In this document: one piece after another, positions 1 through 49,432 of the stretch
How the letters are laid out: each line of letters opens with the position of its first letter
How positions within the stretch are numbered: the first letter of the stretch is position 1
NCBI GenBank assembly: GCA_029555085.1
Contig: JAKPTO010000003.1
Span: 1-49,432, forward strand
Reading direction: 5' to 3'
DNA length: 49,432 nucleotides
Source: a bacterium
GTDB lineage: Bacteria > Patescibacteriota > Patescibacteriia > UBA1558 > S5-K13
Notes under the pieces: generated by a model
Seen by the model: the letters and a program-made list of their open reading frames with translations, nothing else
The model's database searches: none
What the model was told of the DNA's origin: nothing
Made by a program: the position numbers and the translations under genes

Positions 1-143
1 TAAAGATGTTAATATTATTAATAGATACTTATCAAGATACTTAAAATACTATAATGAAGAAAGATTACATCTTGGTATTAATCTAAAAACACCTAGTCAA
101 ATGATTGCTAAGTGTTGCCAAGCTATTGGATAGAAGACGCACA
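1..143 (+). mobile_element. Right end of an insertion sequence (IS481-like)
   Basis: The transposase stop lies within a GC-richer segment ending ...GACGCACA at 143, followed by an abrupt drop to very AT-rich DNA. IS481-family ends are TGT...ACA. Confidence 0.55.
2..133 (+). CDS. C-terminal end of an IS481/IS3-type DDE transposase (integrase core), truncated by the window edge
   Basis: Frame 2 reads KDVNIINRYLSRYLKYYNEERLHLGINLKTPSQMIAKCCQAIG*, containing the YNxxRxHxxI/LxxxTP motif typical of rve integrase-core C-termini. Not in the ORF track. Confidence 0.75.
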   Translation, partial: KDVNIINRYLSRYLKYYNEERLHLGINLKTPSQMIAKCCQAIG

Positions 144-333
144 ATATTGTTATTTAATATAATATTATAGCTTTAATAAATATTAAAGCATATATATAAA
201 AATTTTTGTCAATAAGCGGATATGTAAACAAAAAATTATATTAAAATGCAATATCAGTAGCTAGTATCAATTATAAACTTAATTAGAATTATTTACAAGT
301 ATTATAAACAATACCAAAATAAACAATAAAAAT

Positions 334-660
334 CTATTGGTTATTTTGACACTCGCCTCTAAAAAATGCCCACTCTTCACAACTTAATCCATTTTCAAAA
401 ACACAATATCCTGCGACTTCTCCGTTCTCATCTGTCCTCGCTTCCAATTTTCCTCCCTGCTCTATACAATAAACAGAAGATGGATTTGCGACTTGAATTT
501 CATTGTCTTGTAAAGTTTGGTTCAATTCTTGTTTTATAAGATCAATATTTTCTTGCTGTTTTTGTGGTGTTGGATTCTTTTTTTCTAAATAAATTCCATA
601 CACAGCAAGACCAACAATGACAATAATTAAAATGGTAAATACTATAATTATTTTTTTCAT
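334..660 (-). CDS. DUF333 (putative hemolysin-like) membrane-anchored protein
   Basis: N-terminal TM helix; ANPSSVYCIEQGG...GYC...CEEWAFFRGEC matches the DUF333 signature. Confidence 0.85.
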   Translation of the reverse strand: MKKIIIVFTILIIVIVGLAVYGIYLEKKNPTPQKQQENIDLIKQELNQTLQDNEIQVANPSSVYCIEQGGKLEARTDENGEVAGYCVFENGLSCEEWAFFRGECQNNQ

Positions 661-673
661 AATTTTATTCTAA

Positions 674-1204
674 TTATTTCAAAAACTCTTTTAATTTGTT
701 TAGTGCATTTCTTCTCATACTGATTTCATTTTTCTCCTGAGTTGTCATCTGCGCAAAAGTTTTCTCTTGGATTTCTGGCATAAATATATTATCCCAACCA
801 AATCCATTTTCACCAATTGGTGAAACAATTTTTCCATTTAAAACTCCTTCAAAAAAATTTATTTCTCCATTTTTATCAATATAACCAATAATTGTTTTTG
901 CTTGAGCACGATTATTTTTTAATTTTTCTGTAATTTCAAACAAACCCTGATTTCCAATCGTTTTCAAAAACCATTTTATAAATGGACCAGGAAGTCCATT
1001 TAAACAATCCAAATATAGAGAAGTATCCTCTACTATAAAATTTTCTTGTTTATGTTTGAGAGCCTCATGTAATTTATTTTTTATAATTTCTTTTGCATCA
1101 ATTTCTTGAATTTCTGGCAAGTCAATATCAAATTGCTCGACATTTTCCAAAATTGATTGAACTTCTCTAAATTTATCTTTATTTCCTGTTATAAAATAAA
1201 TCAT
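674..1204 (-). CDS. rdgB: Non-canonical purine NTP pyrophosphatase (Ham1/RdgB/ITPase family)
   Basis: ITGNKDK, EDTSL, GLPGPFIKWF, GFGWDNIF and KNEISMR motifs. Confidence 0.93.
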   Translation of the reverse strand: MIYFITGNKDKFREVQSILENVEQFDIDLPEIQEIDAKEIIKNKLHEALKHKQENFIVEDTSLYLDCLNGLPGPFIKWFLKTIGNQGLFEITEKLKNNRAQAKTIIGYIDKNGEINFFEGVLNGKIVSPIGENGFGWDNIFMPEIQEKTFAQMTTQEKNEISMRRNALNKLKEFLK

Positions 1205-1295
1205 ATTATTTTACTTAAATTTCCAATTAGAAACCTTGCTTCTGCAAATTACCATTTTCATTTGATTATTTTATAAAATCTGTTAATATAAATTT

Positions 1296-1557
1296 AACAT
1301 AGTCCCACACTGCTCCTTATATATATGCAAATAAAATCCGTATTCTGGGGACTAATGTCCGAACAATGTTCTTCCCGAGGAAGTAATATTCTCCTCATTG
1401 ATTGTTTGGATGACTCACAATTGGGATTTGGTCTACCCTTTTGACTCTCCAGGAAGGGAGTGACACGAGTATTGACTAACCGCAAGATTTCAATAGGTCT
1501 AGTAGCGACGAGCGAAAAACCCTGTACAAAAAACTTGAAAAAACTTGCGGTTTTTTC
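1296..1557 (+). ncRNA. Candidate structured ncRNA of unknown family
   Basis: GC-enriched intergenic segment with successive stems (1298-1307/1346-1357, 1358-1367/1401-1410, 1444-1449/1456-1461, 1478-1493/1535-1552), a closing T-run, and a promoter-like TTGATT-N16-TAATAT at 1262-1289. Confidence 0.45.
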
Positions 1558-1559
1558 TT

Positions 1560-1943
1560 TTAATGTAAAATTTCTGGGATTCTTTCTCTTGGTATTTTTC
1601 TTACAACAACTGTTTTATTTCCTTGTATATATGCTTTTGTTAATCTATGTAATCCATCGAGTAACAACCATTTACCATTATTTTCCATAATATCTAATGG
1701 ATATTTTAAATCGCAAAGCATTATTCTTTCATATTCTTTTTTATGTTTCTTTGGATTGTTTATTACTACTCCTGGAGTGAGATTATAATCTCCATTTTCA
1801 CACCAAAATGGTATATCAAAATGCCATTCTAATTCTTTTATATCCATTTCTGATATTGGCTCATCAAGTTTCCAAACCTTGCCTTCATCCCAAGAAAAGT
1901 CAAATCCAACATCTTTTATAATTTGTGGTAATTCTTTTTGCAT
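1560..1943 (-). CDS. ParB/sulfiredoxin-like (ParBc fold) small protein
   Basis: YPLDI...WLLLDGLHRLTKA matches the ParB/Srx DGxHR motif. Confidence 0.65.
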   Translation of the reverse strand: MQKELPQIIKDVGFDFSWDEGKVWKLDEPISEMDIKELEWHFDIPFWCENGDYNLTPGVVINNPKKHKKEYERIMLCDLKYPLDIMENNGKWLLLDGLHRLTKAYIQGNKTVVVRKIPRERIPEILH

Positions 1944-1954
1944 AAAAATTAAAA

Positions 1955-2944
1955 TTAATGCTCAATTATTCTAAAATCAACTTTGTTGTTTTTTACAGAT
2001 ATTTTTGCAATTCCACCAATTGGAAATGTAATCATTGGATTTGTATGACCAAAATCAACATTTGCAATGATTGGAATATTATTTAGTTCTTCTTTTGTTT
2101 GTAAAATATATCTTAATTTTTCTTCCGTTATATCTACATTTTTCTGAAATCTACCTATTAAAAGAGCACGCACTGTATTAAAATTTGGCTGATGAATTAA
2201 TGATTGTAAATTTCTATCGAATTCAACACTAAAATTGTCACCAGTTGCATCATCATCCTCAATAAAAAAAATTGAATCTTTTATATCTGGCATAAACTCC
2301 GTTCCCTTAAGTAAATTAAATGTGCAAAGGTTTCCGCCCAATATTTTTCCATGTGCTTCTCCTTGGTTTATAATTAAATAACCTAAATTTTCTTTAATAT
2401 CTCTATTTTCCTGATCTATATACCAAGCATCATCTGACCATGTTTTTGATGGCTCAACACTAAACCCATCATTGCTCGTTAAACATTTTTTAAAATATTC
2501 TATATTGTATTCAGATTCTTTTTGCATTGCTAAAGTAGAAAAATGTAATCCTGAATAAGTAATAATATCTGTTTTGTGGGTTATAGCATTTGCAATGGCA
2601 GTAATATCTGAATATCCACAAAAAATTTTTGGATTACTTCTTATTAAATCATAATCAAGATATTTAAGTAATTGATTGGAATTAAATCCACCAATTATAG
2701 TAAAAATTGCTTTTACATTTTTATCTGAGAATGCTTCGTGAATATCATCTATTCTAGATTTTACAGAAGAAGAAATCATAATATCTCTTTCTTTACAATT
2801 TTTTGAAAATGTGACTATAAAACCAAGATCTTCTAATTTTTCTTTTGCTAATTGAACATTTGTTTCTGACACCAAAGACAAACTTAACGATGGGGCAATT
2901 ACTCTTATCTCATCTCCTTTTTGAAGTTTTTTTGGAATTATCAT
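1955..2944 (-). CDS. LD-carboxypeptidase / MccF-like S66 peptidase
   Basis: IAPS, GGFNS, GYSDIT (catalytic Ser), GGNL and DFGHT (catalytic His) motifs. Confidence 0.92.
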   Translation of the reverse strand: MIIPKKLQKGDEIRVIAPSLSLSLVSETNVQLAKEKLEDLGFIVTFSKNCKERDIMISSSVKSRIDDIHEAFSDKNVKAIFTIIGGFNSNQLLKYLDYDLIRSNPKIFCGYSDITAIANAITHKTDIITYSGLHFSTLAMQKESEYNIEYFKKCLTSNDGFSVEPSKTWSDDAWYIDQENRDIKENLGYLIINQGEAHGKILGGNLCTFNLLKGTEFMPDIKDSIFFIEDDDATGDNFSVEFDRNLQSLIHQPNFNTVRALLIGRFQKNVDITEEKLRYILQTKEELNNIPIIANVDFGHTNPMITFPIGGIAKISVKNNKVDFRIIEH

Positions 2945-2989
2945 AATTTTTTAATTAAAAATGAGGTCTTATGGGTCTTTAAATTTATA

Positions 2990-5767
2990 TTATTCATCTC
3001 TACCGCAACACTTTTTATATTTCTTTCCTGACCCGCAAGGACAAGGATCGTTTCTCCCAATTTTGGATCCATATTTTTTCACTTCTTTGTTTTTTAGTGT
3101 TGACACATTGTGCGACTGCTCATTTGAAGCCCCTTCTTGCGCCATAGATCTAGCTAAACTAAATTGTTTACTTTCTGTTGGATCATTTGTAACAACCGGG
3201 GTATTATTTTTTACTGAAGAAAGAATATTTATTGCTGGCATTACTTTGTAAATACTATAAACAACTTGTTTTTCAATATTATTTAAAAGCTCTACAAATA
3301 ATTGATATGTTTCTCTTTTGTATTCAACTAGTGGATCTGTTTGCGCATATCCACGGAGACCTATTCCTGTACGCAAATGATCAATATTATCTAAATGCTC
3401 AATCCACAAACTATCAATCGAGCGAAGTAAAATCCCCTTCTCAATCTCTCCTATTGGATTTTTTATATTTTCAATTCCTTCAATTTTTGAAATTCTGGTC
3501 TTTAATTCTTCGTATTTAATTTTTGCTAAATTTGAAAAATACTCTATTATGTTTGTTCGCTTTTGCGCTTCAGCTAATTTTTCATCCTTTTCATCTCTTT
3601 TCATTAATTCATTAAATTTTTCAATCTCTTCATCTGTTAATGGATAAATCGTTTTAACTGATTCGAAAATTTCATTTATATTCCAAACTGTTCCGTGATC
3701 ACTCGCTGTATGAAATGAAACAATTTCATTTATTTCAGTTTCAATCATTTCCATCACATAATCAGAGAGTGTTTCATAATTTTCAAATTTTTTCCCCTCT
3801 GACAACAATAGAATTCCTTTTCTTTTTTTATAAATTGTTTCACGCTGTTTGTTCATCACATCATCATACTCAACCAAATGCTTTCTCATATCAAAATTAT
3901 GCCCCTCAACATTCATTTGTGATTTTTCTATTGACTTTGAAACTAACTTATTTTCAATAGGTATGTCATCTGGAATTTTTAATGTATTCATAACGCTCTT
4001 TATCCTATCAGATCCAAAAATCCTCATTAGATCATCATCCATTGAAACATAAAAACATGAAAGTCCTGGATCTCCCTGACGACCACTGCGTCCTCTTAAC
4101 TGATTATCAATACGACGAGATTCATGCCTTTCTGTTCCAAGCACATATAGTCCGCCAACATCAACCACTTTTTTATACTCTGCTTCATTGTATGGACTAC
4201 CGCCTAAAATTATATCAACTCCACGACCAGCCATGTTTGTAGCAACTGTAACTGCTCCCACACGACCAGCCTGAGCAATTATTTCAGCTTCCTTCGCATG
4301 ATGCTTTGCATTTAAGATATTATGTGGAATTCCCTCCCTTTTTAAAAATTCTGATAATAGTTCATTTTTTTCAATTGAGATTGTGCCTATTAAAACTGGT
4401 TGTCCTTTTTCGTGTTTTTCTTTAACCTCGCGAACTATTGCTTGAAATTTGGCTTCTTCTGACTTGTAAATTTTATCATTTAAATCACGCCTTATCACTG
4501 GTTTATTTGTTGGAATTACATTTACCTCTAAATTATAAATTTTCATAAACTCCTCTGCTTCTGTTTGTGCAGTACCAGTCATACCAGCTAATTTTTCATA
4601 CATTCTAAAATAATTTTGAAAAGTGATAGTTGCGAGCGTTAAACTCTCTCTTTGAACATTTACTCCTTCTTTTGCTTCTATTGCCTGATGAAGCCCCTCT
4701 GAATATCTTCTTCCGGGCATAAGACGACCAGTAAATTCATCAACAATTACTACCTCTCCGTCTTTAACTATGTAATCTTTATCTCGTTTAAAAAGTAATC
4801 TTGCTTTAAGCGCTGCCTCCAAATGAAAAATTGAATTAAAGTCAGCATTTGCCCATGGATCAAATGCTAATTTATTTGCAATATAATTCTGCCCATCTTC
4901 CGTAAAAGTAACTGATCTCATTTTTTCATCAATATTATAATGAACATTTTCCTCAACATCACTCACAACACTTGCAAATTTTTTATACTTATCGGTTGAT
5001 TCAGCATCAGCAGAACTAATTATTAAAGGAGTTCTGGCCTCATCAATTAAAACACTATCAACTTCATCGATAATACAATAATAATATCCCCTCTGACATA
5101 ATTCAGAAGTTGATTGTTTCATATTGTCACGCAAATAATCAAAGCCGAATTCATTATTGGTTCCATAAACTATATCTGCTTTGTATGCTTCTTGTCTTGA
5201 AACAGGGCGAAGATAATCCTCAACAATTGTAATATTGTTTGGTTTTCCGTCTTCTGTTTGAATATGTGACGCATCGTAAACATAAGATGCTTCGTGTTCA
5301 ATTGCAGCAACGGTTAATCCCAAATAATCATAAATTTGCCCCATCCACACACAGTCTCTTTTTCCTAAATAATCATTTACTGTAACCAAATGAACTGGTT
5401 TTCCAGTTAGCGCATTTAAATAAAGCGGAAGCGTTGAAGAAAGAGTTTTACCTTCACCAGTTTTCATTTCAGAAATTCTTCCTTTGTGAAGTGTTATTCC
5501 AGAAATCAATTGAACATCATAGTGACGCTGATTTAATGTTCTTTTTGCAGCTTCTCTAACCATAGCAAAACACTCAGGCAAAATTTCATCAAGCGTTGTT
5601 TTGTTATTTTTTAAATCTTCTTGAAATTTTTTAGTTTTTGCGCGAAGTTCTTCTTTTGTTAATTTTTCTAAATCTTTTTCAAGCGAATTAATGGTTTCTA
5701 TAATTGGCGAAAGAGAATCAATATATTTTTGATTTGGATCTCCAAATATTTTTGAAAGTAGCGACAT
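2990..5767 (-). CDS. secA: Preprotein translocase subunit SecA
   Basis: MKTGEGKT, DEVDS, ATNMAGRG, GRSGRQGDPG and C-terminal SEC-C motif GRNDPCPCGSGKKYKKCC. Confidence 0.99.
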   Translation of the reverse strand: MSLLSKIFGDPNQKYIDSLSPIIETINSLEKDLEKLTKEELRAKTKKFQEDLKNNKTTLDEILPECFAMVREAAKRTLNQRHYDVQLISGITLHKGRISEMKTGEGKTLSSTLPLYLNALTGKPVHLVTVNDYLGKRDCVWMGQIYDYLGLTVAAIEHEASYVYDASHIQTEDGKPNNITIVEDYLRPVSRQEAYKADIVYGTNNEFGFDYLRDNMKQSTSELCQRGYYYCIIDEVDSVLIDEARTPLIISSADAESTDKYKKFASVVSDVEENVHYNIDEKMRSVTFTEDGQNYIANKLAFDPWANADFNSIFHLEAALKARLLFKRDKDYIVKDGEVVIVDEFTGRLMPGRRYSEGLHQAIEAKEGVNVQRESLTLATITFQNYFRMYEKLAGMTGTAQTEAEEFMKIYNLEVNVIPTNKPVIRRDLNDKIYKSEEAKFQAIVREVKEKHEKGQPVLIGTISIEKNELLSEFLKREGIPHNILNAKHHAKEAEIIAQAGRVGAVTVATNMAGRGVDIILGGSPYNEAEYKKVVDVGGLYVLGTERHESRRIDNQLRGRSGRQGDPGLSCFYVSMDDDLMRIFGSDRIKSVMNTLKIPDDIPIENKLVSKSIEKSQMNVEGHNFDMRKHLVEYDDVMNKQRETIYKKRKGILLLSEGKKFENYETLSDYVMEMIETEINEIVSFHTASDHGTVWNINEIFESVKTIYPLTDEEIEKFNELMKRDEKDEKLAEAQKRTNIIEYFSNLAKIKYEELKTRISKIEGIENIKNPIGEIEKGILLRSIDSLWIEHLDNIDHLRTGIGLRGYAQTDPLVEYKRETYQLFVELLNNIEKQVVYSIYKVMPAINILSSVKNNTPVVTNDPTESKQFSLARSMAQEGASNEQSHNVSTLKNKEVKKYGSKIGRNDPCPCGSGKKYKKCCGRDE

Positions 5768-5829
5768 ATTTTTAAATTCGTAAATAAAAAATTAATTGAA
5801 AATAGTAAATTTCAAATTGAAAACTAATT

Positions 5830-6132
5830 TTATCTTTTTATTTTATCTTTTATTTTTGTTATTTGTGTTTCTAATTTATCTCTCACGATTTCAACAGATG
5901 ACATTATATCCCCTGCCCTTGCCTCTGCTCTTATCATTTTATTACCCAGAATTGTCATATTCGCTTCAAATCTAAAAACATCGCCCTTTTGATGACGAGA
6001 GTCTTTTGAAATATCAACTCTCACAGAAGAAAAATTAAGCCCATATTTATCAAGGGCTCCTATTTTTTCTTGTACATAATCCTTAATTCTTTCTGTTAAA
6101 TCCACATTTTTTGCGTAAAATTGGATATTCAT
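5830..6132 (-). CDS. raiA: Ribosome hibernation factor (HPF/RaiA, short form)
   Basis: MNIQFYAKNVDLTERIKDYVQEKI N-terminus, 100 aa, canonical position upstream of secA. Confidence 0.88.
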   Translation of the reverse strand: MNIQFYAKNVDLTERIKDYVQEKIGALDKYGLNFSSVRVDISKDSRHQKGDVFRFEANMTILGNKMIRAEARAGDIMSSVEIVRDKLETQITKIKDKIKR

Positions 6133-6214
6133 TTTTTTATTTTTAAATATTTAAATCTACTTTTATATTATCAATAAAAAACTCATTTGACAACTATACA
6201 AAATACATTTTTTA

Positions 6215-6242
6215 TTGACATTTTAATAAATTAAACTATAAT
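6215..6242 (+). promoter_or_regulatory. Sigma70-type promoter
   Basis: TTGACA (6215-6220), 16-nt spacer, TATAAT (6237-6242). Confidence 0.7.
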
Positions 6243-6292
6243 AAAAGTAATAGTAAAAATCATAATCAAAATCAAAATAAAAGGAGGATCTT

Positions 6293-6547
6293 ATGTAGAA
6301 GATCAAAAAACAAAGAGCACTGCCTCTAAACAAACAAAAGATAAGTGAAATTAGAAAAATAAGAGGTAAAAATATGGAACGATTATTTTTTTATAATTAG
6401 CAGAGAGCACAAATGGTGCAAAAAGAACATTTTCAAAGGATTAAAAAAATACAATTCAAAGCTCAGGAAGAGGTCTTTTGGACTAAAATTTATTTGCTTC
6501 TTCAAAAAAGAAACATCTATTCAAAAGTCCATAGACTTAAATACTAA
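6293..6547 (+). pseudogene. Interrupted orphan reading frame (two in-frame TAG) or short-ORF transcript
   Basis: SD AGGAGG at 6282, ATG 6293 followed immediately by TAG; the frame stays open to a second TAG (6398-6400) and then to TAA 6547. In-frame ATGs at 6374 and 6413 (44-aa ORF). Confidence 0.35.
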
Positions 6548-6604
6548 TTAATAAATATAAACCAAACAAAAGAGTGGTCTAAAAACCACTCAATCCTCCT
6601 AGGT

Positions 6605-6633
6605 AGCGTCGAGTCTTAACTCGACGCTTTTTT
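6605..6633 (+). terminator. Intrinsic terminator
   Basis: AGCGTCGAGT-ctta-ACTCGACGCT perfect 10-bp stem followed by a T-tract. Confidence 0.85.
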
Positions 6634-6723
6634 ATTTTAATAAACAATTTTATAGCTACAAAATCCTACAAGAAATCAAAATCTGTTATAAAAACTCCTT
6701 GTAAAAATAAAATGGGACAAATT

Positions 6724-7674
6724 TTAAACTTCAAACTCGCCAATAAATTGAACTTCTGGTTCTAAATTTATTTTATATTTTTCAAAAATTATTTCTTGAA
6801 TTTTTTTTGAAAGATTATAAATATCAATAGCCATAGACCTGTCATAATTTATTAAAAAATTCGCGTGTTTTTCTGAAACACTCGCTCCACCAACTTTCAA
6901 TCCCTTTAAGCCCGCTTTTTCTATTAAAAATCCAGCTGGAATAACTCCACTCTTTTCAAATATTGAAATATCTAAATTCCTTAGATTGTTTCTTATTTCA
7001 TTAGTTAATTTAATATTTTTAAAAAAGCTTCCAGCATTTGGATATTCAAGCGGTTGTTTGCTGTTTCTATCTTCAATTGATTTTTTAATTATTTGTTTTG
7101 AATTTTCTACATCACCTCTTTCCAAAAAAATTCTTGTGCTAAATATTATGTATTTATTTTGTTTAAAAACACTATTTCTGTAATCAAATTTACAATCTTG
7201 TTTTTCCATTTCTACAATTTCTCCACCTCTTGTTACGCACAAAACCGAATTTACAATATCGCAAATACTTTTATTATAAGCTCCTGCATTTCCATAAATT
7301 GCCCCACCCATGGTACCTGGAATTCCAGCTAAAAATTCCGCTCCTACATAACCTTTATCAAGTGTAAATTGTAAAAAATTATTGAGCATCACACCTGCGG
7401 AAACTGTAAAAATATTATTTTCTAATTCTATACCCTGAGATTTTATTTTAATAACTAATCCAGGAAATCCATTATCACTTATTAAAATATTACTACCTCC
7501 GCCTAAAATCAAAAAATCAATACTATTTTTATTACAATATTTTATACAAACTTGTAATTCGTTAATATTTAATATTTCTAAAAAATATTTTGCGCTGCCC
7601 CCAACTTTAAAAGTTGTAAGCTCTTTTAAACTTTTATTTAACTCAATGTTTTTAAATTGTTCTTGAATATTCAT
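6724..7674 (-). CDS. murB: UDP-N-acetylenolpyruvoylglucosamine reductase
   Basis: TTFKVGG, GGGSN, GIPGTMGGAIYGNAGAY, NAGSFFKN, HANF and LEPEV motifs. Confidence 0.97.
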   Translation of the reverse strand: MNIQEQFKNIELNKSLKELTTFKVGGSAKYFLEILNINELQVCIKYCNKNSIDFLILGGGSNILISDNGFPGLVIKIKSQGIELENNIFTVSAGVMLNNFLQFTLDKGYVGAEFLAGIPGTMGGAIYGNAGAYNKSICDIVNSVLCVTRGGEIVEMEKQDCKFDYRNSVFKQNKYIIFSTRIFLERGDVENSKQIIKKSIEDRNSKQPLEYPNAGSFFKNIKLTNEIRNNLRNLDISIFEKSGVIPAGFLIEKAGLKGLKVGGASVSEKHANFLINYDRSMAIDIYNLSKKIQEIIFEKYKINLEPEVQFIGEFEV

Positions 7675-7698
7675 AATAATTTTTTAAATTTTACATTC

Positions 7699-7778
7699 AT
7701 GTCATCCTGAACCTAATTCAGAATCCTGATGTTTTTCATTTTCTCAATGGAATTTTGAAATAAATTCAAAAATGACAT
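7699..7778. repeat. Degenerate REP/RPE-like palindromic element
   Basis: ATGTCAT-cctgaa..ttcag-aatcc ... ggaatt-ttgaa..ttcaaa-ATGACAT: terminal inverted repeats with two internal sub-hairpins. Confidence 0.6.
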
Positions 7779-7798
7779 CGCGACTCTATATAAAAATT

Positions 7799-9178
7799 TT
7801 ATTTACATTCTAATACTCTAACAAAATTATCAATATCTCCCGCTCCTGTAATTATTATTACATTATCCCTAAATCTTGATAATGTTTTTTTAAGCTCTTT
7901 AAAATCTTTAGTGTAATAAATTTTTTGATTTGATTTTAAATAATTTTTTTTAATTTCTTTATATAAATCATAAGAATTTTTCTTATGAACGCTTCTTCTC
8001 CCTGATACTTGATAAACTGGATATAAAATTATATTATCAGCTAATTCAAAACAAGTTAAAAATTCATCGAATAATTGTTCTGTTCTGTCTTCCTGATGTG
8101 GTTGAAAAACTATTGTTATTTTTTTGTTTGAGTAAAATCCTCTTGCGCCAGACAAAAGTGATTTTATTGCTGTTGGATGATGAGCATAATCAGAAAAAAT
8201 TAAATTTTTATGCCACTCTCCAATAAATTCAAATCTGCGCCACAATCCTCTGAATTTTCTTATTGATTCTGAAATTATGCTAGGTTTTATACCTAATTTT
8301 ATAGCTATAGCGCAAGCAATTAAAATATTATAAATATTATAACAACCCGGCAAGGGTGTCTCTATTTTACATAATTTTTTATTTTTCAAGCATAGATCAA
8401 ATGTTTGTTTTTTGTTAGCATGTGAAACATTTTCAACATACAAATCACTATTATTTGTTAAACCAACAGAAAAAGAGTCTCTTCCTAATTTTAAATCTTT
8501 TATATTTATATCATCGCCATTATAAACAAGGTTTGTTTTTGATTTTAATTTATCAATAAACTCTTGAAATGAATCTTTTATATTTTTTAAATTTTTATAA
8601 ATATCTAAATGATCTCTATCTAGGGATGTAAGTCCTATAAACTTAGGATGAAGTTTTAACATTTTTCTATTATATTCATCAGCTTCAATAACTAGATACT
8701 TACTCTTCCCCAAAACAAAATTTGAATTTAATTTAAAAATTTTTGTTCCAACAAAAACCGTTGGATCCATATTTGCTTTTATCATTATCATAGAAAGAAT
8801 AGATGTCGTAGTTGATTTTCCGTGAGTTCCTGATATTGCAATTGTTGTATAATCTTTTGACAATTCTCCTAAAAAATCAAAATGCGATAAGCATTCTATT
8901 TTTAATTTTCTTGCGAGTTTTAATTCTGGATTATCACTTGGAATTGCTGGGGAATATACAACTAAATCACAAAGTTTGTCTAAATTTTTTTCATTATGTT
9001 CATAGAAAATTTTTATTCCTAAATTTTCTAAATCTTTTGTAAATTGATTTTTTACCAAATCCGAACCTCTTAAATTTTTTTTCAATTCAAACATCATTTT
9101 TGCAATTGCGGAAATCCCAACTCCACCCACACCAATCAAATGAACATTTTTTATTTTTTTAAGATCCATAAATTTCAA
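7799..9178 (-). CDS. murC: UDP-N-acetylmuramate--L-alanine ligase
   Basis: IGVGGVGIS, GTHGKSTTT, EADE and DYAHHPT motifs. True start may be the second Met (9169). Confidence 0.97.
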   Translation of the reverse strand: MKFMDLKKIKNVHLIGVGGVGISAIAKMMFELKKNLRGSDLVKNQFTKDLENLGIKIFYEHNEKNLDKLCDLVVYSPAIPSDNPELKLARKLKIECLSHFDFLGELSKDYTTIAISGTHGKSTTTSILSMIMIKANMDPTVFVGTKIFKLNSNFVLGKSKYLVIEADEYNRKMLKLHPKFIGLTSLDRDHLDIYKNLKNIKDSFQEFIDKLKSKTNLVYNGDDINIKDLKLGRDSFSVGLTNNSDLYVENVSHANKKQTFDLCLKNKKLCKIETPLPGCYNIYNILIACAIAIKLGIKPSIISESIRKFRGLWRRFEFIGEWHKNLIFSDYAHHPTAIKSLLSGARGFYSNKKITIVFQPHQEDRTEQLFDEFLTCFELADNIILYPVYQVSGRRSVHKKNSYDLYKEIKKNYLKSNQKIYYTKDFKELKKTLSRFRDNVIIITGAGDIDNFVRVLECK

Positions 9179-10196
9179 ATATTATTCTCTTTATTGAATC
9201 ATGTGGCATAATATTGTTTATATTTTTTTCTAATAGTGATTTTTTATTTTGATTTTTGTGAAGCGAAAAAATATTTTCTGTCAAGTTATTTAATTCTGAG
9301 TTATCCACAGCTTCATGTTGTGCAAAATATTTTGCGTTTTCCTCTTGATGTCCAGGAAGTGGCACTATTATTGATGCTTTTGAAAGAAAAGATAATTCAC
9401 TTAGCGTTGCCATTCCAGCACGAGATACAATAATGTCTGCGAGAAACATAAATTCTAATAATTCTTTGTCTAAAAAACTATATTGATAATAATCTTGCTT
9501 TTTCACTATATAATTCTTATTTTCTCCGGTAGAATGAATCACCTGAAATACTTGAATTAATTTATCTAAATCTTGATAAATTTTATCATTTAAAGTTAGC
9601 GCTCCACTTGAGCCACCCAGTATTAAAAGTATTGGTTTACTATTAAAGCAATATTTTTCTTTTATTTTTTCTTTTGATAAATTCAAAATATCAACCCCTG
9701 TAAACCTACTTGGATTACCCGTTAAAACTGCATTTTCGCCAAAATATTGTAATTGTTCTGGAAATGTTACTGTAATTTTATCAGCAAAAAATTTCATAAT
9801 TTTATTTGCGAGACCAATGCGAACATCCTGTTGATGTATTAATATTTTTTTATTCATTAATCTTCCCATGATAACAAGTGGAACACTTACATAGGCGCCA
9901 GCACTGATTATAATATCGGGATTTATTTTTTTTATAATTCTATAACTTTCAAATAGGGCTTTTGTGAAATTAAAAATATCTAAAATATTATATATACTTA
10001 CATATCTTCTTAATTTTGCACTTGATATTTGATGGGTTTTTATGCCCCTAGTATTTAAATAATTATTTTCAATTCCATTTTTTGTTGATACCCAAAAAAT
10101 TTCATCATTTTTGTGATTTTTTCTAATCTCATTTATTATGGCTACAAGTGGCGTTACAGGACCTAGCGTTCCTCCACCTGAAAATAATAATCTCAT
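9159..10196 (-). CDS. murG: Lipid I GlcNAc transferase MurG
   Basis: SGGGTLGPVTP, GAYVSVP, HQQD, LGGSSGA, SRAG and HQEENA motifs. Start taken at MRLLF (10196); the ORF track extends to 10217. Confidence 0.93.
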   Translation of the reverse strand: MRLLFSGGGTLGPVTPLVAIINEIRKNHKNDEIFWVSTKNGIENNYLNTRGIKTHQISSAKLRRYVSIYNILDIFNFTKALFESYRIIKKINPDIIISAGAYVSVPLVIMGRLMNKKILIHQQDVRIGLANKIMKFFADKITVTFPEQLQYFGENAVLTGNPSRFTGVDILNLSKEKIKEKYCFNSKPILLILGGSSGALTLNDKIYQDLDKLIQVFQVIHSTGENKNYIVKKQDYYQYSFLDKELLEFMFLADIIVSRAGMATLSELSFLSKASIIVPLPGHQEENAKYFAQHEAVDNSELNNLTENIFSLHKNQNKKSLLEKNINNIMPHDSIKRIIFEIYGS

Positions 10197-10220
10197 AATT
10201 TTAACTTCAAAATTCAATAA

Positions 10221-11378
10221 TTATTTTGTGTATTTTGATATATTAACAAGTATTCCCATGGCAGACAAACTCATTATCATTGCTGTTCCTCCATAACTCA
10301 CAAATGGAAGAGGTATTCCTGTCATAGGCATCAATCCTATCATTGAACAAATATTAATAAAACTCTGAAAACCAATCCAGGAAATTATCCCGGCTGACAA
10401 TACTTTTCCATAAACACTTTTTGTCCTGCTTACAACTCTAAATCCCAAATATATCAAAACAAATATTCCTAAAATATATATAAAACAAGGTATAAATCCA
10501 AGTTCTTCTCCAATTATTGCAAAAATTGAATCTCCAGATACTTCTGGGATATAGCCATATTTCTGTCTTGATCGTCCAAGTCCCACACCAAAAATCCCAC
10601 CAGAACCTATTGCAATAAGAGATTGATTAAGATGATATGCAATTCCCTGAACATCTGAACTTGGATTCAAAAAAACATTCAATCTAGCCAATCTATATGG
10701 CGCTGTTTTTATTGCTATTAAAAATAAAAAAAACGAAGACAAAATTAGAACTAATATATGTTTAATACTGCCCCCACCTATAAAAAATCCTGTAATTGCA
10801 ATTATAAATACAATTAGAAGTGTTCCCAAATCTGGCTCTAAAAATATAAGAAAACAAATAACTACTAAAAGCACGATAAAGGGCACAAAACCCTCAGAAA
10901 AGCTTTTTATTTTATCTCCTCGAGACTCTATCCATCCAGCAAGATATATTAAATAGGTTAATTTTACAATCTCAGAGGGTTGCACGGACATACCAAAAAT
11001 ATTGATCCAACTTTGAGCATCTTTTCCATAATCAGTGCCAAGTCCTGGAACAAAAACAAGAACCAAAAGTATTATGGATACAAGCAACATTAAAAATGAA
11101 TACTTTTTTAATGAATTGAAATTTATTTTTGAAAAAATATAAAACAATATTGATCCCGGTAATACCCCAAACAAAAATTGATGCCAAAAAATATGATAAG
11201 TGTTTCCATATTTTTTATACGACAAAACTGGACTCGCAGACAATAAAACAATGAGTCCGAATAAAACCAAAATCCATAAAATTATTATAATTAAATAATC
11301 AGGACTATGTTCTGATTTATTTTTTCTAAAAAATGACCTAAAAAATGATTGAATTTTATTTTCTCTACTTGGTCTCAT
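10221..11378 (-). CDS. ftsW: SEDS peptidoglycan polymerase FtsW
   Basis: QPSEIVK, EPDLGT, GEELG and TGIPLPFVSYGG motifs; located between murD and murG. Confidence 0.95.
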   Translation of the reverse strand: MRPSRENKIQSFFRSFFRKNKSEHSPDYLIIIILWILVLFGLIVLLSASPVLSYKKYGNTYHIFWHQFLFGVLPGSILFYIFSKINFNSLKKYSFLMLLVSIILLVLVFVPGLGTDYGKDAQSWINIFGMSVQPSEIVKLTYLIYLAGWIESRGDKIKSFSEGFVPFIVLLVVICFLIFLEPDLGTLLIVFIIAITGFFIGGGSIKHILVLILSSFFLFLIAIKTAPYRLARLNVFLNPSSDVQGIAYHLNQSLIAIGSGGIFGVGLGRSRQKYGYIPEVSGDSIFAIIGEELGFIPCFIYILGIFVLIYLGFRVVSRTKSVYGKVLSAGIISWIGFQSFINICSMIGLMPMTGIPLPFVSYGGTAMIMSLSAMGILVNISKYTK

Positions 11379-12687
11379 TTTTTATTTTATTAACAATTTG
11401 ATTAAATTGATTTCCTCTATCAAATTCATTTACAAACAATCCGAAACTTGCGCATCCTGGGGATAATAGAATTATATCATTTTCGTTTGCTATTTTATAT
11501 AAATCATAAACAGCTCGTTCAAAATTATCATAAATACCTAAAACCAAATCTTTGTCTTTCTTATCAATTAATTCTTTTAATTTTAAGGAATCCTCTCCTT
11601 TGAGGAGTGCAATCTTTTTTGCTTTTTTTAAAATTGTATCTGCAAAATTATCAAGTGGTAAATTTTTTGTTGCTCCGCCAGCTAAAAGCAATACTTTTTT
11701 ATCAAAAGAATTTAAAGCCATAATTCCAGCATCCGGTGATGTACTCGCGCTATCATTAATAAAAATTATTTTATTTATTTCATTTACTTTTTCTAATCTA
11801 AACTCTACTCCTCTAAAATTAGAAATTGCCTCTTTGATAATATTTTCCGAAACTCCTATCTCAAGAGCAATTTTTCTTGCGCAGGCTATATTTTCTAAAT
11901 TATGTTTTCCTATTAAATTCGTATTATAATTTTTAAAATCATTCTTAGAATAATAAACTATTTTAGATTTTGCTTGTTTTTCAAATTCATAAAAATACTT
12001 ATCTTTTTTGTCTTTATTTATAAACAAAACCCCATTTTTATCTTGAAATTTATAAATACATTTTTTGTCGTCAACATAATCATCCATTGATTTATATCTA
12101 TTGAGATGATCTCTATATATATTTGTTATAGCAGAATATTGAGGAGAAATTTTTTCATCTCTAAATCCCTCTAATTGCCAAGATGATAACTCCAAAACAA
12201 GATAGGAATTTTTGTTTAATCTGTCTAAAAGTGGAAGAGTTGCAGTTCCTCTGATATTCCCGGATAAATATACATCAAACCCAGCATGTTTTAAAATTTC
12301 ATAAATCAATGTTGCTGTTGTAGTTTTACCTCTTGTCCCAGTAATTCCTATAATTTTTGCATCTGTTAATGTAGTCGCGTATGAATCATCCATTATTATT
12401 TTTCTTTTATTATTTCTCGCTATTTGTAAAAATTTTGAATCTTCCGGAATTGCAGGATTCCTTACTATAATATCGTTTTCAACAAAATCTTTCTCAATGT
12501 GCCCACCTAAATGTAATTTAATATTTTTATTTTTAAGCTCTTCAATTGAATTTTCGAGTTCATTCTCGGTTTTTAAATCAGTCACAGTTACAATCGCGCC
12601 TTTATCATAAAAAAACAAAGCGTCTTTCAAACCCTTTCCAATAGTACCAAGTCCCATTATTAAAACTCTTTTTCCCTTAAAATCCAT
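11365..12687 (-). CDS. murD: UDP-MurNAc-L-Ala--D-glutamate ligase
   Basis: ITGTRGKTTT, ELSSWQL, DHLNRY and LLSPGCASF motifs. Confidence 0.96.
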   Translation of the reverse strand: MDFKGKRVLIMGLGTIGKGLKDALFFYDKGAIVTVTDLKTENELENSIEELKNKNIKLHLGGHIEKDFVENDIIVRNPAIPEDSKFLQIARNNKRKIIMDDSYATTLTDAKIIGITGTRGKTTTATLIYEILKHAGFDVYLSGNIRGTATLPLLDRLNKNSYLVLELSSWQLEGFRDEKISPQYSAITNIYRDHLNRYKSMDDYVDDKKCIYKFQDKNGVLFINKDKKDKYFYEFEKQAKSKIVYYSKNDFKNYNTNLIGKHNLENIACARKIALEIGVSENIIKEAISNFRGVEFRLEKVNEINKIIFINDSASTSPDAGIMALNSFDKKVLLLAGGATKNLPLDNFADTILKKAKKIALLKGEDSLKLKELIDKKDKDLVLGIYDNFERAVYDLYKIANENDIILLSPGCASFGLFVNEFDRGNQFNQIVNKIKNETK

Positions 12688-12756
12688 AAAAAATTAATTA
12701 TTGATAAAAATAGGGCTCCAAATAATAATCAATGATTAAATTCTAATCAATTTTGT

Positions 12757-13806
12757 TTAAATCGCCTTATCAAATAAATAAATAATAAGCGTTGATACTG
12801 CAAGAATTCCGCTTAATAACCAAGCTCGCATTACAATTTTAGATTCTGGCCAACCAATTGCTTCTAAATGATGATGAATCGGTGTTGAGATAAAAAGTTT
12901 TTTCCCACAATGCGTTTTTTTATAAATCGTCTGAATTATAACTGAAAGCGATTCAACAAGAAATATAAATGCAAAAATTGGTAAATAAAGCAATGTATTT
13001 GTAAGCATTGCTATTATTCCAAGAGTTACGCCCAGACTCATGGATCCAGTATCTCCCATAAAAAATCTTGCTGGTGGGATATTAAACCACAAAAAACTTA
13101 CCAGCGCGCCCACAATGACTGCACAAAATGCGCATAAATCAAATTTTCCCTGTAAAAAACAAATAACGCCAAGCGCCGCAAAACAAACCAAGAGCAAACC
13201 ACCCACGAGTCCATCAAGCCCATCCGTTTCATTGACTGAAAAAGATGTTGCCGATACAACAAATACAAATATAGGAATAATCCACAAACCCACATTAAAA
13301 TTTCCAATAAAAGGAATGTGTAATACATCCCAATCCAATCTAAAATAAAACCACAATGCCCCACACAAAGATAAAGCAAAATAAATTAAAATTTTTTGTT
13401 TCACGCTTAATCCACCACCCTTTGGACCAATTCTTTTTACGCCCATATAGTCATCAATTAAACCAAACAACGCGGAGACAATTAGAGCGCCCAGCGGTAA
13501 TAATGTTTGTGATCTTGAAAAAAAGTTTAAAATAGATATTTTTGTATCAGGAAAAATGACAGAAATAACATAAAATAACCCAATAACCAAAAGCACGGTA
13601 AGCCAAATTATTATCCCACCCATTGTTGGGGTTCCTTCTTTACTCTTATGTAATTGAAAATAAACAGGCGCGTCGCTTTCTGATCTTAATTGTTTCCTGA
13701 ATTTATGTTTGTATAAAAAATAACTTACAGAAGGGGTAATCAAAAAAGCTATAATAGCAGAAAAAATTGTAAGTATAAAAACTTTTAATATAATAATATT
13801 TATCAT
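12757..13806 (-). CDS. mraY: Phospho-N-acetylmuramoyl-pentapeptide transferase
   Basis: KEGTPTMGG, DD, NETDGLDGL, FMGDTGS and PIHHH motifs. Confidence 0.98.
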   Translation of the reverse strand: MINIIILKVFILTIFSAIIAFLITPSVSYFLYKHKFRKQLRSESDAPVYFQLHKSKEGTPTMGGIIIWLTVLLVIGLFYVISVIFPDTKISILNFFSRSQTLLPLGALIVSALFGLIDDYMGVKRIGPKGGGLSVKQKILIYFALSLCGALWFYFRLDWDVLHIPFIGNFNVGLWIIPIFVFVVSATSFSVNETDGLDGLVGGLLLVCFAALGVICFLQGKFDLCAFCAVIVGALVSFLWFNIPPARFFMGDTGSMSLGVTLGIIAMLTNTLLYLPIFAFIFLVESLSVIIQTIYKKTHCGKKLFISTPIHHHLEAIGWPESKIVMRAWLLSGILAVSTLIIYLFDKAI

Positions 13807-13807
13807 A

Positions 13808-14167
13808 TCAATATTCTATTGAAATTATTTTTAATAAATAAATTAATAAACATGAATTCAAAAACACACTTGAAGAAACTAAAATATATGGCAATACTAA
13901 TGAATCTTTTTTTAAATTATAAAAATATCCTAAAAGAAAATTTATTAATATAAATACAAGACCTAAAATCGGAGCAAATAAAATATACTTTGCCTCATTT
14001 AAATAATCTATTCCAAAATAAAAATTATAATGTAAAACATGCATTGTCTTTGTAAAATCTATAACTTTATAAACAATTATCCAAATTGATGCATTTATTA
14101 TGATAGAAAAAATCATAGGAATAATTATCCAAGTTTTTCTAAAAAAAATTTTTAATTTATGAAACAT
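13808..14167 (-). CDS. Hypothetical membrane protein (3 TM)
   Basis: Hydrophobic helices and an LHYNFYFGID loop; tightly packed between iscS and mraY. Confidence 0.75.
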   Translation of the reverse strand: MFHKLKIFFRKTWIIIPMIFSIIINASIWIIVYKVIDFTKTMHVLHYNFYFGIDYLNEAKYILFAPILGLVFILINFLLGYFYNLKKDSLVLPYILVSSSVFLNSCLLIYLLKIISIEY

Positions 14168-14169
14168 AA

Positions 14170-15342
14170 TTATTTAAAGGGTGAAAATTTTCTTAATTGT
14201 ATAACTGATTTTTTTAAAATCATAACAAATTTTTTTGCTTCTTCCATTGTATTGTACTTTCCCAAACTAATTCTAAGAGATCCATGAGCATTCTCTGGTT
14301 TTATTCCCATTGAAAGCAATGCATGAGAAGCACTAAGAGATCCAGACGCGCAAGCTGAACCAGTAGAGCACGCAACACCGCACAAATCTAATTTTAATAA
14401 TAAACTTTCTCCTTCTACATTTTCAAATAATAAATTTATATTATTTTCTAATCTCTTGTCTTTGTCCCCATTTAGAGAAACTCCTTTTATTTTTAGGGCT
14501 TCTTTTATTATATAATCTCTAATTTTTTTCATTTTCTCTATTATTTTTTTGTGATCTTTGCTGGAAATTAATTGAATTGCTTTTCCAAATCCCACAATTG
14601 CGGGAACATTATATGTTCCTGGTCTTATGCCATACTCCTGCTGTCCTCCATACATTAGTGGAGATAATTTTGCGCGTTCGCTCATAAAAAACGCGCCGAC
14701 TCCTTTTGGTCCATATATTTTATGCGAGGAAATTGATACAAAATCAGCTCTTAATTTTTTAACATCCATATCTCTAAAATAACAGGCCTGAACAGCATCA
14801 CTATGAAATAAAATTTTATTAGTTCTTTTTTCATTTATCTCAGCTAATTTTTTACCAATATGAGCTATGTTTGAAACCGTGCCAACTTCATTATTTGCAT
14901 ACATTATAGAAATTAATCTTGTATTTTCCTTTATTGCTCTAAAAATTTTTTGCGGATCAATTATTCCATTTTTCTCTGGTGCGATAAAAGTTACATCTAC
15001 TCCTCTTCTCGAAAGATACTTTGCAGTTTCTAAAACGCATGGATGTTCAAACATCGTTGTAATTAAATGACCCTTAAAATCAGAAAAAACGCCCTGGAGT
15101 ATTGTATTATTACTCTCTGTTGCGCCCGAAGTAAAAATTATCTCATTTGGTTTACAATTTAAAAATTTCGAGATAATATATTTTGCATTTAAAACTCCAG
15201 CTTCTGCTTTTTGTCCGAATTCGTGAATAGAAGAAGCATTTCCGAATTGTAAATTAAAATAAGGAATCATTTCCTTTAGAACCTCCTTGTCGATTTGCGT
15301 TGTTGCGGAATTGTCAAAATATATTTTGTTTTGTTTTTTCAT
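14170..15342 (-). CDS. iscS: Cysteine desulfurase (IscS/NifS)
   Basis: YFDNSATT, FTSGATE, SSHKIYGPKGVG (PLP Lys) and STGSAC (catalytic Cys) motifs. Confidence 0.95.
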   Translation of the reverse strand: MKKQNKIYFDNSATTQIDKEVLKEMIPYFNLQFGNASSIHEFGQKAEAGVLNAKYIISKFLNCKPNEIIFTSGATESNNTILQGVFSDFKGHLITTMFEHPCVLETAKYLSRRGVDVTFIAPEKNGIIDPQKIFRAIKENTRLISIMYANNEVGTVSNIAHIGKKLAEINEKRTNKILFHSDAVQACYFRDMDVKKLRADFVSISSHKIYGPKGVGAFFMSERAKLSPLMYGGQQEYGIRPGTYNVPAIVGFGKAIQLISSKDHKKIIEKMKKIRDYIIKEALKIKGVSLNGDKDKRLENNINLLFENVEGESLLLKLDLCGVACSTGSACASGSLSASHALLSMGIKPENAHGSLRISLGKYNTMEEAKKFVMILKKSVIQLRKFSPFK

Positions 15343-15566
15343 ATTCTATCTCTTTTTACGATAATATTTGGTATAACTTTTCTAAGTTCTTCTTGTATAA
15401 ATCCTGTTATAGTCATTTCAGCCATCGGACAATGCTGACACACGCCAAGAAGCTTTATTGTTATAATATTTTTTTTCGTATCAAAACTGACAACCTCTAA
15501 ATCTCCCCCGTCAATACTCAGAGATTTTCTAATTTTTTCTATTGCTTTTTCTAGATTTTTTGTCAT
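15339..15566 (-). CDS. NifU C-terminal / Nfu-type Fe-S carrier
   Basis: IRKSLSIDGGDLEVV...LLGVCQHCP (CxxC) matches the NifU-C domain. Confidence 0.9.
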   Translation of the reverse strand: MTKNLEKAIEKIRKSLSIDGGDLEVVSFDTKKNIITIKLLGVCQHCPMAEMTITGFIQEELRKVIPNIIVKRDRI

Positions 15567-15939
15567 TGGTTTTTTTTAAATAATCATTTATTGCCTTGTG
15601 AAGCGCTTCAATAGAAAGCATTGAGCAGTGAACTTTTTGCGGAGGCAATCCTCCTAATTTTTTTAAAATTATACTCTTATCTATTTTTAAAGCGTTTTCT
15701 AATGTTTTTCCCTTTGCTTCTTGTGTAACAACAGAAGAACATGCAATAGCAGCTCCGCATCCAAGAGTTTCAAATTTTATATCTTTAATTTTATTCAATT
15801 TTTTATCTATTTTTAAATAGATTTTCATTATATCACCACAAACAGGATTCCCAACTTGGGATGTGGCATCTGGATTCGATATTTTGCCTTGATTTCTAGG
15901 ATTTTGAAAATGATCCAAAACCTGTTTTGAATATAGCAT
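15529..15939 (-). CDS. iscU: Fe-S scaffold IscU/NifU-N
   Basis: YSKQVLDHFQNPRN, GNPVCGD, GCGAAIA and KVHCS motifs. Confidence 0.95.
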   Translation of the reverse strand: MLYSKQVLDHFQNPRNQGKISNPDATSQVGNPVCGDIMKIYLKIDKKLNKIKDIKFETLGCGAAIACSSVVTQEAKGKTLENALKIDKSIILKKLGGLPPQKVHCSMLSIEALHKAINDYLKKTNDKKSRKSNRKN

Positions 15940-15998
15940 ATATAAATGTATTTAAATTTTGAATTCTTTACTATATATATTATCACTCAAATACATAT

Positions 15999-16026
15999 TT
16001 GACAATATCAATATTTTTGATATAAT
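15999..16026 (+). promoter_or_regulatory. Promoter for rpmA
   Basis: TTGACA-N16-TATAAT with a TG extended -10. Confidence 0.7.
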
Positions 16027-16113
16027 TTTGTAAGTTATCAATAAAAATAGCAATTAGTCATTGGCTATTATATAATAAAAATAGTAGCTAAAACTAACAA
16101 CTAACAAAAATAT

Positions 16114-16398
16114 ATGGCACATAAAAAATCTGGCGGTTCTACTCAGCTAGGAAGAGATTCTAGACCAAAAATGCTAGGTGTAAAAATGCAACACGGACAA
16201 AGTGTAAAACCCGGACAAGTCATCATAAAACAACGCGGTACAAAATATCACGCAGGAAAAAATGTTAGAAAAGGAGCCGATGATACACTTTATTCTTCAA
16301 AATCTGGCATAATACAATTTTCAAAGAAAAAAGTAAAAGCATTTGACGGAAACTTAAAATTAAGAACATTTGTAGCTGTTGAAGAGTCCAAAAAATAA
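16114..16398 (+). CDS. rpmA: 50S ribosomal protein L27
   Basis: MAHKKSGGSTQLGRDS N-terminus and QRGTKYHAGKNV motif. Confidence 0.98.
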   Translation: MAHKKSGGSTQLGRDSRPKMLGVKMQHGQSVKPGQVIIKQRGTKYHAGKNVRKGADDTLYSSKSGIIQFSKKKVKAFDGNLKLRTFVAVEESKK

Positions 16399-16411
16399 AT
16401 ATCATAAATAT

Positions 16412-16443
16412 AAAATCCACCCCGACTAATGGGGTGGATTTTT
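16412..16443. terminator. Bidirectional intrinsic terminator between convergent rpmA and ftsX
   Basis: AAAATCCACCCC-gactaat-GGGGTGGATTTT. Confidence 0.85.
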
Positions 16444-16458
16444 GATTTTAAAATATAT

Positions 16459-17388
16459 TTAAAATTTTAAATATCTCTTTATTGAAACAAGCGCACTTAT
16501 AGTTGAAAAAATACAAGAAATCAATAATTGACCAATGAAAATTAAAACAAAATTAGAATTAAAATACGAAATCATATTGACCGTATAACCTGCGAATAAT
16601 CTATCCACTAATGGTTGTAAAAATGTTAAGCCCACATAGACTATAACAATAATTAAAATGAGAGCAGTTATATTATAAAAAATAATATTCAATATAAATG
16701 GCGCTTTAATAAAATTTTCTGTTGCGCCAACTAACTTCATAATACTTATTTCATCTTTTTTTGTGTATATAGATATTTTAATTGTATTAAAAACCATCAT
16801 AAAAGCTATCAACATAAATATTGCTGAAATCATATAAGCAACAAATCTAATTTTCTCTGAAATATTATTCAATCTTTGTGTCATAACTGTGTAATCCTGA
16901 AATTCAGCTTCGTCTATTTCAAACATATCGGCGTATTGACTCTCTTTTAATTCTTTTAAAATATTTTCATACATTGATATATCCTTGGCTTTTATTTTCA
17001 AACTCGGAGAAAATATAGTTGAATTATCTTTTTTTAACTCCTCTATGGCAGATAAAAGATCTTCATCTTGTTTATGGTTTAATTTAAAATTTTCTAAAGC
17101 TTCTTCCGAGGAAACATATACAACGGAATTAATATAGTTAGATGAGGAAATTTTTTGTTTTAAACCCTCTATTTGTTCTATACTTGTCTCTGGTTTAAAA
17201 TAAACACTAACATCGATTTTATCTTTTATAACATGAACTACATTGTTGGTAAATAAATTAAAAATTATTAAAAAATTAATCGCTAAAAGAGCCAAAACTA
17301 AAATAGTTATATTGACTATTGAAAACCAAATATTTCTTACAAAGTCCTGAAATGCGAATTTGAATACTCTTACAAAATTTACTAGCAT
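16459..17388 (-). CDS. ftsX: Cell division permease FtsX
   Basis: NTIKISIYTKKDEISIMKLVGAT..FIKAPF motif; downstream of ftsE. Confidence 0.93.
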   Translation of the reverse strand: MLVNFVRVFKFAFQDFVRNIWFSIVNITILVLALLAINFLIIFNLFTNNVVHVIKDKIDVSVYFKPETSIEQIEGLKQKISSSNYINSVVYVSSEEALENFKLNHKQDEDLLSAIEELKKDNSTIFSPSLKIKAKDISMYENILKELKESQYADMFEIDEAEFQDYTVMTQRLNNISEKIRFVAYMISAIFMLIAFMMVFNTIKISIYTKKDEISIMKLVGATENFIKAPFILNIIFYNITALILIIVIVYVGLTFLQPLVDRLFAGYTVNMISYFNSNFVLIFIGQLLISCIFSTISALVSIKRYLKF

Positions 17389-17485
17389 ATTTTAAATCTT
17401 AAATGATAAATTTAAAACTTTGAATAAATAATATGATTGTTGAATTATACAAATTATTAATTATTCAAAATTCAAAATTGTTAAA

Positions 17486-18166
17486 TTATAATATATAGCG
17501 CCCTCTCCTCTGATCGCTTATAACTCTGCCACCCTCCATTGTTATGACTCTTTTATTTAAACTATTTACAATATCTCTATTATGTGTAACTAAAATTACA
17601 GTAGTATTTAAATTATTAATTCTTACAAGTAAATCAATTATTTCTCTAGAATTGATTGAATCCAAATTTCCAGTTGGTTCATCTGCTATAAGTAATTTTG
17701 GTTGATGCACTAACGCGCGAGCTATTGCAGCTCTCTGCTGTTCTCCACCAGAAAGCTGATTAGGATATCTTCCGGCCTTGTATTGGAGTCCAACAATTTT
17801 TAAAATCTGTGGCAAGACATTTTTAATTCTATCTTCGCTAATACCAGATGTTTGCATGGCAAAACTTATATTTTCGTAAACATTTTTTTTGGGTAATAAT
17901 TTAAAATCTTGAAATATAAATCCTATCTGCCGTCTTAAATATGGAATTTCATATTGTTTAATATCTGTTATGTCCCAACCGCCTATTTCTATTCTTCCTT
18001 CTGTTGGTGGTTCTTCTGCGAATAAAATTTTTGCCAATGTGCTTTTTCCTGTGCCAGATTGCCCAACAATAGAAACAAATTCCCCTGGTTCAATATCAAG
18101 AGATACTTTATTTAGAGCCCACACATCTGGCTTATAAAATTTTGAAACACCATTTAATTTAATCAT
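17486..18166 (-). CDS. ftsE: Cell division ATP-binding protein FtsE
   Basis: GQSGTGKST, IPYLRRQIG.IFQDFKLL, LSGGEQQR and ADEPTGNLD motifs. Confidence 0.95.
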   Translation of the reverse strand: MIKLNGVSKFYKPDVWALNKVSLDIEPGEFVSIVGQSGTGKSTLAKILFAEEPPTEGRIEIGGWDITDIKQYEIPYLRRQIGFIFQDFKLLPKKNVYENISFAMQTSGISEDRIKNVLPQILKIVGLQYKAGRYPNQLSGGEQQRAAIARALVHQPKLLIADEPTGNLDSINSREIIDLLVRINNLNTTVILVTHNRDIVNSLNKRVITMEGGRVISDQRRGRYIL

Positions 18167-18230
18167 TTTGTTTTTATTTCTATAATATATTTTACTATAT
18201 TTTTATGTTTTTGACTAAAATTATAAATAC

Positions 18231-19175
18231 TTATCCTTCTATCTTTGGAAATTCGCCTTTAGGTATGTCAGCGTTTTGAAAATAAATCAAATCTTCTAAT
18301 TGTAAATTATTTTCAATACCCAATCTCTCTGCTAGACCTTTAATGCAATAATAAAAAGTATAATAATGTCTCAACAGAGATAAATCTATGTCCTGTTTAA
18401 TATTTTTATTCCAATACTCTATAGACCCAGGCATTATTACATCTAACAAATGAAAGCTTGGATTATTATCTTTATCCATAAACATTGTTATATTATTGGG
18501 ACCAAAAATATCCAACATTGATCCTGTTTTTTTAGTATATTGAATAATTTTTTTGGTAATCTTTTTAATTAATTCTAAATATTTATAATTAGTTGACTTT
18601 TCATTAAGAAATGTTTGCGAAAAGGTTTCTATTTTAGATAGTGCTTCTTGAATATTTATACTATTTCTAAAATTGTCTTCTGTAATTATATTCGTGCTAT
18701 AGTCCTCAGTCTGAAAATATTTTGGATCTTGAATTTCCTTGGCTATTTCTTGCGTACGGATCAGCATTTCAATTTCATAATTTTTATCATCATCAAGACG
18801 ATCAACTAGGCACAATCTATTTTCACCAAGTATATCAATAATAAGCTCTTTATTTAGCGGTATCTTTGAACGAAACACTCCCATATCTAAAACATGTTCA
18901 TCGCCAAAAATCTCCTTAATATCGTTTTGTTGCTTATTGTATTCCTGAATTTTTTCCTTTTGATATGTATGATTGCTAATATTGTTTGTATCTAAATTTT
19001 TTAATAAATCAAAAATTTTAGATCTCAAAACTCCCAAATCCACCTTAATTAATTTTTTTACACTTGCGCTAGTTTCAAAGCAAACATTTTCTGCGCCAAT
19101 ACCAACAAACTTTAAACTATATTGTTTTAATGGATCAGATTCGATTATACTATCAAGATTAGCTGGTTTTTCCAT
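18231..19175 (-). CDS. Hypothetical protein, possibly protein-kinase-like fold
   Basis: GIGAENVCF, LIK, LDIFGPNNI and LLD occur in kinase-like order; recognised by eye only. Confidence 0.5.
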   Translation of the reverse strand: MEKPANLDSIIESDPLKQYSLKFVGIGAENVCFETSASVKKLIKVDLGVLRSKIFDLLKNLDTNNISNHTYQKEKIQEYNKQQNDIKEIFGDEHVLDMGVFRSKIPLNKELIIDILGENRLCLVDRLDDDKNYEIEMLIRTQEIAKEIQDPKYFQTEDYSTNIITEDNFRNSINIQEALSKIETFSQTFLNEKSTNYKYLELIKKITKKIIQYTKKTGSMLDIFGPNNITMFMDKDNNPSFHLLDVIMPGSIEYWNKNIKQDIDLSLLRHYYTFYYCIKGLAERLGIENNLQLEDLIYFQNADIPKGEFPKIEG

Positions 19176-19185
19176 AAATCATATA

Positions 19186-20058
19186 TCAACTCAATAAAAT
19201 ATCTTTATTATTTAATAAAAAAGTTTCAAAATCAACTGCTTTTTCTAGTTCTTGTTCCGTATATTTTTGGAATAAATAATAAATTTTATTACCTAATTCA
19301 AAATTTTTAAATCCACCTGCATATTTTTCACTATCATGTTTAAAAAAATCATTATAAATTCTAATAATTGATTCGCACATTAAACTCTCAAAATGATCAC
19401 CATAATCTTTTTTTAAATCTAGATGAATAATTTCTTTTAATTTATTTTTTTCAAAATTTGTTAATTGTTCTGATAATTTATCAACAATGGGGTTGATAAT
19501 TGTATGTAAAAATTCGTGATCAAAATTATCCTTATTATCACTATGAGATAATATGAAAACATCCCGATCTATTGTTATTGCCCTACCAGAATTTTTTGAC
19601 ACTATATTATCAGAGTAAACTTTTATAATTTTTGTAATTCTTGATTCAAAATCAATAGGCTGAAAATAATCTATTAATTTTTTTACTCTTTCTTCGTATC
19701 CACTATTTGCGTCTTCTAAATCCACTTCACTATTTTGTGATATATTTTCATTTTTATATAATGATAAAATATCAAACAATCTCTTTTGAATATCGCTAAT
19801 GTCTTTAATATGTTCTTTTTGTTCCTGTATTCTATTAAAAACATCTTTCTCTCTTTCTGGGTGATTAAATGTCATAGTTAGCCAATAAATCGTTTCTTCA
19901 TCAGCCAAATCTAATAATCCTAACAATTCCCTACTTTTATCTTTACCATTCAAAAGCTTACTAATAATTTCTAAATTTTGTTCCCTTCTATATTCTATTT
20001 GTGGATAAAATAATTCTTTTGTTTCTTGCTTTTCAAAATTTTGTAATTCAAAATTCAT
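19186..20058 (-). CDS. Hypothetical HExxH protein (DUF4932-like putative zincin)
   Basis: HEFLHTIINP followed by ESIIR. Confidence 0.55.
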   Translation of the reverse strand: MNFELQNFEKQETKELFYPQIEYRREQNLEIISKLLNGKDKSRELLGLLDLADEETIYWLTMTFNHPEREKDVFNRIQEQKEHIKDISDIQKRLFDILSLYKNENISQNSEVDLEDANSGYEERVKKLIDYFQPIDFESRITKIIKVYSDNIVSKNSGRAITIDRDVFILSHSDNKDNFDHEFLHTIINPIVDKLSEQLTNFEKNKLKEIIHLDLKKDYGDHFESLMCESIIRIYNDFFKHDSEKYAGGFKNFELGNKIYYLFQKYTEQELEKAVDFETFLLNNKDILLS

Positions 20059-20114
20059 ATTTTTAACTTATATTTAATCGAGAACTATAGGCGAATCAAA
20101 CTAGATAAATCAAA

Positions 20115-20190
20115 TGGAGCCGGGAACAGGAGTCGAACCTGCGATCTTTGGTTTACGATACCACTGCTTTGCCAACTAAGCTACCCCGGC
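20115..20190 (-). tRNA. tRNA-Thr(CGT)
   Basis: GCCGGGG acceptor stem, D arm GCTTAGTTGGCAAAGC, anticodon loop ATCGTAA, T arm GCAGG-TTCGACT-CCTGT, encoded CCA; 76 nt. Confidence 0.95.
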
Positions 20191-20244
20191 ACAAAATATT
20201 TAATATAATAAACCCCCTAAAAAACTAAAATTACTCTGACAAAA

Positions 20245-21117
20245 TTACGGAACCAAAACTTTAAACTTTCCATTAGTTAAATATTCATTTATGTAATCAT
20301 TTAGATTTTTTGTTGGGAAAAATATTTGACTTATTTCATAAAAATTCTGATTTTTTTGATCATCAACTAAAATAGATTCGATTTTATAAACATGATAACC
20401 CGAGGTGCTTTGTAAAACAGGAGAAATATCCCCAACTTTCATATTATCTATTAAATCAGCTAATCCTGATGGTAAATCATCTTTAGACAACCATCCTATT
20501 TTTTTTATTGGCGCTATATTTTTATCATTATACCTCTCTGAATATTCTGTAAATCTATCAATGTTTTTTACTACATCTGAATAAACTTCATCAATTTTTT
20601 TTCTCTGATTTCTATTTTCATCTATGGTTAAAAGTTTTTCTGAAATTTTCATTCTACAAAATGCCGGAAAAACAACATATTCCTCAAATTTTTCTTGTTT
20701 GAAATTTAAATTATAAGATAATTTTTTTATGGTATTTTCATCTATACTATTTTGAGCATAAAAACCTTTTTTAAAATTAATATACTCTGTATCTTTATCA
20801 CAATTCACATTAAACTTTTTCTGCATTTTTTCTATAAAATTAATTCCGAGCATCTGTTTTATAGCGCTGTTTATGTATTTATCCTCCTCTATATTCTTAT
20901 TAAACAAAAAATAAATTTTATAATCTTCTACAAATTTTTCATAATTATAAAAAGATATGAAACTACCATTGGAATAAATTGCCGGAAACGGGATTATTTT
21001 TGAACAAAAAGCGCCCACAAAAAGATTTTGTTTAAAAACATATATATCCAACGCGGAAACAATCAACAAAAAAAACACAAGTATAATAAATAACAATAAG
21101 ATTCTTCTAAATTTCAT
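20245..21117 (-). CDS. Parvulin-type peptidyl-prolyl isomerase (SurA/PrsA-like), membrane anchored
   Basis: N-terminal TM helix; IGWL...MKVGDISPVLQSTSGYHVYK rotamase motif. Confidence 0.75.
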   Translation of the reverse strand: MKFRRILLLFIILVFFLLIVSALDIYVFKQNLFVGAFCSKIIPFPAIYSNGSFISFYNYEKFVEDYKIYFLFNKNIEEDKYINSAIKQMLGINFIEKMQKKFNVNCDKDTEYINFKKGFYAQNSIDENTIKKLSYNLNFKQEKFEEYVVFPAFCRMKISEKLLTIDENRNQRKKIDEVYSDVVKNIDRFTEYSERYNDKNIAPIKKIGWLSKDDLPSGLADLIDNMKVGDISPVLQSTSGYHVYKIESILVDDQKNQNFYEISQIFFPTKNLNDYINEYLTNGKFKVLVP

Positions 21118-21119
21118 AA

Positions 21120-21521
21120 TTATTGATTATTATTTGAAAAAAAATAAGCCCACCAAGATTTTATATTTTCATAAACCTTTAATTTTTCATTATCTTGATT
21201 TGTTATACTTTGCACTTCTTCCTCTTTTGGAAAAACTATTACTGTTTCTCCTGATTTCTTAAAACCTAACTTCTCTCTTGAAAATGACTCAACATATTCA
21301 TCTGTTTCAAAATAGCTAATAAGATTTTTTAAATCTGAATTTTGTTTTTCTATACTATCAATTTGTGATTTTAAATTATTAATTTCATTTTTTACACGCC
21401 TTCTTTGTTGTAATTCTTTATATAAATTAGTAGCTAAATATATAGACAAAATTAACACAAATACAAAAAATATTTTTGATGAAAAAATTCTGAAAAATAG
21501 TGGTTCTTGTTTTCTTGCCAT
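21120..21521 (-). CDS. Septum formation initiator (FtsB/DivIC family)
   Basis: TM helix plus coiled coil plus YVESFSREKLGFKKSGETV. Confidence 0.85.
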   Translation of the reverse strand: MARKQEPLFFRIFSSKIFFVFVLILSIYLATNLYKELQQRRRVKNEINNLKSQIDSIEKQNSDLKNLISYFETDEYVESFSREKLGFKKSGETVIVFPKEEEVQSITNQDNEKLKVYENIKSWWAYFFSNNNQ

Positions 21522-21557
21522 GCTTATATTATAACGAAAAAATATAATACATTCAAA

Positions 21558-22037
21558 CTAAACACGCGCTTCCAAAATAAGATTTTTTATACGTTTGGCA
21601 TTAAATACAGAGTCAAAATAAACATCTTGTCCGTTTTTTAAATCAATGACTAAATTTCCAATTTTTAAAATTTTCAAAAAGCCACAACTATATTCTATAT
21701 CTATATTAGATATGCTATTAAGAGAAAATTCATGCATATTATTTTTAATAATCTCCCAATAACATAAAATACATTTCTTATTTGTAAGCACCAAACAATC
21801 ATATTCCCATTTTTTATAAACTATATAACTTGAAATTATACAAAAAAATATTATTAATAAAAAAAGTATTAATCCATAAATACCTAATTTCATAATAGGC
21901 ACCATAAAGAAAAAAGCGCATAAAAATACAAAAAAACGAAGCCCTATCTTTAAAAAAAGTAAAAAAAATGAATAATGAAATATTTCAAGCACTTCTTCAT
22001 TTTCTAACAAATATCTGCTAAAATATTTATACGACAT
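21558..22037 (-). CDS. Membrane protein with bacterial PH (bPH_2-like) domain
   Basis: L.ENEEV N-terminus, two TM helices, then LVLTNKK...ISNI...IGNLVI. Confidence 0.65.
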   Translation of the reverse strand: MSYKYFSRYLLENEEVLEIFHYSFFLLFLKIGLRFFVFLCAFFFMVPIMKLGIYGLILFLLIIFFCIISSYIVYKKWEYDCLVLTNKKCILCYWEIIKNNMHEFSLNSISNIDIEYSCGFLKILKIGNLVIDLKNGQDVYFDSVFNAKRIKNLILEARV

Positions 22038-22043
22038 AACATT

Positions 22044-22145
22044 ATGAAAAAAAATAAAGCAACAAAAATATTCTGGATAATAACTGCTATAATTGTTATA
22101 TTTACCATGTTAGCATGGGCAGTTGGAGTTAATTATTTATACTAA
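22044..22145 (+). CDS. Small single-pass membrane protein (33 aa)
   Basis: MKKNKATKIFWIITAIIVIFTMLAWAVGVNYLY*: basic N-terminus plus TM helix, filling the whole intergenic gap. Confidence 0.55.
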   Translation: MKKNKATKIFWIITAIIVIFTMLAWAVGVNYLY

Positions 22146-23953
22146 TCTCTTTTTAATACAGATAAATAAACATCTTGAGGCAATTCAACTCTACCAGTGG
22201 ATTGCATTCTTTTTTTGCCTTCCTTCTGTTTGGCAAGAAGTTTTTTCTTTCTACTCACATCTCCTCCGTACAATTTCGCTGTAACATCTTTTCTTAGCGC
22301 GCTTAATCTCTCCGCTGCAATAACTTTTGAACCTATTGATGCTTGAATTTTTACTACAAATTGCTGACGAGATATTGTTTCTTTCAATCTATCAACAATT
22401 GATCTGCCAACTCTATATGCTTCATCTTTATACACAAAGGACGACAATGGTTCAATAAGTTCATCTGCTATATAAATATCAAGTCTTACCAAATCAACTC
22501 TCTCATATCTGACAAATTCATAATTTAAGGACGCATATCCACGACTTACACTTTTTAATTTATCATAAAAATCAACCAAAATTGGAGTCAGTGGAATTTC
22601 GTATTGTAAAACCACCAAATCTTTATCTAAATATTCTGTGTTAATATATACCCCGCGTCTATCAGTTGCTAAACCCATAACAGAACCAATATATTCTGAC
22701 GGAGTTACAATATCCATTTTCACAATTGGTTCTTCTATAAAATTAATAAATTGCTCTTCAAGTTCAGCTGGTTTCGTGAGTTGAATATAACTACCAGCAC
22801 TATCTTTTAATATATCACCTTTAAATTTATGAATCATTTCGTTTTTCAAATAAGCTTTGTATGCAACAGATGGAATCGTAACTACTAAATCCAAATCATA
22901 TTCTCTTCTTAGACGTTGTAAAAATATATCGAGATGGAGTAATCCCAAGAATCCACATCTAAAACCAAAACCAAAAACCAATGACGAGTCCTTCTGAATT
23001 TCTATTGATGAGTCATTTAATTTTAATTTTTCAACAGCATCGCGAAGCTCTTCATAATTATCACCTCCTTTAGAATAAACTCCGGCAAAAACCATTGGTT
23101 TAACAATTTTATAACCCGGTAGAGGTTCGTTGGTTTCTAAAATAGAAGAAATCGTATCTCCAACTCTCACACTGCGCAAATCCCTTTCGCCTGTTATAAT
23201 ATAGCCAATTTCCCCACTTTTTAATTCATCTGTTTTTTCATGTTTTATCTTAAAACATCCTACTTCTAAAACATCTGATGTTTTTTCTGTTCCTAAAAAT
23301 TTAATTTTATCACCTCTTTTGAAACTGCCCTCAAAAACCCGAACATAGCTTATAATTCCCTTATATTCATCATAAACAGAGTCAAAAATAAGCGCTCTAT
23401 TTTTTGAAAAATTAATTTCCGGAGCAGGGATTTTCTCTATCACCTGATTTAATAATTTTTCTACATTTAAACCTGTTTTTGCAGAAATTCCAATTATATC
23501 ATCTGGATTACAATGAATTAAATTAACAATTTCTTCTTTTGTTTTTTCTACATCAGCGGTTTGTAAATCAACTTTATTTATTACTGGCACTATTGTGAGA
23601 TTTTGTTCTTGTACAAAACGCAAATTTACAAGTGTTTGCGCTTGAATTCCTTTTGTAGCATCAACTACTAAAATTGCGCCCTCTACACAGGCAATAGAGC
23701 GAGATACTTCGTAACTAAAATCCATATGACCCGGAGTATCAATTAGATTGAGAATATAATCTCCATATTTCATTCTAACTGGTTGCAATTTTATAGTTAT
23801 ACCTCTCTCACGCTCTAGATCCATATTATCGAGTAACTGGTTTTTCATTTCACGACTAGAAACTGTGTTAGTAATTTCTAAAAATCTATCTGCTAATGTA
23901 GATTTGCCATGATCAATATGAGCTATAATACAAAAATTTCTAATATTTGACAT
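22142..23953 (-). CDS. lepA: Elongation factor 4
   Basis: IRNFCIIAHIDHGKSTLADR, GFRCGFLGLLH and RKDVTAKLYGGD motifs. Confidence 0.99.
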   Translation of the reverse strand: MSNIRNFCIIAHIDHGKSTLADRFLEITNTVSSREMKNQLLDNMDLERERGITIKLQPVRMKYGDYILNLIDTPGHMDFSYEVSRSIACVEGAILVVDATKGIQAQTLVNLRFVQEQNLTIVPVINKVDLQTADVEKTKEEIVNLIHCNPDDIIGISAKTGLNVEKLLNQVIEKIPAPEINFSKNRALIFDSVYDEYKGIISYVRVFEGSFKRGDKIKFLGTEKTSDVLEVGCFKIKHEKTDELKSGEIGYIITGERDLRSVRVGDTISSILETNEPLPGYKIVKPMVFAGVYSKGGDNYEELRDAVEKLKLNDSSIEIQKDSSLVFGFGFRCGFLGLLHLDIFLQRLRREYDLDLVVTIPSVAYKAYLKNEMIHKFKGDILKDSAGSYIQLTKPAELEEQFINFIEEPIVKMDIVTPSEYIGSVMGLATDRRGVYINTEYLDKDLVVLQYEIPLTPILVDFYDKLKSVSRGYASLNYEFVRYERVDLVRLDIYIADELIEPLSSFVYKDEAYRVGRSIVDRLKETISRQQFVVKIQASIGSKVIAAERLSALRKDVTAKLYGGDVSRKKKLLAKQKEGKKRMQSTGRVELPQDVYLSVLKRD

Positions 23954-23980
23954 AATTTTAATTTAAACAAAGTCAGCGGT

Positions 23981-25552
23981 TTATTTAATTTTTATAAATT
24001 TCTTAAAAAATACTTTTATAAATTGAACTTCTTCCAATTTTTCAAAAACCGAAATAAAATAATACAAAACAAAAACTATTATAAATAAAATAATAAATTC
24101 TGTAAATAATTTTATAAACGATTCAATTCCAATATATTTTATATAAAAAAATCTAAAACCATAAATTAAAATAAAAATTATCACGCAGTTAAAAAATATT
24201 TTTAAAAAATATGATAAAAAACTTCTGACATTAAAAACTTTATATTTTATTGAAATAGTTATTAGAAGCAATAAACAATTTAAAATATTGCTAATTGAAA
24301 ATCCTAGAGCTATTCCCATTATTCCCATTATTTTCGACAAGGCAAAACAAAATATTATATTTATGACCAAACTAATTATCGCAATTATAACAGGTGTTTT
24401 TGTATTTTCATAAGCATAAAATGCGCGCGCAACTATTGCTGAAATACATTGAAATATAAGTGATATACAAAAAATCCCCAAGATGTTAGCAGTATAATTA
24501 ACATTTTGTAAATTAAAATTTCCAGCTCCTAAAATAATTTTTACTATTTCAAATTTTGTCAAAATCATAAACATAGATATTGGCAATACGAAAAATGTAA
24601 TTTTTCTTAAATTTTTTTCTAAATAAATTTTAAAATCTTCATGATTATCATTTCCAACAAATTCTGATAAAACCGGGAATATGGCCACAGCAATAGAAAC
24701 CCCGAAAATACTCACAACAAATGATTGTAAATTCAAACCAAAATAAAATACAGAAATACTTCCTGCAACAAGCGATGAGGCGATCATAGTAATAACAACT
24801 TGATTAATCTGATTTACAACAAGTCCAAAAGTTCTTGGAATCATTAACTTAAAAATTCTTAAAACATTTTTATCTTTCAGGTGAAATACAAATTCATATT
24901 TCCATTTTAATTTCAAAACCTCTACTAATTGGACTAAAAAGTGAAGTCCGGAACCAAGCACAACCCCCCACGCAAGCATGTCATAACCAAAATATTTTGA
25001 TAAAATTATTCCTATTATAAGTCCTATGTTATAAAAAACTGGCGCGATACTGTATGTAATATAGGTTTTTTTTGCATTTAGTATTGAACTCATTACACTA
25101 GAAAATCCAAAAAAAACCACACTTATTAACATTATTGATGTAAGACGAGATGTTAGTTGTAATTGAAAAAAATCAAATCCAGGAGCCAATATTTTTACTA
25201 AAAAATCAACATTTAAAAACGCAATGAAACACAAAACTGATAAAATTATTGTAACAATATTCAAAACTGAATTTGATACTTTTATGGCATATTTTTCATC
25301 TTCTTTACTTAATTTTACAAAAACAGGCACAAATGCAGAAGCCAATGATCCTAAAATTAAAGAATTAAAAATAAAATCCGGAATTCTAAAAGCAGCAAAA
25401 TAACAATCTAAAACCTGACCAGCTCCAAAACTTGCCGCAAGCATTCTATCCCTAACAAGTCCCAAAATCTTACTTAAAACAGAAAAAACGCTAATTAGTA
25501 TAGCGCCACCCAGAACCGTCTTATTTAATCTTTTTAATATACTTTTTACCAT
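23981..25552 (-). CDS. murJ: Lipid II flippase MurJ (MviN)
   Basis: SKILGLVRD, AFRIPDFIF, AFVPVF and RAFYAYENTKTPV motifs. Confidence 0.95.
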   Translation of the reverse strand: MVKSILKRLNKTVLGGAILISVFSVLSKILGLVRDRMLAASFGAGQVLDCYFAAFRIPDFIFNSLILGSLASAFVPVFVKLSKEDEKYAIKVSNSVLNIVTIILSVLCFIAFLNVDFLVKILAPGFDFFQLQLTSRLTSIMLISVVFFGFSSVMSSILNAKKTYITYSIAPVFYNIGLIIGIILSKYFGYDMLAWGVVLGSGLHFLVQLVEVLKLKWKYEFVFHLKDKNVLRIFKLMIPRTFGLVVNQINQVVITMIASSLVAGSISVFYFGLNLQSFVVSIFGVSIAVAIFPVLSEFVGNDNHEDFKIYLEKNLRKITFFVLPISMFMILTKFEIVKIILGAGNFNLQNVNYTANILGIFCISLIFQCISAIVARAFYAYENTKTPVIIAIISLVINIIFCFALSKIMGIMGIALGFSISNILNCLLLLITISIKYKVFNVRSFLSYFLKIFFNCVIIFILIYGFRFFYIKYIGIESFIKLFTEFIILFIIVFVLYYFISVFEKLEEVQFIKVFFKKFIKIK

Positions 25553-25597
25553 AATTAACTATAATTATAACAAAATATAGCATAAAAAAAAGCCCTA

Positions 25598-25630
25598 ATT
25601 TAAAATCAACCATAATGGTTGATTTTAAAT
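25598..25630. terminator. Perfect inverted repeat (terminator-like hairpin or operator)
   Basis: ATTTAAAATCAACC-ataat-GGTTGATTTTAAAT. Confidence 0.5.
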
Positions 25631-25646
25631 ATTATATATAAAAATA

Positions 25647-26411
25647 TTAAGCTTGTGAATTTTCTGATTTAATTTCTGGTGTAGCTGAATTATTAAAATT
25701 AGCTTCTTTTATTTTTTTATAAACATAAGTCATTGCAATATATGAAATTGGAACTGTTACCAAAAGTCCAACACCAAGACAAAGCAATCCTAATAAATTA
25801 ATTAACCCCAAAACAAAACCTAAAACAACAAGAGACCAAACTAATTTTTTCGTAATTTTATAACTATTTTTTAATGATTCTACAATTCCAAATCCCTCAA
25901 CTATAAAATATGGATAAAAACTCAATCTTACTGAATATATAATCATAAAAATAAGAAACGCAACGCCTAAAATACACAATATAATCCTAATAATATAGAC
26001 GATAGTATTTACTTTCAACGCAAATGTTAAAATAAAAAATGCTAAAATAGTTCCAGGAAACAAGAAAATAAAAACACTATACAAAATAGAGGTCAACAAA
26101 TATTTAATAAACAAATTAGAATTCAAAAACAAATTTTTTATTTTTGGTTTTTCTGTTTTTTCATAAACAATATCAAGACACACCCGTACTATACCGATTG
26201 AAACAAGAATTTGTAAAAACCAAAATACTAAATAAAATAAAAATCCCACAACAGATAGTTCGTCTTCTTTTATTACAAATTCATTAATAAATTCTGGGGT
26301 ATAAGATATTAAAAAAACTATAAAAAACATCAGGATAAAAAACCCTAAATGTTTTTTTACTTTTTCCCAGGAATAATTTACGACCTCCTTGATTGTAAAA
26401 ATGTTTGTCAT
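25647..26411 (-). CDS. Integral membrane protein (DUF975-like)
   Basis: Multiple TM helices; ESLKNSYKITK and GLLCLGVGLLVTVP motifs. Confidence 0.65.
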   Translation of the reverse strand: MTNIFTIKEVVNYSWEKVKKHLGFFILMFFIVFLISYTPEFINEFVIKEDELSVVGFLFYLVFWFLQILVSIGIVRVCLDIVYEKTEKPKIKNLFLNSNLFIKYLLTSILYSVFIFLFPGTILAFFILTFALKVNTIVYIIRIILCILGVAFLIFMIIYSVRLSFYPYFIVEGFGIVESLKNSYKITKKLVWSLVVLGFVLGLINLLGLLCLGVGLLVTVPISYIAMTYVYKKIKEANFNNSATPEIKSENSQA

Positions 26412-26480
26412 ATTTTTATTTACTAGCTTTATCAGCTATTAATTATTATTTATATTAATTAAATTAATATGTCTTAAAAA

Positions 26481-29294
26481 CTATTTCTTATCAAGAATAA
26501 ATCCATTTACGAAATCTCTCGAAAAATCTACACTTGAATTAAAATTATCGAGATTAGACCAGATCAATTTTAATGTATCTGACCATGTATAATTAAACTC
26601 TATTTCTGAATCCACTCCAGATTGTTTTTGATAAATTATAGAATAGCTATTCATTCCATATTCCTCATCTTTAAATAATCTATTTAAAAATGATTTTAAT
26701 GATTCAAAATTTAACCGAAATGGCAATTGATATTTTACATATACAATTTTTTCTTCTCCAGGTTTTATTTCTTGCCATCCAGCAAAAGTAGTTTTACCAA
26801 GTTCCTCAAATATTTCAATTCCAGACGCTTTATCAATTGAAATTCTACCCTGCAATTCTAAAAGTTTTCCAAATTCCTGTGACCCATATGCTGGCTTTAC
26901 ATAATCTTTTTCTGGAAAACTATCAAACCCACCGGCTTCTATTAGTTTACTTCCAAGTGGTACATAAATCCTAATATAATTTTTATTTTCTACTTGTGCA
27001 AAAGAATTATTTTCTACTTTATTAAACTTTCTTACAATTTTTACAGTATCAATGATATTACCATTGGATAAAACATCAACATTGTGATAAATTTTTTGGT
27101 TTATAAATTCATCTGTTTTCCCACCACCTATATTTGTATTTATAACAGATAAATAATCTTTTGAAGTTTCTTTAATTGAACCAGACCATCCATAATTATC
27201 AATAACTGATTCAAGAGACGAATCACTAAAATACATTTGTATATCTTTATTAGACAAACTTTTATCAAAAAGTTTTGCCATATCAAGATAATTTAAGTTT
27301 TTATCATTAAACAATCTGTCAATGATTTTTTCCATCATCTCACCTATAACTTTTTTTGGTTTGTTTTCTGCTTTGTCATAACGAAATTCTACAATATCTT
27401 GAATTTCTTTATAAAAATTTTTTTCTGTTATGTCTAAATCATATTCATCAATATGAACTGGACCTGTTAATTTTAAAACATCTAACATTACATCGCTATT
27501 TATTGATATAATTCCATCAACAGTTGTGCCACCAGCGCGTTCAAAATTCTCCATTATTGTATAATAAGAAGTAGGCGCATCATACCACCAATTCATATCC
27601 CAAAAATAAAAATTAGGATTTATAAGCCACATTGGTTTAGGAGCTATAAAACTGTCTGTTATGCCGGCTCTATAATCATAAGGCCCTCCACCGGGAACAT
27701 TTATATTTTTTATTTCTCCATTTTGTATATCAACTATAGCAAGAGATCCTATAAAACCACCGGTTGGACGAACTTCATTGTTGTTTTGAAATAAAAATAA
27801 ATATCTCTTAATTGTGCCATTTCCTAAAATTTTATTTGTTACATCAAAAAGCGATGTCAAACTATCAATGTTTGATGTAAGTAATGGGAATTTCTCCTTC
27901 ATCAACAAAAATTTATCTCTATATTCTTTTGGTAAAACATCTGCGTCGATTGAGGAAATTTTTTCTCCAGCACTTTTTAAATTATTTTTTGATTTTTCTA
28001 AATTTTCCTGAATTAATCTAATTTTCTGTGTTAATGTAAGTCCTTCTTGCTCTGCAAGAGCTGAATTAATATAAACTGCTGATTCTGATAATAACCTTCC
28101 GGCTTCAAGCAATTTTTCACCATAATCAATCTGTTTTCCCTGGTTAGGAATCAACTTTAATATTTGATTTATAATTTCTCCATTGTCTGATATTTGATTT
28201 TGAGCTTCTATAAATTTTTGATTAGCGTCCGAAAAATTTACCTGCGCATTTTCAAAGTCATAACCAACCATTGATTTAATTCCACTTTCTAAATTATGAT
28301 ATGCTTGTTCAGAAATACCCAATACTCTTCCCCTTGTTTCTTTTAATTGATTTGCAAATGCGGAAAAATTAATTATCACAATAATTAAAACAGCTGTTAT
28401 TACAAATGCAAAAATTTTCTTATAAAAAGTTAGACCACTACGACTAAACAATTTTGATGGTTCAATTTTCAAAACTTCAGACTTAATTTCTTTATACCTA
28501 CTTTTTGTTGGCTTCTTTTCAGTAACAACAAATAGTTTATAAACTCCTCGTCCCAAAAGATCAATCGATGCAACAAGAGAAACTCCAGCATGAACAATAC
28601 CATTTACTACCCACTTTATTGGATAAAGCGAATAAACAAAAAAATTATTAGCTCCTTCGCCCAAAAAGTAAACCAATTTTACAAATTTATTTTTTAATAG
28701 TATGTTTGCGATTTCTCTAAAATAAACCTTAGAAACCCGACCCAATGTTTTCTTTTTTGGAATTTCAAATCTTAATTCATTTTGTAACTTTTCTTTTTGT
28801 TCTTGTTTTTGTTTTAAATTTACTACATACTGAGAATTTTTATTTACCCCCGTAGTTCCAATTACTCTTGAGTTGCTAGAATCATCTTCATTAATCTTTA
28901 TTTTATAATTAAAATTTTGCCTTAAAAATGCTGAATCAACAACATCTTGTTGTATAATTTTCTCAATTTCATTAAGTTCTTTTGAGGTCTCAATATTTTT
29001 CTCATCCTCAGATGTGTCTTTTTTATCTAAAAAATTGGGCGAGTATCCTATTTCAGCTTGCTCCAAAAATGAATCCAAATTATCTAAAATCTCATCATTA
29101 CTATAATACAAAAAATTATCCTCGTTTTGTAATAAAGAATTTTCTTGCTGTATTTGTTCAAAACCCGCAATTGGTTCTGATTGTTTTTCTACTTTAGGAG
29201 TTATGGGTTTTGATTTCTTTTTTATAACAGAAAATTTCTTCCTAGAAACACTTTTTTTAGGAAGTTTTTTCTGCGAGACATTAGTCTTTTTCAT
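26481..29294 (-). CDS. DUF4012 domain-containing membrane-anchored protein
   Basis: YLFLFQNNNEVRPTGGFIGS, DMNW..DAP, VDGIISI and N.GGGKTD motifs; adjacent to glycosyltransferases. Confidence 0.85.
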   Translation of the reverse strand: MKKTNVSQKKLPKKSVSRKKFSVIKKKSKPITPKVEKQSEPIAGFEQIQQENSLLQNEDNFLYYSNDEILDNLDSFLEQAEIGYSPNFLDKKDTSEDEKNIETSKELNEIEKIIQQDVVDSAFLRQNFNYKIKINEDDSSNSRVIGTTGVNKNSQYVVNLKQKQEQKEKLQNELRFEIPKKKTLGRVSKVYFREIANILLKNKFVKLVYFLGEGANNFFVYSLYPIKWVVNGIVHAGVSLVASIDLLGRGVYKLFVVTEKKPTKSRYKEIKSEVLKIEPSKLFSRSGLTFYKKIFAFVITAVLIIVIINFSAFANQLKETRGRVLGISEQAYHNLESGIKSMVGYDFENAQVNFSDANQKFIEAQNQISDNGEIINQILKLIPNQGKQIDYGEKLLEAGRLLSESAVYINSALAEQEGLTLTQKIRLIQENLEKSKNNLKSAGEKISSIDADVLPKEYRDKFLLMKEKFPLLTSNIDSLTSLFDVTNKILGNGTIKRYLFLFQNNNEVRPTGGFIGSLAIVDIQNGEIKNINVPGGGPYDYRAGITDSFIAPKPMWLINPNFYFWDMNWWYDAPTSYYTIMENFERAGGTTVDGIISINSDVMLDVLKLTGPVHIDEYDLDITEKNFYKEIQDIVEFRYDKAENKPKKVIGEMMEKIIDRLFNDKNLNYLDMAKLFDKSLSNKDIQMYFSDSSLESVIDNYGWSGSIKETSKDYLSVINTNIGGGKTDEFINQKIYHNVDVLSNGNIIDTVKIVRKFNKVENNSFAQVENKNYIRIYVPLGSKLIEAGGFDSFPEKDYVKPAYGSQEFGKLLELQGRISIDKASGIEIFEELGKTTFAGWQEIKPGEEKIVYVKYQLPFRLNFESLKSFLNRLFKDEEYGMNSYSIIYQKQSGVDSEIEFNYTWSDTLKLIWSNLDNFNSSVDFSRDFVNGFILDKK

Positions 29295-29352
29295 ATACTA
29301 TATTATACAACCTTTTTACGATTTTGAGAAATGTTTTTATGGAAAATTTTAT

Positions 29353-29379
29353 AAAAAAAGCACCTCGTTGCCAAGGTGC
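29353..29379 (-). terminator. Intrinsic terminator
   Basis: GCACCT/AGGTGC stem with a minus-strand T7 tract. Confidence 0.7.
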
Positions 29380-29450
29380 CCATCAAAAAGATATAAACGC
29401 AACACCTATTCAGTGTTGACTTTATACCTTTTTAAAACTTTATATATCCT

Positions 29451-29705
29451 TCAAATTTTCAATTGGAGGATTGTAAAAAAACTCAGGACCACTCCGATCG
29501 CGAAGCAACTCCCAACAATTAGGACAAAATCTAGAATACTCATTAATCTTGTCCAACTCGAAAATACACAGACAACAACGCCCACAAAGGCGAGGATACA
29601 GGCTGGAAGTCCAAGAACTTGATGCAAGTCTATTCCTTCAATTAGCCTGTTAAACCTTTGATAACCCAGGGCATTAAATTTGGGTTTAAAAAAGATCGGG
29701 ATCAT
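29451..29705 (-). CDS. Orphan small membrane protein (84 aa, 2 TM)
   Basis: ATG at 29705 preceded by GAGGAGG; has its own promoter and terminator. The ORF-track start at 29735 lies upstream of the probable transcription start. Confidence 0.65.
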   Translation of the reverse strand: MIPIFFKPKFNALGYQRFNRLIEGIDLHQVLGLPACILAFVGVVVCVFSSWTRLMSILDFVLIVGSCFAIGVVLSFFTILQLKI

Positions 29706-29735
29706 TTTTCCTCCTCGGAATATTTTGTTAACCAA

Positions 29736-29764
29736 ATAATATCACAATATTAATATTTTGTCAA
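29736..29764 (-). promoter_or_regulatory. Sigma70-type promoter
   Basis: TTGACA-N17-TATTAT with TG extension on the minus strand. Confidence 0.65.
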
Positions 29765-29817
29765 TCATTTACAAAAAACAAAAAAGTGATCTAATTATAA
29801 TCATTTTTACATATTAA

Positions 29818-30921
29818 TTAATTATAAATCTCTAATGTCTGCTCTGCCATTTTCTCCCAACTATAATTTTTCAACAATTCTTGGGATTTGGCTCTTAGAT
29901 CTTGTTTTAAATCATTATTACCTAAAATCTGACTTAATTTATCATTAAAATCACTTTCATCTTTTGGATTAAAATAAATTGCGCAATCTTTTAATATTTC
30001 TGGCAAACAAGAATAATTACTTGATAATACAACTGCTCCATTTGTCATGGCCTCAAGAGGCGGAAGTCCAAATCCCTCACAAAGCGAAGGAAAAACATAA
30101 ACACTACATCTTTTATATAAAACGCTCAAATTTTCATCATCAACAAATCCTGTAAAAATTATATTTTTAAAATTATTCTGAATTACAAAATTTTTTAGTC
30201 GCTTATAAAAATAATCCTCTTTCCCAACTAATACTAATTCATAATTTTCAAAATTCTTAAATTTATTAAAAGCTGAAATCAAAAATTCTAAATTTTTATG
30301 TGGATAGGCGTTTCCCACATAAAGTAAAAAATCCTTTTTTGTGTTTAAATTCTCTAAAATATTATTATTTTCATTACTATTGACTAGGGCTCGGGAAACG
30401 CCTTCGTAGGTAACAAAAACTTTATCTCCTTTTATCTTAAAAAATTTTACAATATCGAGCTTTGTGAATTCAGACACTGCTATAATTGCTTTTGATCTTT
30501 TTACCGCATGAGAAATTATAATTCTATATAACAAATTTTTTAAAAAATATTTTATTGGCGAAAGAGTTGTTGCTCTAATAGACGGATATCTGGTCAGAAT
30601 TAAATCGTGAATTGTTACAATAAACGGAAACTTTGAAAATATTGGCACATTAAAATGTGGGAAATGCACTAAATCTGGTTTTATTTTATTTAAAACTTTT
30701 GGAATTTCAATTTGTTCCCTTATTCCATACCAAGGAATATCGACTACTACTTTTGTAAAAGATGGATTATTTGAAATATATTTATTTTCATTTTCTTTAT
30801 TTATTAAAATAAAATATTGATTATTGTAATCAATATTTTCCAAATTAAAAATTAATTCACTGACATATCTGCCAATTCCAGTTGCCGTTCCCATAAACCT
30901 AGCGTCAATTGCTATTCTCAT
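29818..30921 (-). CDS. Glycosyltransferase family 4
   Basis: TGIGRY, VTIHDL and FPSLCEGFGLPPLEAM motifs. Confidence 0.93.
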   Translation of the reverse strand: MRIAIDARFMGTATGIGRYVSELIFNLENIDYNNQYFILINKENENKYISNNPSFTKVVVDIPWYGIREQIEIPKVLNKIKPDLVHFPHFNVPIFSKFPFIVTIHDLILTRYPSIRATTLSPIKYFLKNLLYRIIISHAVKRSKAIIAVSEFTKLDIVKFFKIKGDKVFVTYEGVSRALVNSNENNNILENLNTKKDFLLYVGNAYPHKNLEFLISAFNKFKNFENYELVLVGKEDYFYKRLKNFVIQNNFKNIIFTGFVDDENLSVLYKRCSVYVFPSLCEGFGLPPLEAMTNGAVVLSSNYSCLPEILKDCAIYFNPKDESDFNDKLSQILGNNDLKQDLRAKSQELLKNYSWEKMAEQTLEIYN

Positions 30922-30925
30922 AATT

Positions 30926-32068
30926 TTAAAACATTTTTAATAAATCTTCTGCACAAACTCTCCAATTATTATAATAATCTTCACTGATTTTTTTATTTTT
31001 ATAAAAATTATATAATTCTTCATTTTCTAGTAGAGATTTTACGCCGGTATAAAATGATTGAATATTATAAGCTTCACATAGTATTGCGTTTTTCCCCAGA
31101 ACCTCCGGCATTGAAGAGTTATTTGAGGAAACTACTGGCAAATTACATGCAAGAGCTTCAAGTGGTGGCAATCCAAATCCCTCATAAAACGAGGGCCAAA
31201 TAAATATTTTTGCGCTATTATATAATTTTGGCAATTCATCATCATTTATATATCCTAAAAATTTTATTTTGGATTTAATAGGTTCTTTCAATTTATTAAA
31301 AACATAATCGAATTTACGCTTTGCCCAACCAAAATCACCACAAATTACAAGCTCTAAATCATGAAAATCGCACGACAACTTTTCAAAAACACTTAAAACG
31401 CAATCTAAATTTTTTCTTGGTTCAATTGTGCCGACATATAACAAAAAATTATCATTTAAATTATATTTATCTTTAAAATCCTGAATTTCTGAATCTTCCA
31501 ATTTTCTATATATATTGGATATTCCTAGGCGATTTACGACTATTTTTTCTTTCTTTATATTAAAAAAATTTATTAAATCAAATTTTGTATTTTCTGAAAC
31601 ACAAATAATCTTATCTGCTCTTTTTATAAGTTTTTTAGGGCGTACAAAAAAGTGCCACAAATTTCTTTTAAAATCAAAAAAATGTTTAAACATTACAAAG
31701 CTAAGATCATGAATTGTGAGAATGAATCTGGTTTTTTTTGACAAAGCACATGAGGAAATATTTGGCATCCAAAAACAATCCAATTGTATATTTTTTTTCT
31801 TTGAAATTAGTTTATCAATTTTGGGATAATTTAAAAAAAAACTTGTAAAAAGAATAAGTTTACTAGGTATACCAAAATGAATATGGGAAACATTTTTATA
31901 TTTTGAAATATCAAAATTAATATTAATATTTTTTTTACCAAAACTCACAAGATAGTATTCGTTTTCATTATCTATTTCAAAAAGACACTCTAAAACACTT
32001 TTTAGGTATCGGCCAATTCCACTAATATTTTCCTGTCTCAATGGTGTTATATCAATTCCTATTTTCAT
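30926..32068 (-). CDS. Glycosyltransferase family 4
   Basis: SGIGRY, GTIEPRKN and PSFYEGFGLPPLEA motifs. Confidence 0.93.
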   Translation of the reverse strand: MKIGIDITPLRQENISGIGRYLKSVLECLFEIDNENEYYLVSFGKKNININFDISKYKNVSHIHFGIPSKLILFTSFFLNYPKIDKLISKKKNIQLDCFWMPNISSCALSKKTRFILTIHDLSFVMFKHFFDFKRNLWHFFVRPKKLIKRADKIICVSENTKFDLINFFNIKKEKIVVNRLGISNIYRKLEDSEIQDFKDKYNLNDNFLLYVGTIEPRKNLDCVLSVFEKLSCDFHDLELVICGDFGWAKRKFDYVFNKLKEPIKSKIKFLGYINDDELPKLYNSAKIFIWPSFYEGFGLPPLEALACNLPVVSSNNSSMPEVLGKNAILCEAYNIQSFYTGVKSLLENEELYNFYKNKKISEDYYNNWRVCAEDLLKMF

Positions 32069-33158
32069 TCAATTTTTCATTTATGTAATTTGCAATTTCT
32101 GTTTCAAATCTTTCTTTAGAAAAACTCTGTGCATGATTTTTTATAAAATCATGATCAAAGTTCATTTTATTAAAATCTAAAATTGCTTCGGCAAGTGATG
32201 GCCAATTTTGTTCTTCAAAAAATACTCCGGTTTTCCCATCTACCATTGTTTCAAGCGCTCCGCCTTTTTTATATGCAATCACTGGACATCCTGAAGCAAG
32301 CGCCTCAACAAGTGAAATTCCAAAATCCTCTTCTTGTGGATGAATAAATGCTTTAGCTCGAGATAAATATTTAAATTTCTCTTCATCTCCAATCTCTCCT
32401 AAAAATTCTATGTTATTTTTTGCTTTGCTTTTATAATAATTAATATCTCCTCCGCCAATAATTTTTAATGGCAATTTTAATTGATTAAATGCTTGAATCG
32501 CTAAATCAATTTTTTTATACGGTCTAAGACGAGAAACTAAAATATAATAATTTTCTTTTGTATCAGAATAAAAATTTTCAACATCAACTGGTGGATAGAT
32601 AACATGAGATTCTTTGTTATAATATTTTTTAATTCTCTGAGCTATAAATTTTGAATTTGCAATAAAATAATCAACCTCTTGAGCTTTTTTATAATCCCAT
32701 TCTTTCATGTTTTCTAAAATATTTATAAGTATTGATCTCAAAAATCCCGGGACTCTCAATCCATCAACATATTCCTCCATATCGCTCCATAAATATCTTG
32801 TCGGTGTATGACAATAACAAAAATGCGTAGCGTTTTTTGGTTTTACTATTCCCTTTGCAAAAGCAGAGGCAGAAGAAAGAATTACATCATATTCGCTAAA
32901 ATCAAAACTCTCCCATGCTTTTGGCATGAGAGTTAAAAATAACTTAAAGAGCTTTGTTGATAAAGGAATTTTCTGAATATATGAAGTTCTAATATCACAA
33001 CCACTCAAAAATTCTCTACTTCTTTTATTGCAAATTAGTGTATAAATTGGACTTTTTGGATAAATTTTATGAAATTCCAAAAGCACTCTTTCTGCTCCAC
33101 CAATTTGAAATAAATGATCATGAGTTATTGCTAGTTTCCTATCTTTCATATCAAGCAT
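32052..33158 (-). CDS. Glycosyltransferase family 4
   Basis: GGAERV, YCHTPTRYLW and EEDFGISLVEA motifs. Start uncertain (33149, 33158 or 33185). Confidence 0.92.
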   Translation of the reverse strand: MLDMKDRKLAITHDHLFQIGGAERVLLEFHKIYPKSPIYTLICNKRSREFLSGCDIRTSYIQKIPLSTKLFKLFLTLMPKAWESFDFSEYDVILSSASAFAKGIVKPKNATHFCYCHTPTRYLWSDMEEYVDGLRVPGFLRSILINILENMKEWDYKKAQEVDYFIANSKFIAQRIKKYYNKESHVIYPPVDVENFYSDTKENYYILVSRLRPYKKIDLAIQAFNQLKLPLKIIGGGDINYYKSKAKNNIEFLGEIGDEEKFKYLSRAKAFIHPQEEDFGISLVEALASGCPVIAYKKGGALETMVDGKTGVFFEEQNWPSLAEAILDFNKMNFDHDFIKNHAQSFSKERFETEIANYINEKLNENRN

Positions 33159-33229
33159 TATAAAAAATATAACAACATTAGTCAAACAAAAAATAGACGA
33201 AAAAAATCTTTCTAGTAAAATTTTTTTAT

Positions 33230-34612
33230 TTAAACAGCTTCTTTTTTAAACAAAACTCTTATTGTTTTAAGAAGTATTCTAAGATCAAGCATTAAACTCC
33301 AATTTTCTATATAATAAACATCCAATCTCACCTCATCCTCAAATTTTAAATTAGACCTGCCTGAAACTTGTGCCATTCCCGTAATCCCTGGTTTTATTAC
33401 AAGTAATTGCATTTGCTCATCTTTGTACTGAGCTACCTCACGAGGCTCATGAGCACGAGGCCCAACTAAACTCATTTGTCCCATTAAAACATTTAAAATT
33501 TGTGGTATTTCATCAATCGAAGTGCGTCTTAAAAACTTACCAACTCGAGTAATTCTAGGATCGTTTTTCATTTTAAACAATGGGCCATCATTTCTTTCGT
33601 TGAATTTTATAAGTTCATCTTTCATTTTCTCAGCATTAACCACCATTGATCTAAACTTATACATTTTAAATTCTTTATTTCTCACTCCAATTCTTGTAAG
33701 TTTCACAAGTATCGGCCCACGAGAATCAAGTTTTATAATAATTCCAATAATTATATAGATGGGAATAAAAAATATTAATCCTATAATTGCAAGACTCAAA
33801 TCAAAAACTCTTTTCCAAATTCTTCCCCAGCCCTGAAGTCTAGTTCTTTTTATTTCTACAATTGGAATTCCTGCAACATCATCTACTTCAAAATTAATTA
33901 CTCTTGTTTCAAGTAATGATGCTGTATATTTATAAACAATGTGTTTTACATTACATAAATTAATAATGGAAGAGACAAAATCTTTTTCAGCGTATGGATC
34001 TGTTAAGATTATTTCATCTATTTCATTATTTGAAATATAATTTTCAATTTCATAAATAGTATTTTCATTTATCGAAAATTGCTTTACAACTTCATATCCG
34101 TAAGTTTTATCAGTTTCAAATTTCGCTTTTAGAATTTCCGTATTTTCATTATTTCCAACGAGAATAATTTTTGTCTTTATGATTCCCTTTTTTGCTAAAA
34201 TTCTTCTTGTAATATCAAGTGCTATTCTTTCAACCAATAACAATATCATTCCTATAATCCAATAAATTACCACTATAAATCTTGAAGAAAATAATCTCTG
34301 TTCAAAGAAAAAGGCAATTACAAGTATTAAAATAAAAGTTGAACAAGCGGAAAAAACTTTCGTAAACTTTTGATAAACTGTTCTTTTTTCAAAACTATAA
34401 AGTCCTGAAATCATGAAAACAATAATTGCAACAAATGAAGTTCCGACCAATATTTGTAAAAATAAAAAAAACGGTAATTCAAAAATTACCGGCCTGTATT
34501 TTGTTACAAATTCTGCAAATCTCAAATAATAAGCAATTATACCCGATACAATAAGTAAAATAAAATCAAGTGGAATTTCTATTACATTTAAAAAGAGTTT
34601 ATTTTTTACCAT
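33230..34612 (-). CDS. Polyprenyl-phosphate glycosylphosphotransferase (WcaJ/WbaP-like initiating sugar transferase)
   Basis: KRVFDL, KFRSM, DPRITRVGKFLRRTSIDEIPQ, KPGITGMAQV and YYIENWS motifs. Confidence 0.95.
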   Translation of the reverse strand: MVKNKLFLNVIEIPLDFILLIVSGIIAYYLRFAEFVTKYRPVIFELPFFLFLQILVGTSFVAIIVFMISGLYSFEKRTVYQKFTKVFSACSTFILILVIAFFFEQRLFSSRFIVVIYWIIGMILLLVERIALDITRRILAKKGIIKTKIILVGNNENTEILKAKFETDKTYGYEVVKQFSINENTIYEIENYISNNEIDEIILTDPYAEKDFVSSIINLCNVKHIVYKYTASLLETRVINFEVDDVAGIPIVEIKRTRLQGWGRIWKRVFDLSLAIIGLIFFIPIYIIIGIIIKLDSRGPILVKLTRIGVRNKEFKMYKFRSMVVNAEKMKDELIKFNERNDGPLFKMKNDPRITRVGKFLRRTSIDEIPQILNVLMGQMSLVGPRAHEPREVAQYKDEQMQLLVIKPGITGMAQVSGRSNLKFEDEVRLDVYYIENWSLMLDLRILLKTIRVLFKKEAV

Positions 34613-34633
34613 AAACTAAATATAATAAATTTT

Positions 34634-35020
34634 GCTAAATTAGTTATAAGCCGAATTCTGTTTCCTCCAAAGGAGGCGATGATCATCTATCTTGTCTATT
34701 TATCACTAAATAGATCTAGCAACTTACCACTCCCGCGAATGGGATTTCTTAGTTTTGCACCGAATAGAGTTTACCTCTTCTCTATTGTCACCAATAGAGC
34801 GTCTGAGCTAATTATCTCAGAATTTCACCCTTAGATAATCAAATTAGTTAAGCTAATCAGATTATCAGGAATTTTTTCTGTTGCACTTGTCCTCTTTTAA
34901 AATCACTTTTAAAAGGGTTGCTGTTAGCAACTATTCCTAAGTTATAAAACTTAGCAAAATGGTGTTCGGACTTTCCTCGATAAACCATAATAGTCTATCG
35001 CGATCATCCACTAATCTAGC
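34634..35020 (-). ncRNA. rnpB: RNase P RNA
   Basis: Minus strand has GAGGAAAGTCC near the 5' end and ACAGAATTCGGCTTAT near the 3' end (P4). The termini GCTAGATTAGT/ACTAATTTAGC pair as P1. Confidence 0.95.
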
Positions 35021-35028
35021 TTATATAT

Positions 35029-35055
35029 ATTATAACAATTATTTAATTTTGTCAA
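35029..35055 (-). promoter_or_regulatory. Promoter for rnpB
   Basis: TTGACA-N15-TATAAT with TG extension, 8 nt upstream of P1. Confidence 0.6.
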
Positions 35056-35065
35056 ATAAAAAGGT

Positions 35066-36004
35066 TTATTTTCCCCTAGCAAGTTCTTTAAAGAAATTCA
35101 AAACATTATCATTTTCATACCAAGATCTCTTTTTCGAATCGCTTAAAATGTTCTCCCTAAAAGATTTCATTTCTTCTTGATCATTTAAATCTTTGAAAAA
35201 ATCTAGAATTCTTTCATACTCTCTTGCCACATCTTTTTGATTTACACTATTTGCATATTCAACAAAATATTCTAATTGCAATATTATTTGATCTATAATA
35301 ATTAAACGAAATGGATGATTGATAAGTTTTTCATTACTTCCTTTTTCATTATTCATTGTGGCTCTCCACAATCTTATTACGCTTTCTAAATTAATCATAT
35401 CAATCCCTATAATAAGCTTTGGAATATTTTCTAAAGATAATTTATCTGAATTCTCTGACTTAAAGTATTTCACATTTGCTAGTCTTCCATTTGTAATATC
35501 CCTTTTGATTGTGTTTATCTTTTTTGTTAATGCATCTGTATTAGAAGTAAGTGTCGCGTCATAAGCCAATGCTAAATGTTTATATTCATCTGATTCTTCT
35601 GGTAATAACTCCATCACGGTATCAACCTTATTATGATAATCATCATACTTACAAGTACTAATTGTATGCACATTCATACCAAGTATTAAATTTTGCTCTA
35701 TTTGATTATACAAAAGAGCCTCTAAAATTGTACCTATTTTTTTATTTTTTTTTGCTAAATCACTATTCGATTGATCAAAATCTTTTTCAAGGGCTTGTAC
35801 ATATTTTTTATCTTCATTTATTTGACTCTGTTCATATATAGTCAAAAAAGCTGGATCATCCATATCTATTGTATCAATCCCGAGCTGCTCAAGTGCAATT
35901 TTATAACATTCTTCTAAATATTCTGGATTTCTAAATGTTTCGTTGCTACGCTTAACCCTCTCTGCTTCTTTTAAGAGTCTATTTACACTACTTTCAAATG
36001 TCAT
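35066..36004 (-). CDS. Hypothetical protein, possibly PD-(D/E)xK-like
   Basis: Long open frame with LEALL...DDYHNKVD...LAYDAT pattern. Start taken at MTFESS (36004). Confidence 0.6.
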   Translation of the reverse strand: MTFESSVNRLLKEAERVKRSNETFRNPEYLEECYKIALEQLGIDTIDMDDPAFLTIYEQSQINEDKKYVQALEKDFDQSNSDLAKKNKKIGTILEALLYNQIEQNLILGMNVHTISTCKYDDYHNKVDTVMELLPEESDEYKHLALAYDATLTSNTDALTKKINTIKRDITNGRLANVKYFKSENSDKLSLENIPKLIIGIDMINLESVIRLWRATMNNEKGSNEKLINHPFRLIIIDQIILQLEYFVEYANSVNQKDVAREYERILDFFKDLNDQEEMKSFRENILSDSKKRSWYENDNVLNFFKELARGK

Positions 36005-36073
36005 ATTATTTTTATTAATTATAAATATTATTATTAATATACTATATAAATTAATTATAGGCAAAATTAAGTA

Positions 36074-36101
36074 TTGACAAAAATAAATGGTATGCTATAA
36101 T
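36074..36101 (+). promoter_or_regulatory. Sigma70-type promoter
   Basis: TTGACA-N16-TATAAT with TG extension. Confidence 0.75.
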
Positions 36102-36133
36102 ATGAGTTCCTAAAAATTCTAAAGGGGGAAAAT

Positions 36134-36415
36134 ATGATATTTATCAAAAATCCACTGGAAAAAAAATTGGTTATGAATTTTATGGATGACTCGTGGATTA
36201 AAAAGCTTTTAATTTGGATTATAAATCACAGGGGCGATCTAGAGATTCATATTGACTGGGGATGGGAATATAAAACAATCAAACCCACCCTATCAAATCC
36301 AATAAGAATAATTGGATTAAAAAATTCAACAATGATTTTCTGGGATGAATTTTTGTGTCTCAACAAAAACGACAACCCAATTAAATTCATTAAAGAGTTA
36401 GTGAAGGATTTATAG
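36134..36415 (+). CDS. Orphan hypothetical protein (93 aa)
   Basis: Preceded by a promoter and AAGGGGG SD-like sequence; followed by a hairpin. Confidence 0.65.
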   Translation: MIFIKNPLEKKLVMNFMDDSWIKKLLIWIINHRGDLEIHIDWGWEYKTIKPTLSNPIRIIGLKNSTMIFWDEFLCLNKNDNPIKFIKELVKDL

Positions 36416-36453
36416 AGCTAGGATTCTAAAAAGAATTTCAGCTCTATTTTTTT
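36414..36453 (+). terminator. Terminator-like hairpin between convergent genes
   Basis: AGAGCT-a-GGATTCT-aaaa-AGAATTT-c-AGCTCT followed by a T-run. Confidence 0.55.
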
Positions 36454-37535
36454 ATAGAATTAAAAACTTCAATTGTTTTTCTCGCTGTATTTTCCCATGT
36501 ATAATTATCTAAAATCTGATAATTTTTTTCAACTAAATAATTTCTAAACTCTTTATCCACTAATATTTTCATGGCCTTTTTTATAGCGTCTTTTGAAAAA
36601 TCTTGAGTGTAACAATTTTCATCTAAACCTATTTCTCTGAAAACTTCTATATCAGAAATCAAAAGTGGGACTTTTGAAATCACTGCCTCAAGTATTGTCA
36701 TTCCAAATCCTTCAAAATTTGAAAAGTTCAAATACAAAGAGCAGTTTTTGAGAATTTGAATTTTCTCTTCTTCATTTACATAACCCAAAATTTTTATATT
36801 ATCTTTAAACCTTGAATTATCGATTCTTAATTTTATTTTATCATACCCATATCCAAACTTGCCAATTAAAACCAATTCATAATCTGTGCCAAATTCATTG
36901 CAATAATTTTCATAAAAATCTATAAGACCAACTATATTTTTCTTTGTTTCTAATCTTCCGATATATACAAAATATTTTTTTAAATTAAATTTTTCCAATA
37001 CTCCTCTATCTTCGATTATATTATATTTTTCAAAATCAATTCCATGCTCAATAACTTTAACTTTATTTTCATCAATTTTATAAAATTTTACTATGTCCTT
37101 TTTTGTAAATTCCGATGGAGAAATTATAATATCTGCTTTTTTTAATTTTTTTGCGCCTAATTTAAGTGATAATAATTGTAATTTTGAATAATATTTCGGG
37201 TAATACTCATAACCCAAATCGTGCCATGTAATAATTTTTTTGAATTTACATGCTGGTAAATTATGAGCTGGGGAAAAAAATAAATCTAAATTATATTTTT
37301 TAATTCCTGAACTTAATTTTATAATTGTCCAAAATTTTTTTATTGGCCAATTTAAAATAACATTTTCTACATTTTCAAATTTAGTAAATTCTTCGCTTAA
37401 TTTCTCCCTGGAAAATAAAAAATATTGATTTTCTCTATCAATATTTAAAATATTTTTAACAACATAATAAGAATACCACTCCGTGCCAGTTTTCTCTTTT
37501 ATTTCAATTCTTGAACAATCAATTCCAATATTCAT
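36444..37535 (-). CDS. Glycosyltransferase family 4
   Basis: MNIGID, TGTEWY, GRLETKKN and EGFGMTILEA motifs. Confidence 0.92.
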   Translation of the reverse strand: MNIGIDCSRIEIKEKTGTEWYSYYVVKNILNIDRENQYFLFSREKLSEEFTKFENVENVILNWPIKKFWTIIKLSSGIKKYNLDLFFSPAHNLPACKFKKIITWHDLGYEYYPKYYSKLQLLSLKLGAKKLKKADIIISPSEFTKKDIVKFYKIDENKVKVIEHGIDFEKYNIIEDRGVLEKFNLKKYFVYIGRLETKKNIVGLIDFYENYCNEFGTDYELVLIGKFGYGYDKIKLRIDNSRFKDNIKILGYVNEEEKIQILKNCSLYLNFSNFEGFGMTILEAVISKVPLLISDIEVFREIGLDENCYTQDFSKDAIKKAMKILVDKEFRNYLVEKNYQILDNYTWENTARKTIEVFNSIKK

Positions 37536-37595
37536 AATTTTAGCCAACTTTGGACTGTTAGTTTTTAGTTTCCAAAAATTAATTACTAAAAAATA

Positions 37596-38609
37596 CTACT
37601 TCGAGGATAATAAGCTTCTCTTATATGATTCTAAATTTTCAAGTGCGATTCCAGTTCCTTTTGCTACACAAAGATATGGATGATCAGATACATATGTTGG
37701 AACTCCTGTTGTCTGAGTAAATAATTTATCAAGATTTCTAAGCTGAGCCGTGCCTCCAGACAAAATCATTCCTTTATCCATTACATCAGCGGATAATTCC
37801 GGAGGAGTATCAAATAAAACTGATTTTATTGCTGAAATAATACCGTAAATATCATTTTGCAATGCTTCTGTTATATCATCTGATGTTATTCTTAAAATTC
37901 TTGGAAGTCCGGTTATCATATCTCTACCTTTTATTTGCATGCTCATTTTCTCTTTATCATCTAGAAATAAAGCTGAACCAATTTTAATCTTTGATTGTTC
38001 TGATGTTGATTCACCTATTGCTAATCCATATTTTTTCTTTATGTGCTCCATTATAGCTAAATCAAATCTAGTACCACCAATTCTAACAGATTTACAAGTT
38101 ACTATTCCACCAAGCGATATAACGGCTATTTCTGTTGTACCACCACCAAGTTCAACTATCATATGTCCTGAAGCTGATCCAATTGGAATTTCCGCACCTA
38201 TCGCGGCTGAGAGTGGTTGTTTAATTATATAAGCAGCTTTTGCTCCAGCAGAAATTGTAGCGCCGATAACAGCCCTTCTTTCTGTTGAAGTAATCCCAGC
38301 TGGAACAGATATCATAATTTCAGGTCTAAATATTTTAATTCCCGAAAGCGCTTTGTTGATAAAATATCTCAACATACTCTCGGTGGTTTTATAATCAGCT
38401 ATAACTCCATCTTTCAATGGTCTGTATGCCATTATAGAATCTGGGGTTCGACCAATCATTTCCTTGGCTTCATTTCCAACAGCCAGTACTTTTTTGTCTA
38501 TTGTTGAAATAGCAACAACAGAAGGTTCATTTATTATAATTCCCTTTTTTGGTACATAAACTAATGTTGTTGTTGTACCAAGATCTATTGCAATTTTTTT
38601 TCTAAACAT
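37596..38609 (-). CDS. mreB: Rod shape-determining protein MreB/Mbl paralog 2
   Basis: IDLGT, EPSVVA, RPLKDGVIAD, TERRAV and TPPELSAD motifs. Confidence 0.95.
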   Translation of the reverse strand: MFRKKIAIDLGTTTTLVYVPKKGIIINEPSVVAISTIDKKVLAVGNEAKEMIGRTPDSIMAYRPLKDGVIADYKTTESMLRYFINKALSGIKIFRPEIMISVPAGITSTERRAVIGATISAGAKAAYIIKQPLSAAIGAEIPIGSASGHMIVELGGGTTEIAVISLGGIVTCKSVRIGGTRFDLAIMEHIKKKYGLAIGESTSEQSKIKIGSALFLDDKEKMSMQIKGRDMITGLPRILRITSDDITEALQNDIYGIISAIKSVLFDTPPELSADVMDKGMILSGGTAQLRNLDKLFTQTTGVPTYVSDHPYLCVAKGTGIALENLESYKRSLLSSK

Positions 38610-39088
38610 TATTTTATATCTAAAATTTTACACTTTATTATGCCCCTTGGAACATCTACTTCAAACTCATCTCCTTTGGATTTTCCCACAAACGATTTAC
38701 CAAGTGGAGAATTATAAGAAATTAATCCTTTTAGTGGATCGCTATCAGTGGCTCCGACAATTTCAAACTCCTTTCTCTCTCCATCAAAATCAACAACGAT
38801 TTTTGATCCAATACCAATAGCATCACCCCTTGAAGAGACTGATGTGTCTACGACACTAGATGTTTTAAAAAGATGCTCAATTTCTAAAATTCTGCCCTCT
38901 ATAAAAGCTTGTTCTTCCTTTGCATCTTGATATTCTGCATTTTCAGATAAATCCCCAAATTCTCTTGCTTTATCTATTCTTTTTGCCACTTCCAATCTTT
39001 TCGTCTTTTTTAAATATTCAAGCTCTTCTTTTAATTTTTTATATCCATCTTCTGTTAGAAAACTTTTATTTACCATAAATTTGTTCAT
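38609..39088 (-). CDS. greA: Transcription elongation factor GreA
   Basis: GDLSENAEY and ISYNSPLG motifs. Confidence 0.97.
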   Translation of the reverse strand: MNKFMVNKSFLTEDGYKKLKEELEYLKKTKRLEVAKRIDKAREFGDLSENAEYQDAKEEQAFIEGRILEIEHLFKTSSVVDTSVSSRGDAIGIGSKIVVDFDGERKEFEIVGATDSDPLKGLISYNSPLGKSFVGKSKGDEFEVDVPRGIIKCKILDIK

Positions 39089-39134
39089 TTTAATAGAAAA
39101 ACTAGACAGCGCAAAAGCTCCCTATCACAATTAT

Positions 39135-41078
39135 TCAAGGCAAAACTTCGTTTTGCCTATCTTCAAGATACCATAATAAAATATCTCTAGCAAGTGGAAC
39201 AGCAACACTACTACCCTCTCCACCACCCTCTATTATAATTGTAATAACTATTTCTGGATTTTCATATGGCGCATAACCAGTAAACCAAGCGTGTGTTTTC
39301 CCCTCGTTGCCAAATTGCGCTGTTCCTGTTTTACCAGCTGTTGCAAAAGGAAGAGTATTTAAAAATCTAGAACTACCAGAAATAACCCCCTCTCTCATAC
39401 CATCCTGAACTATCGCAATATTTTCTTTACTAATAAAATTGGAATTTTTTATATTTATCGGCATTTTATTTACTGCGCCAGTATTTTCAACTATTGAATC
39501 AACTATCTTTGGCTCGTACAAAATACCACCATTTGCAATTACACTTGTCATCATTGCTACTTGAAGTGGTGTAACAAGCGCATCTCCCTGTCCAATACTT
39601 AAATGATATGTATCTCCTATATACCACGCCTCATTTTTTGTTTCTTTTTTCCACTTTTCTGTTGGTAAAAACCCATCAGCCTCAGATGGTAAATCAACTC
39701 CAAGTTTCTCCGATAAACCAAATTTTTTTCCATATTCTACTATTTTTTCAAGTCCAAGTCCTTGAAAATCATTATTACCACCACCAACAATATAAAAAAA
39801 TGTATTAACTGATTCTGCAATGGCCTTTTTTACATTGGTAATTCCGTGACCTCCAGATTTCCAATCAGGAAAAAACCATTGTCCAAATCTAATGCCACCA
39901 GTACTCAAAAAGCTAGTTTTTGTATCAATTATTTTTTCTTGCAAACCAGCACAAGCAACTATTAACTTAAAAGTTGAACCAGGGGGATACTCCCCTGAAA
40001 TTGCCCTGAAAAACATTGGAAAATTTTCATCCTCTACAAGTTGTTTATATTTCTCGTTATCTAATTTTTCAGAAAAAATATTATTATCATAAGAAGGTAA
40101 TGATAAAATAGACAAAATTCTTCCATTTCTCGGATCAACAGCTACAATACTTGCTTTCTTAAACCCGGTTTTATTTAAAACATTTGATAATAATTCATAA
40201 ATTTTTGTCTGCAAATCCCAATCAAGCGACAATACAAGATTTTTACCATCAATAGGTTTTTCATAGGCAACTTCCTTAATTTCCTGCCCCAATGAATTGA
40301 CTTCAATTTTTCTTTTTCCAAACTTACCACGTAAATAATTTTCATATGAATATTCTAGACCAGTTTGTCCTATTTTATCATCAAGATAATAATCACTATC
40401 TTTTAATTTTAAATATTCATTCTCTGAAATTTTACCCATATATCCTAAAATATGAGAAAGCATTTCCTTATAAATATATTCTCTCTTATTTTTTATAACA
40501 ACAGAAACTCCATTTAAATTTTTTATAGTCACCATCAACTTCATGGCATCATCATAATCTAGGGACTCTTTTATAATTCTCGGCTGAAAATTTTCAAGAG
40601 TATTATCCGAAACATATTTTGATAAATCCAACTCATTGTCCCTAAGAGCTTGTCTTAAAATATTTTGTACTTTTAAAAATTCATCATTATTCTCAGGAAG
40701 ATCTATTGGCACAATCTGTAAAGAAAAACTTGCCCCATTTTTTAAAAGTGGCTTTAAATTTTTATCATAAATAATCCCCCTATTTGGCTCAACTCTTTTT
40801 ATTCTAATTCTATTTTTATCTGCAAAAATTCTATAATCATCTCCTCTTATAACCTGTAAATAAAAAACTCTACCAAGAATCAATACCCATATACCAATCA
40901 TAAAAATAATCATTATTGAAAATCTATACTTATTTAATAAAACTCCTATGCTACTACCACCATCAAATGTATTTAAAAAATCCCCCATTTCTTTTTTGTG
41001 GGAATAGTCTTTTATTATAGAATTTTTTTTATCTGGTCTGGATTTTAAATCTAGATCAGATATTTCAAAATAATCCAT
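39135..41078 (-). CDS. mrdA: Penicillin-binding protein 2
   Basis: PGSTFK (SxxK), SVN (SxN) and KTGTAQ motifs; follows mreBCD. Confidence 0.95.
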   Translation of the reverse strand: MDYFEISDLDLKSRPDKKNSIIKDYSHKKEMGDFLNTFDGGSSIGVLLNKYRFSIMIIFMIGIWVLILGRVFYLQVIRGDDYRIFADKNRIRIKRVEPNRGIIYDKNLKPLLKNGASFSLQIVPIDLPENNDEFLKVQNILRQALRDNELDLSKYVSDNTLENFQPRIIKESLDYDDAMKLMVTIKNLNGVSVVIKNKREYIYKEMLSHILGYMGKISENEYLKLKDSDYYLDDKIGQTGLEYSYENYLRGKFGKRKIEVNSLGQEIKEVAYEKPIDGKNLVLSLDWDLQTKIYELLSNVLNKTGFKKASIVAVDPRNGRILSILSLPSYDNNIFSEKLDNEKYKQLVEDENFPMFFRAISGEYPPGSTFKLIVACAGLQEKIIDTKTSFLSTGGIRFGQWFFPDWKSGGHGITNVKKAIAESVNTFFYIVGGGNNDFQGLGLEKIVEYGKKFGLSEKLGVDLPSEADGFLPTEKWKKETKNEAWYIGDTYHLSIGQGDALVTPLQVAMMTSVIANGGILYEPKIVDSIVENTGAVNKMPINIKNSNFISKENIAIVQDGMREGVISGSSRFLNTLPFATAGKTGTAQFGNEGKTHAWFTGYAPYENPEIVITIIIEGGGEGSSVAVPLARDILLWYLEDRQNEVLP

Positions 41079-41079
41079 A

Positions 41080-41589
41080 TCATCCTATCGAAATAAATCT
41101 ATTTTTAGTTTTACGAGAGAATATATTAGTAAAAAAATAAAGTATAGAAGCAACAATTACATTAAAAAACATTCCTTCAAGCAACATAATCAGATGCTTT
41201 TTAAAATTTATATTATACATTCCCCAACCAAGACTCTTTATTAATATATTAAAAACTGGAAAAAGAATAAACAACAAAACAACTCCTATTAAATTCATCC
41301 AAACATAAGTAGAAAACCTATCATTAGGCAATAACTCCTTTTCTATATAATAAAGCGCTGTAAAAATTAATAAAAAAGAAAAAATATAAGCTCCAAAATT
41401 TATTGCAAAAAAATCTAAGATTAATCCACCCAAAAAAGCCATTAACAATGCGTCATTTGGTCCATAAAAAAATAGAATATAAATAAAAAATATAAGCGAA
41501 ATATTTAAATTAAAAATTCCAAAATCGAAACTAGATTGTATTATAGAAAAAATCAAACATAGGAAAATTATAAGAATTTTAAATCTCAT
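41080..41589 (-). CDS. mreD: Rod shape-determining protein MreD
   Basis: Highly hydrophobic, with GLILD motif; located between mreC and mrdA. Confidence 0.8.
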   Translation of the reverse strand: MRFKILIIFLCLIFSIIQSSFDFGIFNLNISLIFFIYILFFYGPNDALLMAFLGGLILDFFAINFGAYIFSFLLIFTALYYIEKELLPNDRFSTYVWMNLIGVVLLFILFPVFNILIKSLGWGMYNINFKKHLIMLLEGMFFNVIVASILYFFTNIFSRKTKNRFISIG

Positions 41590-42386
41590 TGAATTATCAT
41601 AACATTAACAAAGTTTAAAAAATTGATATCAAAAAATGGATATATAATAGCTGTTTTAAAATAATCTCCATCTGAAAAAGACAATTCTTTTATATGTCCA
41701 ATAACCAAACCTCTTGGGATATGCTCCTCAAAACCAGAGCTTATTATAATATCACCCTGTTTAACTTTAGAATCAAGCGGTATATAATGCATTTCCATTG
41801 CATTTGCTAAATTACCACTCAATATTCCCGAAATTTTTTCCTCTCCTAAAATTGAAACGCTAATTAAACTATTTCTATCAGATAAAAGCATTACATCTGA
41901 AAAATGATCGTCTGCTTTTAGTATTGTTCCTATTAGAACACCATTATATAAAACTGGTAAATCGTCAAAAACTCCATCTTCTTTTCCTATATTTATTCTT
42001 ACAATATTACCACTATCTAAATTAAATCCCGACACAACCTCTCCTGTTACAAATTTAAAATTCGAGCTCTTGACATAAGCTAATTCATTTTTCAATACCG
42101 CGTTCTCTTCTTTTAATTGCTCTAATTGAGCATAGTCAATTATTTTTTCAGATAACTGTTTATTTATATCCTCTATTTTATTTTTAATTTCCTTATAGTG
42201 AAAAACATAATAAAAATAAGAATCCATGCCTTGACTTAAATCATAAGAAGCTGATCTTGGTTTCTCCGTAATTCTAAAAAAAAAGTTTTTAATTGGGGAG
42301 AGTAATTTATTATAGTTAAGAATGATAAATAATACTGAGATTATTATAATCCATAAAAATAACTTTCTTTTTATTGGTTTTCTCAT
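41586..42386 (-). CDS. mreC: Rod shape-determining protein MreC
   Basis: LKEENAVLK coiled coil, INIGKEDGV and GDIIISSG...PRGLVIG motifs. Confidence 0.93.
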   Translation of the reverse strand: MRKPIKRKLFLWIIIISVLFIILNYNKLLSPIKNFFFRITEKPRSASYDLSQGMDSYFYYVFHYKEIKNKIEDINKQLSEKIIDYAQLEQLKEENAVLKNELAYVKSSNFKFVTGEVVSGFNLDSGNIVRINIGKEDGVFDDLPVLYNGVLIGTILKADDHFSDVMLLSDRNSLISVSILGEEKISGILSGNLANAMEMHYIPLDSKVKQGDIIISSGFEEHIPRGLVIGHIKELSFSDGDYFKTAIIYPFFDINFLNFVNVMIIQ

Positions 42387-42414
42387 ATATTTATTTTATA
42401 TCTTCAAAAAAATC

Positions 42415-43467
42415 CTATCTTTTTTTGTAGTCAGAAGTAGAAGGTAGTAGTAGGTCTTTTAAATTATCAAAATCTTCTAAAACTATCCCTATGCCTCTAG
42501 CAACAGTAGTCAATGAATCATCAGCTATCACAACCGGAATTAAAGTTTCTTCATATATGAGTTTATCTAAACCTCTTAATCCAGCACCGCCACCAGATAA
42601 AATCATACCTCTTTGATAAAGATCGGCAACAATTTCTGGAGGTGTTTGTTCTATAACATCTTTTATTGCAATGATTATGGAATCCACGGATCTTTTTATG
42701 GCGTCTCTTATTTCATCACTCTTTATTACTATTTCTTTCGGCAATCCATTCAATAAATTTCTACCTCTAATTTTTATTCTCAATCCTTTTTCAAGTGGTA
42801 AAACACTGCCTATTTTTATTTTTGCCTGTTCTGCAGATCTAGGACCGAGCAATATATTATATTTTTCCCTTATGTATTCAATTATATCATTGTCTAATTT
42901 TTCTCCGGCAATTTTTAATGATTTTGATGAAACTATTCCACCAAGCGAAATAACTGCAATTTCTGTTTTACCACCACCCATTTCAACAACCATACTACCA
43001 TTAGCTTCCTGTATTGGTAATCTAGCGCCTATTGAGGTGGCGATTGGTTGTTCAATAAGGTGCACTGCTCTAGCTCCTGCTGAAATTGCAACATCTTCTA
43101 CTGCTTTTCTTTCTACCTCTGTTATATCAAGTGGAACGCCGATTATTATTCTAGGACGAGGTGCGAAGGAAAATGATTCTTTATGGATTTTATCAACAAA
43201 ATATTTCATCATTTTTTCTGCAACTTCAAAATCAGAAATGATGCCATTTCTCAATGGCTGAACAGCTGAAATATGTTGAGGTGTTTTCCCTAGCATGCGC
43301 CTTGCTTCTTCACCAACTGATAAAATTTGATCTGTTCTTAAATTTATTGCAACAACAGATGGTTCATTTATTACAATGCCTTTGGTTTTTAAATAAACTA
43401 GAGTGTTTGATGTCCCCAGATCAACACCTATGCCTTTTGATAATTTTCCAAAAAAATTTTTCAACAT
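42415..43467 (-). CDS. mreB: Rod shape-determining protein MreB paralog 1
   Basis: DLGTSNT, EPSVVA, TEVERKAV and TPPEIVAD motifs; first gene of mreBCD. Confidence 0.96.
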   Translation of the reverse strand: MLKNFFGKLSKGIGVDLGTSNTLVYLKTKGIVINEPSVVAINLRTDQILSVGEEARRMLGKTPQHISAVQPLRNGIISDFEVAEKMMKYFVDKIHKESFSFAPRPRIIIGVPLDITEVERKAVEDVAISAGARAVHLIEQPIATSIGARLPIQEANGSMVVEMGGGKTEIAVISLGGIVSSKSLKIAGEKLDNDIIEYIREKYNILLGPRSAEQAKIKIGSVLPLEKGLRIKIRGRNLLNGLPKEIVIKSDEIRDAIKRSVDSIIIAIKDVIEQTPPEIVADLYQRGMILSGGGAGLRGLDKLIYEETLIPVVIADDSLTTVARGIGIVLEDFDNLKDLLLPSTSDYKKR

Positions 43468-43468
43468 A

Positions 43469-43708
43469 TTATTTAAAAAATTCTTTATTTAATAATTGCA
43501 AAGATTCTTTTTGTGATATTATTGTGCCTACTTTTTCATCTCTTTTTTTTACTTCAATCTTATCTCCCAATTTATCACTTAACACAAATCTATAATAAAT
43601 TCCAATTAAATCAGAGTCATTAAATTTCACTCCAGCATTTTCATTTCTATCATCATATAGTACTTCAATATTATTTTTTTGTAAAATGTCATAAAATTGA
43701 TAATTCAC
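43469..43708 (-). pseudogene. Stand-alone HGTP anticodon-binding domain of ProRS type (probable proS remnant)
   Basis: IEVLYDDRNENAGVKFNDSDLIGI is the ProRS C-terminal signature. GTG start with an in-frame stop two codons upstream; no catalytic domain. Confidence 0.7.
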
Positions 43709-43724
43709 TACTTAAGTATATAAT

Positions 43725-44024
43725 TCAAATATATTTTGACATTACATTCAATATTCTTTTAATTTCCTTATTTACATTTTCATCATCATAATCTCCACTA
43801 TGAGCAGTATGTCCCTTATAAGATGCTTTTTTCTGATCTAGATGCAAATCAAACTCATGCAAATCTTTATTTTTTTTAAAATATAAATGCCATCTAGGGT
43901 AGAATCCGATATTTGACAATCTTCTTATGTAACTATTCTCGTATCTTGGGTGCAAATGATAACCACAATCTCTCAAAATGGTATTTAAATTTTCTTTAAA
44001 TTCTGCTTTTACTTGAAATTTCAT
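43725..44024 (-). CDS. Hypothetical protein (99 aa)
   Basis: Abuts the rseP stop codon; protein-like motifs YPRWHLY, LHLDQK and AHSGDYD. Confidence 0.75.
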   Translation of the reverse strand: MKFQVKAEFKENLNTILRDCGYHLHPRYENSYIRRLSNIGFYPRWHLYFKKNKDLHEFDLHLDQKKASYKGHTAHSGDYDDENVNKEIKRILNVMSKYI

Positions 44025-45104
44025 TTATTTATGAAAAATATATTTTAAAACATCTTTATATGTAACTAAAACCATGAGTAGCATTAAAAGACCAAATCCA
44101 ATGTTATGAACAATTGCTTCAATTTTTTGATTATTTGGTTTTCTTCTGATTTTTTCAATTAGTAAAAATAAAAGTCTCCCGCCATCAAGAGCTGGAAAAG
44201 GGAATATATTTATAATGGCTAAATTTATTGATAAAAGCGCCGTAAAATTTAATAAGTACTCAAATCCCATTGCAATAGCATGTTTAGTAAAAACAGCAAC
44301 GCCGATTGGACCAGAAACATTTTCTGTTCCTCCGCCATGAAATAGTTCAGCAATGAAATTATAAAATGCCTGCACAATAACAATAGTTAAATTTATTCCA
44401 GCCTTAAACCCATAAAACAATGCCTTGTGTATAGGATAAGAAACAAGCCCAACATCAACCAGAGACACGCCAAAAACCTTACTATCTGTTACGCCGTCTA
44501 TACTCTCTGGCTTAATATTTACAGTTTTATTATTTCCTTCACTAATTAACAGTACCTCTATATCATTATCTTGATTATTCTGGATATAATCGATAGCATT
44601 TTTTGAATTATCAAAATTATTACCATCAAGAGATATTATATAATCTCCCAATTTAACGCCTGCTTTTTCTGCTGAAGAACCCGGATATATTTCTATAATC
44701 TGAATTTTTTTGTCCCTAATTTTAGCATCTGCTGAAACTCCATCAAGTGATGTTGGTATTCCTATAACAAACCCAATACCAAGAGCGACACATGCTAAAA
44801 CAAAATTCATAAAAACACCAGCAAAAAGAACTATTGCCCTTTTCCAAATTGGTTGATTTATAAAACTATCTGGATCGTTACTTTCTCCTGATTCACCTTT
44901 AATTTTTACAAACCCTCCTATTGGAATCAAATTTACTGAATACATTATTCCATTCTTTTTTATACCAAAAATTCGTGGAGGAAAACCAAAACCAAATTCC
45001 TCTACTCCAATACCGAGTTTTCTTGCTGTATAAAAATGCCCAAGTTCATGGACAAAAACTATTACACCTAAAATTAAAAAAAATATTACTAAAGTTAAAA
45101 TCAT
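44025..45104 (-). CDS. rseP: RIP metalloprotease RseP (M50)
   Basis: HELGH, PIGGFVKI, PDZ domain and NIFPFPALDGG motifs. Confidence 0.96.
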   Translation of the reverse strand: MILTLVIFFLILGVIVFVHELGHFYTARKLGIGVEEFGFGFPPRIFGIKKNGIMYSVNLIPIGGFVKIKGESGESNDPDSFINQPIWKRAIVLFAGVFMNFVLACVALGIGFVIGIPTSLDGVSADAKIRDKKIQIIEIYPGSSAEKAGVKLGDYIISLDGNNFDNSKNAIDYIQNNQDNDIEVLLISEGNNKTVNIKPESIDGVTDSKVFGVSLVDVGLVSYPIHKALFYGFKAGINLTIVIVQAFYNFIAELFHGGGTENVSGPIGVAVFTKHAIAMGFEYLLNFTALLSINLAIINIFPFPALDGGRLLFLLIEKIRRKPNNQKIEAIVHNIGFGLLMLLMVLVTYKDVLKYIFHK

Positions 45105-45195
45105 ATTATTATTTATAAAGTTAAAAAATTACAAAACATAAAACATTAAAAACAAATATTTTAAACTTTATGAATAAGCATCTTAAAACCTATTT

Positions 45196-45750
45196 TTAAA
45201 TTTTCATTATATCTTCTTCTTTTACTTTTGCTAAATCATCAATTTCTTGCGTTTTATCTCTTGTAAGTTTATCCAATTCTTCAATAAAAGAAAATTTTTC
45301 ATCTTGAGAAATTTCCTTATCTCTCTCTTGTCTTTCAATTTCTTTTTTAATTTTTTCCCTCAATTGTCTTAGTATAATTTTTGCATCCTCTTTTTTTTCA
45401 TTTAAAATTTTTATTATTTGTTTCCTTTTTTCTTCTGTTAATGCAGGAATTCTTGCTCTAATAGTGCTTCCCGCAACAGAAATACTCAAATCTAAATTCG
45501 CCTCAGATAATGCTTTTTCAATTTCTTTTATAATGCTTTTATCCCAAGGTTCTATTTGAAGCAACGATGCTTCGGGAACACCAATTGAAGCAACCTGTTT
45601 GAGTGGAGTTTTTACTCCGTAACATTCTACAAATACATCCTCTATCATAGATGAATGTGCTCTACCGGCTTTTAATTTATCCATCTCCTCGCGGAAATGT
45701 GAAATTGCCTTATTGTAATCTTCTAAAAATGATTCTATAAATTGTGACAT
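45196..45750 (-). CDS. frr: Ribosome recycling factor
   Basis: GRA, YG..TPLKQVASI, PWDKS and PALTEEKR motifs. Confidence 0.96.
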   Translation of the reverse strand: MSQFIESFLEDYNKAISHFREEMDKLKAGRAHSSMIEDVFVECYGVKTPLKQVASIGVPEASLLQIEPWDKSIIKEIEKALSEANLDLSISVAGSTIRARIPALTEEKRKQIIKILNEKKEDAKIILRQLREKIKKEIERQERDKEISQDEKFSFIEELDKLTRDKTQEIDDLAKVKEEDIMKI

Positions 45751-45796
45751 AAATATTTTTTTCGCAATAGCGAAATAAGTTAATTATTAATTATTA

Positions 45797-46867
45797 TTAA
45801 TTTGCTAATTTTACGGCCATAAAAATACTATTAACATTTGCATGATCAACTATCATATCAATCGGAATCTGATTGGTTGTTAATGTTTTAGCGGTCCAAG
45901 TATTGCCACCATCTAAACTTTTGTAAAATTTCTTATAAATTGTATAGTAAATTTCTTTAGGGTTATTTGGATTAGATGTTATGGAATAAATATCAACACT
46001 GCCTGGTTTTGAAAGAAGATTTAGAACATTCCAAGTATTACCACCATCCTGAGAATAAAAAATTCCATATTTGTTAGCATAAAAAAATGCGTCATCTTTT
46101 GATAAATCAAATTCAAAATCCTTGTATTCTTTTATACCAGCCAATTGTTTACCATCTCCTAAATTAATATTATCCGCTATATTTATCCAATCAACTCCTT
46201 CATTCTCTGATTTAAAAATTCCACTCCAAAATGTACACACATAAAGTATTCCTGGATTTTTATGATTCATTACTAATTTCGATACTGCAATATTATCAAA
46301 ACTTTTTATCATACTCCATCTACCACCAAAATCTTCACTTTTATACAACCTACCATCTCCGGTTATGGCGTATACTTTATTTGTATTTATGTGGTCAACT
46401 ACAACAGATCTAAAGTTTTGATTATTTGAATCAACATGAATTTCTCTCCAATTCCTTCCACAATCTTCTGATTTATAAATTCTTCTATTAACTGCTGAAT
46501 ACCAGGTACACCTATACTTACTATCTATTGAAACATCATACACCACGCCTTTATTGGATAATGTTTTTTGCCACCCAAGACCACCATCAAAAGAATATAA
46601 TAATCCATCCTGTAGCGTTCCTACATAAATTGCTTTTGGATCGTTTAAATCTTGCTTTATAAAAGTTGATTGTCCGCTTTTAAAAAACGATCTGTTTGGA
46701 CCAACATTCAAAAACTCTACTTTCTGTGTCCATGTTTCTCCCTTATCATAACTTATATACACCCCCGAATCATCACCAGTTTTTTTATTAGATCCAAGTT
46801 GTATTGAACATCCTGTTAAAACAAAACTTAAAACAATTATTAAAAAAATTTTTATTTTTGTATTCAT
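45797..46867 (-). CDS. Lipoprotein with BNR/Asp-box repeats (VPS10/YCF48-like beta-propeller)
   Basis: Lipobox VLTGC and seven SxDxGxxW-type repeats. Confidence 0.85.
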   Translation of the reverse strand: MNTKIKIFLIIVLSFVLTGCSIQLGSNKKTGDDSGVYISYDKGETWTQKVEFLNVGPNRSFFKSGQSTFIKQDLNDPKAIYVGTLQDGLLYSFDGGLGWQKTLSNKGVVYDVSIDSKYRCTWYSAVNRRIYKSEDCGRNWREIHVDSNNQNFRSVVVDHINTNKVYAITGDGRLYKSEDFGGRWSMIKSFDNIAVSKLVMNHKNPGILYVCTFWSGIFKSENEGVDWINIADNINLGDGKQLAGIKEYKDFEFDLSKDDAFFYANKYGIFYSQDGGNTWNVLNLLSKPGSVDIYSITSNPNNPKEIYYTIYKKFYKSLDGGNTWTAKTLTTNQIPIDMIVDHANVNSIFMAVKLAN

Positions 46868-46919
46868 AGGATTAGATTGATCAAGCTAGATTAAGCTAAA
46901 CTCAATCAGCTCGATTTAT

Positions 46920-47924
46920 TTATATTATTAATAAATTTTCAAAAATTAATTTTGGATTTATATTATTATAAATAATATTTCTTGATTTGTTTGCAAAATT
47001 ATAAAATTCCAAAAATTGTTCCATTTTATATTTATGTGCGATATCCCTTATTTTGTCTTGTAAAAAAACATGAATTAATTCAGCATGCTCATCTGTTTTT
47101 AAAACACATATATCTCTTCCTATCCTCATAAAATCAATCAATGTTTTTGATAGGATGTTATAAGAATCTGCACTTTTTGACTTATTAACTAATTTTTCAA
47201 CCCACTTAAATTTATCATTTATTGAACTATCGATTATCTCTACGGTATCATATAAATCTTGTTTTCTTCTCTCCCATTCCTTGGGATTTTTTAAATATGC
47301 TATTGCGACACCAGGAGCGCCTCCAGAAAATTTTGACAACTCAAAACTTAAATTTTTGTCAGCACCATTATTTAATAAATAATCATAAATTTCTTTTTGT
47401 TTAACGCCTCCAAAAATAATATTCTGAGAACGAGATTTAATTGTTGGTAAAATTTTATCAACATCCTGTGCTATCAAAATTACAAATGAATTTTTTGGTG
47501 GCTCTTCTATTATTTTTAAAAGTGCATTTGATGACTCTTGACTGAGTCTATCCGCACCATTTATTATACCAACTTTAAATTGTGAACGCATTGGCGTTAA
47601 AGAAAATTTTTCCCTAAAATCCCTAACTTGATCTATTCCTATATCTCTTTTATTTTCCAAAAGAGACACTTGTATTAAATCTGGATGTATTCCGTTTTTT
47701 AACTCCAAACAATCACCGCACTTATTACATGGAATACTCTCTTGATCTTTGCAAAATATAGACTGAATAAAATATTTTGCAATTGTTTTTTTACCCACAT
47801 CCTCTGGTCCGGAAAAAAGATAAGTATTTAAAAAATTTTTCGTTTTTAAAATTTTTTGTAAATGTTTTATTATATTTTCATGACCTAAAACATTCCAATT
47901 ATACAAAAATTTATCTTCCTTCAT
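46920..47924 (-). CDS. holB: DNA polymerase III delta' subunit
   Basis: YLFSGPEDVGKKT, C..PCNKCGDC zinc module, HPD, NALLKIIEEPP and TIKSR motifs. Start uncertain (47924 or 47951). Confidence 0.92.
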   Translation of the reverse strand: MKEDKFLYNWNVLGHENIIKHLQKILKTKNFLNTYLFSGPEDVGKKTIAKYFIQSIFCKDQESIPCNKCGDCLELKNGIHPDLIQVSLLENKRDIGIDQVRDFREKFSLTPMRSQFKVGIINGADRLSQESSNALLKIIEEPPKNSFVILIAQDVDKILPTIKSRSQNIIFGGVKQKEIYDYLLNNGADKNLSFELSKFSGGAPGVAIAYLKNPKEWERRKQDLYDTVEIIDSSINDKFKWVEKLVNKSKSADSYNILSKTLIDFMRIGRDICVLKTDEHAELIHVFLQDKIRDIAHKYKMEQFLEFYNFANKSRNIIYNNINPKLIFENLLII

Positions 47925-48005
47925 GTAGCTTAGAAGTTTTATGTTTAACAAATTAAGAATATCAAATTTTTAAGGTTTTTTCAATGTAAAAAATAATATA
48001 AAAAG

Positions 48006-48050
48006 TTATCCACAGCCTACTCTTGACAAATTTTACAGATATGATATACT
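48006..48050 (+). promoter_or_regulatory. Perfect DnaA box next to a sigma70 promoter
   Basis: TTATCCACA at 48006-48014; TTGACA 48023-48028, 16-nt spacer, TG-extended TATACT 48045-48050. Confidence 0.7.
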
Positions 48051-48106
48051 CATCAATCAACATTAAGAATGCAATTTGAAAATTTATAAATATTTTGGAT
48101 CTGTAA

Positions 48107-48218
48107 AGGGCAGAATTATGCAGAAGAAAAGCGATAAATTAGCTATAAAAGAGCAAAAATATATAAAATGGCTCTATTTATAAAAGCGAACTATCTTTCT
48201 TCTACATAATTCTGCCCT
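48107..48218. repeat. Long rod-like inverted repeat
   Basis: AGGGCAGAATTATGCAGAAGAAA (48107-48129) pairs with 48196-48218 at 22/23 positions; inner arms TATAAA-AGAGC/GCTCT-ATTTATA. Confidence 0.8.
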
Positions 48219-48239
48219 ATAAAAGGGTAAATAAGTAAA

Positions 48240-49167
48240 AAGGAGTTTATCATGGACCCTCCTTACAAAAAAGACCGGCCTAAAAAACGCCGGTAACCCT
48301 AAAAAGGTACATCGTTAAAGAGAGTGGGGAATTTTTACCCACTCTCACAAAAAGCCAACAAACACCCCCCGGGAGGAACAATGTACTCAGGTTTTACCTA
48401 GCTAGAGCCCTCCCTAAAGGGCTCGATCCAAAATACAAAAAAACCGTAGTCACTCCGCATGGCAAGCTCGGACCCCAACATAAAAGCGTTCCGAGCAAAA
48501 TGCCCACACCGTTCGTGCCATTGCTGAAAACACAAAAGAACACGAACGATGTGCCTATATTATTGACTACGGAAATCCCCTCAATGGCTCATTGGGATGG
48601 ACCCCGGCTGGTTAATAATCACCCGGGCATATCATCCCCTAATCAGCGCCCTCCCTTTATAAGGGAACTCGCGCTACTCAATTCGCCATTGTGGGGAAAT
48701 TGAATGGGGCAACGAAAACAGCCCCAGATGAGCTAGTTCACATAAGCTCATTTCCTCCGCGGGGGAATCAACTGTGGATATGTGCACTGGAGTGGCCACC
48801 CGGTGCAAGAAAAAAAGTGCCATTAAAAATCTCAGCTCCTTTCTATGAGGCCCTCTTCTGCACAAGGACCCAAGGAGCTGAGACACCGATGGTAGAGGTG
48901 CTCTTTTTAGCGAAAAGCTGAAAACTGCCTGGTATGACATTATGAGGGAAATCCTCGGTCCAATGCCTAGCTAAATTGAGCCCTCTCCACGGTTAAGTAA
49001 GAAAAAAAACTAAGTCCGGCACCCCACACACCTCTGATTCACAAGAATAAAAACTACTCATCGGGGTGCCGGCATCTTTTCAAAGGAGGAAAAGATGAAT
49101 AAAAAAATTGATTAATGCTCCGGTAAGATAAGGCGCAATGCTGATGCTACCGGAGCTCATATTTTTT
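48240..49167 (+). ncRNA. Candidate large structured ncRNA (~0.9 kb) of unknown family
   Basis: More than 15 GC-rich helices, nested multibranch domains, A-rich linkers, no credible ORF, an upstream promoter and a terminal hairpin followed by a T-run. Confidence 0.65.
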
Positions 49168-49315
49168 ATAAATCAAAACAATCTAAATGTATTGTTTTTT
49201 TTGTTTATTAAAATTGACCAAGTTCAGATACATATTGGACTCATAAATAGAAAACAATTATTTGTCCAATATATACTGACTAATACAAAAAGCGTACTAT
49301 TCTAAATAAATATGC

Positions 49316-49373
49316 GACATAGAAAATGATATAATTGATATGCATATAACAATTAAATATCAAAATCTATGTC
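49316..49373. repeat. AT-rich rod-like inverted repeat
   Basis: GACATAGA/TCTATGTC, TGATAT/ATATCA and AATTG/CAATT arms around the central palindrome ATATGCATAT. Confidence 0.6.
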
Positions 49374-49432
49374 ACAATATGATTCTATCACAAAAATAAG
49401 GATTTGTTGGAGCCTTTATCAAAATAACATAC

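Follow-up and report, generated by a model that had tools for sequence, protein, structure and literature searches.

A probable gene for a large structured RNA beside holB in one family of small-genome Patescibacteria-like bacteria

Large structured RNAs with unknown jobs are rare, and OLE, GOLLD, ROOL and raiA have each opened a line of work of their own. GOLLD, ROOL and OLE have widely conserved cores, OLE RNA has the partner proteins OapA, OapB and OapC and a membrane localization, and a GC-rich island in an AT-rich genome is the usual signature by which large ornate RNAs are found. RNAIII is a lineage-restricted RNA with many hairpins, carrying a ribosome-binding site and a small ORF near its 5' end. 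GOLLD and ROOL are reported to form homo-oligomeric, RNA-only assemblies (PMC12286853). In the portion of the literature on the candidate phyla radiation that was covered, we found no report of a large structured RNA of unknown job.

In this study, we analyzed a GC-rich stretch of about 0.9 kb in a window of 49,432 nt (the whole stretch of DNA examined), which had been predicted from its letters to encode a structured RNA in the size class of GOLLD, ROOL and OLE. The size and the helix density agreed with that class, but the RNA occurs in one family only and its sequence changes very fast. Like OLE, GOLLD and ROOL, it comprises hundreds of nucleotides of dense helices without an ORF, has its own promoter and terminator, and yields enough transcript for assembly from RNA libraries. 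Unlike them, it has no nucleotide core shared across genera, its domains are swapped within a genus, and it possesses a DnaA-box promoter, an apparently removable 5' hairpin and a Shine-Dalgarno sequence with a mini-ORF.

The likeness to RNAIII, which is a functional analogy only, lies in the many hairpins, the putative ribosome-binding site with a small ORF close to the 5' end, the conserved ends and the variable center; on the other hand, the RNA described here exceeds RNAIII two- to threefold in length, has a far higher GC content and stability than its genome, its peptide is not conserved across genera, and its control is apparently by DnaA rather than by quorum sensing. It resembles 6S and CsrB/RsmZ RNAs in appearing abundant, in evolving fast and in having repeated hairpin modules (here the internal repeat family D1, three copies of a CCTAGCTAGAGCCCTCCCT-like unit), whereas its host genome contains neither a 6S model match nor CsrA. 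A CsrA/CsrB-type sponge was rejected, as no CsrA gene was found at E ≤ 0.01 and GGA-loop words were not among the enriched words, giving no GGA-in-loop pattern. Finally, as in rRNA-operon precursors, a perfect stem of ~20 bp precedes the apparent mature 5' end, pairing between the two ends is predicted, and the genome has an RNase III gene; however, the stem is a local 5' hairpin and not a pairing of 5' and 3' flanks, and the RNA gave no rRNA, tRNA, tmRNA or RNase P match.

Coding potential, transcription unit and fold

GC content was 0.44-0.50 in 300-nt windows across 48200-49099, compared with 0.19-0.35 across 44000-48199 and 0.290 in the whole genome, which is the sharp enrichment (44-50% versus 29%) that the original prediction had reported. 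Its claim that no credible protein is encoded also held. Among the 31 ORFs of at least 30 aa overlapping 45000-49432, the longest within the island had 88 aa (minus strand), 76 aa and 67 aa (both plus strand); four of these ORFs were without a Pfam match at E ≤ 1. Reading any single stop codon as sense opened at most 171 codons at the locus, and stop-to-stop runs at six RNA loci spanned 82-141 codons, or at most 178 with one stop recoded; another genetic code was discarded because no long frame appeared with recoded stops. A protein-coding gene or recent pseudogene was rejected on the grounds of short ORFs, the lack of Pfam matches and indels that are not multiples of three: G005 and G009, two relatives that are 85% identical, differed by many frame-breaking indels of 1, 2, 7 and 13 nt. 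The same indels, the missing Pfam matches and the absence of phage or plasmid similarity contradicted a decayed GC-rich foreign coding fragment, which had been named as a possible refutation. Specifically, blastn of phage and plasmid collections gave no match to the locus, and a scan of viral contigs with a 36-nt core pattern found nothing. The unit is flanked by holB and, at its opposite end, by rnhA/recJ or an IS element; in the window genome, an IS-type transposase lies downstream of it. We consider it very probable that the 0.9-kb stretch is a real structured RNA gene of a new family. Its features are collected in Table 1.

Table 1. Coordinates of the features of the RNA unit in the window
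Feature	Position	Strand	Basis or remark
DnaA box, perfect, TTATCCACA	48006..48014	+	8 nt upstream of -35 hexamer
Sigma-70-type promoter: TTGACA, 16 nt, extended -10 TG-n-TATACT	48023..48050	+	matches 11/12, TG present
AT-rich precursor hairpin, 118 nt, ~20-bp stem with TGCAGAAGA/TCTTCTACA	48104..48221	+	inverted repeat I1
GC-rich body, apparent mature RNA of ~830-865 nt	48228..49093	+	RNA contigs, fold
Shine-Dalgarno-like AAGGAG	48240..48245	+	followed by ATG at 48252
Putative mini-ORF, 14 codons, MDPPYKKDRPKKRR	48252..48296, stop 48294-48296	+	SD-ATG pair
Predicted terminal helix, 5' arm	48258..48279	+	pairs with 49068-49089 (I3)
Genus-conserved 3' core, three-way junction	48880..48998	+	sequence comparison, covariance model R1
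3' hairpin CCGGCACCCC/GGGGTGCCGG	49016..49072	+	fold; RNA-library contigs end nearby
Predicted terminal helix, 3' arm, contains AAAGGAGG	49068..49089	+	inverted repeat and fold
Terminator-like hairpin GCTCCGGTA/TACCGGAGC, then TCATATTTTTT	49117..49166	+	inverted repeat I14 and fold

The predicted plus-strand promoter upstream of the island was recovered as a near-consensus extended -10 promoter, which is kept in G001, G002, G003, G005, G009, G011 and G007; judged from its sequence, transcription would start near 48057. A perfect DnaA box was located 6-8 nt before the -35 hexamer in all six full RNA loci, inverted in genus g3. There are 25 perfect boxes in the 1.02-Mb genome, with ~12 estimated by chance from base composition. 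Upstream of holB, 24 of 25 other genomes examined had no perfect box; the box accompanies the RNA promoter and not holB. A replication origin was rejected, since the locus has a single box and the box cluster sits at dnaA on another contig (C20), where dnaA is flanked by three perfect boxes. With regard to the predicted hairpin and T-run at 49117/49156, the hairpin was confirmed as inverted repeat I14, but a consensus terminator scan did not flag it, its T-run beginning 4 nt past the stem; the only two sites listed by that scan were on the minus strand within the body. Plus-strand hairpins with T-runs end the unit in six of six other full loci. As expected of an independent stable-RNA unit, the locus has its own plus-strand promoter and terminator, is conserved in relatives and is present in RNA libraries.

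Evidence of transcription came from environmental RNA libraries, in which the stretch was present as a stand-alone contig. Six RNA rows from five studies held 0.66-0.70 of the sampled words of 48000-49250. Each of four metatranscriptome runs (four studies) contained one contig wholly on the body, with 0-1 differences (48228-49072, 48230-49093, 48230-49060 and 48228-49054). All four stopped at the same 5' place while DNA runs continued, a weak hint of a real end. These data are assembled contigs, which cannot give strand, amount or exact ends. The 5' hairpin stands outside the contigs; like holB and everything past 49093, it had no contig in the four runs, which says nothing about their expression. 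The confinement of the contigs to the stretch from 48228/48230 to 49054-49093 fits a processed RNA of ~0.85 kb, and we give about an even chance to processing of a hairpin-bearing precursor into such an RNA. Of the boundaries first drawn (48240-49167), the body is supported by RNA contigs covering 48228-49093, but the unit begins ~200 nt earlier, with its promoter and 5' hairpin. The DnaA box, the conserved 5' hairpin and the Shine-Dalgarno/mini-ORF element were absent from the original prediction.

Minimum free energy analysis of 48230-49175 gave -342.9 kcal/mol, compared with -240.5 ± 8.0 for 20 dinucleotide shuffles (z -12.8), and the body alone (48228-49093) gave -314.4 kcal/mol (z -11.2). 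Thirteen of the 14 helices listed earlier were present in the fold of 48230-49175; the remaining one, GTACAT/ATGTAC, was missing from it and from the 25 inverted repeats examined out of 50. A-rich linkers, which had been described before, connect the multi-branch domains that make up the body (unpaired bases: 51% A, 7% G). The 5' hairpin has arms of 26 nt that are 92% complementary and folds with z -7.3 (homologues: -6.3, -8.4 and -3.1); its stems are invariant within a genus, and its motif is common to g3 and g5. The terminal helix, predicted for the window genome only, is formed by arms of 22 nt that are 77% complementary and 788 nt apart, and appears in the fold of 48228-49093. An SD-ATG pair was present within the first 260 nt in seven of eight family RNAs, compared with 4-8% of shuffles. 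One further complementarity, between the hairpin arm 48116-48127 and 48854-48865 (I21), was not kept in relatives and was taken as chance.

Known RNA classes and relatives

Membership of a described class was judged with Rfam 15 (4227 models) by a score at or above the gathering threshold of the family; we take GOLLD, ROOL, OLE, HEARO, raiA and the group I/II introns to be among its families. At this threshold, the whole window gave only RNase P and one tRNA, both outside the locus (RNase P at 34631-35019, in keeping with the claim that it is accounted for elsewhere), and five related loci gave nothing. At E ≤ 10, 15 weak matches were obtained in 47900-49432, all far below threshold and none to a large-RNA family. 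At E ≤ 1, the related units (21,694 nt) had nothing on the predicted RNA strand; both matches at this limit were in L058, namely Thr_leader, outside the RNA units, and MicX, which was rejected (21.8 bits, E 0.51, gathering score 75) and lies within the RNA region but antisense to the predicted RNA. These searches agree with the claims that the RNA is a candidate undescribed one and has no rRNA, tmRNA or intron signature. The tmRNA of the genome was placed by its Rfam model on another contig (91.1 bits), with nothing at the locus, and ARAGORN found no tmRNA in the window. The models RF00169, RF01854, RF00013 and RF00177 (SRP RNA, 6S RNA, 16S rRNA) had no match in the genome at the E-value limits used, and thus none of them matches the locus. 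A replacement of SRP RNA was also rejected, because neither SRP RNA nor Ffh was found in any of 14 family genomes, including those without the large RNA.

Homologues upstream of holB, which the original prediction had suggested looking for, were found at the same site in three genera. The layout is present in four of four species of the same genus (g1; G001, G002 and G003 in addition to the window genome), in three species of g3 (G005, G009 and G011) and partly in a third genus, g5, where the contig of G007 breaks off after the box, promoter and hairpin. The promoter, the hairpin and the 3' domains are conserved, and the middle is replaced or resized (0.6-1.4 kb). The 3' core showed 82% identity to G001 and G003 (mean column identity 91%), and covariance model R1 of this core scored 128-140 bits, matching only G000, G001 and G003 among 86 order genomes. 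In G002 the core sequence is replaced, and its two closing helices appear, as read from the sequence, to be kept with different letters. BLAST over 61 relatives identified only G001 and G003, plus a 38-nt match that is probably chance, and the hairpin motif matched three of 401 class genomes, one probably by chance. A metagenome scan with holB revealed eight loci, of which two duplicate G003, one belongs to the species of the window and one duplicates G004; a scan of genome contigs yielded no further family member. The distribution is therefore narrow (3/86 order genomes for the core model and 3/401 class genomes for the hairpin motif), and the RNA is restricted to a single family within a Patescibacteria-like lineage of small, AT-rich genomes. 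Between g1 and g3 there was no sequence similarity beyond the promoter and hairpin, so that their bodies are judged homologous by position and layout.

GC-rich protein genes occupy the corresponding slot in a sister family, and the high GC content of the RNA locus could partly reflect foreign origin. Fold z-scores were -5.5 to -16.3 for the seven RNAs versus -1.9 to -4.9 for six GC-rich coding islands from this slot in the sister family, although four of the seven lay between -5.5 and -6.5, close to the best coding control (-4.9). Compensatory changes exceeded controls in the g3 alignment, in which 94.7% of cells were paired and 21 pairs had changed on both sides, compared with 10.2 ± 2.3 after shuffling (reached in 0 of 500) and 0-8 when partners were slid; three related sequences, and a structure taken from their own alignment, went into this test. 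Both partners had changed in 10 of 73 pairs of the g1 core, with compensatory pairs in the inner hairpin. The covariation check proposed at the outset was thus positive within these alignments.

Proposed synthesis and role

On balance, we favor a gene for a large, stable non-coding RNA of an undescribed family, restricted to this lineage and made and acting as follows. Transcription would start at the strong sigma-70 promoter with the DnaA box just upstream of its -35 hexamer; given the box, RNA output is probably tied to DnaA and the replication state. The primary transcript would be ~1.1 kb long and open with the conserved AT-rich hairpin, whose 20-bp stem could plausibly be cut by RNase III; genes for RNase III, RNase J and DnaA are present in the genome. 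The RNA in the libraries appears to begin 6-8 nt past the hairpin and to be ~0.85 kb long. The mature RNA would be a chain of GC-rich helices whose single strands are rich in A and poor in G, and its two ends are predicted to pair in a helix. The Shine-Dalgarno sequence, AUG and mini-ORF inside its 5' end could load a ribosome or make it stall, and could shield the RNA from RNase J.

The RNA may act in trans, given that its middle is swapped and resized between species, in contrast to the conserved promoter, hairpin, 5' element and 3' domain. We tentatively suggest an abundant trans-acting regulator or sponge in the manner of RNAIII, 6S or CsrB; a regulatory or sequestering role would be favored over a ribozyme with a fixed core. 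It is also possible, though doubtful at present, that RNAs of this kind (0.6-1.4 kb) form a new class that is specific to a Patescibacteria family, DnaA-controlled, ribosome-engaging, hairpin-matured and domain-swapping, and serves as a master regulator or sequestering scaffold linking replication state to translation. If so, no other non-ribosomal RNA of this 1-Mb genome would be as large, in an organism with few protein regulators. The gene occupies ~0.1% of that genome, and its product appears as a discrete species in environmental RNA libraries. The DnaA box, the apparently removable conserved hairpin, the SD/mini-ORF at the mature 5' end and the fast-swapping middle make an unusual set, and a true DnaA link would connect replication control with a non-coding RNA in a reduced, uncultivated bacterium. 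The RNA is short enough for in vitro transcription, and its natural variants provide a ready set to ask what is constrained.

Alternative explanations

The RNA might instead be an ornate self-assembling or catalytic one in the sense of OLE, ROOL and GOLLD, having a small tertiary core under fast-changing peripheral helices and perhaps forming an RNA-only multimer or a membrane ribonucleoprotein. Its length (0.85-1.4 kb), its dense helices, A-rich joining strands that could make tertiary contacts, the 3' domains conserved within each genus and its occurrence in RNA libraries are consistent with this. However, no Rfam model matched, no conserved nucleotide block is common to the genera, and whole domains are replaced among species of one genus, unlike the deep conservation of those classes. 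We regard such an RNA as unlikely.

It is quite unlikely that one or more micro-peptides are the functional product, the transcript being a small mRNA or dual-function RNA with the structured tail mainly as a stabilizer. The frequency of SD-ATG pairs given above is in favor of this reading, and the mini-ORF of g3 reads MNARGRP.., MNIRGQP* or MSIRGQP*, with residue-keeping changes (CGA/CGT/CGG, AAT/AAC and ATA/ATT at the third position, and AGA/CGA); similarly, a second mini-ORF of g1 ends SGF-x-stop in three species, with synonymous changes. Yet the peptides differ among genera, the first ORF is only Met-Asp-stop in two species, and a merely stabilizing role would hardly account for compensatory changes in a GC-rich tail that is 0.8-1.3 kb long.

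Transcribed debris, i.e. functionless foreign GC-rich DNA inserted into a holB-rnhA hot spot behind a resident strong promoter, appears very unlikely. In the sister-family slot, a plus-strand promoter drives assorted GC-rich small ORFs in 5 of 21 non-family loci examined (L082, L086, L091, L092 and L095), the body of the RNA turns over quickly and the transposase follows the unit in the window genome, as debris might predict; but three genera have retained the promoter, hairpin, 3' domain and terminator, fold z is well beyond the coding islands in three of the seven RNAs, compensatory changes exceed controls, the composition of unpaired bases is typical of structured RNA, and Pfam, phage and plasmid similarity is absent.

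The act of transcription could matter rather than its product, in that a DnaA-controlled outward promoter within the recJ-rnhA-holB cluster insulates or times its neighbors or titrates DnaA. The DnaA box at the promoter and the neighboring replication genes point in this direction, as does the splitting of an operon, since recJ, rnhA and holB are contiguous on one strand in most order genomes. We find this highly improbable, as it leaves unexplained both a GC-rich, structurally constrained body of 0.6-1.4 kb and the accumulation of a discrete species in RNA libraries.

Reading from the minus strand, or membership of a catalogued family missed by the searches, is barely credible: the minus strand of 48230-49175 folds almost as well as the plus strand (z -10.7), C-A appositions in some plus-strand helices (e.g. 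the 5' hairpin) become G-U on the minus strand and the RNA contigs carry no strand information, but no minus-strand promoter or terminator frames the unit, the plus-strand ones are conserved in every locus, A accounts for 43-51% and G for 7-8% of the unpaired plus-strand bases in the seven RNAs from g1 and g3, and the permissive Rfam search took in both strands. Single-sequence folds mapped onto relatives gave no separation of the strands, with about as many broken as surviving changed pairs (G005 fold on G009, plus strand: 32 changed pairs kept and 37 broken; the minus strand scored similarly). We are highly confident that the RNA is read from the plus strand, on which the promoter and terminators lie in all loci. 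On this strand, the natural variant C48839T replaces a C-G pair by U-G.

The RNA locus beside holB

The assembly that holds the window comprises 1.02 Mb at 29% GC, and the window is one entire contig of it. First, we found that GC content reached 44-50% at 48200-49099, compared with 19-35% over the 4 kb before, and that the longest ORF of this island encoded 88 aa. Pfam gave no match for four island ORFs, and no long frame was opened by recoding any single stop codon as sense. The minimum free energy of 48230-49175 was -342.9 kcal/mol, and its dinucleotide shuffles averaged -240.5 +/- 8.0 (z -12.8; minus strand, z -10.7). The original prediction of a sharply GC-enriched, helix-dense stretch with no credible protein was therefore confirmed as an observation. 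Thirteen of the 14 helices that it named were present in the minimum-energy fold, the exception being GTACAT/ATGTAC. The promoter and the 3'-end hairpin with a T-run that it had proposed were also recovered, although the hairpin was left unflagged by a consensus terminator scan.

Elements of the plus-strand unit at 48006-49166
Feature	Position	Strand	Details
Perfect DnaA box TTATCCACA	48006-48014		8 nt upstream of -35
Near-consensus promoter TTGACA, 16 nt, TG-n-TATACT	48023-48050	+	promoter scan
AT-rich hairpin	48104-48221	+	118 nt; 26-nt arms, 92% complementary; fold z -7.3
GC-rich body	after the 48104-48221 hairpin	+	
Terminal hairpin, then TCATATTTTTT	49117-49156	+	inverted repeat

Over the whole window, Rfam matches at gathering thresholds were confined to one tRNA and RNase P (34631-35019). 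A permissive search of 47900-49432 returned 15 weak matches, all far under threshold; large-RNA, intron, tmRNA and rRNA families were absent from them, and Rfam searches of related loci likewise gave no match. The tmRNA of the window's own genome (G000) was located on another contig (C5:58738-59128, 91.1 bits with the Rfam model), even though ARAGORN reported no tmRNA over this genome, and its 23S and 5S rRNA genes were on contig C22. Thus, RNase P is accounted for elsewhere, the locus has no rRNA, tmRNA or intron identity, and its proposed novelty stands. Within the portions of text that it covered, a full-text literature search on large or structured ncRNAs of Patescibacteria or the candidate phyla radiation provided nothing relevant. 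We rated the RNA of this unit as a new RNA family and a genuine feature.

Homologues, structural constraint and strand

Analysis of the family revealed holB in 14 of 14 genomes. A GC-rich, ORF-poor island, divergent from holB and directly upstream of it, occurred in the other species of the window's genus g1 (G001, G002 and G003) and in G005 and G009 of genus g3. The copy of G011 (g3) was on a separate contig, its holB contig stopping just upstream of the gene, and in G007, from a third genus, the contig broke off after the DnaA box, promoter and hairpin. All full loci shared the order of extended -10 promoter, AT-rich hairpin (motif TG(C/T)AGAAGA...TCTTCTACA), body of 0.6-1.4 kb, and plus-strand hairpin plus T-run terminator. 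In g1, the promoter, the hairpin and a ~120-nt core (48880-48998) were conserved and the remainder was barely alignable; the core of G002 was replaced, with two closing helices retained in different letters as read from the sequence. In g3, ~150 nt at the start and ~180 nt at the end were conserved, and the middle of G011 was shorter and partly different. Sequence similarity between genera was limited to the promoter and hairpin. In genus g2, a shorter unit with similar layout, plus a second small unit, was found in G004 (identical to metagenome locus L058), and no such unit in G008 and G010. The core model matched three genomes out of 86 in the order. Out of 401 genomes in the class, the hairpin motif matched three, and one of these is probably a chance match. 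These comparisons involved seven full homologues in two alignable groups.

Fold z-scores were -14.2 in G000, -15.4 in G005, -16.3 in G009, and -5.5 to -6.5 in G001, G002, G003 and G011, whereas six GC-rich coding islands in the same slot of the sister family, serving as control, scored -1.9 to -4.9. The three-sequence g3 alignment yielded a consensus structure of 251 pairs, in which 94.7% of the cells were paired. It contained 21 two-sided pair changes, compared with 10.2 +/- 2.3 in shuffles (0 of 500 reached 21) and 0-8 with partners slid, and 10 of 73 pairs in the g1 3' region were altered on both sides. These compensatory changes, drawn from three related sequences with structures from the same alignments, support a conserved structure without proving it. 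A stricter test was less favourable: when the single-sequence fold of G005 was mapped on G009, 32 changed pairs were kept versus 37 broken, roughly equal numbers, and such mapping did not separate the strands. The two sequences were 85% identical, with many indels that were not multiples of three, which counts against a coding origin.

The RNA is very probably read from the plus strand, as had been proposed. Promoters and terminators were plus-strand in every locus, and across the seven RNAs of g1 and g3 the unpaired bases were 43-51% A and 7-8% G, which is the usual A-rich, G-poor bias of structured RNAs. In addition, the natural variant C48839T (sequencing run X19 and locus L059) turned a C-G into a U-G pair of the 48830/48883 helix on that strand. 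On the other hand, a C-A apposition within the 5' hairpin stem of g1 argued against it.

Apparent RNA ends and the 5' region

All sampled words of 48000-49250 were present in 14 DNA runs, and 0.66-0.70 of them in six RNA-library rows from five studies. Four RNA runs (four studies) aligned to 46500-49432 gave one contig each (48228-49072, 48230-49093, 48230-49060 and 48228-49054; 0-1 differences), all confined to the GC-rich body; these contigs are assembled, strandless and without amount information. Their 5' stops fell within 2 nt, 6-8 nt past the hairpin, and DNA runs extended further, a weak hint of a true RNA end; the 3' stops were ragged. With the library boundaries, the RNA folded at -314.4 kcal/mol (z -11.2), and a predicted helix (48258-48279/49068-49089) would join both its ends.

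A perfect DnaA box was found 6-8 nt before the -35 element in six of six full loci containing that region (inverted in g3); the seventh, in G011, showed none, its contig beginning just upstream of the promoter. In 24 of 25 other genomes, among them family members without this RNA, the region before holB had no perfect box, which therefore goes with the RNA promoter. Since dnaA of G000 is flanked by three perfect boxes, DnaA probably recognises this motif in the organism. Some relatives also carried a tandem pair of short palindromes just upstream of the box (L002 660-700, L003 900-935 and L047 150-185; two copies of AACCTGCGAGGTTG or of CACCTCAGAGGTG), which may be binding sites; the window had none.

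A Shine-Dalgarno-ATG pair occurred within the first 260 nt of seven of eight RNAs versus 4-8% of shuffles, and the eighth appeared, as read from its sequence, to have GGGAGG and TTG at the homologous position. G000 has AAGGAG at 48240 and ATG at 48252 with the predicted peptide MDPPYKKDRPKKRR, and the predicted g3 peptide MN(A/I)RG(R/Q)P was maintained via synonymous codon changes. Based on the DnaA box, this element, and the RNase III and RNase J encoded in G000, we infer that an RNase III-type enzyme would remove the 5' hairpin, that a ribosome binding to or stalling on the element could shield the RNA from 5' exonuclease, and that RNA output would track DnaA status.

Possible role and accompanying observations

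The control region and ends of the RNA were kept, and the middle was fast-changing and resized, all within one family. RNAIII, 6S and CsrB, which are lineage-specific regulatory or sequestering RNAs, show such behaviour, whereas ribozymes and deeply conserved ornate RNAs do not. This pattern favours a trans-acting regulator or scaffold, and we tentatively regard an abundant RNA of this kind as possible. An ornate assembling or catalytic RNA, whose conservation would be expected to look different, appears doubtful, and a message for the predicted micro-peptides slightly more so. Transcribed foreign debris, the chief deflationary explanation, is quite unlikely. In its favour, the sister family has a variety of small, GC-rich protein genes in the same slot, driven by a similar promoter, but the layout conserved across three genera, the fold z-scores and compensatory changes, and the lack of similarity to proteins, phages or plasmids all argue against it. 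Together with the non-triplet indels, the last point did not bear out a foreign coding fragment as the origin.

Upstream of holB in sister-family loci L082, L086, L091, L092 and L095, we observed a GC-rich ORF of ~100-170 codons (alike in L091 and L095), accompanied by a TTGACA promoter on the plus strand, a Shine-Dalgarno sequence and a terminator. Most other genomes in the order have recJ, rnhA and holB abutting. The holB-rnhA slot resembles a hot spot for GC-rich cargo. The same-species metagenome contig L059 (reverse-complemented, ~1560-2300 of the L059 stretch) runs beyond window position 49432 into an ORF resembling an IS-type transposase, which is probably why the window contig ends there.

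A second promoter (TTGACAAAA...TAATAT) lay right after the large-RNA terminator in the relatives' loci L002 (1755-1930), L003 (1765-1950) and L045 (1340-1530), and also in L076/L058 and L056. The unit behind it (~150-300 nt, own terminator, Rfam-negative) may represent a further, small RNA gene; the motif AAGTAAGG..CCAAAAT.AAAAAGGCCGAA was common to the second units of G004/L058 and L056. Three g1 species had a second mini-ORF ending Ser-Gly-Phe-x-stop (window 48381-48401, L045 ~712-735, L002 ~1165-1197; MYSGFT, MSHSGFQ and ..ANSGFY), whose Ser, Gly and Phe codons vary at third positions; what is conserved here could be either the peptide or an RNA motif. Window 49082-49115 (AAAGGAGG, 6 nt, ATG AAT AAA AAA ATT GAT TAA), found only in this species' RNA unit, matched G000 contig C37:228-260 over 34 nt (88%) and has the appearance of a duplicated gene start.

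G000 and the 13 other family genomes appear to lack the signal recognition particle: the small SRP RNA model matched 0 of 14 and the large model none in G000, which also had no Ffh M domain and a sole SRP54-domain match of 22.9 bits, and the Ffh model matched 0 of 14 at E<=1e-5, with 14 of 14 control genomes responding. SRP RNA, 6S and 16S models gave 0 matches across the entire G000 assembly, which thus lacks a 16S rRNA gene, with 23S and 5S present. Finally, a second GC-rich island of G000 (C22:232-1160, equivalent to L014 232-1160; 929 nt, 48% GC, Rfam-negative) contained a minus-strand ORF of 142 aa and was flanked by the near-repeats TTGTCAAAGA.C and ACCTC.A.GC.TGGTTTTA (~198-245 and 1203-1240), and it looks like an inserted foreign segment.
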